Source of the DNA: Ignavibacteriota bacterium
GTDB taxonomy: Bacteria; Bacteroidota; Ignavibacteria; UBA10030; CAVZMI01
DNA: 41,969 nt
Reading direction: 5' to 3'
NCBI GenBank assembly: GCA_963776275.1
Contig: CAVZMI010000002.1
Coordinates: forward strand, 1 to 41,969
Part shown: positions 1 through 41,969 of the stretch, in pieces
Layout: each line of letters begins with the position of its first letter
Position numbering within the stretch: position 1 is the first letter of the stretch
Position numbers and translations under genes: made by a program
Notes under the pieces: generated by a model
What the model was told of the DNA's origin: nothing
Databases searched by the model: none
What the model saw: only the letters and a program-made list of their open reading frames with translations

Positions 1-348
1 GACAATGATACCAGGGATAACCATCTCCGTTCTGCAGATTTTTTTGATGTAACAAAATATCCGGACCTTACATTTAAAAGCACTTCGTTTGAAAAAACCG
101 GTGAGAATGAATATCGAATCACCGGCGATCTGACAATCCACGGCATCACAAAACCTGTCACTCTTGATGCAAAGTACCTCGGACAAATTAAGGATTCGAA
201 GGGCACCGTCTATGCAGGATTCAAAGCAACCGGGAGAGTCAATCGATACGACTATAATTTAAAATGGAACCGCTCGCTCGACGCAGGCGGACTGCTTATC
301 AGTGAAAACGTCGACATTTCTCTAAATATCAAAATGATAAGACAGTAA
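1..348 (+). CDS. YceI-family lipid/polyisoprenoid-binding protein, 5' truncated by the window edge
   Basis: Frame 1 reads DNDTRDNHLRSADFFDVTKYPDLTFKST...GDLTIHGITKPVTL...GFKATGRVNRYDYNLKWN...ISENVDISLNI, stop TAA 346-348. RDxHL..DFFD and GDLTIHGITK are typical YceI motifs. Not in the supplied ORF track. Confidence 0.88.
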   Translation, partial: DNDTRDNHLRSADFFDVTKYPDLTFKSTSFEKTGENEYRITGDLTIHGITKPVTLDAKYLGQIKDSKGTVYAGFKATGRVNRYDYNLKWNRSLDAGGLLISENVDISLNIKMIRQ

Positions 349-365
349 TAAAAAAACACTTAAAA

Positions 366-1067
366 ATGATGAAAATCAGAAAACACAATACACGCGGAGT
401 AACCAAAGTCGGATGGCTTAGCAGCTACCATAGTTTTTCATTCAACCGATACTATGATCGTGAATATACCAATTTCGGTCCACTCCGCGTTCTCAACGAT
501 GATACCATTATGCCGGGTACCGGCTTTGAGACTCATCCGCATGATAATATGGAAATTATTACTTACGTGCTTCAAGGAGCCCTGGAGCATCGTGACAGTA
601 CAGGAATACATGGAGTAATCCTTGCCGGTGAAGCGCAAAGAATGAGCGCGGGTACAGGTATTATGCATTCTGAGTCCAACCATTCAAAAACCGAGCCGGT
701 CCATCTTCTCCAAATCTGGTTTTTACCAGACAGGCGTGATCTTCGACCGGAATATGAACAGAAAAGTTTTTCGAGGGAACAACGGACCAATGTTTTTCTT
801 CAGATCACATCGGTAGAGGGAAAAAACGGTGGGATTTCCATTCACCAGGACGCCAGGATGTCGGTCAGCCGTCTCGAGTCCAATCATTCGCTGAAATATC
901 ACGTTTCTGAAGGACGCGGCGCCTATCTCTATCTGATTGAGGGATCCGTTGCCATCAATCACACAGGACTCACGGGAGGCGATGCCGCCATCATCGACAC
1001 GATGGAGGAATTGACGATTACAGCCGCAGATGATTCAGAGATTGCACTCTTTGATGTTCCATTGTAG
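366..1067 (+). CDS. Pirin family protein (YhhW-like quercetinase/cupin)
   Basis: GWLSSYHSFSF, FGPLRVLNDD, GFETHPHDNMEIITYVLQGALEHRDSTG, QRMSAGTGIMHSE, LLQIW motifs. Confidence 0.93.
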   Translation: MMKIRKHNTRGVTKVGWLSSYHSFSFNRYYDREYTNFGPLRVLNDDTIMPGTGFETHPHDNMEIITYVLQGALEHRDSTGIHGVILAGEAQRMSAGTGIMHSESNHSKTEPVHLLQIWFLPDRRDLRPEYEQKSFSREQRTNVFLQITSVEGKNGGISIHQDARMSVSRLESNHSLKYHVSEGRGAYLYLIEGSVAINHTGLTGGDAAIIDTMEELTITAADDSEIALFDVPL

Positions 1068-1114
1068 GGCGAGCAGACCTGTGGTGAGCTACGTCGAACC
1101 ACTGCTCGCCCTAC
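1064..1114 (+). repeat. 51-bp composite GTAG-type REP (copy 1)
   Basis: GTAGGGCGAGCAGA-CCTGTGGTGAGCTACGTCGAACCA-CTGCTCGCCCTAC has a 13-bp terminal inverted repeat and is the exact reverse complement of 7421-7471. Its TAG is the pirin stop codon. Confidence 0.9.
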
Positions 1115-1205
1115 TATTTTACCAGCCGAGTTTAAACATATTTGCTTCCCTCTTTTTCATTATGTAAGTTACATTCCAAACTTTTATCAAGTCTGAAAAT
1201 TCGAA

Positions 1206-1619
1206 ATGAAAAAACCTGTCGGAGCCGGAATCATCCTCTTAAACAGCAAGGATCAAATCCTTTTAATCCTCCGCGAGAATATTCCGACCATTCCCTACCC
1301 AAATATGTGGGATCTGCCGGGTGGACATGTTGAAGAAGGAGAAAATCCGGAACAGACCATTCGCCGTGAGATGAATGAAGAACTCGAAATCGATCTTGGC
1401 GAGATTACCCTTTTTAAAGAGTACCATCATGAAGCTTTCGACGAGTACGTGTTTCTGAAAAAAATTGATCTCAATCCTGACAGTATGGTGCTTCACGAAG
1501 GCCAGCGTCTTGCATATTTTGGTCTTGATGAGATTCTTCAACTCCCACTGGCATATTCCTATCATAAAGTCCTGAAGGATTTCTTTGATTCTTCCCGAGC
1601 CAACCGGAAGGGCATCTGA
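1206..1619 (+). CDS. Nudix hydrolase
   Basis: WDLPGGHVEEGENPEQTIRREMNEELEI matches the Nudix box GX5EX7REUXEE. Confidence 0.9.
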   Translation: MKKPVGAGIILLNSKDQILLILRENIPTIPYPNMWDLPGGHVEEGENPEQTIRREMNEELEIDLGEITLFKEYHHEAFDEYVFLKKIDLNPDSMVLHEGQRLAYFGLDEILQLPLAYSYHKVLKDFFDSSRANRKGI

Positions 1620-2807
<1,188 letters not shown>

Positions 2808-2831
2808 ATATCCGATGGATAGCAGTTATCC

Positions 2832-2868
2832 AAGGCTAACGACGTAAATCCTGTCGTTAGCCTTTTTA
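2832..2868 (+). terminator. Intrinsic terminator-like hairpin between gap and pgk
   Basis: AAGGCTAACGAC-gtaaatcct-GTCGTTAGCCTT followed by a T run. Confidence 0.7.
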
Positions 2869-2898
2869 TATGCAATGTTCAACAATGGAAAAAATAAT

Positions 2899-4094
2899 AT
2901 GAATACTCTTACAATTGATGATCTTCAACTAAAAGGGAAACGTGTTCTCGTTCGGGTCGACTTCAACGTACCGCTCGATGAACAGCGGCGCGTTGCCGAC
3001 GATACCCGTATCGTTGAATCGCTCCCGACAATCAAGAAAATACTCGCCGATGGGGGTAAAGCAATTCTCATGAGCCACCTCGGACGGCCGAAAGGTAAAC
3101 CGAAACCTGAATTCAGCCTGAAACCGGTTGCCGAACACCTCAGCACACTCATCGGAAAGCCGGTACGATTTGCACCTGACTGCATCGGTGCAGAAGTAAA
3201 AAAAATCATCGACGGCATGCAAAACGGAGAGTGCCTGTTACTCGAAAACCTGCGGTATCATAACGAAGAAGAGGCCAACGATCCGGGTTTTGCAAAAGAG
3301 CTGGCAAGCTTCGGCGATGTGTATGTAAACGACGCATTCGGCTCGGCCCATCGTGCCCATGCATCGACGGAAGGTGTCACAAAATATTTTGCACAAAACG
3401 CAGCGGGATACCTTATGCAGAAAGAGCTCAAGTATCTCGGGAGCGCAGTCGAAAATCCGGCACGCCCCTATCTCGCAATACTCGGCGGCGCAAAGATCTC
3501 CGGAAAGATCGATGTCATTCAAAACCTTATGAACAAAGTCGATACACTGATCATCGGCGGCGGAATGGCATTTACGTTCTTCAAGGCCGAAGGACTTGAA
3601 ATCGGTAATTCACTGCTGGAAGCCGACAAGATCGATCTTGCAAAACAAATACTGAACGAGGTAAAAACGAAAAATATCGACATGCTCCTTCCCGTCGACA
3701 TTGTCATTGCCGATAAAATCGACAATGCAGCCCAGCGGAAGGTTGTAAAAAAGAATGAAATGCCACAAGGCTGGTGGGGGCTGGATATCGAGCCGAGACA
3801 ATCAGGCTCTTCGTGAACGCAATCTGCAAATCGAAAACAGTTGTGTGGAACGGACCGATGGGCATGTTCGAAATGGATAACTTCGCCGTAGGAACCAATG
3901 CAATCGCAAAAGCTCTTGCCGATGCAACGTCAAAGGGCACTATCACGATCGTCGGCGGCGGTGACAGCGCGGCATCAATTGTAAAAGCCGGACTTGAGAA
4001 AGCCGTGTCGCATGTTTCAACCGGCGGCGGTGCTTCACTTGAATTCCTGGAAGGTAAAATCCTTCCCGGAGTTGCTGCGTTAACAAAAAAATAG
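2899..4094 (+). CDS. pgk: Phosphoglycerate kinase (one-base frameshift near 3790, probably a sequence error)
   Basis: [40 protein letters not shown] in ORF 2875-3816. [24 protein letters not shown] in ORF 3774-4094. Restoring one G at atc-ga-gcc gives LDIGAETIRLF and about 398 aa. Confidence 0.93.
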
Positions 4095-4114
4095 ATTATA
4101 CTCTATCTGTCTGC

Positions 4115-4152
4115 AACCCCGTCCTGTTTCACATAGGGACGGGGTTTCTTTT
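4115..4152 (+). terminator. Intrinsic terminator after pgk
   Basis: AACCCCGTCC...GGACGGGGTT followed by TCTTTT. Confidence 0.8.
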
Positions 4153-4245
4153 CGATTGGAAACAAAAGAGTCTTTTTTTATGTTGCAGAAGTGGATGTTT
4201 TTTCGTTACATTGAGTCTATCAAACACTTTTAAAGTACATATAGA

Positions 4246-5172
4246 ATGCCTTTTCGATATCAACGCGGCGGTAATTATAACCGTCCGGGTTTTTTCGGCG
4301 GGTTTACTTTTTTCCCACCGGTCATCAAATCACTCTTGCTGTCAAACGCAATAGTGTTTTTTCTTCTCTATTTCCTCGGGCGTTTCGAGGTCAATGGAAT
4401 TCCCCTTATTATGATCATCGACCGTGTATTTGCACTCAACCCGTTTGGACACGGTTTCCGGCTGTGGCAGCTTTTTACATATATGTTCATGCATAGCGGG
4501 CTCATCCACATCTTTTTCAATATGCTCATGCTCTGGATGTTCGGGATGGAACTGGAAAATACTTGGGGATCACGACGGTTCTTCACATACTATATTGTAT
4601 GTGGAATAGGCGCGGGGATTGCCAATCTGATTTTTGCACCAATTTTTTCAGTTGCTGCACCGACTGTTGGTGCTTCGGGCGCTGTCTTTGGGATAATGAT
4701 AGCATTTGGAATGATGTTTCCGGACCGCCCGGTTTTCATGTTCCCGATATTTTTCCCGATCAGGGCAAAATTCCTAGTGGCAATTCTTATTTTTGTTGAA
4801 ATACTGGCAGTAACCGGATCTGAAGCGGACACGATTGCTCACTTCGCGCATCTAGGTGGCGCCGCTGTAGGATATATATTGATACTGATCGATATGCACC
4901 GTTTTCCATTCCAGAAATTTATCGAACGGTTCCGGCACAGAACTCGGATGCACATATATACGCCGGGGTCCGATACCAATCGGGATATATTTACTAAGGA
5001 TGCAGAATATTCTGACATTCATGAAGAACAGACACCGCAGTCAAAAAGTGAAAATGAGATCAACCAGGAACGGATCGACCAGATCCTCGATAAAATCGGT
5101 AAAGGCGGTTATCAGAGTCTGACCGAAGAAGAAAAACGTATTCTTTTTGAAGCGAGCAAGAAATTGAACTAG
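4246..5172 (+). CDS. Rhomboid-family intramembrane serine protease with C-terminal DUF6576-like tail
   Basis: WQLFTYMFMH, HIFFNM, VGASGAVFG (catalytic S), AHFAHLGGA (catalytic H). C-terminal IDQILDKIGKGGYQSLTEEEKRIL. Confidence 0.92.
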   Translation: MPFRYQRGGNYNRPGFFGGFTFFPPVIKSLLLSNAIVFFLLYFLGRFEVNGIPLIMIIDRVFALNPFGHGFRLWQLFTYMFMHSGLIHIFFNMLMLWMFGMELENTWGSRRFFTYYIVCGIGAGIANLIFAPIFSVAAPTVGASGAVFGIMIAFGMMFPDRPVFMFPIFFPIRAKFLVAILIFVEILAVTGSEADTIAHFAHLGGAAVGYILILIDMHRFPFQKFIERFRHRTRMHIYTPGSDTNRDIFTKDAEYSDIHEEQTPQSKSENEINQERIDQILDKIGKGGYQSLTEEEKRILFEASKKLN

Positions 5173-5179
5173 TACTTAA

Positions 5180-6253
5180 ATGGAGAACAGACAGAAATAT
5201 ATCAGACGGAAGACACGGCAGGTCAATGTCAGCGGAATCATGATCGGAGGTGGCGCGCCGATATCAGTCCAGACCATGACAAAAACAAAAACTGCCGACG
5301 TCGATGCTACCGTGGGACAAATCATCGAGGCGGCAACAGCCGGATGTGACATTGTTCGCGTGACCGTCAATGATAAAGATGCAGCAGAAGCGATCGCTCG
5401 TATCGTCAATCAATCTCCTGTCCCGATCGTAGCCGACATCCACTTTAACCATATTTTCGCTCTCAAAGCGCTCGAAGCAGGCGTTGCGAAGGTTCGGCTC
5501 AACCCCGGAAATATCGGTTCCAGAGATCGGATTCGCGAAGTGCTCACAATGGCAAAAAATAAAGGCGTTCCGATTCGAATAGGAGTGAATTCCGGTTCAC
5601 TCGAAGAGGATATTCTTAAAAAACATGGATACCCGACGGCCGAAGCACTTTATGAAAGTGCGATGCGGCATGTGGAAATTTGCGATGAATTCGGATTCAA
5701 AGATGTCGTCATTTCAGTAAAATCCACCGATGTACGGTTAATGATCGAAGCCTACCGTCTTGTTGCAGAGCGTACAGATATTCCGTTACATCTGGGTGTT
5801 ACAGAAGCAGGCCCGACGCGAAGCGGTACAATTAAATCTTCAGTAGGGATCGGGGCCCTTCTTTCGGAGGGAATCGGTGATACGATTCGCGTATCGTTGA
5901 CCGACGCGCCTGTAAAAGAAATCGAAGTCGGGAAGGAAATACTGCGCTCTCTCGGACTTGCTTCACGAAATATCGAGCTGATTGCATGCCCCACATGCGG
6001 CCGTCTTGAAGTCGACCTCTTCGCCATCATGGCACAGCTTGAAGAGAAGCTTGCCGGAATAAAGAAGCCGATCAAAATTGCCGTGCTCGGTTGTGTAGTG
6101 AATGGTTCAGGAGAAGCGAGCGAAGCGGATATCGGTATCGCAGCGGGAAAAGGAGTTGGAATTCTCTATCGTAAAGGTGAAATTATAAAACGCGTGAAGG
6201 AAAGCGAGATCGTCCAAACGATTCTGGAAGAAGTAGAAAAGTTTCAACCCTAA
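5180..6253 (+). CDS. ispG: (E)-4-hydroxy-3-methylbut-2-enyl-diphosphate synthase
   Basis: PISVQTMT, VADIHF, RLNPGN, IRIGVNSGSL, PLHLGVTEAG, GIGDTIRVSL, CPTCGR, GCVVNG. Confidence 0.97.
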   Translation: MENRQKYIRRKTRQVNVSGIMIGGGAPISVQTMTKTKTADVDATVGQIIEAATAGCDIVRVTVNDKDAAEAIARIVNQSPVPIVADIHFNHIFALKALEAGVAKVRLNPGNIGSRDRIREVLTMAKNKGVPIRIGVNSGSLEEDILKKHGYPTAEALYESAMRHVEICDEFGFKDVVISVKSTDVRLMIEAYRLVAERTDIPLHLGVTEAGPTRSGTIKSSVGIGALLSEGIGDTIRVSLTDAPVKEIEVGKEILRSLGLASRNIELIACPTCGRLEVDLFAIMAQLEEKLAGIKKPIKIAVLGCVVNGSGEASEADIGIAAGKGVGILYRKGEIIKRVKESEIVQTILEEVEKFQP

Positions 6254-6312
6254 CACTGAATATGGAAGCCCCCCTCGAATTGCTCATTTTTTTGGGAGTA
6301 TGGCGACTATTG

Positions 6313-7032
6313 CTATATTGCCAATTTGGCAAGGGCTGCAGATGCGACTGCAACCGATGCGGCACCTGATTCCCGGATCACACTCGCGCATTCTCCAATC
6401 GTTGCCCCCGTTGTGATTACATCGTCAACGAGAAGAATATGTTTTCCCTTGAGCTTCCAGGGCATCATTACACGGAAAGCATCCTCAACATTCGACTTTC
6501 GTTCATCTATATTGAGGTGGGTTTGCGACTGTGTAGCCCGTACACGTTTCACCGCGGATACTTCTATATCGCGAATGCTCAATATTTTCGCAATGCCCCG
6601 TGCAATATATTCACTCTGGTTATACCCCCTCTCACGGTACTTTGATCGATGAAGAGGAATAGGGACGATACCTTCGTACCGAAACGGAAGATTTTCACCA
6701 ACAATCAGCTCGCCGATTTTTTCCCCCAGTCCAACTCCTAATTTTGTAAAACCTTCATATTTTAATCCGTGTATGATTTTTTGAAGTGTCCCCTGTTCTT
6801 CAAAATAGTATGGAGTGAATAACCGGTCGATGGTCCCGATCTCCTTAAAACGCCGCATGAGTACGCGAACCGTCACATCATCAGGCGATACTCGAAGAAT
6901 ATTCTGCCAGCACCACGAACAGGCAAATTTTTCATGCCCTTCCAACGGTTTTTCACATGCTATACAAAGACGCGGGAAGATCACATCGAGAAAAGTACTA
7001 TGAATATTCCGGATGATGTTGGGTAGAATCAT
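6313..7032 (-). CDS. ComF-family phosphoribosyltransferase-like protein
   Basis: FPRLCIAC...CSWC zinc ribbon, LKYEG, VPIPLH, RGYNQSE, LLVDDVITTGAT. Confidence 0.9.
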   Translation of the reverse strand: MILPNIIRNIHSTFLDVIFPRLCIACEKPLEGHEKFACSWCWQNILRVSPDDVTVRVLMRRFKEIGTIDRLFTPYYFEEQGTLQKIIHGLKYEGFTKLGVGLGEKIGELIVGENLPFRYEGIVPIPLHRSKYRERGYNQSEYIARGIAKILSIRDIEVSAVKRVRATQSQTHLNIDERKSNVEDAFRVMMPWKLKGKHILLVDDVITTGATIGECASVIRESGAASVAVASAALAKLAI

Positions 7033-7092
7033 AACAAATCACTCTATATGGCTATGAACTAATATGTGCTCCAGTAGAAATTCACCGATTTA

Positions 7093-7140
7093 CTTCGGGA
7101 GTCTATATATTTACCGCTGCGATTGGTAATTTTGTGACAA
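7093..7140. repeat. 48-bp direct repeat, copy 1 (flanks RAYT pseudogene)
   Basis: CTTCGGGAGTCTATATATTTACCGCTGCGATTGGTAATTTTGTGACAA, 47/48 identical to 7887-7934. Confidence 0.9.
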
Positions 7141-7192
7141 TGAAATAAGGGCAGATTTAAAGTAGTATAAAAACTCCTGAACCCCATGTTTT

Positions 7193-7836
7193 TTATGAAA
7201 TGTCTTTCAGATATGTCCACGGCCATGCTTCCCAAGTTTCGACCAACCTTGCGTGTACAGGATTCATGAGAACATATTCGACGATACGCGATAATTCGGC
7301 ATCATCTCATACTACATGATCGTAGCTTTCGTGCTGCCAAAATGAACCGGTGCGATGAAGTACTTTATTCGATTCAAGAGCTGTGTACCATTTTAAGCTA
7401 CTCATAATTTTCGTAACTATGTAGGGCGAGCAGTGGTTCGACGTAGCTCACCACAGGTCTGCTCGCCCTACACCAAATACCATATGGACGTGATTTGGCA
7501 TGATACAATATGCAATTAGATCATATTCTTTTTGATCACGGTGGTGAATGGATTCTTTGACAATGCCGGCAATGCGCGGTTCGCGTAACTAAAGCAGGCT
7601 CTTTTCGTTTTTATCGAGCAAGCCGTCGAACCGGGCGAAATAATCAATGTTAAATTCGTACCATTCATCCGATCGTGTTTTCCGATTATTAATTCTCTCG
7701 ATACATTCGTTCGTTCTCGATCCACACACATTTCCTCAATCACAGCCGCAGGCAACGACCCGGCTAATCTGAACGTCACAAAAAAAATCGCATCCAACGG
7801 CTGGTAATGTGGAAGATGACGGCGATAATAAATCAT
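7193..7836 (-). pseudogene. REP-associated tyrosine transposase (RAYT, Y1 HUH) pseudogene
   Basis: MIYYRRHLPHYQP..FFVTFRLAGSLP, then a frameshift near 7670 into YFARFDGLLD...*LREPRIAGIV...AYCIMPNHVHMVF (HUH)...SLKWYTA...FWQHESYDHVV*DDAELSRIVEYVLMNPV...WPWT. In-frame stops at 7589-7591, 7448-7450 and 7307-7309. Confidence 0.88.
7421..7471 (-). repeat. 51-bp composite GTAG-type REP (copy 2), inside the RAYT reading frame
   Basis: Exact reverse complement of 1064-1114. It occupies 17 codons just after the NHVH motif. Confidence 0.9.
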
Positions 7837-7886
7837 GTCAATTGGATTTGCTTGTTGTGAGCTCTTTATGATCATCTTTAGAACCG

Positions 7887-7934
7887 CTTCGGGAGTCTAT
7901 ATATTTACCGCTGCAATTGGTAATTTTGTGACAA
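7887..7934. repeat. 48-bp direct repeat, copy 2
   Basis: CTTCGGGAGTCTATATATTTACCGCTGCAATTGGTAATTTTGTGACAA, one mismatch to 7093-7140. Confidence 0.9.
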
Positions 7935-8006
7935 CGAACGGGCGAGAGGCTTAAGTCATTAGGATATTGTTACGGTAGAGCCGGAATGGGGGGACTCAAT
8001 AGATAT

Positions 8007-10022
8007 TTACTTTTCCATCGCTGTCAGGCGGTTAATCTCATCGCGCAGCAGCGCCGCCCGTTCGAACTCCAGATTCTTTGCTGCATTCTTCATTTCAAGC
8101 TTGAGTTCTTCGATCATGTCCGCACGCTGTTCCTTCGTCAGATATTTAACGACCCGCTCTGTGACGGCGGGTATCGCTTCTTTCTCTCTACGGGCATCAC
8201 GTTGAGCTTTCACATCGGCAACGGCAGTCGCCGACAGTACCTCATCGAGTGTTTTATAAATAGTTTTCGGTTCGATCCGATGCTCTTTATTATATTCCGC
8301 CTGTTTTTCTCTTCTCCGGCGGGTTTCCTCGATCATTCTCTGCATCGAGCCGGTGATATTGTCGGCATACAGAATGACCAGTCCGTCGACATTCCGGGCC
8401 GTCCGACCCGCAGTCTGAATCAACGAGCGTTCCGACCTGAGGAAACCCTCTTTATCCGCATCCAGAATAGCGACAAGCGATACTTCGGGCAGATCGAGTC
8501 CTTCGCGCAGCAGGTTTACGCCAACGAGAACGTCGAAATCGCCAAGCCGTAAATCCCGCAGTATCTCCACACGCTCCAGGGCATCGATATCGGAGTGGAC
8601 GTACCGCACATTGATGCCGATATTCTGAAGATATTCAGTCAGGTCTTCCGCCATCCGTTTCGTAAGTGTAGTGACCAGAACCCGCTGCCGGTCGGCTGTC
8701 CGCTTCCGTATTTCAGCAATCAGGTCATCTATCTGATTTTTTATCGGCCGGACTTCAACGAGAGGATCGAGGAGTCCTGTTGGCCGGATCACTTGTTCAA
8801 CAACGGCTCCTTTGCATTTTTTCAACTCATACTCACCCGGTGTCGCGCTGACAAAGATCACCTGATTGACCATTTCTTCCCACTCTTCAAATGTCAGAGG
8901 ACGATTATCGAGCGCCGAGGGAAGACGGAATCCGTTTTCAACAAGCGTAACCTTGCGCGAGCGGTCACCATGCCACATCCCGCCGATCTGCGGCACCGTC
9001 ACATGCGACTCGTCGATGACAAGCAGATAATCATCAGGGTAGTAATCAAACAGGCAGTACGGACGCGAACCGGGTAGACGGCCGGCTATATGGCGCGAGT
9101 AGTTTTCGATACCGGAGCAATATCCAATCTCCTTCATCATTTCGATATCGAATTTAGTTCGCTGCTCGAGACGTTGGGCTTCGAGCAGCTTGCCAAGTCC
9201 CCTCAATTCTGCAAGACGTTCATGTAATTCTTTTTCAATATCGATAATCGCCCGATCGAGTGTCTGCTGGGAGGTTACAAAATGTTTTGCAGGATATATC
9301 GCCTCATAATCGAGATCACCGAGTACTTCGCCGGTGAGCCTGTGGATGGCCGATATTCGCTCAATCTCATCACCGAAAAATTCTATGCGAAGAGCCTCAT
9401 CCGATTCATATGCAGGAATTACATCGACAACATCGCCGCGGACACGGATATTACCGCGCGTAAATTCGACATCGTTCCGTATGTAATGAATATCTATGAG
9501 TTTCTTGAGAAGTGCGTTCCGTTCAATGTGATCTCCCTTCTGGACAACGACGACCTGCTCGGCCCAATCCTGCGGTGCACCGATACCGTAGATACAGCTG
9601 ACGGAAGCGACAACAATAACGTTTGGATCGCCGCTAAGGAGCGCGCTTGTCGCTTTCAGTCGGAGCCGGTCGATTTCCTCGTTGACTGAAGAATCCTTTG
9701 CGATATACGTATCGGTTGCGGGAAGGTATGCTTCCGGCTGGTAATAATCATAATAACTAATAAAAAATTCTACACGGTTATGCGGAAAGAAACCCCGAAA
9801 TTCGGCGTATAACTGTGCGGCGAGGGTCTTGTTATGCGACATGACCAGCACCGGCTTGTTAATTTTTTCAATGACATTCGAGATTGTGAATGTTTTTCCG
9901 CTTCCCGTCACACCGAGAAGCGTCTGGTATGTATCACCGCGCAGGACTCCCTCGGTGAGCTGCCGTATCGCTTCCGGTTGATCACCGCTCGGTTTATAAT
10001 CCGAGACCAGACGAAATGCCAT
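8007..10022 (-). CDS. uvrB: Excinuclease ABC subunit B
   Basis: [84 protein letters not shown]-terminal UVR motif [11 protein letters not shown]. Confidence 0.98.
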
Positions 10023-10142
10023 AAATTTATTTCCGGATGCGGGATAATTAGATCATTTATTAAATAATTCCATCATTCAATATAGTAATCACTAATTTTT
10101 CTATTATCACATATATCTTCGACTTAAAATATTCTATTCATT

Positions 10143-12065
10143 TCAATTAGTTCTACTTGTACATAAGTCATTATTCATATCCCAACCACTTCTATGCAGT
10201 GCTTCTTCTTGACCGGAAATACTATCTCGATGAACCGCAACACAAAGAAGATGGGATGGACGTGACATTCCCACGAATGCCATTTTGAGATTTTTCATTA
10301 TCGTTGGTTTTGTTGGTAAGGTATACTCACCCTTCATGTAATTCATTATTCTCTTTATGTCATAATCACGAAAGAAAGTTTCGAGGTAGCACGTTGCAGT
10401 ATGCGTTTCACCTTTAACTCCGTGAATAATCGAAACTTCTATTTCAATCTCGGTTGATCCAGAAGAATATTTGTACATATTATTGCTATGCAAGACTTCT
10501 TCATTATCCGCTTCCAAATCGGAAGAATTGATAAAATTTGTAAGCTCAGCATTCACCTGATAATTGAAAAAATCCCTAAATTCACTTGTTAAAAAAATTT
10601 TTATTTCGTCAAAAACTTCTTTTTTTCTGTGTATCTGCAAACACCATTTAACCAGCCTAACCCGAAAATCCTTGTAAAAATCCGGGTTGTTTTCTGAGAT
10701 GTATCTATGCAGTTTTTTATCTGTGAACGCCCTATCGTTGTCAGTAATTTCGGAAATTCTTAAACACTTTAAGAAAGCCTCAACTAATCTCTTCTTGTAA
10801 AAATTAATCCCTTTAGAAGAAATAAAACTATCAGGTTGTGGAGTTAAATAACTTTTCAGATTGCTAAATTCAGTTCTTTTAACTTTTATTTCTTTGGAGT
10901 AGCCGTCCCAGTAGCTTGGTATGGTTCTTTTTCCGTCATGCGGTTTACCTCGCCAACCAACTGCTTTAAATATCCTTTTCTCAAGTTGATGAAGATTATT
11001 TCTAATAATAATTTCGCCGTATTTATTTAGAACTTGCTGAACAGTGTTATCGTCATAAACAATGATCACAGGAGTAATTTCATTTTGTCTTCCATTTCCT
11101 GTTATAGTCTGTCGACAAACACAAAGGTTTTCCACTTTGCTTGCTATAGAGCTTGGGAATCTTTTACTGCCTGTAATACACATAGTTCTGTTATTATTTA
11201 CTCTCCATCCGCATTCCGAATCAGCGTCATAGTCAAATATTGATTGATTTAAATCACCTATTTTTTGGACAACTACATTATCATTAAATGTCTCATTTAG
11301 AAGTGCAGATTGGGTGGTACTGGAGTCTTGCATTTCATCAATAAAAACATAGGAAAATCTTTTTGAAAATAAATTTCTCAAATTAGGGTACTTTATGATA
11401 TATTCTGCTGCTAAGAAATATGCATCATCATAGCTCAGTATCCCATCCAAAAGTATCTGCTTTTTTAAACATAGTAACTTATCATATAACAATTTTTGAG
11501 TTGTATCATTCGAATCTAAATTAAGGTTTTGACAGACACCATTATTATCTAGTGCAAAATCTTCAAATTTGAGTGAATAAGGATAATTTTTTTGTCCACT
11601 TTTATAACAAAAAGCATTTGTTTTTTTACCCAAATATTTTCTCAATCTTTCCATCTTATCAAAATAAATTTCATTGTTTATAAATAATGGTCTTCGGTTG
11701 AAGCTATTAATATAAGCGGGTATCGCCAGATATTTATCCACGAAACTTTGAATTGTTCCAAAGTGATTTGGGTAATTAAAGAGTTTTTGAGAAGCAAAGG
11801 AAGCGTTATTTTTTATTTCATTTATAGCTACATTCGTGTGAGTTAATACACAAATACCACTATTGTTTTCAAGCGGCATTCTCTGAGATAAAATCAACAA
11901 CTTGGCAAGTAAAGCCGTTGTTTTACCACTACCAGGACATGCAAGAATATCTTTGGTGTCAAAACACCTTATTACTGCCTTCTGCTTATCATCGAAATGT
12001 TCTCCGGTCGGTAAAAGAATACTTTCCGCCCAAGTAATATCGTCATTGGTAATGATTATACTCAC
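10143..12065 (-). CDS. gajB: UvrD-like SF1 helicase, Gabija GajB-type
   Basis: ACPGSGKTT (Walker A), LTHTNVA, GTIQSF, FIDEMQD, IGDLNQSIF, IHGVKGETH, FVGMSRP. Starts 3 bp after the OLD-family nuclease gene and is AT-rich. Confidence 0.8.
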   Translation of the reverse strand: MSIIITNDDITWAESILLPTGEHFDDKQKAVIRCFDTKDILACPGSGKTTALLAKLLILSQRMPLENNSGICVLTHTNVAINEIKNNASFASQKLFNYPNHFGTIQSFVDKYLAIPAYINSFNRRPLFINNEIYFDKMERLRKYLGKKTNAFCYKSGQKNYPYSLKFEDFALDNNGVCQNLNLDSNDTTQKLLYDKLLCLKKQILLDGILSYDDAYFLAAEYIIKYPNLRNLFSKRFSYVFIDEMQDSSTTQSALLNETFNDNVVVQKIGDLNQSIFDYDADSECGWRVNNNRTMCITGSKRFPSSIASKVENLCVCRQTITGNGRQNEITPVIIVYDDNTVQQVLNKYGEIIIRNNLHQLEKRIFKAVGWRGKPHDGKRTIPSYWDGYSKEIKVKRTEFSNLKSYLTPQPDSFISSKGINFYKKRLVEAFLKCLRISEITDNDRAFTDKKLHRYISENNPDFYKDFRVRLVKWCLQIHRKKEVFDEIKIFLTSEFRDFFNYQVNAELTNFINSSDLEADNEEVLHSNNMYKYSSGSTEIEIEVSIIHGVKGETHTATCYLETFFRDYDIKRIMNYMKGEYTLPTKPTIMKNLKMAFVGMSRPSHLLCVAVHRDSISGQEEALHRSGWDMNNDLCTSRTN

Positions 12066-12068
12066 TGG

Positions 12069-13931
12069 TCATTCCGTAACATATTTAACTGCATTCACGA
12101 GATATTTTAATTTTTCGTCGCCATCAATCCGTTCTTTTATTCCCCTACATTCTTTAAGCAAAGCAGCGAAACACTGAGCAACGATTGCCTTGGAAATATT
12201 TTTATTCAGCATATAATCTTCATAAATCGCTTTTGCAATTTCTTCCTCTGTTTTATGCTCGGAAGTCCAAGTAGTAAAATCAGTCTCAACCTTTTGTTGT
12301 ACTTCTATGATTTTTTCAGGTGTCAGACCGTAAGTATCACTATTTTGGATTTTTTCTGCTCGCAATACGGCAGTATAAAATTCTTTCTTAAGTCCACTCA
12401 AAACAATATCATATTCCAAAGTCCAAACTGGCGAAATGAAAGTCTTTATATCTTGCCCATTGTATTTCGCTTCTTTCTCTGTTCTTTTTTTGTTAATCTG
12501 CTCTTGTGTAAGTCTTGAATCGGGTTTGATGTCGTTATCTGTTATCACAGCTACCTTAACACCCATTCCTTCGCCTGAGCTTCTTTTAAAAATTTTTGAA
12601 TACCTTAAAAAAGCTGTGCTTTGAACATTCACGACCGATACACCATGCTTAATAAGTGACTTATCAAATAAATCTGCTATGATCGGAACCAAAATATTTT
12701 CGGCATCACCTTCAACCAAAATAATCCCCTGTGCGAAGAATAAATTAGCCTTTGTAATATCTAAGAAGCGTTCCAAAAATAGATAATCTCCTTTTTCCAA
12801 TTCGGTAAAATCACTTCCCATTGGGAAAGCTTTGTCACTCTTGCAGATTATAAGATTATCAAGTTTAACTTTTGAAGCCAAATTCGGGCTATGGGTAGTC
12901 ATTATTAGTTGAACACCGGATTTATCCGCTATTTCATTCTGCAGATATTCGATTAATCTCAATTGTGCTTGTGGATGTAAATGAGCCTCAACTTCTTCAA
13001 TCAATGACAGTTTTAATCCATAATAGTTAGATCGTTTTAAGAGCAGCAATTCTGTAGCAATGTACAAACGGTTATAAGAACCTAATCCGGAATTTTCTTC
13101 AGACAAATTAAGAATTAGTTTTTCTAAAATACCTGATAAACTTTGACCTGAAATTGCGAATTTAGCGATTTTATTAATCTCTTTTTCCGTAAAAAACTCT
13201 TTCAAATATTCGTTTATATTTGATAGTAAGTTTTTCCCAGACTGATCTGGAAGATTATTATTGTTTTCATCTTTTCCTTTGAAGTAACCTTCGATTTGTT
13301 TATTCGCTTTTTCAGCAATTTTGGTTACCGTATGATCTGCCTCCGGAACAGAAGAAAATGCTTCATGACTTTTTAAAATTTGAGCTAATCGTGATCTTCT
13401 ACCGGGAATCAATTCGCTTTCCGCATCCCTGAGAGGTTTAAGGTATGTTACTCTTAGAAAGTCCCTTGCGACTCCATCAAGTTGAACTCCTTCGTTATCG
13501 GGGCCAGCTTTTATGTCATAACTAATTTTTCTATCCTTTCGTTCAGCGTTTAGAGTTACTTTGAGAAAATATTGGTCACACCCATCAATATTTTTTTCAA
13601 TACCAAGCCATTCTATAAAATTAGCAGCTTCATTATTTCCAGCATTAAAACCGCGAAATACACATTCTATCTTAATCGATTTTGCTCTATTTATATCAGT
13701 TGGTTCTAACCCCGGTTTTAGAAAAAAGTCTTCTTCTTCGAGCCGTTGATAATCATAACTCTGCGTTTGTAAAACGAACTTTATAGCATCAATAATAGCT
13801 GTTTTACCTGAATCGTTTTCACCAACAAGTAAATTTAAACCCTTGTTAAACTTCAAATGTAATCCAGGAGTATCGTCTCCACCTGAGCCGTATTTTCTAA
13901 AGTTCCATATCTTTAATTCTGATAAAAACAT
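12069..13931 (-). CDS. gajA: OLD-family ATP-dependent TOPRIM endonuclease, Gabija GajA-type
   Basis: LKIWNFRKY, LLVGENDSGKT (Walker A), YLKPLRDA, GLGSYN, LIEEVEAHLHPQAQ, TTHSP, FFAQGIILVEGDAE (TOPRIM E), ITDND (DxD), TLEYD. Confidence 0.85.
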   Translation of the reverse strand: MFLSELKIWNFRKYGSGGDDTPGLHLKFNKGLNLLVGENDSGKTAIIDAIKFVLQTQSYDYQRLEEEDFFLKPGLEPTDINRAKSIKIECVFRGFNAGNNEAANFIEWLGIEKNIDGCDQYFLKVTLNAERKDRKISYDIKAGPDNEGVQLDGVARDFLRVTYLKPLRDAESELIPGRRSRLAQILKSHEAFSSVPEADHTVTKIAEKANKQIEGYFKGKDENNNNLPDQSGKNLLSNINEYLKEFFTEKEINKIAKFAISGQSLSGILEKLILNLSEENSGLGSYNRLYIATELLLLKRSNYYGLKLSLIEEVEAHLHPQAQLRLIEYLQNEIADKSGVQLIMTTHSPNLASKVKLDNLIICKSDKAFPMGSDFTELEKGDYLFLERFLDITKANLFFAQGIILVEGDAENILVPIIADLFDKSLIKHGVSVVNVQSTAFLRYSKIFKRSSGEGMGVKVAVITDNDIKPDSRLTQEQINKKRTEKEAKYNGQDIKTFISPVWTLEYDIVLSGLKKEFYTAVLRAEKIQNSDTYGLTPEKIIEVQQKVETDFTTWTSEHKTEEEIAKAIYEDYMLNKNISKAIVAQCFAALLKECRGIKERIDGDEKLKYLVNAVKYVTE

Positions 13932-13987
13932 AATAGCAAATTGATCCTTTTTGTGAGTTTACTTTTCTATATTCTTTAAGATGCCTA

Positions 13988-14123
13988 TGAATGTCTCCCC
14001 GCTTCCCGTTACACCGAGAAGCGTCTAGTATGTATCGCCGCGCAGAACTCCATCGGTGAGCTGCTTTATCGCATCAGGCTGATCGCCGCTCGGTATGAAA
14101 TCTGAAACCAGATGAAATGCCAT
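13988..14123 (-). pseudogene. uvrB: Orphan duplicated 5' end of uvrB (first 45 codons)
   Basis: Ungapped match to 9887-10022 with 116/136 identities by manual count. Translates [44 protein letters not shown]. Confidence 0.92.
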
Positions 14124-14148
14124 CAGTATCCCCAAGATTCAATCTATA

Positions 14149-14177
14149 AATCTATCTACTTTACTTTTCAAAAGCAA
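14149..14177 (-). promoter_or_regulatory. Putative sigma70 promoter upstream of the uvrB remnant, reading toward gajA
   Basis: Minus strand TTGCTT-17 nt-TAGATT. Confidence 0.5.
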
Positions 14178-14282
14178 AACTTGACTTTCATGGTTTTGGT
14201 ATCAATATTTCAAATGAAACAGGTTGTTCTCAAAGGAATGCCCTATTTTCATCCGCGTTCTACCGATTGGGAAGGAGCTGGA

Positions 14283-14970
14283 ATGAACAAAGGCAACACA
14301 AAAGCAGTCAGAATATTCGTTTATATCATCATTATACTATCAGCGATTTACAATCAAGTATCATTCCCAAATCGTTATCTTGATGGTAAAACACACATAG
14401 GAAGAAGTATAGATTTTATGATCTACGTGGAAGCTGCAAAGACAAATTCTGTTGAAATTTCTCAGATGAGTGGAGAAGGTAAGTACTGGGGTTGGTTATA
14501 TCCGTACTGGGTAAGAAAGCTTTGGATACCTTTTACATGGATAGATTTTAAGACGGGCTTTTTTATTTGGATGGTAATTCTTACTACAAGCTATTTGTAC
14601 CTATCTAAGAGAATTATGGAGCATGATTATGGATTTTTATTCGCGCTTGCAGGGATTAAGCCGTTCTTGTGTAGTCTCGAAGCTGGTAGTATCCTACCGA
14701 TTTTGGCGGTTGCAATGCTCACACCAATCGGGACTCTACTGGCTGGTTCTATCAAGTATTGGCCTTTTGGTTTTCTTGGTATCCATTTCGGTTTATGGGT
14801 TACCGACAGGAGTAAAAGGCGATCCTTTATCGTACCTATTCCGAAAGAATGAATTGCTTTACGTCATCACGACACTTGTGATGATAAAAAGTAGAATACC
14901 AGAGAAATCATTTGCTTTGTTGGGGCTTATATTTTTACTCTACACGACTTTTTTCATTCATGTTTGGTAA
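14283..14970 (+). CDS. GT87/DUF2029-like membrane glycosyltransferase (probable frameshift in the T run near 14765)
   Basis: GAAGGAG RBS before ATG 14283. DFMIYVEAAK...WLYPYW..LWIPFTWI resembles the DF..Y..A / YPP pattern. Removing one T gives IKYWPLVFL and joins the hydrophobic tail of ORF 14623-14970, about 228 aa. Confidence 0.5.
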
Positions 14971-15330
14971 ACTTATAATACGAAGTGATATCATGAATTC
15001 GCTTCAATGAAGCGACAAATACCGGTATCTCGTAATTACGGCGGAGAATAAGCGTATCCGGAAAGATCTCGGCACTCAGGATAAATATATTACGAAAATA
15101 AAAGCCCGGAACATGGAGCGCGAGCTTGGGACTGTTGGATTCAATTCATCAACAGCGACAGTATAACAGTCCCTTTAGATTACCTACCGTGCTCTCAAAA
15201 GAATGTAATGCGGACGAATTACACAAATAGTACTATAGAAGATGATGCGAAAATATTTGGAAGCTGTAAAAGAAAAGCTTACAACCCGTTAGAATACTTT
15301 AGAATAAAAACTAAAACCTCTTAATTTTTG

Positions 15331-15437
15331 TGGAGCTAAGGGGGATCTCCGCCGAAGGCGCCAGCCCGCCTCACACGGCCAATTAAGGCTGGCGGGGATG
15401 CGCCTGCGGCGCAGAACCCTTCTCCTCGTTAGAATGC
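15331..15437 (-). pseudogene. Degenerate tRNA-Ala 3'-end duplicate (att-like scar) interrupted by a 66-bp nested palindrome
   Basis: Removing 15348-15413 gives minus-strand AGGGTTCGATCCCCCTTAGCTCCA, a T-arm plus acceptor end, continuing into a decayed cctcg..gaatgc match to the intact tRNA. Confidence 0.7.
15348..15413 (-). repeat. Nested REP-like insert: double hairpin TGCGCC-GCA-GGCGCA / TCCGCC-TTC-GGCGGA split by a 35-36-bp CCGCC...GGCGGGCTGG element
   Basis: Read directly from the minus strand. Inner element 15361-15395 aligns without gaps to 17543-17577 and 29443-29477. Confidence 0.7.
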
Positions 15438-15470
15438 GTTAGAATGAACTTTAAAAACTGCCCTTTTTAG

Positions 15471-15543
15471 TGGAGCCAGCGGGGTTTGAACCCGCGACCT
15501 CGTGAATGCCATTCACGCGCTCTCCCAGCTGAGCTATAGCCCC
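15471..15543 (-). tRNA. tRNA-Ala (anticodon GGC), CCA not encoded
   Basis: GGGGCTATAGCTCAGCTGGGAGAGCGCGTGAATGGCATTCACGAGGTCGCGGGTTCAAACCCCGCTGGCTCCA folds as a cloverleaf with the G3:U70 alanine identity pair. Confidence 0.97.
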
Positions 15544-15555
15544 GATTTATACATA

Positions 15556-15584
15556 AATATAGCCGAAGCAGGATTTAAAGTCAA
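15556..15584 (-). promoter_or_regulatory. sigma70 promoter of tRNA-Ala
   Basis: Minus strand TTGACT-17 nt-TATATT, ending 12 nt before the tRNA. Confidence 0.7.
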
Positions 15585-15606
15585 TAACTACATTTTCTAA
15601 CGTTTT

Positions 15607-17184
15607 TCATTGCGACTTTTGAGATGCACGATATTTTTCAAGTAAATAATCATCCGCACCCGTATTCATCAACCATATTTCCTTTAACCTATCAAGACTG
15701 AAAATATCCCCACGGATGATCGTCCGCAATTTTCTATAATATATTGTAAGATCCGGATCTTTGATTGCAATTGTATCGGTAAGTATCGACTCCGGATATC
15801 CATCGGGAAGTCTTCTTCTATAATGACCGATTTGCCAATCTCTGCCAGCAGGCAATCGCGCCAGGAGCGGATCCGTTAAAGACCAGCGGTCGACAATATA
15901 AACTCCCGGCCCTGCAGCATAACCAAAAAATCCGATCGAATGCCGAATAACCAGAGGCACTTTATTCTCCCCCGCCTCTCTACCGGAGATAATCCATGGA
16001 TGCTGAGGAACTTGAAAACCTCGAATCTTTTTTTCCATACTTGTATAAGGATAATACGATGCTCTCTCGTCATAAATATTATCTTTTGTCCTTGACGAAT
16101 ACTCAATGCCATAGTTAGTTTTACTGAAGATAGTTGGGTGTGGTGAAACCAATCCCGCAATTACTACAACCAGACCTGATATGCAGACGCGCCAGTAAGA
16201 TGTAAATCCTATCCCCATGATAATAACGACTGAAGCCATGAGCGGTGGTGTAAAAAACCGGCCGCTCATAAAGTCACCGCCGATCTTCGCAACATAGATA
16301 CAATACAGGAGAACTCCCACACTCAGGGGTATATATTCTTTCCGTCTGACTATAATGGGGAAAATCATCCCACTGCAGATTACTATCAGTGTGACCGGAT
16401 CGTTCAGAAATGAATTCAAAAAATATCGGAACCCCTGAACCAATAACTCACTGTCGGTTATTCCGGCACCGAGTTTAGCGTAAGCTGTGTTCGGGAACGG
16501 GAAACCGTAGTACATAATTGAAAATAATTCCCACAGTATAAATGGGAGACTCCCGATAAACGCAATCAAAATTCCTCTCGGACTTCGCTCCTTCCACAAT
16601 GCATAGAGAATTGCCGAACCGTACAGCAGTACCGTATCCATCCGCGTCAGAATCCCCAACGACCCGACCAATGACAATAGAAATATTTTCTTACTGCCCC
16701 ATTCCTCGCGTATGTACACTATCCCAAATACCACAATTATTAAATGCGAAAGCGCGTTCTCCAAACCCGATGTCGAAAAATCGATGTATGCTTTGGAAAA
16801 TATCAATACGAGCAGTCCTAAGATGGAGTAGTAACGAAAATCCAATTGCCCCGATCCGGCTGAGCGTGACACTCGCGTGAAAAGCAATACTACCGTGAGT
16901 ATCGAAATTACAATCGATGTGATAATGCTGGTAAAATATATCTCATGGGTTATTGAATAAAGTCCGGCCAGCAGAAACATCCATAACGGATGGGTGTAGG
17001 ACTGCACTCGCTCTATTACATTCCATCTCAATCCGTATCCCTTCATGAAATTATCTATCGTGCGAAATGTTATGTAGGCATCATCGCACAACCATCCGGT
17101 ACGAAATAGAAGCAAAGAAAAGATTGTAGTAAGAAGAAGGAGGGAAATCAGCAGTACTCTATCTGTCAATCGGGGAATTTCCAT
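15607..17184 (-). CDS. GT-C-fold multi-pass membrane glycosyltransferase (AftB-like)
   Basis: WLCDDAYITFR..DNF..GYGLRWN..ERVQSYTHPLW, TSGLEN, TRMD, YYGFPFPNTAYAK, GGDFMSGRF, LTDPLLARLP, IGHY. About 10 hydrophobic segments. Confidence 0.75.
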   Translation of the reverse strand: MEIPRLTDRVLLISLLLLTTIFSLLLFRTGWLCDDAYITFRTIDNFMKGYGLRWNVIERVQSYTHPLWMFLLAGLYSITHEIYFTSIITSIVISILTVVLLFTRVSRSAGSGQLDFRYYSILGLLVLIFSKAYIDFSTSGLENALSHLIIVVFGIVYIREEWGSKKIFLLSLVGSLGILTRMDTVLLYGSAILYALWKERSPRGILIAFIGSLPFILWELFSIMYYGFPFPNTAYAKLGAGITDSELLVQGFRYFLNSFLNDPVTLIVICSGMIFPIIVRRKEYIPLSVGVLLYCIYVAKIGGDFMSGRFFTPPLMASVVIIMGIGFTSYWRVCISGLVVVIAGLVSPHPTIFSKTNYGIEYSSRTKDNIYDERASYYPYTSMEKKIRGFQVPQHPWIISGREAGENKVPLVIRHSIGFFGYAAGPGVYIVDRWSLTDPLLARLPAGRDWQIGHYRRRLPDGYPESILTDTIAIKDPDLTIYYRKLRTIIRGDIFSLDRLKEIWLMNTGADDYLLEKYRASQKSQ

Positions 17185-17542
17185 CGTCCGTTATTATGTT
17201 ATAATATTGTGGACAAGTCAAATGAAATATTAATTTTAAGGAAAAAGGAAAAATTAAAAAGTAAAAAAGGGACAAAAATCCTTTTCCGAATTATTCCACA
17301 CTTTTCAATTCTATCCCTTTGTCTCGCTTCGTCCGGCGAGATGTGCTCATCCAGACACAAGACATAGGAACTAGTTCGCGATAAATCCCTCAATGAACCA
17401 GAATATACTTTTCCCTCAGACAAAGCTATTGAACCGTTTATTCTCGGACAGTAATACTATGATAATGGGAAATATATAAAATAGTCAATTGGAAATCATT
17501 ATTATTTTCATTATGTTTTTTTATTGCGCCAGAGGTGTATCC

Positions 17543-17577
17543 CCGCCTGCCACTTGAGGTTCTTTGAGGCAGGCTGG
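17543..17577 (+). repeat. 35-bp CCGCC...GGCAGGCTGG REP-like element in the nucleotidase leader
   Basis: CCGCCTGCCACTTGAGGTTCTTTGAGGCAGGCTGG has a GCCTGCC/GGCAGGC stem and is 23/35 identical without gaps to 15361-15395 (reverse). Confidence 0.6.
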
Positions 17578-17606
17578 ATCCTATGGCTGAACATCATTGA
17601 GGTGTT

Positions 17607-19139
17607 ATGAGTGCTCGTATATTGGCAGTGATTGCATGTGCAGGGGCTATATTCTGCAATAATATCCTGGCACAGCGCAGGGCTTCGCTTACAATTCTTC
17701 ATTATAACGATTTCCACGCACAATATCTGCCGCTGAAAGTCTCGAGGGCCGATTCAACGGGTAAGGTTACAAAGTACGACGTTGGCGGCGCAGCAACATT
17801 CAAAGCATTCTTGAATGCATTGTCGAAGTCGGACACCAATGCGTTTATTTTGAATGCTGGGGATAATTTTCAGGGTTCGCCTGTTTCCTCAATCACACGT
17901 GGAGACGCCGATATTACAATGATGAATCTGCTGTCTCCAGATGTGACGACACTTGGAAATCATGAATTCGATTATTCGATAGATACGCTGAGGGTTCGAC
18001 TCCAAAAACTCCTCGTACCCATCGTCTCTGGAAATCTATGGGATACGAAATATGGAAAATCGTTTGTCCCCTCGACAATCGTGAAAACCGTCGGCAATGT
18101 AAAAATCGGGATTATAGGGCTCGCTCCTCCTGACCTGGCGAGATTGACAATGCGCAAGAATATTCGTGGATTGAAGGTGCTCAACTTGCTGAAAACGGTA
18201 AAAAATTCAATCCACGAACTTCGGTTAAAAGAGAAGCCGAATTTGATTGTTGTTCTCAGCCACATGGGCGTACCGATGGATTCGGTTCTTGCAACAAAGG
18301 AAAAAGACATCGATATTATTATAGGCGGTCACTCACATACCGCGTTGTTTGTACCCAAAAAGGTCAATCATACCGTCATTTGTCAGGCAGGCGTGAACAG
18401 CCGGTTTCTCGGTGAATTGCGGTTGGAGGTTGATCTCGATGGGGATTCACTGCTAACCTACTCAGGACGTTCTGTCGAAACGGTGAACGGCGTCTATCCT
18501 GCGGATACCAAAGTCGCTGCCGTAGTGGATTCTCTCGAAAGCATCGTAGGCCCGGCACTTAATCGAGTCATCGGCACGCTGGCTGTCCGTTGGGAACGAA
18601 GATATAACCAGGAAAGCAATATCGGCAACTGGCATACCGATGCGATGAGAAGGTTCGGAAAGACCGATATTGCATTTCTTAATTCCGGTAGTTTGCGGAA
18701 AGATATGGATCCCGGAGCTATACGCATTCGCGATATCTGGGAAATCGATACATTCGGTAACGAGCTTGACACTTTTGAGGTCACCGGATCTCAGCTCCGC
18801 GAAATGCTCGAATGGCAGGTGTCTGACAAAAAGGAATTGTTGCAAGTCTCCGGACTCGCATACACCTTCGATGGAAGGAAACCCGAAGGTCACCGGTTGA
18901 TATCGGCACTGGTTAATGAAAAACCGATCGATCTGCGTCGGCAATATTCGATCACAGTGAACAGTTTTACTGCAGATCATTTGCACGACTATTTCGGACT
19001 GCCGGAAACGAATATTAATATACATCATTGCGGAACCGCTGACAGGGATATTTTCGTTCAAGAAGTAGAACGGCAGAAGATTATTACAAGCGCAGTAGAA
19101 GGCCGAATCGCCAATATCAATCCGGGATTTGCACACTGA
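17607..19139 (+). CDS. Secreted bifunctional 5'-nucleotidase / UDP-sugar hydrolase (UshA-like)
   Basis: Signal peptide. Metallophosphoesterase motifs HYNDFH, NAGD, GNHEFD, LSHMG, GGHSH. C-terminal ESNIGNW.TDAMR, NSGSLR, FGN, LQVSGL. Confidence 0.92.
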   Translation: MSARILAVIACAGAIFCNNILAQRRASLTILHYNDFHAQYLPLKVSRADSTGKVTKYDVGGAATFKAFLNALSKSDTNAFILNAGDNFQGSPVSSITRGDADITMMNLLSPDVTTLGNHEFDYSIDTLRVRLQKLLVPIVSGNLWDTKYGKSFVPSTIVKTVGNVKIGIIGLAPPDLARLTMRKNIRGLKVLNLLKTVKNSIHELRLKEKPNLIVVLSHMGVPMDSVLATKEKDIDIIIGGHSHTALFVPKKVNHTVICQAGVNSRFLGELRLEVDLDGDSLLTYSGRSVETVNGVYPADTKVAAVVDSLESIVGPALNRVIGTLAVRWERRYNQESNIGNWHTDAMRRFGKTDIAFLNSGSLRKDMDPGAIRIRDIWEIDTFGNELDTFEVTGSQLREMLEWQVSDKKELLQVSGLAYTFDGRKPEGHRLISALVNEKPIDLRRQYSITVNSFTADHLHDYFGLPETNINIHHCGTADRDIFVQEVERQKIITSAVEGRIANINPGFAH

Positions 19140-19191
19140 ACAAGTTGGATAGTATCTTATCACGTCTCATCGCATATTTGGGAGGGAAAGT

Positions 19192-19605
19192 ATGAAGATA
19201 TATAATGCATTTCTCATTCTTTTGATTGCCATTGCATTGAGTAGTATTCCCGGCTGTAAAGATAATACTACCGATACCGGAACAAATGATACTTTTCCCG
19301 CCTCAAAAATTGGTTACTACGATCACATTCAGCCGATTTTTAATACTTATTGTGCTACTATCGACTGTCATGATTCGTACACACGCTCGGGCAATTTAAG
19401 TCTGGCTTCATATTTCGATGCTACAGCCCGTGCGGGTATTATCGTCAAGTATAATGCCAACGCAAGTATTCTTGTTCAGAGGATCGAAGGGAAGATACAA
19501 CCGCAGATGCCGCCGAATCGTGCGCCGCTGTCAACGAACAAGATCCAGGCAATCAAAACGTGGATCAATGAAGGAGCGAAGGATACTACTTATGCGGGGA
19601 ATTGA
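19192..19605 (+). CDS. Lipoprotein with planctomycete-type cytochrome c-like domain
   Basis: GGGAGG RBS, lipobox-like IPGC, IQPIFNTYCATIDCH (CX4CH), GNLSL, S.LVQRI, QMPP...L...I..IKTWINEGA. Confidence 0.75.
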   Translation: MKIYNAFLILLIAIALSSIPGCKDNTTDTGTNDTFPASKIGYYDHIQPIFNTYCATIDCHDSYTRSGNLSLASYFDATARAGIIVKYNANASILVQRIEGKIQPQMPPNRAPLSTNKIQAIKTWINEGAKDTTYAGN

Positions 19606-19668
19606 CCGCCTTTACAGAATACCAAATTTGATATTTGGGATTTATAATCTTGTGCTTATACCGGCTCC

Positions 19669-20301
19669 TCAACGCAACATCACCATTTTCTTCACCGAGT
19701 TCCATTTCGGCGTCGATATTCGATAGAAATAAACACCCGAAGAAACAGTCGTTCCGACCTCATTTCTGCCGTCCCAGGTTAATTCAATGTATCCTGCAGG
19801 GTATTCGTCGTCAGTGAGTGTCCGTACTTCACGTCCGAGTGCATCGTAAATAACAAGCTTAACCTTCGATGCCACCGGTAATTCGAATGCGATTTTTGTT
19901 GTCGGGTTAAATGGATTCGGGAAATTATCGTATAGGTGGAATTCCTTTGGCGGACTGATTGTAAACGCTATTTCCTTCATCCAACTCTGACCATCGGCTG
20001 TTTTTATCAGCGCTTTGATTTTCTGCTCTTTACCGATTGGTGCAAACCGTTCAACTGAAAACAGAAACTCAGCGTCTTTTGACTGCTTTGCCAGTATATC
20101 TTTCAGCATGATTTTAGAGGATTCCAATTTCAGCCATGACGAGGAATTCTGGATCTCGACGGTGACATTCTTTGCGGCAACTGCTGCTGTGTTTTCAACG
20201 GTCAGCGCGAGCGAGTTGCCTTTGGAGTTATATGGGATTTCGTAACCTTGAGCCAGTAGAATTAACGGCATCAATATTGATGTAATGAATATTGTTTTCA
20301 T
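19669..20301 (-). CDS. Small secreted protein: Ig-like domain plus T9SS type A sorting domain (FlgD-Ig-like)
   Basis: Signal peptide MKTIFITSILMPLILLA. PKEFHLYDNFPNPFNPTTKIAFELP...IYDALGREVRTL...WDGRN..G..VSSGVYFYRI...KKMVMLR. Confidence 0.88.
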   Translation of the reverse strand: MKTIFITSILMPLILLAQGYEIPYNSKGNSLALTVENTAAVAAKNVTVEIQNSSSWLKLESSKIMLKDILAKQSKDAEFLFSVERFAPIGKEQKIKALIKTADGQSWMKEIAFTISPPKEFHLYDNFPNPFNPTTKIAFELPVASKVKLVIYDALGREVRTLTDDEYPAGYIELTWDGRNEVGTTVSSGVYFYRISTPKWNSVKKMVMLR

Positions 20302-20324
20302 AAAGCCCTTTCACAATTTAGAAG

Positions 20325-20416
20325 ATAACCACAAAGGTCGCAGAGTTATAAATGAGGACACGGAGTATAAACCTCTGTGACCTCATCTTTCCAACCTCCG
20401 TGTACTCTGTGGTTAT
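20325..20416. repeat. Imperfect long inverted repeat (AACCACAGAG-type REP/MITE-like)
   Basis: ATAACCACAAAGGTCGCAGAG ... CTCCGTGTACTCTGTGGTTAT outer arms. ATGAGGACACGGAG-tataaac-CTCTGTGACCTCAT inner hairpin. Confidence 0.65.
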
Positions 20417-20424
20417 ATTTTTAT

Positions 20425-22905
20425 CTACGGCAAACTAAACTCCACCACATTATTTGTCGATAAGTTCTGCGCTTTGTCCTGTTGAACTGTTCCCGACTTC
20501 ACCCTGAATGTCAAATTCACCGGCAGTAATTCCTTGGTTACCTCGCCATTCACAGTGTTTCCAATCTGTCTCCACGCACCTGAATAATAACTCGCCTGTG
20601 CATTGTCAACCGGCTGATTCTGTGAATTCTTAACTCTCACAGTACATAAAACAGTCGAGAAGCTCACGGTATTATTTGTTGAAATATCCTGTGACTTATC
20701 CATGGATATATATTCATGTGTCATTCTGAATGAATAATTATTGGGCAGTAGCTCTTTATTTGCTGCTCCACCACTTGTTGTGCCGAAACTCCTCCATGCA
20801 CCCGAGTAATACTGTACCGTTCCCTGATCTATTAAACTGCCCTGACTGTTCTTCAACTGGACTGCTGCATTGACTGTCTGGAAGACCACCGTTGGATTTG
20901 TTCCTATATCCTGCTGTTTGTCTTTACTTGCAAATGCGTATGTCATTCTGAATGAATAATTGTTCGGTAATAGTTCTTTATTAGCGACACCATTTGCTGT
21001 TGTTCCGAAACTTCTCCAGGCACCTGAGTAATACTGGACTGTCCCCTGGTCAATGAGATTTCCCTGGCTATTCTTAAGTTGTACTGCTGCATTGACGGTT
21101 TGGAAGACTACCGTAGCATTTGCGCCTATATCCTGTTGTTTATCCTTACTTGCATAAGCATAAGTCATTCTGAATGAGTAATTATTTGGTAATAGTTCTT
21201 TGTTAGCAATACCATTTGTTGTTGTTCCGAAACTTCTCCATGCTCCCGAGTAATACTGGACTGTCCCTTGGTCTATGAGATTTCCCTGGCTATTTTTAAG
21301 CTGTACTGCTGCATTTATTGTCTGGAAGACTACCGTTGGATTTGTGCCGATATCTTGTTGTTTATCTTTGCTGGCAAATGCGTAGGTCATTCTGAATGAA
21401 TAATTGTTCGGGAGAAGCTCTTTTGTGGCTACACCGCTTGTAGTAATTCCGAAATTTCTCCAGGCACCGGCATAATATTGTACCGAGCCTGTGTCTATCA
21501 AGGCACCACCGCTGTTTTGCAGCTGTACTACTGCATTGATCGTCTGGAATATTACTATAGGATTAGCACCGATATCCTGCTGCTTATCCTTGCTGGCATT
21601 TGCGTATGTCATTCTAAATGAATAGGTATTTGGCAGCAGCTCTTTGGCTGCAATCCCATTTGTCGTTGTTCCGAAGCTTCTCCAAGCACCGGCGTAGTAC
21701 TGCACCGTGCCTGTATCAATCAATGCACCGTTGCTGTTTTGCAGTTGAATTTGCGCATTGACGGTCTGAAAAACCACTGTATCACTAGTAACGGGCATAT
21801 TTGATTTTGTTTGTGTGCCGTACTCGTATGTCATTCGTAAGCTTAGTGTTTTTGCAGTTGTATTGATTGTAAAAGTGCCATCGTTGTTATTGACTGCGTC
21901 TTTCCAGGAGCCTTCGTAGTATTGAAGAGTGCCGCCAGTGAGTTTAGTGCCGTTGCTGTTAATAAGCTTCACGATCAACCCTGTTGGTGGAACCGGAAGC
22001 TGCGCCAACAAATATTCCGTGTTGTAACGAATGAGGGCGTACGCTTCGCTGGTCAGAGTCGATGAGCTGTCTATATCTACATCGCGTAGAACATTATTGA
22101 GCGTATCACGAGTTGCTCTGATATTGTTTTGTTGGAGATTAGTTTTCGCGTTGTTGAAATAGCCGATGTACTTCTCTGCTATTTGTTCTGTGGTAATCCA
22201 ACCGTATATTATAGAACGATTTGTGAATGAGAGAAGTGTATCTATCCAGACTAACGGCTCGAAGTTCATCGGTGGTGCTATTGTGCCGATTGTCCAACCC
22301 GTAAATCTAACTCCATATCGTATCGAGTCAATCTCGCGATGACTTGCAGTAGCTGAATCATTTATTCTTTTAAAATAATCTGCGGGATCGAAAAATGGTT
22401 GAACTGTTACTAATCTTATTCCAGGCAAGGCTTTACTCATCATCACGATATCTTTAATGTAAGTACCAGGAGAGATTTTCATAGAATCTGACGAGAAGGC
22501 ATAACACGCATTTAGTTGTGGAGTAATATCAGCAGTCCAATTTAAGACAGGTTCCGGTACTTTTGGAAAACCAACTGCTATCACTGAATTTACAAGTTTT
22601 GGATAATTTCTCCTGAAAGTCTGCTCTGTATACTTTGATTCAAAAACAAGTCCTATAGTATCATTTGAAACAGAGTGTGTGGATTTTGAAATATCAATAT
22701 TGATAATCCAAATATTGCCTTTATTTTCTGGTCGATTAAAAAACTCGTAATTGTAATAAAACATCTTCGTTATCTGGTTATAGTCCACAAAACACTTCGA
22801 ATCTACCTTATAAATCCATGGGAAATTTGCAGTCCTCCAATCTTGAGGACATAACTGAGAAGTGAGACATACAAGTAACGATATTACAAATAGATATTTT
22901 TTCAT
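20425..22905 (-). CDS. Secreted 826-aa protein: unknown N-terminal domain, FIMAH-like helical segment, seven 74-aa beta-rich repeats
   Basis: Start reassigned to ATG 22905 (AAGGA RBS, signal MKKYLFVISLLVCLTSQLCPQ). Helical WIDTLLSF...GWI...LTSEAYALIRYNTEYLLAQLP. Repeats TVNAAVQLKNSQG.LIDQGTVQYYSGAW...KELLPNNYSFRMTY...VVFQ. Confidence 0.8.
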   Translation of the reverse strand: MKKYLFVISLLVCLTSQLCPQDWRTANFPWIYKVDSKCFVDYNQITKMFYYNYEFFNRPENKGNIWIINIDISKSTHSVSNDTIGLVFESKYTEQTFRRNYPKLVNSVIAVGFPKVPEPVLNWTADITPQLNACYAFSSDSMKISPGTYIKDIVMMSKALPGIRLVTVQPFFDPADYFKRINDSATASHREIDSIRYGVRFTGWTIGTIAPPMNFEPLVWIDTLLSFTNRSIIYGWITTEQIAEKYIGYFNNAKTNLQQNNIRATRDTLNNVLRDVDIDSSSTLTSEAYALIRYNTEYLLAQLPVPPTGLIVKLINSNGTKLTGGTLQYYEGSWKDAVNNNDGTFTINTTAKTLSLRMTYEYGTQTKSNMPVTSDTVVFQTVNAQIQLQNSNGALIDTGTVQYYAGAWRSFGTTTNGIAAKELLPNTYSFRMTYANASKDKQQDIGANPIVIFQTINAVVQLQNSGGALIDTGSVQYYAGAWRNFGITTSGVATKELLPNNYSFRMTYAFASKDKQQDIGTNPTVVFQTINAAVQLKNSQGNLIDQGTVQYYSGAWRSFGTTTNGIANKELLPNNYSFRMTYAYASKDKQQDIGANATVVFQTVNAAVQLKNSQGNLIDQGTVQYYSGAWRSFGTTANGVANKELLPNNYSFRMTYAFASKDKQQDIGTNPTVVFQTVNAAVQLKNSQGSLIDQGTVQYYSGAWRSFGTTSGGAANKELLPNNYSFRMTHEYISMDKSQDISTNNTVSFSTVLCTVRVKNSQNQPVDNAQASYYSGAWRQIGNTVNGEVTKELLPVNLTFRVKSGTVQQDKAQNLSTNNVVEFSLP
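20430..21990 (-). repeat. Tandem 222-bp coding repeat, seven units
   Basis: GTCATTC anchor at 20720, 20942, 21164, 21386, 21608 and 21830 (exact 222-bp spacing), plus a diverged terminal unit. Confidence 0.93.
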
Positions 22906-22918
22906 GGTTGTTTCCTTG

Positions 22919-25430
22919 TCAGTTTTGTTTAATAAATCCAAAATGTATTGTAGGTTCGTCGTATTTCCGGCCGCCATAATCTTCCATGTATTTGAATAAT
23001 TGAGTTCTTCTATTCTCAGTGTTAATGTTTGTATTGTTAATATCGATACTGTACCCGACACGATGAAAGCAATGGTGTGACCTTGTATTCCATGTTCCCT
23101 GATATTCAAATGCACCACCCCACTCAAGACTCGCATCATTAAGACTGACACGAATTGGAACTCCTCCACCTTTTGGCGATCTTGACCATAAATAGAACTC
23201 CGTGATCGCAGCCAAAAGACTATCTGCTGCAACCGGATTCATCCAATAAGGACTTGCATGAATATTATACATTGATATATCTGTCTGGTCAAATGTGCAA
23301 ATCATATCTGTTGCTGTTGTATCGGGGATTGCGATATAGTATGGACCCTGCCTGACAAGTCCTGGCACTTTAACCTCGAGATTTACGGTATCATATACGC
23401 TGAGATCGGATTTCAGGTATGCTTTAATGGTATAATGTCCGGAAAATTGTGATTGTGCAAATGAATCTACTATAGCCTTACCATCCGAATTTGTAACGAG
23501 ATCTAACGTTTTTTGACCGCTTCCACCTTGTCCAAAAAAATAGCCGTACTTATCGGTGTCAAGGGCACGACGTGTACCGGCTGCATTGTGGTGATGCCCA
23601 CCGCTGCCCTCTGTAAATTCTACCTGGATAGTTACCTTTTCTCCAGAGAGTGGTCGATCTTGATGATCAAGTATCTGAATTGTGAATGATCGCTTCGGCA
23701 AATATCCCGGTAGGTCGGCTCCTCTGCTTTCATTGCCCACCGCTGGCAGATATGGCCAAATCGTCCATGGACTATGATCTAGAATCTTCAGCTTCTTTTT
23801 CCCAACCTTCACCTCTCCCACGCCAAAATCGTTATAGTGAAATGTTTCCAGATTACAAAACTCCAGTGATGCCAACTTTGCAGGCAATTTCTTGTTACCC
23901 CGTACTAAAAGGTTTGGTGTAATATTTTTGAGCCTCGAGAGGGCAGACTGCTTCTTCATCTTTAAACTATCTTGTGTAGTCCCAATCTTCCCATCCTTAA
24001 TCGAACCCGCCATACCACCCTGATCAATATACATACCGACACGAATCTTGATCTTGCTATCTGTCGTATCCACACTATCAGCCGCAACGAATTTGAATGG
24101 AGGAAGTATATCTCTAAAATATGTATCTTTCCCGACCGATGTCAATATCTCGCCTTTCATACAACCGTTTATTATCCCGACCTCAAACACCTGCTCGGTC
24201 GGGAATTCTTCAATACTTCCATCAGGATTTCTCTTCTTCAGTATTATATCCGCTGTATCACCCGGCGAAACATTAGACGGATTTATCGTGACAACGATCG
24301 GTGATGGTCCAATGAGAAATCTCCATTCAACTGCTGAAATATTCGGATCACTTGTGCTGACATATAACCCAATTGTATCTGTAGTTAAAACAATCTCTCC
24401 GTTTGCGTCAAATATAACCCCTGCAAATTCGCCATCACGCTGAAGTCCAGTGAAACTCTTCCCTCTTTCACCTGTATTTAAATCTATCAATTCACCGTAT
24501 TTACCGCCTGCAACCAGCGATATATTCATCGTCGTACCTGCGTAACTATCCGGTGGCACTGGACAAAGACTCCTGTCATAGAGTCCCATATATAATTCAC
24601 ATAAAGATCCAGAACATACGTATTCAGGTGTACTTATTTCAATTTCTGGTTCGTCTCGAAACGCATCGAGCGTTAATTGTGTCTACTACTTCTGTAAATC
24701 CATGTCGACAATCTCTAGCATCAATATATATAAGATTGGCACCTTCGTGAAGCGTGACTGTCTGTGAGGGAAAATATTCTAGCACAAAACTATCACCATC
24801 AGGATCAATAAAGGATGCGGTAACTCTGACCGTATCACCAACTATATAATCCGGCCCTGGAGGTTCTTGAGTTATTCCCGTGAGTATCGGCGGATCATTC
24901 GGTATAGTTAAAAATACAGTGACCCGAAACCATTCCCAATCGGTATAGTTGGCATGCATAAAAACGAACTCCACTTTTATCCTTCCGAATTTATAGACCT
25001 CGTCATAATCATCAGTAAGCACGTTAATATGATGAGCATAAACATACTGAACATCTCCATCCTTAGGTTCATAAAAACAGAACATCGATACCGTGGTTCC
25101 GGTCGCGAAAACAGTACTGCCACCGGACCACCCGTAGCCACCCTGACCAATATAATTCAGAGACAAACCCGGACTATCGAAATAAACCATTTGATCTGAT
25201 CCCGCTTCCAATGTCCCCGCACACGGTGTTGACCAAGAGCATCCCATATAACTATAACTCTTCAGTGGAGATTGTGGAACAAATGGGATGGTGGGATTTA
25301 TACGGATTCTCTCGTGGATTTTAACCTGGCTTAGTGCAGATGGAGCATAAAAGAATAATAGTGCAACACAAACCAATAGGAATAATCTAAAAATCCTGAT
25401 ACAAGGGGTAGAAAATATACGAGATGCCAT
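22919..25430 (-). CDS. Secreted Ig-rich protein with C-terminal MepA/LAS-like zinc peptidase domain (ORFs 24639-25430 and 22919-24589 joined by a one-base frameshift near 24675)
   Basis: Signal peptide, then PNDPP...DPDGD Ig-like motif. The downstream frame is open through TLDAFRDEPEIEISTP back to the junction. Big-like ...SGGHHH...VKVPGL, then LNDASLEWGG...WNTRSHHCFHRVGYSID (HxxGxxxD) and terminal EPTIHF. About 836 aa if joined. Confidence 0.65.
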
Positions 25431-25556
25431 TACTTCATTTCTTGTAAATTTAGGGTCGTATTATTTATCCTTCATATTATTACCGCAACTAAATATCGAT
25501 ATGTGACAAAATATTGCTCGAGTAGCTAAGGGATGCCTGTTTATACTCTTGACAGT

Positions 25557-25585
25557 AACTTAATACTCAAATAATGAAATGTCAA
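25557..25585 (-). promoter_or_regulatory. Putative sigma70 promoter of the secreted three-gene module
   Basis: Minus strand TTGACA-17 nt-TAAGTT. An opposed TTGACA lies at 25549-25554. Confidence 0.5.
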
Positions 25586-25736
25586 TAGTTTTTAGAAAAT
25601 ATTTACGATGGGGGGTGAATTCAGGAATTAGAATGCCGGTCTCAGTCCTTCAAAGTTCGGAATGAAATTAGGCGGCGAAAAAAATGATAAACCTCAATAT
25701 TCTTAATCCATTCCATAAATTGGTATCTGGTTTTTC

Positions 25737-26245
25737 TTACTTCGCCGCTGAAAATATATCTACTATATCTTCTTCAAGCGACTTCCTCGGTGCTTCAACA
25801 ATCCTGCCGATCTCTTTACCGTTCCTTAAAAAAACAAATGTGGGCACGAACCTGATTCCGTATTCAGCCGGAAGCGCCTCTCCACTCTCTTTATTTCTAT
25901 TGAGAGCGTGATATTCGATGACACGGAGAGGGATTTTTTCGGTCTCGATGATTTTCTGAAAACGGGGAAGCTCTCTTTGTGTGTCGCCGCACCATGTACC
26001 GAGAAATATAATCACATCGAGCGAATCTTTCTCATGCCGGATGCTATCCAGGCCCTCGACTGAGGCGTATATCTTTGGTATTCTTCCTTAAACCACGACA
26101 GATCGGATCTATCGAATAATGCACGATCAACTTTTCCAACATAGATCGTTTGATCGCGATCTTTCTCTGTTCTGTATGAACCGGAACAGCAAAAGCCTGA
26201 TATCATAATAAGGATACAAATGCATCCCACTAAAAAACGATTCAT
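25737..26245 (-). CDS. Thioredoxin-family (WCGD) lipoprotein, frameshift near 26060
   Basis: Lipoprotein-like signal and WFKEEYQRYTP in 26012-26245. The other frame gives GLDSIRHEKDSLDVIIFLGTWCGDTQRELPRF...IRFVPTFVFLRNGKEIGRIVEAP. About 169 aa if joined. Confidence 0.75.
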
Positions 26246-26264
26246 TATACTCTCAGAAATATGC

Positions 26265-27161
26265 TCAGGATTTCTTACGAGTTGACCGGATATCCTGTCC
26301 CCACATCAGTTTCGTGCGGAGAACGTCGAAATAGCTTTGATCCGTTCGCGTGACGAGGCGGATGGTAAAATCGGCCTTCCGGACGACCAGCTCCACAGGG
26401 GGCGCATAGATCGCGTTCACCTGTCCGTCTGCAGCGACATGGACGCGCTCGGCCTCCGAGTGTATAATTGCGCGGATGACGCTTGTATCCGGAACAATCA
26501 CCGGCCGCGCCGTCAATGTGTGCGGTGTGATGGGATTGATGATGATCACCTGTCCGCGCGGGACAACAATCGGTCCCATCGCAGAAAGCGAATACCCGGT
26601 TGAACCCGTCGGTGTGGAGATGATAAGTCCGTCGCAGCTGTACGTGACAAGATACTCGTCGTCGACATAGGTTTCGATATGAATCAGACGCGAATAGGCC
26701 CCCTTATCGACAACAATGTCATTGAGAGCATACAAAATCGTCCGGTCATCCCCGGCGACTCTTCCGTTCAATACCATCCGGTCTTCAATTTGATAATTCT
26801 TACTAAGAATCCGATCGATAAGCAGCGGGATGTCGTCTGCGCTGAATTCTGTGAGGAACCCGAGTTTCCCGAGATTGACGCCGATAATCGGGATGCCGCG
26901 TCGGCCGATCAGACGCGCAGTATGGAGAATTGTGCCATCTCCGCCAAACGCAATCATGACGTTGCATCGATCGGGAATACTCTCGATAGGAGCCATTGAT
27001 TCTTTTGGGATTGAACAAGACGGCTCATGGCGAACAACGATGCTCGCCAATTCATCCTGAATGATATAGTCAACCTTGCGTTGTTGAAAACTGACGAGCA
27101 GATCGCTCGTCGCTTTACATAACTCGGTTTTTGAAAGATTTCCAACTATGCCAAATTTCAT
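26265..27161 (-). CDS. nadK: NAD(+) kinase
   Basis: FGGDGTIL, GVNLGKLGFL, ALND, DGLIISTPTGSTGYSLSAMGP, PITPHTLTARP, ADGQ. Confidence 0.96.
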   Translation of the reverse strand: MKFGIVGNLSKTELCKATSDLLVSFQQRKVDYIIQDELASIVVRHEPSCSIPKESMAPIESIPDRCNVMIAFGGDGTILHTARLIGRRGIPIIGVNLGKLGFLTEFSADDIPLLIDRILSKNYQIEDRMVLNGRVAGDDRTILYALNDIVVDKGAYSRLIHIETYVDDEYLVTYSCDGLIISTPTGSTGYSLSAMGPIVVPRGQVIIINPITPHTLTARPVIVPDTSVIRAIIHSEAERVHVAADGQVNAIYAPPVELVVRKADFTIRLVTRTDQSYFDVLRTKLMWGQDIRSTRKKS

Positions 27162-27472
27162 GGTTTTTCCTCGGGTGGCGGTTCCAAAGGCGGCTCGGGC
27201 TTATTCATCTCATCGATATAATTCAATTTCAATTCCTGCAGTACAGTTGAAAGAAACCTCTCTTCTTCATTCGACAGATTCCCCTTCATCCGTTCTTTAA
27301 GCATATCAAGCATATCGATTGCCGATTGTGCCTGTATGAGACTACGTTCAATCTTGTCGGTGAGCGGGTTCTTCAGTTTTCCCATATGCTGCATTGCAGC
27401 AGTGTGAAAAATAAGCACGAGTTGAGTGAACAGGGCGCGATATGTATCGTCTTTCGTCATTATGACCATCAT
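27158..27472 (-). CDS. DUF1844-family protein
   Basis: AAMQHMGKLKNPLT...LIQAQSAIDMLDMLKERMKGNLSNEEERFL..VLQELKLNY. Confidence 0.8.
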   Translation of the reverse strand: MMVIMTKDDTYRALFTQLVLIFHTAAMQHMGKLKNPLTDKIERSLIQAQSAIDMLDMLKERMKGNLSNEEERFLSTVLQELKLNYIDEMNKPEPPLEPPPEEKP

Positions 27473-27518
27473 TAGTTAAAAAAGATAAAAAAGAACCGAT
27501 TGAAAATCAATCCGATTG

Positions 27519-28748
27519 CTATGTCACGGTGATGATTTCTTTTTCATCAGCGATTGTACGATTGATCAAACGTTCTACGGCGATAGCAAGTCCTATTGTA
27601 AACCAGAATAACGCCGCGATCTCTTGATCTCCAAAATTCCACTCGAATAGACCGTTCACCTGAAAACCGATGAATACGGCTATGGATCCGAGGATTATAC
27701 TTCGCGCAGGTGGATGTGCAAAAACCTTACGAAAAACCGAAAATTCATAAAGAATAACTCGAACAAATATCGCCACGACGGCGGAGAACCCGATGATCCC
27801 CAGAGTCACCGCAAGCATCACGAAATTATTGTGAAGATGTCCCCCTTCATTAATATCAATGGGGGTGGTATACTGGATATACGTCTGTTTGATATCGGTA
27901 TCGCCTATACCGACTATGGGATGATCGCAGAAAATGCGCCACCCCGTCTCCCACATCCGAATCCTGAGATTATTGGAAGGATCGTGCGGATCGACAACGC
28001 TCAATGCACGATGTTGTAACGTCGACGGTGCAAAGAAAATAAATAAGACGACAAAACCTATGATTGCGAATACGAACGATCTATTTTTGATAATTCCAAT
28101 CACGACGGCACCGCAAAGAAATCCGAGCCAGGAGCTCCGTGTCTGTGTGAGTATAAGTGCAACGAATATCGGAACGAACAATGCAACTAATGCGTACCGA
28201 AGCCTCCGGGAAAAACTCTTATCGAGAATAAATGGGAGGATAAGAAGCGAAACGATCATCTTGAGCCCGCCCGTCGTCATATAATGCTGGAAGACGTTTA
28301 ACCGCGGTTCATGCGTGATTAACACATTACCGATTTCATAGAGCGATAAAAAGGCGGCCGTGCAGAAAAAGGTCCCCAGCAGCGTTTTAATTTTCCACTC
28401 TTCCTTCAACGATGCTGCACTAAGATAAACGATTGCAATCAGGATCAACCGCTTCATATTGATCAAAGACTCCGATGGATGAAGGCTGAAAACTGTAGAA
28501 AGTATCTCGGCAACGGCATATGCCAGAAAGAAATAATCTAACGGTGTCCGGCGTACTTCCCATTTTCGGGCGACGACCATCTTTATTGCCCATAAAATCA
28601 GCGCGGCTCCAAATCCGATGGAATGGACGGCGATGGAGAACATGGGACTGACAACGACGAAAATCAAACAGTAAAAGATTGCCCTGTCGAAAATTCTCTC
28701 ACTTGTTCTATGGGATTCAACTGCAGGAAGACTCATGAGGATTCTCAC
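27519..28748 (-). CDS. O-antigen ligase (WaaL-like) family membrane protein
   Basis: Multi-pass. LILTQTRSSWLG, SNNLRIRMW, HPIVGIG, HLHNNFV...GIIG. ATGA overlap with the upstream ABC gene. Confidence 0.88.
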   Translation of the reverse strand: MRILMSLPAVESHRTSERIFDRAIFYCLIFVVVSPMFSIAVHSIGFGAALILWAIKMVVARKWEVRRTPLDYFFLAYAVAEILSTVFSLHPSESLINMKRLILIAIVYLSAASLKEEWKIKTLLGTFFCTAAFLSLYEIGNVLITHEPRLNVFQHYMTTGGLKMIVSLLILPFILDKSFSRRLRYALVALFVPIFVALILTQTRSSWLGFLCGAVVIGIIKNRSFVFAIIGFVVLFIFFAPSTLQHRALSVVDPHDPSNNLRIRMWETGWRIFCDHPIVGIGDTDIKQTYIQYTTPIDINEGGHLHNNFVMLAVTLGIIGFSAVVAIFVRVILYEFSVFRKVFAHPPARSIILGSIAVFIGFQVNGLFEWNFGDQEIAALFWFTIGLAIAVERLINRTIADEKEIITVT

Positions 28749-30670
28749 ATATTGAACTGAATTTCATAAAGACGTTTGTACAATCCGCCTTCGGCTTCCA
28801 TCAACTCGGTATGGGTTCCCTCCTGAACGATTCGCCCACGATCAAGCACGATGATACGGTTTGCATTCCGGATGGTTGAAAGACGGTGGGCTATGACGAC
28901 CGATGTCCGGTTTTGCATCAGGTGTTCGATTGCCTCCTGCACAAGAATTTCCGATTCGGAATCGAGTGCGGAGGTCGCTTCATCAAAAATCATAATTGGT
29001 GGATTTTTCAGCAGTGCCCGTGCAATCGAAAGCCGCTGACGCTGTCCGCCCGAAAGTTTTGAGCCGCGTTCGCCAATGATGGTGGAATATCCGTCCGTCA
29101 TCGCCTGGATGAAATTATGCGCATTCGCAGCGCTTGCTGCGGCAACGATCTGGTCCATCGGACAATCGTCCAGACCATAGGCAATGTTGTTGCGGACCGA
29201 ATCGTTAAACAATATCGTCTCTTGTGTGACAATTCCTATCAGTGCACCAACCGACTGTACTTTATAATCACGGAGATCCTTTCCATCGAGTAGGATTTCT
29301 CCTTCAAAAGGATCATAGAAACGTGGAATCAAATCGACAAGCGTTGTCTTCCCTCCACCGCTCGGCCCTACCAGTGCGACTATTTCTCCACGGTTGATCC
29401 TCAGGTTCACGCTATGAAGTACCGGACGATCAGCCACAAACCCCGGTCCGCCATATCCAACCGTTAGAGGCTGGCGGAGATAAGTCTTTGACCCGGGAGC
29501 GGTTCTTTCGTTCAGATCATGTACATCATAGGCGAACGTGACATTGCGGAACTCGATACCTGATGTAAACTGATCGAGCGTGACGGCATGCGGACGGTCG
29601 ATAATATGCGGCCTGGTGTCTAGAATTTCGAATATCCTTTTTCCCGCCGCACTGGATTCCTGCATTCGATTAGCGACGGTACTTAACTCTTTCACCGGCG
29701 TCATTATCTGGAATATAACCATGATGAAACCGAGGAATTCTGCCGGCCGGAGTGTTTCACTCACAAGGACCTGGGTTCCACCGTACCAGATAATTATAAC
29801 GCCGGCCACTACACTTAAGAATTCTGTCACGGGTGATCCAAGATTCCTGAGCCGCGCAATCCGCAGCACAAGTGTGAAGAATTTTTTCGTCTCCCGTGCG
29901 AACCGGCGATTTTCCCACTCCTCCATACCGAATGCTTTCACAACCTTTGCTCCGCTGATGGTTTCCTGGAGAACCGATGTGATATCCGCCATCTTTTCCT
30001 GAATCACACCGCTGACCCTGTGAATCCTGTTTCCTATCCGGCTGATGATGAATAGTACAATGGGGAAGACAAGCACAGAAATTACCGTCAACTTCCAGCT
30101 GATGGCAACTGCGACTATAAGAAACACAACGATCGACAGAGGTTCACGTATCAAATTTAGAAAACTTGCAGAGATGCTCTGCTGCAGTACGTTGACGTCG
30201 TTTGTCACGCGAGAGATCAGATCCCCCGTCCGCTCATTGGTGAAGAATCCGAGGGAAAGGTTGTGGATATGCCTGTAGAGATCGTCGCGAACATCTTTCA
30301 TCACCCCCTGTTCTACAAAGGCAAGGAGATATGCCTGCCCATAACCGAATAGATTCTTCATCAAGAATGCGATTAAAATGATGAAACAAATCCGAAACAG
30401 CGCCTCGCTCTTCGTTCCATAAAAAACGTACTCGCCGATCATTTGATTCACGGCGTTCTTCAGCGATTCTATGCTTCCCGTCGATGGAGACTGACTCGGT
30501 GTCGTGGATTGTACGACGGGATTCTGATTGAAGAGAGTATCGAGAAGCGGGATCGAGAGATAAATCGAGCCGGCATGAAAGAAGGAAAAGAAAATGGTAC
30601 ATATCACCGAGCCGACAAGATGAAGCCAGTACCGACGCACATATGTCAGGAGACGCCAATAAAAATTCAT
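28745..30670 (-). CDS. MsbA-like ABC exporter (fused TMD-NBD) with an approximately 30-aa insertion in the NBD
   Basis: GDLISRVTNDV, VVKAF, GPSGGGKTT, LIPRFYDP, VTQETILF, LSGGQRQR, IFDEATSALD, IAHRLST. Start at ATG 30670 overlapping the GT2 stop. Confidence 0.92.
   Translation of the reverse strand: MNFYWRLLTYVRRYWLHLVGSVICTIFFSFFHAGSIYLSIPLLDTLFNQNPVVQSTTPSQSPSTGSIESLKNAVNQMIGEYVFYGTKSEALFRICFIILIAFLMKNLFGYGQAYLLAFVEQGVMKDVRDDLYRHIHNLSLGFFTNERTGDLISRVTNDVNVLQQSISASFLNLIREPLSIVVFLIVAVAISWKLTVISVLVFPIVLFIISRIGNRIHRVSGVIQEKMADITSVLQETISGAKVVKAFGMEEWENRRFARETKKFFTLVLRIARLRNLGSPVTEFLSVVAGVIIIWYGGTQVLVSETLRPAEFLGFIMVIFQIMTPVKELSTVANRMQESSAAGKRIFEILDTRPHIIDRPHAVTLDQFTSGIEFRNVTFAYDVHDLNERTAPGSKTYLRQPLTVGYGGPGFVADRPVLHSVNLRINRGEIVALVGPSGGGKTTLVDLIPRFYDPFEGEILLDGKDLRDYKVQSVGALIGIVTQETILFNDSVRNNIAYGLDDCPMDQIVAAASAANAHNFIQAMTDGYSTIIGERGSKLSGGQRQRLSIARALLKNPPIMIFDEATSALDSESEILVQEAIEHLMQNRTSVVIAHRLSTIRNANRIIVLDRGRIVQEGTHTELMEAEGGLYKRLYEIQFNM
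29443..29477 (-). repeat. 35-bp CCGCC...GGCGGACCGG REP-like element in-frame inside the ABC transporter
   Basis: CCGCCAGCCTCTAACGGTTGGATATGGCGGACCGG has a TCCGCCA/TGGCGGA stem and is 23/35 identical without gaps to 15361-15395. Confidence 0.65.
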
Positions 30671-31434
30671 TGCGGTTTCTTTCCCGGCGATGAGGAATGC
30701 TGGATTTCCCACATTTTCATCATTGTGAGAGCATGTGTAATTGCGTGGATCAGACTCACCATCACCCCGCGAACGCCATCACGATACCCCTTGCGGACAA
30801 TCAACATCTGCAGAAAGGCAAGAAAGGGTTTAAATATCAATCCGGCCGTCGATATCTTCTGCTTTTGATATTTCTCTGCCGCCCGCAGCGAAGAATATTC
30901 GTTCACTTTCTGGATAGTTGTTTTGATACTGGAATGAGTATAATGAATTATATCCCCTACAAGCGTACCTATGACTCCATCGACTTCGAATCTTTCATGG
31001 ACAAGGCGCTCATTCATATGAACCGACTTCCGACGAAACAATCTCAACTGATATCCGGGATACCACCCGCAGGATTTGATCCATTGATTTAGAAAATAGC
31101 TCCGGCGGGGGATCCGGAAACCGTTGTACGGAACATCGGAACTTATAATTTTCAAAATCTCATCTTTCAATTCCGGCGAGATACGTTCATCGGCATCGAT
31201 GCTAAGCACCCATTCATGCGTTGCCTGTTCGAGGGCGTAACGTTTCTGCGATGCGAATCCCTCCCACTTTCTCAAAAATACGTGGGGCGTATATTCACGC
31301 GCAATCCCGACCGTCCGATCATTAGTAATGTTGTTCACGACGATGATCTCGTCCGCCCATCGCACGCTCTCAAGGCACTCACGGATATTTTCTTCCTCCG
31401 CCCCTGCGATGATTGTAACCGACAGTTTATGCAT
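30667..31434 (-). CDS. Glycosyltransferase family 2 (WaaE/KdtX-like)
   Basis: [63 protein letters not shown]. Confidence 0.9.
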
Positions 31435-33856
31435 TTTCCTTCACCACAAAATTCACCAGGCGATCCACGACTACTATACTCTTAACAACGTTCTTCCCAC
31501 GAATATATTGTTGAATTCTCTCATTTGCACGGGCCCGGTTTTCAAGCTCTTCTTTCGTGATTCCGCGGGCGACCTGGATACGGTCACGGATCTTTCCGTT
31601 TACCTGAAGAACAATTTCCACTTCATCTTCCGTGGCAAGTAAAGCATCATATACGGGCCATGTTTCGTAGGCGAGTGTGTACGAATGACCCAGTATCTTC
31701 CACAACTCTTCAGCCAGATGCGGTGCGAACGGAGCCAGGATCAACACAAATTTCTCCATTTCCTTTCGTGGATAGACCTCGCGCTTGTACATTTCGTTGA
31801 TGAAGATCATCATTTGCGAGATCGCGGTATTAAAACGCATCCCATCGAGATCACCGGTCACTTTTTTTATCGTCTGATGAAGAAGTCTGAGCATCTCCTG
31901 ATCGGCGGGGACATCCTTCATCGATGGAGCTATAGCTCCATTTTCGGCGACAAAAAGTCGCCATACCCGATTCAAGAACCGAAACACACCGTCCACTCCC
32001 TGCATGCTCCACGGCTTTGTCTGTTCCAGCGGACCCATGAACATTTCATATAACCGCATGGAGTCTGCACCGTACTGCAAAATCACTTCATCGGGATTCA
32101 CCACATTCCCGAATGATTTCGACATTTTGCGTGAATCCTCGCCCAGGATCATTCCCTGATTCACAAGCTTCAGGAATGGCTCGGACGTCGAAACATGGCC
32201 GAGGTCATAGAGTACTTTATGCCAGAACCGGGCATAAAGCAGATGAAGCACCGCATGCTCGGCTCCGCCGACGTAGAGGTCGACCGGCATCCAATATTTT
32301 TCTTTTTCCTTGCCGACAAATTCCTTATCGTTCTGAGAATCAATATACCGGAGATAATACCAGCATGACCCCGCCCATTGGGGCATTGTATTTGTCTCAC
32401 GGCGTCCTTTCCGGCCTGTTTTCGGATCAACAACATTCATCCATGAGTCCATGAGGGCGAGAGGTGATTCACCCGTTCCGCTTGATTTGTACGATTGAAC
32501 TTCCGGTAGTGTCAACGGAAGGTCGTTTTCATCCAGCGGCTCGATTGTTCCGTCATCATAATGAATGAGAGGGAACGGCTCGCCCCAATACCGCTGACGG
32601 GAGAACAGCCAATCGCGAAGCTTGAAATTGACCGTCCTTTGACCAAGACCTTCTTTTTCCAGCCATGCAACTATTTTTTCAAAAGCTTCTTTGTATCCTA
32701 ATCCATCTAAAAAATCCGAATTTACGCATCTACCATTTTCCGTTTCGACGTATGCCGCCTTTGTGATATCGCCGCCAGAAATTACTTCAACAATCGGGAG
32801 TTTATATTTTTTTGCAAATTCCCAGTCCCGCTCATCATGTCCGGGTACCGCCATAATTGCACCGGTGCCGTAGGAAATGAGCACATAGTCGGCGATCCAG
32901 ATCGGGATTTGTTGCTTATTGACTGGATTGAACGCATAACCTCCGGTGAAGATACCGGTTTTTTCTTTGCTAAGTTCAGTTCGTTCAAGATCGCTTTTCC
33001 GTCTTGCCGAATTAATATATTTCCGGACATCCTTCTGCCGTCCGGCAGCTGTTACCCGTGCAACCAATGGATGCTCAGGTGCAAGCACCATATAGGTTGC
33101 ACCCCAGAGCGTGTCGGGCCTGGTTGTAAAGACACGAAGACGTTCCTGCATACCGACAATCCCGAAATCTACTTCCGCACCGATGGATTTCCCGATCCAG
33201 TTCCTCTGCATCTCTTTGATCGATTCGGGCCAATCGAGACTTTCGAGATCACTCAGTAACCGCTCGGCATAGGCAGTAATTTTCAGCATCCACTGGCGCA
33301 TCGGCCGCCGGATTACCGTGAATCCTTTTTCGATCTGTTCCGGAACTTCCTCGTTGGCAAGAACTGTCCCCAGTTCAGGACACCAGTTTACCGGAACCTC
33401 CGCAAGATATGCCAGTCCATTTTTATACAGCTGAAGGAAAATCCATTGCGTCCATTTATAATATTTCGGATCGGTCGTGTTGACTTCCCGGTCCCAGTCG
33501 TACGAAAATCCGAGTGCCTTAATCTGCCGCCGGAATGTGTCGATATTCTGCTTCGTCGTGACGGCAGGATGGGTTCCGGTCTTGACTGCATATTGTTCAG
33601 CCGGAAGACCAAAAGCATCCCATCCCATCGGATGCAGGACGTTTAATCCGGTCATGCGTTTATACCGTGCAAGAATATCGGTCGCTGTGTATCCTTCCGG
33701 ATGCCCGACATGAAGTCCGGCTCCAGACGGATACGGAAACATGTCAAGGATATAATATTTTTGTTTCGATGGATCTTCGACAGCACGAAAGGTTTTATTT
33801 TCCTCCCAGTATTTTTGCCATCGTACTTCTATTTCCTGAAATGCATATGACGCCAT
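31427..33856 (-). CDS. leuS: Leucine--tRNA ligase
   Basis: [14 protein letters not shown] (HIGH), [56 protein letters not shown]. Confidence 0.98.
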
Positions 33857-33888
33857 AAAAATTCCGAATCCTTACCAACAAATGAATG

Positions 33889-34806
33889 TCAGTTCTGTAG
33901 TGTTCCTTTTTGTTTTAGATATACCTCGGCCGTCAATACACTGCCGAGGCGAAGCTTTTTCATAAGTTCTTCTGCCGATGCGCCCTGTTCGACGAGCATA
34001 AGTGCCGCAGTATGCCGGAGTGAAAAGGCTGTAATTCGTCGAGCTTTACCCTGTTTGACTCCCGATACCTGCAGATAATAATTCACCCGTTCACGAATCC
34101 CACGTGTTGTCATTCTCAGTCCCCGTGTTCGATTTCCGGCGCTGACAAAAAGCGGCCTATCCGGATGTATATCAAGCCGCATTCCAAGATATGCCTTAAG
34201 AGCGAGTGCGACGTCCTGCGGCAGACAGACCCTCTCATCCTTTGTACTTCTTCCTTTTCCCTGAACGGCAAGGAAAGGTTTTCCCTCATCTTCGCCCATG
34301 TCACCGACATCAGCACGAACGATCTCAATCTCGGAAAGTCCGCACCCCAGCATAGCTTTGAGAACCGCATAATCACGGGTTCCCTGTTCTGTATTTACAT
34401 CAACCGATGCGAGCAGACGTTCGATATCCTGGTAACGGATGATCTCGCGCGAGTGATGCATCGGCCGGGCGTTTCCTTTGACTTCTTTTGCAGGATTTCC
34501 TTTGAGCGCACCGGCCCACTCAAGATACCGGCAGAATTGCCGCAGTGCAGTGAGATATGTCGACACCGAGACCGCCGATAACTTTTTACGCCGCGTCAGA
34601 TATTTTTTATATCGCTCGATATCACGGACCCGGAACAGACATCCGCGGTCTTTGTCAAACCAACGGAGAAACTCCCGCAGCGCACGCTCGTATGTCCCTT
34701 TTGTTTCCGGCCGTTTCGCATCAAGCGACCTCACAAATTCATCGAAATATCCTTTAAGACGCTTATGGGATATTCTTACTGCTTTCTGGGGATGATTGTA
34801 AGCCAT
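33889..34806 (-). CDS. Tyrosine recombinase (XerC/D-like) homolog with a degenerate catalytic pocket
   Basis: N-terminal SAM-like domain (T..TY...LREF, STYLTALRQF, NPAK). RDYAVL...GLSEIEI, VQGKGR, PLFVS, TAFSLRHTAA, LRLGSVLTAEVY. Confidence 0.85.
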   Translation of the reverse strand: MAYNHPQKAVRISHKRLKGYFDEFVRSLDAKRPETKGTYERALREFLRWFDKDRGCLFRVRDIERYKKYLTRRKKLSAVSVSTYLTALRQFCRYLEWAGALKGNPAKEVKGNARPMHHSREIIRYQDIERLLASVDVNTEQGTRDYAVLKAMLGCGLSEIEIVRADVGDMGEDEGKPFLAVQGKGRSTKDERVCLPQDVALALKAYLGMRLDIHPDRPLFVSAGNRTRGLRMTTRGIRERVNYYLQVSGVKQGKARRITAFSLRHTAALMLVEQGASAEELMKKLRLGSVLTAEVYLKQKGTLQN

Positions 34807-34840
34807 AGAGTTTTTTGGAAATACTTTTTCTCAATAACAG

Positions 34841-34869
34841 AATTTAAAGAATTATCGAAGGAATGTCAA
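34841..34869 (-). promoter_or_regulatory. sigma70 promoter of the recombinase-leuS operon
   Basis: Minus strand TTGACA-17 nt-TAAATT. Confidence 0.65.
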
Positions 34870-34876
34870 TGAAAAT

Positions 34877-34902
34877 GGAACATTTACTATACAGCTGCGT
34901 CT
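34877..34902 (+). promoter_or_regulatory. Putative ECF-sigma promoter of the PDZ gene
   Basis: GGAAC-16 nt-CGTCT, the common ECF AAC/CGT pattern. Confidence 0.55.
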
Positions 34903-34963
34903 GAAATAGAAAGAAGGAGAGTGATTTTTAATGATATATTCACTTATCCAAGGAGGAATGCCC

Positions 34964-35956
34964 ATGAAACAGTGGTTGATTATCCTGGCAACTGGAATAT
35001 TCTTAATTCCGGTTTTTAGCAGTGGAGCACACGATCCAATTCAATCGAAAAAGAGTGCCGTGAAGGTCATAAACGAGAAAAAGGAAAAAACAGGATGGCT
35101 TGGAGTAAGAATTGCTGATGTGACAGAAGAACTCGCCAAAGAGAAAAAGCTCGGAACGGAGGAAGGCGCATATGTCGAGAAAGTCGAAGGTGAAAGTCCG
35201 GCAGATTCTGCCGGTATTCAAAAGGGAGATGTAATAATTGAATTTGATGGAAAGAAAATTTCCGATGCTGCCGATCTCCGAGAATTTGTCGGGAAATCTT
35301 CTCCAGGCGCAGCAGTACCGATTGTGATTCTAAGAGAGGGACAGAAGAAAACGCTCACCGCTACCCTTGGTGCTGCAAAGGAGCACAACAAACAATTAAG
35401 GATTTCTACACCCATGCTGCCGAAACATATACCGTTTATCTGTCACGGCCCTCGTCTCGGCATGAATCTTGAAACACTAAATGAACAATTAGGCGCATAT
35501 TTCGGTGCACCAAATAACGAGGGAGTACTCGTCTGTGAAGTATTCAAGAACAGCACGGCGGAGAAAGCGGGATTCAAAGCAGGAGACGTGATCATCCGTG
35601 CCGGGAAAAAATCCGTCAATGACGTGGGCGATATCAGAAGGGTGTTGAGCAAAGCCGAGCCGGGAAAAACACTCGACTTTGAAATTATCAGGAAAGGATC
35701 ATCCAAAACCATCGCGGGCCCTATCGAAAAATATGAAAAGGAGGATGCTCACGGATATCGTTTTAATATACCCGAATGTCCATCCTGGGAATTCGACCGT
35801 GAATATTTCGACATTCCCGATGCCGACATCGATATTCAGATAGAGAAAGAGGAACTTCCAAAAATACAGGAAGAGATGAACCGGCTACGGGATGAGTTGG
35901 GGAAAATGAAGATCGAAAAAAAGATCAGGGTTTTGGTCTCACCGCGTGATATTTAA
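34964..35956 (+). CDS. Exported tandem-PDZ protein with no protease domain
   Basis: AGGAGG RBS at 34951-34956, signal peptide, GWLGVRI...SPADSAGIQKGDVI and PRLGMNL...STAEKAGFKAGDVI. No trypsin GNSGG motif. Confidence 0.88.
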   Translation: MKQWLIILATGIFLIPVFSSGAHDPIQSKKSAVKVINEKKEKTGWLGVRIADVTEELAKEKKLGTEEGAYVEKVEGESPADSAGIQKGDVIIEFDGKKISDAADLREFVGKSSPGAAVPIVILREGQKKTLTATLGAAKEHNKQLRISTPMLPKHIPFICHGPRLGMNLETLNEQLGAYFGAPNNEGVLVCEVFKNSTAEKAGFKAGDVIIRAGKKSVNDVGDIRRVLSKAEPGKTLDFEIIRKGSSKTIAGPIEKYEKEDAHGYRFNIPECPSWEFDREYFDIPDADIDIQIEKEELPKIQEEMNRLRDELGKMKIEKKIRVLVSPRDI

Positions 35957-35973
35957 ATAAGGAATAGGTAAAG

Positions 35974-36150
35974 TTTACCCCGCACTAAAGTACCACTTCG
36001 TGGAGCGAGTGAACCCGTCTCGCTCGCCTCGCTTCGCTCGTCGAAGCGGGCCGAGGCTCAACGAGGCGGACGCAGTGAACGAGTCGAGGGGGTTAAGGTT
36101 GACCCTTCGACTCGTCCCGATATAGTATATCGGAACTCGCTCAGGGCAGG
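35974..36150. repeat. Nested REP cluster
   Basis: TTTACCCCG...GAGTCGAGGGG enclosing CCCGTCTCG...CGAGGCGG. Then CCCTTCGACTCG[TCCCGATATAGTATATCGGAA]CTCGCTCAGGGCAGG inserted in GGTTAAGGTTGA/GGTTGAGG. Confidence 0.75.
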
Positions 36151-36186
36151 GGTTGAGGTAGAGAAGTTACGGAGAGAGTATTAGAT

Positions 36187-36352
36187 GTAAGATAAAAGGA
36201 AAGAGGAAAAAGATAAAAGACGAACTGGTGAAAAAGAGGACTCTCGTTTTTTGTCTTTTTTCCCCTTGATCCCCCCTTTCCCGCTGAAAGCCGAGACGGG
36301 GTCAGGACTCGGGGTAAGCTTTTTCCTTATATCTTTTTTCTTTTATCTTTTC
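36187..36352. repeat. Purine/pyrimidine heptamer-periodic inverted repeat with a REP inserted in the right arm
   Basis: AAGATAAAAGGAAAGAGGAAAAAGATAAAAGAC versus GTCTTTTT[CCCTTGATCC...ACTCGGGGTAAG]CTTTTTCCTTATATCTTTTTTCTTTTATCTT. Confidence 0.6.
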
Positions 36353-36883
36353 TCACTCCACCCTGAACCTGCCTTTTTCATCAAATGCCCTTTTATCGGG
36401 CTCGGACATTCTGTCGCGTAATACACGAAGCGTATACCCACCGACTAAAACCCCATTATCAATAATCATCCAATCCGACACTCGCTCTAGCGGTACTCTG
36501 ACCGTCTTCCCGAATGAAATAGTTTTCAATGCGAAAGGATCATTTGCCACATTACCTTCGAATTCTTTTCCGTCACAGGTAATAAAATTTAGCCATACAT
36601 GTTCAATCGTTCCATTTTCTTCAAACTTAGCCTTCAAGGCAAAGTAGCTGATTGTTGGTTTCGGGTTCTGGAGCATTGCAATGAATTCGTCAATACTCCC
36701 CCTTGCTTTCCCGATCGCCTCATGCATCTTCGGATCCGTCTCTTCAATTGAGACATACAGATGTTTCCTCCGCTCCTCTTGTTTCGACCGGATAGACTTC
36801 CAGATTAGAAGGCCGATTAGGATCACTACAAGAATGCCGAGACAGATTACAATCAATGCCTGATTTTTTTGTTTTGTTTCCAT
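36353..36883 (-). CDS. YegJ/DUF2314-family membrane-anchored protein
   Basis: N-terminal TM helix. DPKMHEAIGKAR, EHVWL, G.VANDP, VSDWMII.NG.LVGGYT. Start at ATG 36883. Confidence 0.85.
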   Translation of the reverse strand: METKQKNQALIVICLGILVVILIGLLIWKSIRSKQEERRKHLYVSIEETDPKMHEAIGKARGSIDEFIAMLQNPKPTISYFALKAKFEENGTIEHVWLNFITCDGKEFEGNVANDPFALKTISFGKTVRVPLERVSDWMIIDNGVLVGGYTLRVLRDRMSEPDKRAFDEKGRFRVE

Positions 36884-36887
36884 CCCG

Positions 36888-37532
36888 CTATTTCCTCTTC
36901 CGTGCCAGTATATATGCACGTTTACTCTGATATTCTATTTCAGGATACGGGGGACGAACTTTTATTTCTTCAATCGTGAAACCTACTTCAGTAAGCTTTT
37001 GACCGATAATATCCGGATCGAGAAATCGGAAATCAACGGCAACGACTTCGGAGGTACCTTTCTCGATGCGAAGCACTTCGGTACCGATATGAAATGTCAG
37101 CAGAAGCACCCCATTGGATTGGAGGACACGATAAAACTCGTAAAAAGCATCCTTAGCATCGTTATAGGTACAATGGACGATTGCGTAAAATGCTGTAATT
37201 CCTGCCAGAAAATTATCGGGGAAACGAAGATGCGTCATATCTCCAATCTCAAACGGGATGTCCGGACTCAATCGCCGTGCCTCACGTATCATTTCCTCGG
37301 AAATATCGATGCCAATGACAGTGCATCCCCTCGACCGGAGATAGACGGCAATTTCGCCAGGGCCGCATCCGATATCGCATACAGTTCCATTTGCTGATAC
37401 CGAAGAAGAAAAAGCATCGAGTATCTCCCGGTCAAACGGTTTATGATCGAGTTCATGAAAATAGATCCGTGAATACTCCTGGGAAAAAACGTCGTAGAAC
37501 CTGGCTATTCTTTTTTTCGTTTCATCGTCCAC
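36888..37532 (-). CDS. Class I SAM-dependent methyltransferase
   Basis: VCDIGCGPG, GIDISEEMI, GDM, FYAIVH, RVL..NG.LLL.FH. Confidence 0.9.
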   Translation of the reverse strand: MDDETKKRIARFYDVFSQEYSRIYFHELDHKPFDREILDAFSSSVSANGTVCDIGCGPGEIAVYLRSRGCTVIGIDISEEMIREARRLSPDIPFEIGDMTHLRFPDNFLAGITAFYAIVHCTYNDAKDAFYEFYRVLQSNGVLLLTFHIGTEVLRIEKGTSEVVAVDFRFLDPDIIGQKLTEVGFTIEEIKVRPPYPEIEYQSKRAYILARKRK

Positions 37533-37688
37533 GTCAATTCAGAAGGTTTCATACAGCAATGAATTAAGGAAAAATTAAAAAGTAAAGAGGAAAAAATTCT
37601 TTTTACTATTGAAGGAGTTATATTCAAATATCATACTGTGGAATTTTTTCCAAAAAAAATCTAAAGAATTCCTTGGCAATACAATTTC

Positions 37689-39590
37689 TTACTTTCTCCT
37701 TTCTCCTTTTTCCTTCTCGTCCTGTACTAAAGTACTGCTTCGCTGAGCGAGTATTCCCGCAGGTAGTCGGTGTCGAAGGATTTCCTTGATTCTTTTATAT
37801 CGATTATACCATCCCGATATTTTTTTCCAGTATGAAAAGAGACTGGTACCCGGGAATATTTGGATACGCCGGATCTGATAAAGATCGCTCCAGAAATTCC
37901 AGGGGCCGGATTCCGTAGCAACGCCAAATTCATAACCGGCACGGAAGATGCATTCTTTCACCTGTTCGTTAATCGCACCGTATGGATAGGCAAAGGAAAT
38001 GATTTCTTTTCCCAACCGTTGTTCGAGCAATAACTTCGATGCTGTAACGTCGTTCTGTGCCTCCTCGACCGAAAGCTCCGTGAGCTTTCTATGATCCATC
38101 GAATGTGATCCGAACTCAATACCATATTCCGCCATCAACCGGATCTGTTCATCATTCAAGAGGTTCGCTTCCGGTTCGCCGTTCTGCGTGTCCCATACGT
38201 TGCTTGTAATCGCTCTGTTGCCGAGGAGGAAAATGACCGCCTTCATCGAGTGTCTCTGCAGAATCGGAAATGCATTTAAAAAATTATCCTCATACCCATC
38301 ATCGAATGTCAGGATAACCGGATTACGCGGGAGCGGCTTTCGCAAGGCGAAAATTTTCGAGAGATCATAATATGCGAGTGTCGTAAATCCTTTTCGCTGT
38401 AGGAATGATAGCTGTCGTTCAAATTCATCTGTCGTCACATAGATAGCGTATTTCGTCCGCGGTGGAACTCCTTCGGTGACTCGATGATACATAAGCACAG
38501 GAATTTCGTGCTTTCTTGTCTTATCTATCATGGCTTCAAAGTAAATACTGGAAATACGCGGGGTCACCGCCTCAAGCGCAAATTCCCTCTCGATGAATGT
38601 CCGTCCCCACTCCGCCGTATTCCGATTATTTTCGGTCAGTACGGAGAGTATATCATGTTCGATAATAGAATAGTTGATCGGTTCGGGCCTACCGGCATCG
38701 CCAAAATTTGTTTTCAGAGCCTGCTGTTCCGTCTCAGCGCAAACCAATCCGATATAGGACGATTCACCGATCGCGATCACCTGATTCCCGCATGCAAGGG
38801 CTTCGATAGCTACTCTGCCGGAACCGATGACAATAGAAGCCTGATGATACACTTCAACAATATTTTTTAAAAATCCACGGAATATGATTTTCTCCGATCC
38901 GATCGCCGCATTGGCATCCAGAATCAGCCGATGGATTTCTTCCGTCTCCTTCATCCCTCCCACTACCCACAATTCTATGTTCGGAATCTTTTGAACAATC
39001 CGTGGAAACACTTCGGCAATGATATGGCGTGCCACTTCTCCCTTGGGACCCGAGAGTCTCCCGACAAGCGCAATTGCCGTTTTTTCCCGCCGGATATCCG
39101 GCTTGAACGGCCATTGGAGTACATCGATCCCGTTTCTAACGACAGCAATCGATTCCGGGGAGAAATGGAGATCAGAAATCAGATGCTCGCGGATTTCCTC
39201 ACACACTGCTATTATTTTTTCACCGTAGATATGAAATGTCTTCGAGGAAAAATGAACGTGCTGGCGGCCGTGTATCGTCGATACAAGAGGAACGTCTCTA
39301 CCTCGTGCTGCCCTATGGCTTACCCAGCTTGCTGCACGCGAATGTGCATGAATGACATCGATCTTTTTTATGCGTAGAAGCTCCCGTATTGCAGAAATAT
39401 TTCTCAACTTTTGTGAATATGTACGAATACCGATGGGGAGAGTATAGATTTCGGCTTCAGTCGCCGTATGAAATGTATCGGAAACGATCGTGACGGAATG
39501 CCCGGTGCGTACTTGAAAATCCGCCAGAACGGCCGCATAGGTTTCGGCGCCCGTGACTTCAAACTGCGAAAGGACATGGAGTATATTCAT
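37689..39590 (-). CDS. Fusion of GT4-like glycosyltransferase and NodB-type polysaccharide deacetylase
   Basis: MNILHVLS...TGAE, IHAHSR, NGID, VGRL, EALACG. Then IPVLMYHRV, ILTFDDGY, FGSHSMDH, FAYPYG, IRRI. Confidence 0.88.
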   Translation of the reverse strand: MNILHVLSQFEVTGAETYAAVLADFQVRTGHSVTIVSDTFHTATEAEIYTLPIGIRTYSQKLRNISAIRELLRIKKIDVIHAHSRAASWVSHRAARGRDVPLVSTIHGRQHVHFSSKTFHIYGEKIIAVCEEIREHLISDLHFSPESIAVVRNGIDVLQWPFKPDIRREKTAIALVGRLSGPKGEVARHIIAEVFPRIVQKIPNIELWVVGGMKETEEIHRLILDANAAIGSEKIIFRGFLKNIVEVYHQASIVIGSGRVAIEALACGNQVIAIGESSYIGLVCAETEQQALKTNFGDAGRPEPINYSIIEHDILSVLTENNRNTAEWGRTFIEREFALEAVTPRISSIYFEAMIDKTRKHEIPVLMYHRVTEGVPPRTKYAIYVTTDEFERQLSFLQRKGFTTLAYYDLSKIFALRKPLPRNPVILTFDDGYEDNFLNAFPILQRHSMKAVIFLLGNRAITSNVWDTQNGEPEANLLNDEQIRLMAEYGIEFGSHSMDHRKLTELSVEEAQNDVTASKLLLEQRLGKEIISFAYPYGAINEQVKECIFRAGYEFGVATESGPWNFWSDLYQIRRIQIFPGTSLFSYWKKISGWYNRYKRIKEILRHRLPAGILAQRSSTLVQDEKEKGERRK

Positions 39591-39675
39591 GGGATGGCTA
39601 TTCTCAAAAGAAATCCGGAATCCGGCGGGGATTAATTGCTACGATCAATTCTACATTCATGCGCAAAAAGATATA

Positions 39676-39828
39676 TTACATCAATCGAAAATAGACAATA
39701 GCCCCGATGATAAGCAAAACGAAAATAATAAGAATTATTTTTACCAGCTTCTTGATGACCTTAAAGCCGAACAAAAAAACCAGACATCCTACTATGACAA
39801 TCGCTATGACAAGTAATTTATTATCCAT
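39676..39828 (-). CDS. 50-aa two-helix membrane protein (below the ORF-track cutoff)
   Basis: MDNKLLVIAIVIVGCLVFLFGFKVIKKLVKIILIIFVLLIIGAIVYFRLM*. Starts 8 bp after the FN3 lipoprotein stop on the same strand. Confidence 0.65.
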   Translation of the reverse strand: MDNKLLVIAIVIVGCLVFLFGFKVIKKLVKIILIIFVLLIIGAIVYFRLM

Positions 39829-39836
39829 AATAGTCA

Positions 39837-40676
39837 CTATTGTGTTCGTTTCGCATAGGGAAGATTCGCTGTCGATTGATAGGAAATATCAAGATTGACG
39901 AACACTTTCGTACCAAATGCGGGCGGTATATTTTTTACATACAGCCGGGCGTAATGACCATCCTGCGTCTTACAAAAGTAGATAACTTGAGGTTGCAGTG
40001 ATACAACAGAATCAATAAATGTACTGACCGATGGAAACGATGTCATGGGCAGAGGTACGTCAGATGCCTGTATTTGCGTCGTTGAGAACAATGTACGTCT
40101 CCAGCCTGTACCCTTGTCACTGGTACTTCTTAATGTTAAATCGCTCTCAAGATATAGGTCGCCGGAGGCTTGCGCTCTGGGATCATCAAGATTGATTACC
40201 GACGGACCGGTGGGGGTGTGTGTTGCATCGTATATTTCCAGGACGTTCTGGTTTGGCAATGTTGTAACTCCATAATTCATTGCCGGTGCCCAACGGATGC
40301 TCGTATAGGGTCGCACGGCAAAGTCCTGCGGAATTGTATAGAGAGTAAAAAGGTATTCGACACCCTGCGTCAGCCCTGTGACACGATAGCTGGATGTCCC
40401 ACGGAGGAGATCTACACTATCAGGTTTGACAAGACTACTGTCCGCACTATTCGCATATGTCCAGAATAACTGATATTTCTGAAACAACGAGATCGAATCA
40501 TTCGGCGACGGCACCCATGTTAACAATACCGAGGTCGAATCGAACGATGCAGCTTTTAATGCCGTCACCGGATAGAGCATATCTTGCGATCCGGCCAGAT
40601 CTTCTTCAAATGTACAACCTGAAAGGAAAATGAAAATAACGCAACAGACAGTACAGAAATATTGTGATAACTTCAC
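39837..40676 (-). CDS. Lipoprotein with fibronectin type III-like domain
   Basis: AAGGAG RBS, lipobox LSGC. PVTALKA...SVLLTW...Y.L.W...SYRVTGLTQGVEYLFTL. C-terminal FCKTQDGHYARL. Confidence 0.75.
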   Translation of the reverse strand: MKLSQYFCTVCCVIFIFLSGCTFEEDLAGSQDMLYPVTALKAASFDSTSVLLTWVPSPNDSISLFQKYQLFWTYANSADSSLVKPDSVDLLRGTSSYRVTGLTQGVEYLFTLYTIPQDFAVRPYTSIRWAPAMNYGVTTLPNQNVLEIYDATHTPTGPSVINLDDPRAQASGDLYLESDLTLRSTSDKGTGWRRTLFSTTQIQASDVPLPMTSFPSVSTFIDSVVSLQPQVIYFCKTQDGHYARLYVKNIPPAFGTKVFVNLDISYQSTANLPYAKRTQ

Positions 40677-40697
40677 GGAAGACTCCTTATTGGAAAA

Positions 40698-41969
40698 TTA
40701 CTTTGCTAATTTGTCACGCAGATATTGCAGAAGCTGCGTGTTTGCGACTCGATCCTGTTTCATCGAATCGCGCTCACGGACTGTGACTGTTTGATCCTCC
40801 AGCGTCTGCGAATCGATGGTGATACAGAACGGTGTTCCCGCTTCATCCTGCCGGCGGTAGCGGCGGCCGACGGCACCGCTCTCATCATAGAACACGCGGA
40901 GATGTTTCCGAAGATCCTGCTCGATCGAGCGGGCGAGCTCCGGCATACCGTCTCTGTTCACGAGCGGGAAAATGGCGGCTTTCGTTGGTGCAAGCCTCGG
41001 ATCGAACCGCAAGAGAGTCCGTTGCTCATCTTTTACCATCTCCTCATCGTAGGCATTCACCAGGAACGCCATGAACGAACGGCTTGCACCGGCAGATGTC
41101 TCAATAATAAATGGAGTGTACTTTTCTTTTTTCTCATCATCATAATACTGCATATTCTTACCCGAAAACTGCTGATGGCGCGATAGGTCGTAATCCGTAC
41201 GGTTATGTATTCCTTCGATCTCTCCCCATCCAAACGGGAACAGGTACTCGATATCATAGGCATCTTTTGCGTAGTGCGCAAGCTTACCGGGTTCGTGCCG
41301 ATTAAATTGGAGCCGCTCTTTCTTCATCCCTAATTCGATAAACCATTTTAGACGTTCTTCTTTCCAATAGGCAAACCATTTTTCGTCTGTGCCGGGTCGG
41401 ACAAAGAATTGCATTTCCATTTGTTCAAATTCTCGCGTCCGGAAAAGAAAATTCTTCGTATTGATTTCATTCCGGAATGCTTTCCCGATCTGCGCTATCC
41501 CGAATGGTACTTTCTGCCGGGATGACGATTGAACATTGAGAAAATTTACATAAATCCCCTGTGCAGTCTCCGGACGCAGATATACGACAGCGCTGTCATC
41601 TTCAACCGGCCTACAAATGTCTTGAACATCAGGTTGAACTGCCGGGCTTCTGTAAATTTTCCCTCCGCGGCACATTTCGATGCCTTGCGGCCTTTGTATG
41701 CAGGGTTTCCACACATATTCTCGTCAATCTGGTCGGCACGGAAACGGGCTTTGCACTCTTTGCAATCGACCATCGGATCGGTGAAGTTCTCAACATGGCC
41801 GGATGCTTCCCATACGCGCGGGTGCATTAAGATCGCTGCATCAATTCCCTCAATATCCTCGCGGAATGTCATCGCCTGCCACCATTGTTCTTTGACGTTT
41901 TTCAGCAGCTCGACTCCCAGAGGGCCGTAATCCCAGCAGCCGTTCAAACCTCCATAGATTTCGCTTGAC
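40698..41969 (-). CDS. glyQS: Glycine--tRNA ligase, alpha2 type, 5' truncated, frameshift near 41607 (probably a sequence error)
   Basis: [36 protein letters not shown], then [54 protein letters not shown]. Adding one C at ggc-cg-gtt restores VGPVED. Confidence 0.95.

Follow-up and report, generated by a model that had tools for sequence, protein, structure and literature searches.

A chromosomal tyrosine-recombinase-like family lacking the first catalytic arginine: candidate domesticated DNA-binding proteins

Background

A gene for a tyrosine recombinase (YR) is commonly taken to mark a mobile element or a function in chromosome dimer resolution. Several xer genes are the first genes of housekeeping operons, and a single active pair can suffice for a Xer system. 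XerS has the canonical catalytic residues, and its site, difSL, is two-armed. In Cre, Xer and lambda Int, the segment that follows the catalytic tyrosine docks on the neighbouring subunit. How far the active site can be altered has been described for Cre, in which Tyr and Lys are the two residues that the enzyme cannot do without (PMC2943603). According to the same source, Arg-I of Cre tolerates only His (robustly) and Lys (in vivo only), most substitutions at His-II are still active, with about 7 % of natural YRs having Tyr there, and Leu or Met at Trp-III keep weak activity.

A few described systems come close to the locus presented here. IntDOT, the CTnDOT integrase and a YR of Bacteroidota, has Ser at Arg-I and is active through a substitute arginine further downstream that is conserved in its IntCTnDOT subgroup (PMC8138268). 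TnsF of the Tn6022-like Tn7 transposons is a domesticated YR derivative, described as having kept DNA recognition and lost recombination together with the tyrosine pocket; it has zinc fingers and duplicated core-binding (CB) domains, and its inactivated YR domain serves purely for DNA targeting (PMC10293859). In animals, domesticated genes that derive from Cryptons are host genes of YR origin, presumed to work by binding DNA (PMC3212892), and in streptococci the Xer-like gene xerS is linked to its own DNA site, difSL (PMC2731167). In our full-text literature searches we found no description of a bacterial host-domesticated YR of the type presented below, the nearest case being the transposon-borne TnsF.

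Here we present a YR-like gene from an Ignavibacteriota genome (GenBank assembly GCA_963776275.1, contig CAVZMI010000002.1). The whole stretch of DNA analysed, 41,969 nucleotides, is referred to as the window. An earlier note, made from the letters alone, had read the gene as encoding a domesticated pseudo-recombinase at the head of an operon.

Results

A third YR paralogue with a C-shaped clamp fold

The gene and the domains of its product are as follows.
33889..34806, minus strand: tyrosine-recombinase-like coding sequence, 305 aa, ATG start, TGA stop
Residues about 14-108 of the 305-aa protein: core-binding domain
Residues about 125-297 of the 305-aa protein: catalytic-fold (CAT) domain

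In Pfam the protein matches PF00589 over residues 123-297 with 51.1 bits (gathering cut-off 27.1), and three SAM-like N-terminal domain models, PF13495, PF02899 and PF13102, match as well. Its AF2 model (pLDDT 90.3) retrieves XerA, Cre and XerH with Foldseek at E values down to 1e-11, with TM scores up to 0.72 against DNA-bound Cre and XerH, while XerA 5hxy is the best sequence match (E 3e-13). By these matches the protein has the two-domain YR fold, a C-shaped DNA clamp made of a SAM-like core-binding domain and a catalytic domain. Annotation pipelines name it 'tyrosine-type recombinase/integrase' or 'XerC/XerD'. Its scores against the XerC/XerD equivalogs are 94.4 bits for TIGR02224 (cut-off 335.15) and 91.3 for TIGR02225 (cut-off 329.6), both far under the cut-offs. 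The same genome encodes a true XerC (343 bits) and a true XerD (357 bits) at other places, both above their equivalog cut-offs, and the window's protein is therefore a third paralogue. Matches in a protein atlas were to generic integrase clusters only.

Arg-I is lost throughout the family

Catalytic positions were assigned by HMMER alignment to XerA 5hxy and XerD 1a0p and followed through 101 orthologous genes from species-representative genomes. Where the canonical set is Arg-I, Lys, His-II, Arg-II, His(Trp)-III and Tyr (RKHRHY), the window's protein reads S, K, F, R, L, Y.
34333..34335, minus strand: codon TCC, Ser158 at Arg-I (GLSEIEI versus GVRVGEL / GLRVSEL)
34255..34257, minus strand: codon AAA, Lys184, the beta-hairpin catalytic Lys, retained
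34024..34026, minus strand: codon TTT, Phe261 at His-II (FSLRH versus HVLRH)
34015..34017, minus strand: codon CGG, Arg264, which is Arg-II, kept in the window's clade
33946..33948, minus strand: codon CTC, Leu287 at His/Trp-III (LRLGS versus LGHAS)
33919..33921, minus strand: codon TAT, Tyr296 at the nucleophile position, retained, with 9 residues remaining after it

The three substitutions, the three retained residues and the codons given in the earlier note are borne out. So is its point on base changes: with TCC, TTT and CTC, two of the three substitutions lie two bases away from an Arg or His codon. Although XerC, XerD and XerA have the same two-domain architecture and length and provide the best sequence and structure matches, the window's protein differs from them in lacking Arg-I, His-II and His-III and in its short C-terminal tail.

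Among the 101 orthologues Arg is never found at Arg-I (S 97, T 2, G 1, A 1), and it is also absent there from 121/121 database homologues at 51-96 % identity. The beta-hairpin Lys is K in 100/101 and the nucleophile position is Y in 99/101, while Arg-II is R in 87 and otherwise T (11) or C, V and S (1 each). The remaining positions vary more: His-II is occupied by F in 40, Y in 25, H in 17, L in 16, N in 2 and G in 1, and His/Trp-III by I in 46, L in 39 and H in 16. On conservation, a check named in the earlier note, the substitutions are fixed across orthologues, with the loss of Arg at Arg-I free of exceptions. The refuting condition set in that note, close orthologues that keep Arg/His/His, did not come true. 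Given the tolerance of Cre at His-II and Trp-III, Phe261 and Leu287 are weak evidence of inactivity, and of the window's substitutions only the loss of Arg-I is serious.

When the 101 family genes were compared with 97 canonical relatives, no family-specific Arg, Lys or His was found among the positions conserved at 90 % or more; the only family-specific residues at that level were E34, G37, S80, P105, S158 and E159. A relocated arginine in the style of IntDOT was considered and rejected, as there is no such basic residue. R286 and R164, put forward in the earlier note as possible fillers of the Arg-I pocket, do not hold as compensations: both occur in the canonical sister group and are ancestral and variable (R286 is His in 13/101 orthologues). 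The family shares Ser at Arg-I with IntDOT and, unlike it, has no family-specific substitute Arg. IntDOT also has an arm-binding domain and a conjugative-transposon location, whereas the window's protein consists of CB and CAT domains only and has housekeeping neighbours.

The segment after Tyr has at least 17 residues in 97/97 canonical relatives and fewer than 17 in 51 of 81 family genes, with 9 in the window; the post-Tyr tail of the family is short and variable.

Descent, spread and selection

The family forms a single clade that lies inside a group of canonical RKHRHY relatives. The canonical sister clade, composed of simple YRs from within which the family branches, is 30-40 % identical to it over the full length and carries the signature GLRxIExxRA ... 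VQGKGRxxKD ... TAHSLRHTA ... RHxxIxTTMIY. R164, R286, E161, K189 and an HxR linker are common to both, but the sister clade, unlike the family, retains RKHRHY (97 rows) and a post-Tyr tail of at least 17 residues. One sister-clade representative, P0162, has relatives at 42-47 % identity that are annotated on plasmids of Flavobacterium, Tenacibaculum, Lactobacillus and Staphylococcus; members of the family, in contrast, are chromosomal and present in one copy. Within the family Arg-I was lost first, followed by His-II and His-III on the window's branch and by Arg-II on another, the whole of which has Thr in its place (9 genes with SKHTHY, and variants of it).

All 101 orthologues have intact frames. 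Values of dN/dS range from 0.029 to 0.369 over 24 close pairs (dS 0.04-0.96), with 0.17 for the window against locus L020, and the gene is under purifying selection. The selection check suggested in the earlier note is thereby answered, and its statement that the intact 305-aa frame is not the product of simple error or decay stands. Of the 401 genomes sampled from the phylum, 60, about one in seven, have the gene, as a single copy. Its neighbours across the family are housekeeping genes (leuS, corA, 2-oxoacid dehydrogenase E2, lexA and others). The family is old, chromosomal, single-copy and vertically inherited.

Promoter, operon and neighbourhood

The surroundings of the gene in the window comprise the following features.
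34841..34869, minus strand: sigma-70-type promoter TTGACA-17-TAAATT, 10/12 matches
34832..34842, minus strand: TTCTGTTATTG (reverse complement CAATAACAGAA), a conserved motif that follows immediately on the -10 hexamer, putative operator
33857..33888, minus strand: spacer to leuS, 32 nt, no terminator-like site within
31427..33856, minus strand: leuS, 809 aa, next gene downstream, a position conserved only within the window's clade

The near-consensus promoter described in the earlier note is upheld by its 10/12 matches and by comparison, as the same -35/-10 layout recurs before the orthologue at 42 other loci (43/74 with the window); the match in the single sequence is not above chance, a single-sequence scan giving 2 sites versus 2.3 expected. 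The 32-nt gap before leuS, also as noted earlier, holds no terminator-like site, and co-transcription with leuS is therefore likely. Downstream follow in order leuS, a GT2 glycosyltransferase, an MsbA-like ABC transporter, a Wzy_C protein and later NAD kinase, in agreement with the leuS-envelope-nadK content that had been proposed. Like several xer genes, the window's gene is chromosomal and first in a housekeeping operon. The earlier report of no att site or cargo also stands: no mobile-element genes flank the gene in the window, and a search for inverted repeats or an invertible segment around it returned only three short, chance-level pairs. Neither a zinc-finger N-terminus nor tnsABC neighbours were found among the domain models and flanking genes.

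Synteny with leuS, another proposed check, is confirmed at 62 of the 75 loci that belong to the nearest clades and fails in the other classes (0/20), where the neighbours are E2 (8/20) and also corA, lexA, dus, sua5 and others. Functional coupling to leuS as a general feature was accordingly rejected; because the linkage is lineage-specific, it provides no argument for a function tied to leuS. A conserved PDZ-protein neighbour was likewise rejected, as the divergent arrangement is limited to the window and loci L020 and L021; the remaining PDZ matches are DegP-like ORFs about 3 kb from the gene.

A motif linked to the gene start

The association of CAATAACRG with the gene start is new in this analysis. 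Its 8-mer AATAACRG occurs at most 160 nt from the gene start in 61 of 94 loci. It turned up in 16 of the 4551 control windows, and in just 1 of 411 windows taken upstream of other ORFs. The motif points one way in some clades and the other way in others, and the element that it overlaps is -10/+1, -35 or the start codon. With a matrix derived from 40 other species, the window's site reaches 38.1 bits, and no other place in the genome exceeds 12.2. Beside the gene the motif is a single asymmetric half-site of about 9-11 nt with no dyad, which makes it a poor fit to a recombination core site, and no second copy was found near the gene. Genome-wide the 9-mer CAATAACRG is not enriched (76 matches, 11 of them intergenic, versus 79 for the reversed control) and no regulon is visible; the 11-mer with at most one mismatch has 138 genome matches versus 84 for the control.

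Discussion

On balance we consider it probable that the window's gene encodes a domesticated, non-recombining, sequence-specific DNA-binding protein that is likely to be autoregulated. The protein retains the whole C-shaped DNA-clamp fold and would have lost site-specific recombination. That recombination is lost is suggested by the absence of Arg-I from every orthologue and database homologue with no compensating residue, by the further erosion that came after this loss and by the shortened post-Tyr segment. Domestication is suggested by purifying selection, single copy, housekeeping neighbours and the presence of true XerC and XerD, and sequence-specific binding by the linkage of a motif to the gene start. 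The best candidate target would be CAATAACRG, which accompanies the gene across the phylum and lies over the gene's own core promoter, so that autorepression would be the simplest mechanism; the protein may also bind other, still unmapped sites.

We infer that the protein itself binds the motif, although a regulator other than the family protein could be the binder, and that it does not cleave DNA. Lys184, Arg264 and Tyr296 would then be kept for gripping the DNA backbone. Precedent for such a role comes from TnsF, a bacterial YR derivative; the family differs from it in keeping Tyr, Lys and the complete CAT fold and in being a stand-alone chromosomal gene. Crypton-derived genes offer a further parallel, but they are described as genes of eukaryotes that are fused to other domains and arose independently (PMC3212892). 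Against pure binding, Tyr296 and Lys184 persist even where both arginines are gone, and a pure binding role explains this retention only through assumption. The pseudo-recombinase proposed earlier is thus best read as a non-recombining DNA-binding protein, with its catalytic death presumed and Tyr and Lys still in place.

That retention speaks for the protein being still an enzyme, a reading we regard as doubtful: it would carry out phosphoryl transfer through a non-standard active site that relies on Tyr296 and Lys184 without Arg-I, and would nick DNA site-specifically, become covalently attached, or recombine or resolve DNA at the adjacent motif in the manner of XerS/difSL. Tyr and Lys have been kept over phylum-level divergence and are the only residues strictly required in Cre, where changes at His-II and Trp-III are also tolerated in the way described above (PMC2943603); IntDOT is active with Ser at Arg-I (PMC8138268), and the conserved motif adjoins the gene as difSL adjoins xerS (PMC2731167). 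However, IntDOT acts through another arginine, and the family has no specific conserved basic residue as a stand-in, R164 and R286 being ancestral and variable, while a whole branch also lacks Arg-II and the post-Tyr tail is short or variable. Unlike XerS/difSL, the family gene has beside it a single asymmetric half-site, not two inverted arms, with no repeated copies nearby (the 8-mer occurs in 16/4551 control windows), Arg-I is missing, and the genome already has XerC and XerD.

It is improbable, in our estimation, that the protein carries out an arginine-independent Tyr/Lys reaction at the single asymmetric CAATAACRG site beside its own gene, for which site-specific nicking, a long-lived covalent protein-DNA complex or topoisomerase-like relaxation are candidates. 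If true, this would be a catalytic solution not known for the superfamily, in an enzyme of the YR fold that, in parts of the family, does without either of the transition-state arginines.

The earlier note also offered a non-cleaving partner of a Xer-like enzyme, and this gained no support here. As a structural partner of XerC and/or XerD, or of another YR, in a hetero-tetramer, the protein would modulate dimer resolution or a Xer-dependent element, and its overall fold is Xer-like, XerC and XerD co-occur in the genome, and one active pair can be enough for a Xer system. We consider this very unlikely, as the C-terminal segment for subunit docking is truncated or variable, the family occurs in only 60 of the 401 sampled genomes whereas Xer is general, the motif is a single half-site tied to the gene's own promoter, and linkage to xerC or xerD was seen in none of the loci examined. 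That the gene is a pseudogene in decay, what is left of a recent prophage or integrative element, or an artefact of sequencing or annotation, to which the weak Pfam score (51 bits) and three non-canonical positions out of six might point, is refuted to the point of negligible probability by 101 intact frames with dN/dS of 0.03-0.37, substitutions identical across genomes, the confident AF2 model (pLDDT 90.3) and the conserved synteny and promoter.

For mobile-element prediction, the family is a warning against counting such genes as integrases. The gene-linked motif offers a concrete and cheap test of both binding and cutting. Branches that shed different catalytic residues while Tyr and Lys stay also amount to a mutagenesis of the YR active site carried out by nature. 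Among metagenomic cluster representatives, some of the same clade also lack Arg-II, or lack Lys or Tyr as judged by aligning divergent sequences that have no genomic context.

Active site of the YR-like protein

Upstream of leuS, the window carries a gene for a tyrosine recombinase (YR)-like protein that, on balance, we take to be a domesticated, non-recombining DNA-binding protein of the YR fold, probably autoregulatory. This view is built on sequence comparison. No description of the family was found in the literature searched.

33889..34806, minus strand: YR-like ORF, 305 aa (the span under study also takes in its upstream region)

The protein scores 51.1 bits against the Pfam Phage_integrase model (cut-off 27.1) and also matches three SAM-like core-binding models, while its XerC and XerD equivalog scores of 94 and 91 bits are far under the cut-offs of 335 and 330. 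Its AlphaFold2 model is confident (pLDDT 90.3, pTM 0.76, 75-sequence alignment) and resembles known structures, with TM values of up to 0.72 against DNA-bound Cre and XerH.

Catalytic positions were assigned by residue-by-residue HMMER alignment to solved XerA and XerD. Among 3786 candidates, 1130 proteins matched at E ≤ 1e-3; in the query and the best 120 of these homologues (51-96 % identity), position 158 is Ser in 121/121. A gene set with DNA was assembled from the best 80 of 186 relative-encoding stretches in species-representative genomes plus 20 loci belonging to other classes in the phylum, giving 101 genes with the window's own.

Catalytic positions in the YR-like protein (HMMER alignment to XerA/XerD) and residues in the 101 family genes
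Arg-I: Ser158, codon TCC; S 97, T 2, G 1, A 1, Arg in 0/101
Hairpin Lys: Lys184; K 100
His-II: Phe261, codon TTT; F 40, Y 25, H 17, L 16, N 2, G 1
Arg-II: Arg264; R 87, T 11, C, V and S 1 each
His-III: Leu287, codon CTC; I 46, L 39, H 16
Nucleophile: Tyr296; Y 99

The earlier note had reported these three substitutions, with codons for Ser158 and Phe261, and a gap of 32 nt to leuS; HMMER alignments and a codon check bear out every detail. The orthologue comparison it proposed agrees, with Arg at Arg-I in none of the 101 genes.

Descent of the family and loss of active-site residues

When 1.84 billion representatives were searched exhaustively with HMMER, 158 proteins matched at E ≤ 1e-30. Relatives sharing 30-40 % identity belong to the canonical YRs and show the signature GLRxIExxRA ... 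VQGKGRxxKD ... TAHSLRHTA ... RHxxIxTTMIY. Two trees were built, one with FastTree on 138 rows (rows below 280 aa excluded) and a quick IQ-TREE on 68 rows. The latter set comprised 37 hand-picked family genes and 29 canonical representatives, of which 9 were named and 20 chosen by random draw, with XerC and XerD of the window's genome serving as outgroup. In both, every protein without Arg-I lies on one side of a single branch, and this group, together with P0134, a representative protein that keeps the arginine (RKNRHY, the residues at Arg-I, Lys, His-II, Arg-II, His-III and Tyr in order), is nested among RKHRHY proteins. The grouping with P0134 has a starred local SH-like support of 98 in FastTree (39 + 1 rows) and a starred SH-aLRT of 98 in IQ-TREE (37 + 1 rows), where P0134 is sister to the non-Arg proteins; the branch of the non-Arg proteins alone has 74 (drawn open) and a starred SH-aLRT of 98, respectively. 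One change of state accounts for the distribution of Arg-I.

One branch of the family kept His-II and His-III and then lost Arg-II (SKHRHY, SKNRHY, then SKHTHY, TKHVHY); the other, the window's, kept Arg-II and lost both histidines (SK[F/Y/L]R[L/I]Y). Some metagenomic representatives, with less certain alignments and no genomic context, also lack Lys, Arg-II or Tyr (e.g. SPSRLY, NTKNEV, TRNKLF). Relatives of the canonical representative P0162 at 42-47 % identity are annotated on Flavobacterium, Tenacibaculum, Lactobacillus and Staphylococcus plasmids, which is compatible with, and no proof of, a plasmid or mobile-element simple YR as ancestor.

Consequences for catalysis

Serine at Arg-I need not kill a YR, as the account of IntDOT in PMC8138268 describes another arginine taking over; the family shares the serine but has no such family-specific arginine. 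Following that precedent, we sought a compensating residue in a column-wise comparison of the 101 family genes against 97 canonical relatives. Only E34, G37, S80, P105, S158 and E159 are present in at least 90 % of the family and in under 25 % of the relatives, so that no family-specific basic residue occurs among positions at least 90 % conserved. E159 is already found in the nearest canonical relatives (GLREIE in the representatives P0134 and P0143). R164 and R286, once put forward as possible pocket-fillers, fail as compensations, being common to family and canonical relatives and variable within the family (R164 is R in 71/81 genes; R286 is R in 86 and H in 13 of 101). The segment after the nucleophile, which in Cre, Xer and lambda Int packs against the adjacent protomer, has at least 17 residues in 97/97 canonical relatives and fewer than 17 in 51/81 family genes, with 9 in the window.

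In the saturation mutagenesis of Cre, as set out in PMC2943603, the requirement is strict only for Tyr and Lys; one substitution is tolerated at each arginine (for Arg-I, His robustly and Lys only in vivo), just five substitutions fail at His-II, and Leu or Met mutants of Trp-III retain weak activity. The same source finds Tyr at His-II in about 7 % of natural YRs. Because of this tolerance, Phe261 and Leu287 alone are not alarming: the two histidine changes listed in the earlier note are present but carry little weight as evidence of inactivity. The case against catalysis rests on four features: Arg-I is lost without compensation, the sister branch has also lost Arg-II, the tail is missing and the motif is a single half-site. 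The earlier observation stands and its interpretation is supported in part; the reading as a pseudo-recombinase holds on other grounds than those first offered. The same four points weigh against the main rival, in which Tyr and Lys would support residual or re-invented chemistry and which we hold to be unlikely. The two residues indispensable in Cre (PMC2943603) are nevertheless the two that the family retains (99/101 and 100/101); this is the main unexplained fact and keeps the enzymatic reading alive.

A motif at the start of the gene

The DNA-binding reading draws on the upstream regions. An 8-mer count over the 250 nt preceding each of 74 orthologues gave CAATAACA, AATAACAG, ATAACAGA and TAACAGAA in 41-44 loci. 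The window and 42 more loci (43/74) have a TTGCTT-type -35, a 17-nt spacer and a TAAnTT -10, then CTGTTATTG, which stands 6-110 nt before the start codon.

34832-34842, minus strand: motif TTCTGTTATTG, directly after a TAAATT hexamer

A matrix of 52 columns, derived from 40 other species without the window and its close relative L020, scores 38.1 bits at the window's site; its second-best position in the 3.7-Mb genome reaches 12.2 bits. The other clades have the core too, at different positions: corA-linked loci carry GCAATAACGGt in forward orientation, another group has ccATAACGGacgATG directly against the start codon, and the E2-linked class has CCGTTATTGACA over a -35-like TTGACA, always in the intergenic gap, with a 7-mer of the core in 10/11 loci. 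On either strand, AATAACRG lies within 160 nt of the start in 61/94 loci, compared with 16/4551 tiled control windows and 1/411 windows upstream of the loci's other ORFs.

Clades differ in the genes on either side, so it is the YR-like gene that the motif goes with. Its orientation flips while its core-promoter position stays, and on these grounds it resembles a protein-binding site and neither a promoter hexamer nor an RNA element. The motif is asymmetric and ~9-11 nt long, which matches a single YR half-site; no inverted partner accompanies it, and it shows no enrichment elsewhere in the genome (76 hits vs 79 for the reversed control). Most economically, the YR-like protein would bind the motif and regulate its own gene.

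Distribution, Xer paralogues and selection

The family is ancient and single-copy. A match at E ≤ 1e-40 occurs in 60/401 sampled genomes of the phylum, exactly one per genome every time, and in 0/87, 0/61 and 0/28 genomes of the three largest families sampled. Within the window's order, strong matches are present in families f1, f3, f7 and f8 and absent from f2, f4, f5, f6 and f9.

Seven PF00589 genes are found in the window's genome, two of which have the full RKHRHY set and score above the equivalog cut-offs, one as XerD with 357 bits and one as XerC with 343 bits. The YR-like gene is therefore a third, additional paralogue that has not replaced Xer; that its product is a partner of Xer is improbable. 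The same genome has two near-identical integron-integrase/XerA-like YRs of 311 and 274 aa at L003 and L004 (G000:C23:234271-237759 and G000:C22:8336-11812); the 274-aa copy departs from the other just past its catalytic Tyr, which may reflect a repeated element interrupted by a contig or a rearrangement. Locus L006 (G000:C29:87213-90662, ORF 955-2034) encodes another phage-type integrase of the genome with Lys for Arg-II (HALKKT) and a weak PF00589 score of 53.9 bits.

Reading frames are intact in all 101 genes. Nei-Gojobori dN/dS, another comparison proposed in the earlier note, is 0.029-0.369 in 24 pairs (dS 0.04-0.96), with omega 0.17 at dS 0.096 for the window versus L020; the median over 181 pairs with dS < 1.5, many of them saturated, is 0.28. 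Such values point to a conserved family, not decay, and with Arg-I absent throughout they make an artefact or pseudogene scarcely credible. One in-frame stop each (TAA, TAG) occurs in 2/60 orthologue matches, G009:C1:15128-15937 and G054:C1:50894-51775; an intact 292-aa ORF (L107) still spans most of the latter.

Genomic neighbourhood

leuS lies downstream on the same strand in 62/75 loci having at least 400 nt there, with gaps mostly of 25-154 nt and eight of 269-899 nt. Among the relatives' loci it is next in 11/12, the twelfth ending too early. The 13 loci without leuS have corA downstream in 4/4 tested, immediately adjoining and overlapping the YR-like gene end by 4 nt where both ORFs were called (e.g. 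loci L063, L096); in four more, an ORF of similar size occupies the same place. In other classes leuS adjoins in 0/20 loci; the gene directly follows one for a 2-oxoacid dehydrogenase E2 in 8/20, and neighbours in the rest are corA, lexA, dus, sua5, a peroxiredoxin and others. The leuS linkage stressed in the earlier note is real yet lineage-specific, and carries little weight for function. No integrase-type cargo was found in any locus examined, and the general picture is of a gene within housekeeping operons.

In one sub-clade (L075, L077, L081, L082, L088, L089, L090, L097) the leuS gap is 512-899 nt versus 25-154 nt. The LeuS match is split by ~160-190 nt between residues ~146 and ~148 in L015, L018 and L019, which suggests an insertion in these lineages. 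The window's glycyl-tRNA synthetase gene seems to be divided between two minus-strand ORFs that overlap in different frames, 41546..41968 (N-terminal part) and 40698..41714 (rest); a frameshift around 41.55-41.7 kb is suspected, which may be an assembly error. The divergent neighbour at 34931-35956 (plus strand) encodes a secreted protein that has two PDZ domains and lacks a protease domain; it is kept in place only in the two closest relatives, L020 and L021. A YdjM-family membrane protein gene adjoins in three loci of different clades (L063:3391-3969, L113:5219-5704, L115:5120-5557) and lexA lies directly upstream with a 4-nt overlap in one (L112:5361-6092); these neighbours may hint at a DNA-damage connection.
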